Positions 1-64,000 of a stretch of 64,000 bases of DNA are shown piece after piece. Numbering within the stretch: the stretch's first letter is position 1; every line of letters begins with the position of its first letter. The stretch comes from Escherichia coli (lineage in GTDB: Bacteria; Pseudomonadota; Gammaproteobacteria; Enterobacterales; Enterobacteriaceae): the NCBI RefSeq assembly GCF_030013595.1, contig NZ_CP122768.1. One strand, written 5' to 3'. The notes below the pieces were generated by a model that saw nothing but the letters and a program-made list of their open reading frames with translations, ran no database searches and was not told where the DNA came from. The position numbers and the translations under genes were made by a program.

Positions 1-11898: not shown

Positions 11899-13233
11899 AT
11901 GAATAATGACAATACCGATTACGTGAGTAATGAATCAGGGACGCTTTCGCGATTATTTAAACTACCTCAGCATGGGACCACCGTCCGCACAGAATTGATT
12001 GCGGGGGTGACCACTTTTTTAACCATGGTGTACATCGTTTTTGTGAACCCGCAAATCCTCGGCGCGGCACAAATGGACCCGAAAGTGGTGTTTGTTACCA
12101 CCTGTTTGATTGCCGGTATCGGCAGTATTGCGATGGGGATATTTGCTAACTTACCCGTGGCGCTGGCTCCGGCAATGGGGCTGAACGCCTTCTTTGCGTT
12201 CGTGGTCGTGGGGGCGATGGGTATCTCCTGGCAGACCGGGATGGGCGCGATATTCTGGGGCGCAATTGGGCTATTTTTGCTCACGCTGTTTCGTATCCGG
12301 TACTGGATGATCTCCAACATTCCATTAAGTTTACGTATTGGTATCACCAGCGGAATCGGATTATTTATTGCCTTAATGGGATTAAAAAACACTGGCGTTA
12401 TTGTCGCCAATAAAGACACCCTGGTGATGATTGGCGATTTAAGTTCTCACGGCGTGTTGTTAGGTATTTTAGGGTTTTTTATTATAACCGTGTTGTCATC
12501 ACGTCATTTTCATGCCGCGGTGCTGGTTTCTATTGTGGTGACGTCTTGCTGTGGCTTATTTTTCGGTGATGTTCATTTTAGCGGCGTCTATTCCATTCCG
12601 CCTGATATTAGCGGCGTCATTGGTGAAGTAGATTTGAGCGGCGCGTTAACACTTGAACTCGCCGGTATCATTTTCTCCTTTATGCTGATCAACCTATTTG
12701 ATTCATCAGGAACATTAATTGGTGTAACTGATAAAGCTGGCTTAATAGATAGTAACGGTCAATTCCCCAATATGAATAAGGCGCTGTATGTTGATAGCGT
12801 CAGTTCGGTGGCAGGCGCATTTATTGGTACCTCATCTGTTACTGCCTATATTGAAAGTACTTCTGGTGTGGCGGTCGGTGGTCGCACGGGGCTGACGGCT
12901 GTCGTGGTCGGCGTTATGTTCCTGTTAGTTATGTTCTTCTCACCGCTGGTGGCGATGGTTCCTCCTTACGCAACCGCCGGAGCGTTAATCTTTGTTGGCG
13001 TGTTGATGACCTCAAGCCTGGCGCGCGTTAACTGGGATGATTTTACCGAATCGGTGCCTGCGTTTGTTACCACGGTGATGATGCCCTTTACTTTCTCGAT
13101 CACCGAAGGGATTGCACTTGGCTTTATGTCGTACTGCATCATGAAAGTGTGCACCGGGCGCTGGCGCGATCTGAACCTGTGTGTAGTGGTGGTCGCAGCT
13201 CTGTTTGCACTGAAGATTATTCTGGTGGATTAG
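11899..13233 (+). CDS. adeQ: Adenine permease AdeQ (NCS2 family)
   Basis: Product from internal ATG MNNDNTDYVSNESGTLSRLFKLPQHGTTVRTELIAGVTTFLTMVYI... matches AdeQ (YicO); divergent from ade. Confidence 0.88.
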   Translation: MNNDNTDYVSNESGTLSRLFKLPQHGTTVRTELIAGVTTFLTMVYIVFVNPQILGAAQMDPKVVFVTTCLIAGIGSIAMGIFANLPVALAPAMGLNAFFAFVVVGAMGISWQTGMGAIFWGAIGLFLLTLFRIRYWMISNIPLSLRIGITSGIGLFIALMGLKNTGVIVANKDTLVMIGDLSSHGVLLGILGFFIITVLSSRHFHAAVLVSIVVTSCCGLFFGDVHFSGVYSIPPDISGVIGEVDLSGALTLELAGIIFSFMLINLFDSSGTLIGVTDKAGLIDSNGQFPNMNKALYVDSVSSVAGAFIGTSSVTAYIESTSGVAVGGRTGLTAVVVGVMFLLVMFFSPLVAMVPPYATAGALIFVGVLMTSSLARVNWDDFTESVPAFVTTVMMPFTFSITEGIALGFMSYCIMKVCTGRWRDLNLCVVVVAALFALKIILVD

Positions 13234-13285
13234 TAACTGGCGAGGGTTTCCAGATATCATGAGTTCTGATTACGCAGGAGAACTC

Positions 13286-13738
13286 ATGATCTGGATAATG
13301 CTCGCCACGCTGGCGGTGGTGTTTGTGGTTGGTTTTCGGGTGCTGACATCCGGGGCCAGAAAAGCGATTCGCCGTCTCAGCGATCGGCTGAATATCGATG
13401 TCGTACCCGTGGAGTCGATGGTCGATCAAATGGGAAAGTCAGCCGGTGACGAATTTTTACGTTATTTGCATCGCCCGGATGAGTCGCACCTGCAAAACGC
13501 CGCGCAGGTGTTGCTCATCTGGCAAATTGTCATTGTCGATGGTAGCGAACAGAACCTGCTGCAATGGCATCGGATTTTACAAAAAGCCCGCCTTGCCGCT
13601 CCCATTACCGATGCTCAGGTCAGGCTGGCGCTGGGTTTTCTGCGCGAAACCGAACCTGAAATGCAGGATATTAATGCTTTTCAGATGCGCTATAACGCGT
13701 TCTTTCAGCCTGCCGAGGGCGTTCACTGGCTGCATTAA
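13286..13738 (+). CDS. yicN: DUF1198 family protein YicN
   Basis: Product from internal ATG MIWIMLATLAVVFVVGFRVLTSGARKAIRRL... matches YicN. Confidence 0.82.
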   Translation: MIWIMLATLAVVFVVGFRVLTSGARKAIRRLSDRLNIDVVPVESMVDQMGKSAGDEFLRYLHRPDESHLQNAAQVLLIWQIVIVDGSEQNLLQWHRILQKARLAAPITDAQVRLALGFLRETEPEMQDINAFQMRYNAFFQPAEGVHWLH

Positions 13739-13744
13739 AACCGC

Positions 13745-13812
13745 TTCGTCTTATCAGCCTACAGACCGCGCCTGACCTGTCGGGTGGATAAGACGTTCAC
13801 GCCGCATCCGGT
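13745..13812. repeat. REP/BIME-like extragenic palindromic element
   Basis: GGATAAGACGTTCACGCCGCATCCGGTA resembles the reverse complement of the classic REP consensus, preceded by an inverted partial copy (CGTCTTATCAGCCTACAG). Confidence 0.65.
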
Positions 13813-13853
13813 ATCGGAACTGACAGTAGGTGAACGCATTATCTACGTTCTAT

Positions 13854-14177
13854 TTACAGCAGCACCTCCAGCCCGTGTTTTTGCACAATGCTGAGCAGTT
13901 TTAATGAAATGCCATTGGGGCGTTTAGCGCCACTTTCCCATTTTTGTACAGTTGAAACGCTGGTATTGAGATAGTGAGCGAAGACGGGCTGACTCACTTT
14001 TAATTTTTCCCGCAGTGCTTTTATCTCAACAGGTTGTAAGTCTTGCACGCTGGTCAGGCAGGCTTTGTCAAAAGTACGCATCGTTTCGGCAGAAATCGCA
14101 TCGACGCTGGACAATCCAGCCGCTGCGCTGTGAATAGCCTCAAATGCAGGACTTTTAAATTTAGTTTTTGCAGTCAT
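13854..14177 (-). CDS. XRE-family helix-turn-helix protein, candidate antitoxin (HigA-like)
   Basis: 107-aa product with C-terminal HTH (LKVSQPVFAHYLNTSVSTVQKWESGAKRP); overlaps the 3-prime end of the upstream small ORF by 17 nt. Confidence 0.6.
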   Translation of the reverse strand: MTAKTKFKSPAFEAIHSAAAGLSSVDAISAETMRTFDKACLTSVQDLQPVEIKALREKLKVSQPVFAHYLNTSVSTVQKWESGAKRPNGISLKLLSIVQKHGLEVLL

Positions 14178-14520
14178 AGCAGATCTCTGTCAGTTCTTTA
14201 GTGTTAATCATTGCTGTTAGTTGGGCTTTCGTCAGGAAGGCATAATGCTTTGCAAGTTCACGAAACCCAGCCAGTTCCTGACTATTGATGTTCGACATAT
14301 CCTGTTTTGCATATAAAAACGTGTAAAACCAATTGCTTCCCCCTTTCGCCAGAATAATTGCACGCTCACGATTTTTGTGAAGGCGCTTTTTAAAAACGCC
14401 ACCACCAAGTACATCAGCTTTACCTTGTTCCGTTTCTAAAATGGCCCGGCACAACTCTTCATCTGTTATTGCATGAGACCTGGCTTCCCTTGCAAACCAT
14501 TTCGTTTTAAACACGCGCAT
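14161..14520 (-). CDS. Candidate toxin of a HigB/RelE-like type II toxin-antitoxin pair (toxin-first arrangement)
   Basis: 119-aa basic protein immediately upstream of, and overlapping, the XRE gene; family assignment is from gene context and size, not a recognised motif. Confidence 0.45.
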   Translation of the reverse strand: MRVFKTKWFAREARSHAITDEELCRAILETEQGKADVLGGGVFKKRLHKNRERAIILAKGGSNWFYTFLYAKQDMSNINSQELAGFRELAKHYAFLTKAQLTAMINTKELTEICYDCKN

Positions 14521-14746
14521 ATCGTTGAGGTCCTGTTATTAAAGTATATCACCAAGTGCAATACTTTATCCCTTGTTCCCAACACAATCGCGAAAATACA
14601 TATCACCTTGCCCTATGATTTTTATTTCTTCGAGCAGCCTCGAACTTTCCCACAACACCGTAAAAGTTGCAAAAACGTTAAATGCGTCACACATTTCAAT
14701 GTTAAAGTGGTCGGCTTTTCCCCTGAAACATGCCACGGGTAACACC

Positions 14747-15931
14747 ATGAGTGAATTTATTGCCGAAAACCGCGGCGCGGATGCCATCACCCGACCGAAC
14801 TGGTCAGCCGTTTTCTCGGTGGCGTTTTGTGTCGCCTGTCTGATTATCGTTGAGTTTTTGCCCGTCAGTTTGTTGACGCCAATGGCCCAGGATTTAGGCA
14901 TTTCGGAGGGGGTTGCCGGGCAATCGGTGACCGTGACCGCCTTTGTGGCAATGTTTGCCAGTTTGTTTATTACCCAGACAATTCAGGCCACTGACCGCCG
15001 CTACGTTGTTATTTTGTTTGCCGTTTTGCTGACGCTCTCCTGCTTGCTGGTTTCCTTTGCTAACTCATTCAGTTTGCTTTTAATCGGTCGTGCCTGTCTG
15101 GGGCTGGCGCTGGGCGGGTTCTGGGCGATGTCGGCGTCGCTGACCATGCGTCTGGTGCCGCCGCGTACGGTGCCGAAGGCGCTGTCGGTGATCTTCGGCG
15201 CGGTTTCTATTGCGCTGGTGATTGCCGCGCCGTTGGGCAGTTTTTTAGGCGAGCTTATCGGTTGGCGCAATGTCTTTAATGCGGCGGCGGTGATGGGCGT
15301 GCTGTGTATTTTCTGGATTATCAAATCATTGCCCTCGCTGCCAGGCGAACCCTCGCATCAGAAACAAAATACTTTCCGCTTATTACAACGTCCGGGAGTG
15401 ATGGCAGGGATGATCGCCATCTTCATGTCTTTCGCCGGGCAGTTTGCTTTCTTCACGTATATTCGCCCGGTGTATATGAACCTGGCGGGATTCAGCGTGG
15501 ATGGCTTAACGCTGGTGCTGTTGAGTTTTGGTATCGCCAGCTTTATTGGTACGTCGCTTTCGTCGTTCATTCTTAAACGTTCGGTAAAACTGGCCTTAGC
15601 GGGTGCGCCGTTAATACTGGCTGTGAGTGCGTTGGTGCTGACGTTGTGGGGAAGCGATAAAATCGTTGCTACCGGCGTAGCGATTATCTGGGGGCTAACT
15701 TTTGCATTGGTTCCGGTCGGCTGGTCAACGTGGATCACTCGCTCACTGGCCGATCAGGCAGAAAAAGCCGGGTCTATTCAGGTGGCGGTTATTCAGCTTG
15801 CTAATACCTGTGGCGCGGCAATCGGTGGTTATGCGCTGGATAATATTGGTCTGACTTCGCCGTTGATGTTGTCCGGCACATTGATGTTGCTGACGGCGTT
15901 ATTGGTCACCGCAAAGGTGAAAATGAAGTAA
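14747..15931 (+). CDS. nepI: Purine ribonucleoside efflux pump NepI (MFS)
   Basis: Product from internal [40 protein letters not shown]... with 12-TM MFS character matches NepI (YicM). Confidence 0.88.
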
Positions 15932-16132
15932 CGTATTTACAGGAGGGGTTACTGCTCTGGCGGGAAGCTCTCCTGTTCTTCCTCCTGATAATCCTTGATC
16001 AGGTATTGTTCTTATCTTGTTGTTATTTCCATTATTCCGCCTGTATTCATCATTTGCTAATCATGAATCATCATTTTCCCTCATGTTAAAGAAAGGTCAT
16101 TTAATCTGAACGCATAGCGACAGGGATGACAA

Positions 16133-19100
16133 ATGGCAGGGAAAGCGCATGGGAATGGCGATCGTCGGGGCGATAACACCATATGTGGATTGGGGGATCG
16201 TCTACGTCGTCTGACCGCCGGTATTTGCCTGATAACACAAACTATTTTCCCTGTTATGGCTGCTGCCCCTACGCATATTAATCCTGCGCATTCGGATACT
16301 GCCGCGTCACTGATCCTGCCAAACGTTAAAACTATTCCATATACCCTGGGTGCGTTGGAATCGCCACCAACGGTCGCGGCACGCTTTGGTATCACCGTTG
16401 ATGAATTACGTCGCCTGAATCAGTTCCGTACCTTTGCGCGGGGCTTTGACAATGTGCGTCAGGGCGATGAAATAGATGTGCCCCTCATTAACAGTAACAG
16501 CCCTGAAGCGCGCAACCTGAAAGCAATGCAGATGGAGCGCGACGGCAAAGATCCGCAAATGCAGGTCGCGGAAGTGGCGCAGCAAAGCGGAACACTTTTA
16601 GCTCGCGATATGGACAGCGAACAGGCGGCGAGTATGGCGCGTGGCTGGGTGGCTTCTTCTGCATCTGCGCAGGCAACGGACTGGCTCAGTCGTTGGGGAA
16701 CTGCCAGGGTATCTCTTGGTGTGGATGAAGATTTCAGCCTTAAAAGCTCGTCATTTGAATTTCTCCATCCTTGGTACGAAACGCCGGATAACCTGGTCTT
16801 CAGCCAGCACACACTTCACCGTACGGATGATCGCACTCAAACCAACCACGGTATCGGCTGGCGTTATTTCACATCGAGCTGGATGTCTGGCGTCAATATG
16901 TTTATCGATCATGACCTGACCCGCTATCACACCCGAACCGGGATGGGCGTTGAATACTGGCGCGATTACCTGAAACTGAGCGGCAACGGTTATCTGCGCC
17001 TCAGTAACTGGCGTAGTGCACCGGAACTGGACAATGACTATGAAGCACGTCCGGCGAACGGTTGGGATCTTCGCGCCGAAGGCTGGTTACCGGCCTGGCC
17101 GCAGCTGGGCGGAAAGCTGGTCTATGAACAATATTATGGCGATGAAGTGGCGCTGTTTGGTAAAGACGAGCGACAAAATGATCCTCACGCGATTACCGCA
17201 GGTTTGAGTTACACCCCCGTTCCCCTGATCTCCTTTAGTGCCGAGCAACGGCAGGGCAAACAGGGAGAAAACGACACCCGAATTGGTATGGAGTTGACGT
17301 TGCAACCCGGTCATTCACTGCAAAAACAGCTCGATCCGGCTGAAGTTGCAGCACGACGCAGCCTTGCGGGCAGTCGCTATGACCTGGTCGATCGTAATAA
17401 CAATATTGTCCTCGAATATCGCAAGAAAGAGCTGGTGCGGTTGACGCTGACCGATCCGCTGAAAGGCAAGCCGGGTGAGGTTAAATCGCTGGTTTCTTCC
17501 TTGCAAACCAAATATGCGCTGAAAGGTTATGACATTGAAGCCGCCTCCCTGCAATCAGCGGGCGGAAAAGTAGCTGTTTCCGGCAAGGATATTCAGGTCA
17601 CCATTCCTCCCTACCGATTCACGGCAATGCCTGAAACCGACAACACTTACCCGATAGCGGTTACAGCGCAAGATTCGAAAGGAAATTTCTCCCGGCGTGA
17701 AGAAAGTATGGTGGTCGTGGAAAAACCCACACTAAGCCTCGCCGATTCAACGCTTTCTGTCGATCTGCAAATCCTGCTTGCTGATGGAAAATCAACCTCA
17801 ACGCTGACCTATACCGCGCGAGATTCCAGCGGCAAGCCGATCCCCGGTATGACGTTAAAAACACAGGCAAAAGGTTTGCAGGATTTCGCCTTAAGCGAAT
17901 GGAAAGACAACGGCAACGGAACCTATACCCAAATAGTTACCGCCGGGAAGACGTCTGGCGCGTTATCGCTGATGCCGCAATTTAACGGCGACGATATCGC
18001 TAAGACGCCGGCGCTGATTGCTATCGTGGCGAATACGGCATCCCGCGCTGACTCCACGATTGAGACAGACCAGGATAATTACGTCGCGGGTAAGCCGATA
18101 GTCGTTAAAGTGACCCTGAAAGATGATAACGGCAACGGGGTTACCGGAAGAAAAGAACTTCTTAAACAAGCCGTTAAAGTAGACAACACGAAGGCTGATG
18201 CCGTTAGTGCCTGGACGGAAGAAAGTGAGGGAATTTACAAAGCAAGCTATACGGCCCATCTCATTGGCGACAAATTAACGGCCCAGCTGACGATGCCGGG
18301 CTGGCAAACCAAACATTCGGATGCGTTCAGTATTGCGGGTGATAAAGATACCGCCAAAATCGCAGCGATGCAGATCACCGCGAATAACGCAGTTGCCAGA
18401 CGCGATCACAATACCGTCGCTGTGACGGTCAGGGATGTGCATCAAAATTTACTGCAGGGACAAAATGTTACCTTCACGGTCGTGAATGGTGCGGCGGTTT
18501 TTGCCGATCCAAATGGCGGTATTGTGACGACAGATAAAGACGGGATTGCCAGCGTTAACCTTGCCAGTGACCAGGCGGTAAACAGTCTTATCAAGGCCGA
18601 GACCAATGGCAGTAGTCAGTCTGTGGAAGTGAGCTTTATCACTGGCGATATCTCGCAGCTGACTTCCACCATCAAGACGGACGATGTGTCATACACCGCG
18701 GGTGGCAAGATAAAAGTGTCCGTCACCCTTATGGATGAGCAGAAAAACCTGGTGAAAGGGATGGCTTCGCTGCTGGCGGGTAGCGGTGTGGTCGAGGTGA
18801 GCGGTACAGATAAAAATGAAACGGGTAACTGGAGCGAAGAGTCTGACGGCGTTTATACCACCACCCGAACCGCGAAGATTGCTGGCGATCGCCATTACGC
18901 CACGCTGAAACTATCGACATGGAGTAGCGCGCAGCAATCCGATGCGTATGCCATCCGCGAAAGCGGAGCTGTGTTGGCTTATTCCTCCATCGTTACCGAC
19001 AAAATGGCCTACACCGCGGGCGGTGCGATAAAAGTTACGGTAACACTCAAGGATAGCTATGAAAACCTGGTCGGGGGGCAACGAGACGCTATCAATCAGG

Positions 19101-22100
19101 TTATCCAGCTGCCAAATACAAAAGCGGAAAGCATCGCCTGGAATGAAGATCAAAAAGGAATTTATACCGCAACGTATACCGCATTACTCCCTGGCACCGG
19201 TTTAAAAGCACAGCTACAGATCTCCGGCTGGGCGAGCGCTTTGACTTCAAATGATTACAGTATTAGTGGCGATGCCGCCAGCGCACAAATTGTCGCGATG
19301 CAAGTGACAACGGGTAACCCGGATGTGCTGGCGAATGGCAGCGATCGACATACGGTGAATGTCCGGGTGGAAGATCAGTTTGGTAATGTGCTGCCGGAGC
19401 AGACCGTCACCTTTACGGTGACGAAAGGGGCGGCTGTATTTGCCAATGCAAGGCAGAGCGCAGATATCAGGACGGATGCGCATGGCATGGCAGAGGTTGA
19501 TCTGAGCAGTACCGTAGCGGATGCCAGCACTGTTGAGGCTAAGGTCAATCAAAGCAGCGATAGTAAAACGGTGAACTTTGTTGCTGATGTTAGCACGGCG
19601 CAGGTCGCGGAGCTGGTGGTCATTAAGGATGGTTCAGAGGCGGACGGTTCGACGGCGAACACGCTGCGGGTGAAGGTCACCGATGCGTTCGGTAATACGC
19701 TTGCCGGGCAGACGGTCAGCGTGTTGGCAGGCAACGGTGCCACGACTGCTCCGACGGTCACCACGCAGCCGGATGGCACGGTGGAGATCAGTGTCACCAG
19801 CCAGACCGCCGGAACCAGTGTGATCACCGCCAGCGTCAACAACAGCAGCCAGAGCCGGGATGTGACGTTTATCGCCGATGTCAGGACGGCGCAGATCGCG
19901 GATCTGGTGGTCACCCGGGATAACTCGGTGGCGGACGGTTCGACGGCGAACACGCTGCGGGCGAGGGTGACCGATGCGTTCGGTAATGCGCTTGCTGGGC
20001 AGACAGTCAGCGTGTTGGCGGACAACGGTGCAACGGTCGCTTCGACGATGACCACAAAGCCGGACGGCACGGTGGAAATCAGTGTCACCAGTCAGACCGC
20101 CGGAATCAGTGCGGTCACCGCCAGCATCAACAACAGCAGCCAGAGCCGGAACGTGACGTTTGTCGCCGATGTCAGGACGGCTCAGATCGCGGACCTGGTG
20201 GTCATTAAGGACGACTCAGTGGCAGACGGTGCAATGGCGAATATGCTGCGGGCGAGGGTCACCGATGCGTTCGGTAATGCGCTTGCCGGGCAGACGGTCA
20301 GCGTGTTGGCGGACAACAGCGCAACGACTGCCCCGACGGTAATCACAGAGCCGGACGGCACGGTGGAGATCAGTGTCACCAGCCAGACGGCGGGAGCCAG
20401 TACTGTCACTGCCAGCATCAACAGCAGCAGCCTGAGCCGGACCGTGACGTTTATCGCCGATGTCAGGACGGCGCAGATCGCGGATCTGGTAGTCACCCGG
20501 GATAACTCAGTGGCAGACGGTGCAATGGCGAATATGCTGCGGGCGAGGGTCACCGATGCGTTCGGTAATGCGCTTGCCGGGCAGACGGTCAGCGTGATGG
20601 CAGACAACGGTGCCACGACTGCTCCGACGGTAATCACAGAGCCGGACGGCACGGTGGAGATCAGTGTCACCAGCCAGACGGCGGGCAGCAGTGCGGTCAC
20701 CGCCAGCATCAACAGCAGCAGCCAGAGCCGGAACGTGACGTTTGTCGCCGATGTCAGGACGGCGCAGATCGCGGACCTGGTGGTCATTAAGGACGACTCA
20801 GTGGCAGACGGTGCAATGGCGAATATGCTGCGGGCGAGGGTCACCGATGCGTTCGGTAATGCGCTTGCCGGGCAGACGGTCAGCGTGTTGGCAGGCAACG
20901 GTGCCACGACTGCTCCGACGGTCACCACGCAGCCGGACGGCACGGTGGAGATCTCTGTCACCAGCCAGACGGCGGGCACCAGTGCGGTCACCGCCAGCAT
21001 TAACAACAGCAGCCAGAGCCGGAACGTGACGTTTATCGCCGATGTCAGCACGGCGCAGATCGCGAGTCTGGAGGTGACGCAGGATAACGCCGTGGCAGAC
21101 GGTGCGACGGCGAACACGCTGCGGGTGAGGGTGACTGATGCATTCGGTAATGCGCTTGGCGGACAGACGGTCAGCGTGATGGCAGACAACGGTGCAACGG
21201 TGTCTCCGACGGTCAGTACAGGGCCGGACGGCACGGTGGAAATCAGTGTCACCAGCCAGACGGCAGGCACCAGTGCGGTCACTGCCAGCATTAACAGCAG
21301 CACCCTGAGCCGGAACGTCACGTTTGTCGCGGATGTCAGGACGGCGCAGATCGCGGACCTGGTGGTCATTAAGGACGACTCAGTGGCAGACGGTGCAATG
21401 GCGAATACGTTGCGGGTGAGGGTGACCGATGCGTTCGGTAATGCGCTTGCCGGACAGACGGTCAGCGTGATGGCGGACAACGGTGCAGCGGTCGCTTCGA
21501 CGGTCACCACAAAGCCGGACGGCACGGTGGAGATCAGTGTCACCAGCCAGACGGCAGGAATCAGTGTGGTCACCGCCAGCATCAACAACAGCATCCAGAG
21601 TCAGAACGTGACGTTTGTCGCGGATGTCAGGACGGCGCAGATCGCTGATCTGGTGGTGACGCAGGACGGCTCAGTGGCAGACGGTTCGACGGCGAACATG
21701 CTGCGGGTGAGGGTGACGGATGCGTTCGGTAATGCGCTTGCCGGGCAGACGGTCAGCGTGATGGCAGGCAACGGCGCAACGGTGTCTCCGACGGTCACTA
21801 CAGAGCCGGACGGCACGGTGGAGATCAGTGTCACCAGTCAGACGGCGGGCACCAGTGCCGTCACTGCAACCATCAACAGCGGCAGCCAGAGCCGGGATGT
21901 GACGTTTATCGCCGATGTCAGGACGGCGCAGATAGCGAGTCTGGAGGTGACGCAGGATAACTCAGTGGCTGACGGCGCAATGGCGAACACGCTGCGGGTG
22001 AAGGTCACCGATGCGTTCGGTAATGCGCTTGCCGGGCAGACGGTCAGCGTGACGGTAGGCAACGGCGCAACGGTCGCTCCGACTGCCATCACAGGGCCGG

Positions 22101-25100
22101 ACGGTACGGTGGAGATCAGTGTCACCAGTCAGACGGCGGGCACCAGTGCCGTCACCGCAACCATCAACAGCAGCAGCCAGAGCCGGAACGTGACGTTTAT
22201 CGCCGATGTCAGCACGGCGCAGATCGCGAGTCTGGAGGTGACGCAGGATAACGCCGTGGCAGACGGTTCGACGGCGAACACGCTGCGGGCGAGGGTCACG
22301 GATGCGTTCGGTAATACGCTTGCCGGGCAGACGGTCAGCGTGACGGCAGACAACAGTGCAATGGTCGCTCTGACGGTGATTACAGAGCCGGACGGCACAG
22401 TGGAGATCAGTGTCACCAGTCAGACGGCAGGCACCAGTACAGTCACTGCCAGCATCAACAGCAGCAGCCTGAGCCGGAACTTGACGTTTGTCGCCGATGT
22501 CAGCACGGCAAAAATAGCGGATCTGGTCGTTATCCAGGATAACTCAGTGGCTGACGGCGCAATGGCGAACACGCTGCGGATGAGGGTCACGGATGCATTC
22601 GGTAATACGCTTGGCGGACAGACGGTCAGCGTGACGGCAGACAACAGTGCAATGGTCGCTTCGACTGTCATCACAGGGCCGGACGGTACGGTGGAGATCA
22701 GTGTCACCAGCCAGACGGCGGGGATCAGTACTGTCACTGCATCCATCAACAACAGCAGCCTGAGCCGGGACGTGACGTTTGTTGCCGATGTCAGGACGGC
22801 GCAGATCGCTGATCTGGTGGTCATTAAGGATGGTTCAGAGGCGGACGGTTCGACGGCGAACACGCTGCGGGCGAGGGTGACCGATGCGTTCGGGAATGCA
22901 CTTGCCGGGCAGACGGTCAGCGTGTTGGCGGACAACGGCGCAACGACAGCCCCGACGGTCATCACAGAGCCGGACGGCACGGTGGAGATCAGTGTCACCA
23001 GTCAGACGGCGGGAGTCAGTACTGTCACTGCCAGCATCAACAGCAGCAGCCTGAGCCGGAACGTGACGTTTGTCGCGGATGTCAGGACGGCGCAGATCGC
23101 GGATCTGGTGGTCATTAAGGATGGTTCAGAGGCGGACGGTTCGACGGAGAACACGCTGCGGGCGAGGGTGACCGATGCATTCGGTAATGCGCTTGCCGGG
23201 CAGACGGTCAGCGTGTTGGCGGACAACGGCGCAACGGTCGCCCCGACGGTCACCACGCAGCCGGACGGTACGGTGGAGATCTCTGTTACCAGCCAGACGG
23301 CGGGAGTCAGTGCGGTCACCGCCAGCATCAACAACAGCAGCCTGAGCCAGAGCGTGAAGTTTATTGCCGATGTCAGCACGGCGCAGATCGCGATGCTGGA
23401 AGTGACGCAGGATAACGCGGTGGCAGACGGTTCGACGGCGAATACGCTGCAGGTGAAGGTCACCGATGCTAACGGTAATACGCTTGCCGGACAGGCGGTC
23501 AGCGTGTTGGCAGGCAACAGCGCAACGGTTGCTTCGACGGTGACCACAAAGCCGGACGGCACGGTGGAGATCAGTGTCACCAGTCAGACGGCAGGCACCA
23601 GTACAGTCACTGCCAGCATCAACAGCAGCAGCCTGAGCCGGAATGTGACGTTTGTCGCCGATGTCAGCACGGCAAAAATAGCGGATCTGGTCGTTATCCA
23701 GGATAACGCGGTGGCTGACGGCGCAATGGCGAACACGCTGCGGATGAGGGTCACGGATGCATTCGGTAATACGCTTGGCGGACAGACGGTCAGCGTGACG
23801 GCAGACAACAGTGCAATGGTCGCTTCGACGGTGACCACAAAGCCGGACGGTACGGTGGAGATCAGTGTCACCAGCCAGACGGCGGGGATCAGTACTGTCA
23901 CTGCATCCATCAACAACAGCAGCCTGAGCCGGGACGTGACGTTTGTCGCCGATGTCAGCACGGCAAAAATAGCGGATCTGGTCGTTATCCAGGATAACGC
24001 GGTGGCTGACGGCGCAATGGCGAACACGCTGCAGGTGAGGGTCACCGATGCATTCGGTAATGCGCTTGCCGGGCAGACGGTCAGCGTGATGGCAGGTAAC
24101 GGCGCAACGGTCGCTCCGACGGTGATCACAGAGTCGGACGGGACGGTGGAAATCAGCGTCACCAGCCAGACGGCGGGAGTCAGTGCAGTCACTGCAACCA
24201 TCAACAACAGCAGCCAGAGCCGGAACGTGACGTTTATCGCCGATGTCAGCACGGCGCAGATCGCGAGTCTGGAGGTGACGCAGGATAACGCCGTGGCAGA
24301 CGGTGCGACGGCGAATACGTTGCGGGCGAGGGTGACCGACGCATTCGGTAATACGCTGGGCGGGCAGACGGTCAGCGTGTTGGCGGATAACGGCGCAACG
24401 GTTGCCCCGACGGTCACCACGCAGCCGGATGGCACGGTGGAGATCTCTGTCACCAGTCAGACGGCGGGAGTCAGTGCGGTCACCGCCAGCATCAACAACA
24501 GCAGCCTGAGCCAGAGCGTGAAGTTTATTGCCGATGTCAGCACGGCGCAGATCGCGATGCTGGAAGTGACGCAGGATAACGCGGTGGCTGACGGCGCAAT
24601 GGCGAACACGTTGCAGGTGAAGGTCACCGATGCATTCGGTAATGCGCTTGCCGGGCAGACGGTCAGCGTGATGGCAGGCAACGGTGCCACGACTGCTCCG
24701 ACGGTCACCACGCAGCCGGACGGCACGGTGGAGATCTCTGTCACCAGCCAGACGGCAGGCACCAGTGCGGTCACTGCCAGCATCAACAGCAGCAGCCTGA
24801 GCCGGAACGTGACGTTTGTTGCCGATGTCAGGACGGCGAAGATCGCGAGTCTGGAGGTGATGCAGGATAACTCAGTGGCTGACGGCGCAATGGCGAACAC
24901 GCTACGGGTGAGGGTGACCGATGCATTCGGTAATGCGCTTGCCGGGCAGACGGTCAGCGTGTTGGCGGACAACGGCGCAACGGTCGCCCCGACGGTCACC
25001 ACGCAGCCGGACGGTACGGTGGAGATCTCTGTTACCAGCCAGACGGCGGGGATCAGTGCGGTCACAGCCAGCATCAACAGCAGCAGTCTGAGCCGGAACG

Positions 25101-64000: not shown

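Follow-up and report, generated by a model that had tools for sequence, protein, structure and literature searches.

The interval between yicN and nepI contains two small, overlapping genes in the window analyzed here, a 64,000-nucleotide stretch of Escherichia coli DNA. Both are on the minus strand, with a putative toxin gene (14161–14520; 119 aa, ATG start at 14518–14520) located upstream of an antitoxin gene (13854–14177; 107 aa, ATG start) in their shared orientation, and the toxin stop and antitoxin start overlap by 17 nt on the same strand (14161–14177; ATGACTGCAAAAACTAA). In the RefSeq annotation of a strain identical across the region, the flanking plus-strand genes are yicN (13286–13738) and nepI (14747–15931). 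The original prediction had placed two small overlapping ORFs between these genes as a possible HigB/HigA-like toxin-antitoxin (TA) pair, and the ORF list and RefSeq flanks bear out the coordinates, the sizes and the 17-nt overlap.

Both ORFs are real genes rather than chance ORFs, because their products have Pfam matches (E-values of 4.9e-41 for the toxin and 6.7e-8 for the antitoxin), they have orthologs in other genera with an identical 17-nt overlap, and their dN/dS values are low (about 0.03–0.06 in the three comparisons with unsaturated dS). The conserved start of the toxin family is the ATG at 14518–14520 (MRVFKTKWF...), with homologs beginning MR[VI]FKT; RefSeq instead starts the gene at a GTG, codon 3, giving a 117 aa product. 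The overlap implies a single transcript, and through it the antitoxin is probably translationally coupled to the toxin. The pair also has the generic features of type II TA systems: two small, adjacent, co-oriented genes that are inherited together, and a DNA-binding antitoxin.

The toxin matches PF06296 over its full length (140.2 bits; cut-off, 27), with residues 1–113 aligned to positions 1–120 of the 120-position profile. An HMM search had been proposed as a check on the original prediction, and assignment of the 119 aa product to a non-toxin family would have counted against it; PF06296 is a toxin family, within the RelE/ParE superfamily. A Pfam scan extended to an E-value of 1 gave no match to PF05015 (Rts1-type HigB), to PF09907 (K-12 HigB), or to PF05973 (Gp49), which was among the families suggested at the outset. 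An AF2 model of the toxin (pLDDT 88.2, pTM 0.82) was compared with the PDB using Foldseek, and the ten top-ranked matches are all chains of Vibrio cholerae HigB-2 (VcHigB-2), with E-values of 5e-4 to 9e-3 and TM-scores of 0.51–0.61. Other RelE-type toxins (Mtb HigB1, YoeB and YafQ) are found further down the list, and Proteus vulgaris HigB, at rank 41 and TM 0.27, resembles the model only weakly. A phmmer search of the PDB with the toxin returned nothing meaningful and no direct match to VcHigB-2, and hhalign of a close-homolog profile against VcHigB-2 gave a probability of 4%, such that the link between the two proteins is established by Pfam, the fold search and the wider family HMM.

The HMM alignment places toxin residues K44, R46, R53, Y70 and K72 on VcHigB-2 residues K49, R51, R64, Y82 and K84, so that a protein in which no diagnostic motif was initially recognized does contain the HigB-2 active-site residues. 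The VcHigB-2 row of the raw MAFFT alignment is off by one residue in strand beta2, a register that the HMM alignment corrects, and ungapped BLAST segments against the related toxin ToxP (see below) agree with the active-site alignment. K44, R46, R53 and K72 are each at least 90% conserved across the PF06296 family; the Y70 position is either Y or F within the family, and is F in several homologs. A C-terminal helix-strand extension (approximately residues 98–115) is present in all of the PF06296 members sampled except VcHigB-2. We conclude that the toxin belongs to the PF06296 (HigB-2/'RelE') branch of HigBA-type systems, and not to the Rts1 or K-12 HigB branches.

The antitoxin consists of an N-terminal segment (approximately residues 1–45) and a C-terminal XRE-type helix-turn-helix (approximately residues 46–102). 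The latter matches HTH_3 at residues 52–96 (32.9 bits; cut-off, 23), and its best PDB matches are VcHigA-2 chains (5jaa; E-value 8.3e-10, residues 46–102). Residues 1–45 have no Pfam domain match and are highly conserved, and it is this segment that presumably binds the toxin. The AF2 monomer model of the antitoxin is of low confidence (pLDDT 64) and was left out of the argument. Taken by family, fold, active site and a HigA-2-like antitoxin, the HigB/HigA-like module first proposed is thus upheld and narrowed to the HigBA-2 (PF06296) kind.

Upstream of the toxin gene, and on the same strand, there is an imperfect palindrome at 14540–14568 (TAAAGTATTGCAC-ttg-GTGATATACTTTA; 13-nt arms, 11/13 complementary), positioned 20–48 nt from the toxin ATG and overlapping a TGnTATACT block. 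This block is a candidate extended -10 (TGaTATACT, 14543–14551, minus strand, read from the sequence) within the right arm of the palindrome, and a Shine-Dalgarno sequence, AGGA (14531–14534, minus strand), is located 10 nt upstream of the ATG. The palindrome core, roughly GTATAGCAC-N3-GTGCTATAC, is kept in Citrobacter koseri and Salmonella enterica, and both TGnTATACT and ACAGGA are invariant in the three-genus alignment. The palindrome is probably an operator for an antitoxin dimer, by analogy with V. cholerae higBA2, where VcHigA-2 binds a single inverted repeat over the -10 (PMC11006873). The operators themselves differ (TGTACGC-N5-GCGTACA in V. cholerae), and the base-contacting residues R68, E71, N72 and R77 of HigA-2 correspond to S75, Q78, K79 and A84 in the E. 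coli antitoxin, as read from the alignment.

A promoter and terminator scan reported no site upstream of the toxin, and because the two-hexamer scanner did not report the extended -10, we treat this as a candidate promoter element. The scanner did report a match at 14381–14354 within the toxin gene, a potential internal promoter for the antitoxin; this is at chance level (one found, 1.5 expected), and we do not count it as an antitoxin promoter because it lies across codons that vary from genus to genus.

A BIME-like REP pair at 13784–13846 follows closely after the antitoxin stop, with a core at 13786–13809 and a degenerate partner arm at 13830–13846, in agreement with the REP/BIME neighbor noted originally. 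The core has one mismatch to the REP core sequence, and none of 100 shuffled sequences matches as well; a degenerate REP pattern gave no match, whereas the plain core did. The core forms inverted repeats with both 13747–13755 and 13830–13846, and the arms of the pair are 17 nt long and 82% complementary. There is a weak Rfam match at 13782–13847 to the REP-derived family naRNA4 (26.9 bits, under the gathering threshold), and the fold of the pair has a modest z-score of -1.7. It is possible that the REP pair provides a 3' hairpin used alike by the transcripts of yicN and of the antitoxin gene, which converge here.

In both C. koseri and S. enterica the two genes lie next to nepI and again overlap by 17 nt, and pairs with an identical overlap are also found on diverse plasmids. 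In S. Typhimurium the pair corresponds to relBE3ST (SL3743–SL3744, equivalent to STM3777–STM3778), which shares with the E. coli pair the toxin-first order, the 119 and 107 aa products, the 17-nt overlap and a 667-nt span, together with conservation of the upstream palindrome, -10 and Shine-Dalgarno sequence; on the other side, unlike in E. coli, the S. enterica locus that we read is not flanked by yicN. The E. coli toxin is 71% and 69% identical to its Citrobacter and Salmonella counterparts respectively, and the antitoxin 85% and 80%. Published relE3 cloning primers match this Salmonella locus, and we conclude from these sequence comparisons that the E. coli pair is the ortholog of Salmonella relBE3 (STM3777–STM3778). 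The 'relBE' name is misleading, as both gene order and family are HigBA-2-like, and not those of E. coli RelBE (PF05016, antitoxin first). Expression of RelE3ST lowers cultivability (Lobato-Marquez et al. 2015, PMC4366850), and reports on the Salmonella pair are limited to this plate toxicity and to detection of RelB3 by mass spectrometry (PMC4366850). In the sole published assay RelB3ST failed to neutralise RelE3ST (PMC4366850), which we count against the reading proposed below. A retracted 2013 PLoS Pathogens paper also lists STM3777–3778 and was excluded as evidence.

Among other known systems, ToxP (CBUA0028) of the Coxiella burnetii plasmid QpH1 matches PF06296 over its full length, has the same C-terminal extension, and is 31% identical to the E. 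coli toxin along its whole length (E-value 4e-18). Its partner AntitoxP (CBUA0027) is 55% identical to the E. coli antitoxin over residues 5–106 (E-value 7e-37), including the N-terminal segment, and the operon is likewise toxin-first. ToxP is toxic and blocks translation, including in a cell-free system, AntitoxP binds and neutralises it, and both AntitoxP and the complex bind the promoter (PMC10098735); translation inhibition alone has been shown for ToxP, not RNA cleavage (PMC10098735). ToxP also has a long, basic beta2-beta3 loop (GKGKRGG), which is 6 residues shorter in the enterobacterial clade, and the ToxP/AntitoxP pair is plasmid-borne and maintains its plasmid, whereas the E. coli pair is chromosomal in the 5426-genome set described below.

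The V. cholerae HigB-2/HigA-2 system (PDB 5JAA, 8A0X) is also toxin-first, belongs to the same Pfam family, and provides the closest solved fold, with an equivalent active site. VcHigB-2 is a ribosome-dependent mRNase for which R51, R64, Y82 and K84 have been shown to be important (PMC5416850), and it has itself been assigned to PF06296 (PMC11980606); by our profile matches, VcHigB-2 and ToxP are both PF06296 members. VcHigB-2 is only about 21% identical to the E. coli toxin, it lacks the C-terminal helix-strand (matching profile positions 8–96 of 120), it has a longer beta2-beta3 loop, and its genes are in a superintegron, whereas those of E. coli occupy a conserved position in the core genome. 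The precedent for RNA cleavage is limited to VcHigB-2, an atypical PF06296 member, and this too is counted against the main reading.

Two further HigBA systems, those of Rts1 (Proteus vulgaris) and E. coli K-12 (ygjNM), resemble this pair in being toxin-first with a RelE-superfamily toxin and an XRE-type antitoxin, but their toxins are in other Pfam families (PF05015 for Rts1 HigB and PF09907 for K-12 HigB; PMC11980606). The 'higBA' of a CFT073 toxin-antitoxin study is the K-12-type locus, and we found no experiments on the E. coli proteins described here in the literature, that study included. Orthology to Salmonella SehAB was considered and rejected: SehAB is STM4031/STM4030.S, a locus different from STM3777/STM3778, the SehB coding region is at least 429 nt compared to 321 nt for the E. 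coli antitoxin, and the critical SehA residues Y53, D61, H88, Y91, K93, T95, Y97 and Y98 differ from those at the same position numbers in the toxin (compared by position, unaligned).

The pair is present in 1716 of 5426 complete E. coli genomes, always in single copy and on the chromosome, and never on a plasmid; the other 3710 (68%) are without it. All 1716 carriers hold both genes, each keeping at least 80% of the pair; strain HS-02 (76.7% identity) resembles a noisy assembly and was set aside. The start regions of the carriers include 1084 with ATG (2 + 1082), 491 with ATA, as in O157, and 138 with ATA together with a stop at W8, and all 138 of these dead toxin alleles are of one nonsense haplotype; the antitoxin is intact in the two W8stop genomes examined. 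The window allele retains the ATG, the Shine-Dalgarno sequence, a full-length ORF and an equivalent of each of the five active-site residues. As it is absent from 68% of the complete genomes and decaying in others, the pair is dispensable. A recent mobile insertion was considered and rejected, as the pair is accompanied by neither an integrase nor flanking direct repeats and its synteny is conserved in other genera. Since Salmonella and Citrobacter also have it next to nepI, we regard the pair as an old and apparently vertically inherited resident of the nepI–yicN region in Enterobacteriaceae, which E. coli seems to be losing through deletion (in K-12-type strains), ATG to ATA change of the toxin start, or nonsense mutation of the toxin.

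The reading we favor, with a probability of roughly 0.78, is that the pair is a chromosomal type II TA operon of the HigBA-2/PF06296 kind, orthologous to relBE3, with a mechanism that we infer from its homologs. The operon would be transcribed leftward, divergently from nepI and probably from the extended -10 promoter. The N-terminal segment of the antitoxin would bind and neutralise the toxin, and its C-terminal XRE helix-turn-helix would mediate dimerisation and binding to the palindrome that covers the -10, which would make the operon autorepressed. When the antitoxin is lost, in the classical case through proteolysis, the RelE-fold toxin would be released; it most likely moves into the A site of the ribosome, cuts mRNA under translation and halts protein synthesis, with catalysis predicted to use K44, R46, R53, Y70 and K72 in the manner of K49, R51, R64, Y82 and K84 of VcHigB-2. 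Further points that weigh against this reading are the weak direct sequence similarity to VcHigB-2, the F at position 70 in several homologs, the demonstration for ToxP of translation inhibition alone, the precedent of SehA (below), the dispensability of the pair and the low confidence of the antitoxin model.

An alternative explanation is that the locus is a decaying remnant, in which the toxin ORF in the window is intact yet no longer appreciably toxic, and the pair persists through its antitoxin or by inertia. The absence from 3710 of the 5426 genomes and the 491 ATA and 138 codon 8 stop alleles are consistent with this, as are the faster divergence of the toxin than of the antitoxin and the non-toxic Salmonella orthologs of active toxins, such as HigBST and CcdBST (PMC4366850). 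We nonetheless consider it unlikely, given that the window allele is complete from Shine-Dalgarno sequence to active site, that each carrier keeps most of the pair, that the between-genus dN/dS of the toxin is about 0.06 (in the one comparison with usable dS), and that the Salmonella ortholog is toxic (PMC4366850); moreover, a single nonsense haplotype among the 138 dead alleles fits selection against a toxin that is active, and not neutral drift. A role other than stress response, either abortive-infection phage defence or use of the antitoxin as an anti-addiction factor against plasmid relatives, appears extremely unlikely, and is compatible with the TA operon reading because it concerns role and not mechanism. 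Relatives of the pair are found on 177 plasmid records from many genera, one of them a Klebsiella aerogenes plasmid with 58% identity, but copies on enterobacterial plasmids are uncommon and distantly related; the antitoxin is retained in two genomes where the toxin is dead, and RelE/ParE toxins have been discussed as defence toxins (PMC11980606), but the toxin has no match among the PADLOC models, the flanks contain no neighboring phage or defence genes, and the only match in a phage-collection search is a Salmonella chromosomal contig.

It is also conceivable, but very unlikely, that the toxin is active without ribosomal mRNA cleavage and has another target, as does SehA, a HigB-like predicted RNase that instead binds and inhibits RNase III (PMC12817084); the C-terminal extension at about residues 98–115, present in all sampled PF06296 members but VcHigB-2, might then be involved, and the full-length ToxP has been shown to inhibit translation rather than to cleave RNA (PMC10098735). 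SehA, however, is without the canonical active-site residues (PMC12817084) that are conserved in the E. coli toxin and its family, SehAB is a separate Salmonella locus (STM4030–4031, not STM3777–3778), and the block that ToxP imposes on cell-free synthesis agrees with a toxin that acts directly on translation (PMC10098735). A related and similarly very unlikely proposition is that the canonical PF06296 clade as a whole, with its extension and short enterobacterial loop, departs from VcHigB-2, either in having a target other than A-site mRNA or in having an antitoxin that is insufficient and requires an additional factor; the failure of RelB3ST to neutralise RelE3ST hints at the latter. If the clade does differ in this way, the series from ATG to ATA to W8stop would be the trace of selection against a toxin under poor control.

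The module is ordinary and already known, being annotated in E. coli genomes and partly tested in Salmonella, and beyond the observation that a TA pair is recognisable from gene geometry alone its significance is small. An unnamed E. coli locus is nonetheless now tied to relBE3ST and to the HigBA-2/ToxP family, the true family of the module being concealed by the Salmonella name 'relBE3'. The alleles that occur naturally at this single fixed locus (ATG, ATA, nonsense and K-12 deletion) form a series that could serve the study of chromosomal TA decay, with K-12 as a clean null host for the pair. Whether K-12 carries it had been left uncertain in the original prediction, and K-12 derivatives do not: the pair is absent from MFDpir, and the match in J53 extends over only 20% of the query. 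A three-way alignment shows that the segment at 13814–14651, present here, in O157:H7 and in ST131 and containing the second REP arm, both genes and the promoter region, is replaced in K-12 by 41 nt. Within this filler a 19-nt stretch is colinear with toxin codons 29–35 and identical at 17 of 19 positions, a score equalled by 8 of 2000 shuffled sequences, and this is possibly a deletion relic of the toxin gene.

The putative toxin-antitoxin pair consists of two small open reading frames on the minus strand, a 119-aa toxin at 14161-14520 and, downstream of it, a 107-aa antitoxin at 13854-14177, which both start with ATG and overlap by 17 nt. A strain whose sequence is the same over 13700-14750 has yicN at 13286-13738 and nepI at 14747-15931 in its RefSeq annotation. 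The segment 13786-13809 differs at one position from the REP core, a match equalled by none of the shuffled sequences; inverted repeats pair it with 13747-13755 and with 13830-13846, and the REP-derived Rfam family naRNA4 gives a sub-threshold match at 13782-13847. ORF calls, annotation and the REP match agree with the original prediction in every element of its description: two overlapping small ORFs, the 17-nt overlap, yicN/nepI flanks and a REP element. The pair was already known as a toxin-antitoxin system, being annotated in RefSeq as 'type II toxin-antitoxin system RelE/ParE family toxin' and 'helix-turn-helix domain-containing protein', with the toxin start set at a GTG at codon 3 (117 aa) even though the conserved ATG is present.

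The HMM search proposed in the original prediction assigns the toxin to PF06296, which it matches end to end with 140 bits (Pfam cut-off 27); NCBIfam gave no specific model. The Vibrio cholerae toxin HigB-2 belongs to this family (PMC11980606), and its sequence, verified against the PDB, exceeds the PF06296 threshold but covers profile positions 8-96 only. An AlphaFold2 model of the toxin built from 30 homologs is confident (pLDDT 88), and in a PDB structure search with this model HigB-2 chains take ranks 1-10, ahead of other RelE-type toxins. Since the toxin and HigB-2 show only weak direct similarity in sequence (no phmmer match, and an hhalign probability of 4%), we gathered distant relatives and built an alignment of HigB-2 with 32 of them. 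In the family-HMM alignment, toxin K44, R46, R53, Y70 and K72 correspond to HigB-2 K49, R51, R64, Y82 and K84, the residues discussed as its active site (PMC5416850, PMC10098735), so that a motif is present where none had been recognised by eye. Conservation across the family is 90% or higher for the two arginines, K44 and K72, and the Y70 position is Y or F. Compared with HigB-2, the E. coli toxin has a beta2-beta3 loop that is six residues shorter and an additional C-terminal helix and strand (residues ~98-115), which are present in all sampled PF06296 members except HigB-2.

The antitoxin contains an XRE helix-turn-helix (Pfam HTH_3, residues 52-96), and its best solved relatives are chains of HigA-2, the antitoxin of HigB-2 (E 8e-10, residues 46-102); no domain match covers the first 45 residues of the antitoxin, yet these are strongly conserved. 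An inverted-repeat search identified a candidate operator, the imperfect palindrome TAAAGTATTGCAC-ttg-GTGATATACTTTA, which occupies 14540-14568 and lies 20-48 nt ahead of the toxin start codon. The right arm includes TGaTATACT, a candidate extended -10, and AGGA lies 10 nt upstream of the ATG. When E. coli, Salmonella and Citrobacter are aligned, GTG-n-TATACTT, ACAGGA and the palindromic core are conserved and the flanking sequence is not; in Citrobacter koseri the core is perfect (ATAGCAC-TAA-GTGCTAT). V. cholerae HigA-2 binds a single inverted repeat over the -10 (PMC11006873). The E. coli layout is alike but the sequence differs, which fits the replacement of the base-contacting HigA-2 residues R68, E71, N72 and R77 by S75, Q78, K79 and A84 in the aligned E. 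coli antitoxin. Because a consensus scanner run on the window called neither this operator nor a promoter upstream of the toxin, we regard the palindrome as a predicted operator and TGaTATACT as a predicted -10.

The same pair, with sizes and 17-nt overlap kept, adjoins nepI in Salmonella enterica and lies between nepI and yicN in C. koseri. Identities to Citrobacter and Salmonella respectively are 71% and 69% for the toxin, 85% and 80% for the antitoxin, and 89% and 87% for NepI, and YicN is 83% identical to that of Citrobacter. The conserved position and flanks, together with this degree of divergence, point to old vertical inheritance rather than to a recent insertion. The pair is under purifying selection, with dN/dS of 0.03-0.06 in the three comparisons with usable dS; in the other three dS is saturated and dN/dS is not computable.

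In S. Typhimurium, Lobato-Marquez et al. named a 667-nt module relBE3ST (PMC4366850), which is SL3743-SL3744 (STM3777-STM3778). The published relE3 cloning primers match the retrieved Salmonella gene with one mismatch at its start and exactly at its end, and relBE3ST is therefore the ortholog of the E. coli pair. Expression of RelE3ST lowers cultivability, RelB3ST was detected by mass spectrometry, and the published assay showed no neutralisation of the toxin by RelB3ST (PMC4366850). SehAB, from another Salmonella locus, was rejected as the identity of the pair; its antitoxin is larger and its critical residues are different ones. A full-length PF06296 pair, ToxP/AntitoxP (CBUA0028/27), is carried on the Coxiella burnetii plasmid QpH1; the E. 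coli toxin is 31% identical to ToxP (E 4e-18), and the antitoxin is 55% identical to AntitoxP over nearly its whole length (E 7e-37). ToxP is toxic and blocks cell-free translation, AntitoxP binds and neutralises it, and the promoter is bound by AntitoxP and by the complex (PMC10098735). For the E. coli genes themselves, our literature search turned up no publication.

The pair is present in 1716 of 5426 complete E. coli genomes, including O25b:H4-ST131 and O157:H7/O55:H7, always as a single chromosomal copy (coverage at least 80%). Whether K-12 carries it had been left uncertain; the K-12 derivatives MFDpir and J53 lack it, and K-12 has 41 nt in place of 838 nt (13814-14651). Within these 41 nt, a 19-nt stretch (17/19 identical) is colinear with toxin codons 29-35, a match equalled by 8 of 2000 shuffles; this one short match suggests that K-12 may have lost an ancestral pair by deletion. 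The toxin 5' end forms a natural allelic series, for which exact 32-mer searches accounted for 1713 of the 1716 carriers. Codon 1 (14518-14520) is ATG in 1084 genomes (the exact window haplotype in only two), ATA with the remaining ORF intact in 491 (the O157:H7 type), and ATA combined with W8stop (TGG>TAG, codon 8, 14497-14499) in 138. Two W8stop genomes examined closely have a further 1-nt deletion in the toxin and an intact antitoxin ORF, its protein identical to that of the window strain. In E. coli HS-02 (NZ_CP172818.1) the pair is 76.7% identical, with many evenly spread single-base indels and substitutions, a pattern more like that of uncorrected errors in a long-read assembly than that of a divergent allele.

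We favour, with a probability of about 0.78, a self-repressed type II module. The free toxin would cleave mRNA in a ribosome-dependent way, as a HigB-2-like endonuclease, the N-terminal segment of the antitoxin would neutralise it, and the dimeric helix-turn-helix antitoxin would bind the palindrome so that the operon represses itself. It is unlikely that the window allele is a non-toxic remnant; both of its ORFs are fully intact. A target other than A-site mRNA has a precedent in SehA, a HigB-like toxin that inhibits RNase III (PMC12817084), and we consider it less likely still. A role in phage defence or anti-addiction is compatible with the self-repressed module, but nothing in the present analysis favours it. 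The Salmonella ortholog is named and has been tested for toxicity, structures have been solved within the family, and one full-length member has been characterised; the remaining curiosities are the Salmonella non-neutralisation, the C-terminal extension of PF06296 toxins and the ATA start that 29% of carriers have.

Other features of the window were also noted. A single 3806-aa ORF at 16133-27553 (+), named iatC in RefSeq, has an N-terminal inverse-autotransporter beta domain, then Invasin_D3/Big_1, and beyond these a long series of near-identical repeats of ~100 aa. In strain HCP5S3_I2, 100% identical over yicN-nepI, the iatC annotation covers 2162 aa, with a second, separate ORF of 747 aa, and repeat number or continuity therefore varies between strains or assemblies. 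A type III secretion-related island at 27686-33822 (-), between nepI/iatC and yicS, is missing from K-12 and O157:H7 86-24. It encodes a 538-aa HilA-like regulator (Trans_reg_C and TPR), which is intact in the window and interrupted by IS1 in HCP5S3_I2, together with an IpaD/SipD-type tip protein, a SipB/SseC-type translocon and a 376-aa ORF with no Pfam match. Between ilvN and uhpA, ORFs of 435 and 482 aa (1693-3000 and 3233-4681, both +) are RefSeq 'hypothetical protein' and have no Pfam match at E <=0.001. In the window uhpB (5430-6935, +) encodes 501 aa without interruption, and in the HCP5S3_I2 annotation it is a pseudogene with an internal stop; from the differences in uhpB, iatC and eilA, the window strain is related to, but distinct from, HCP5S3_I2.
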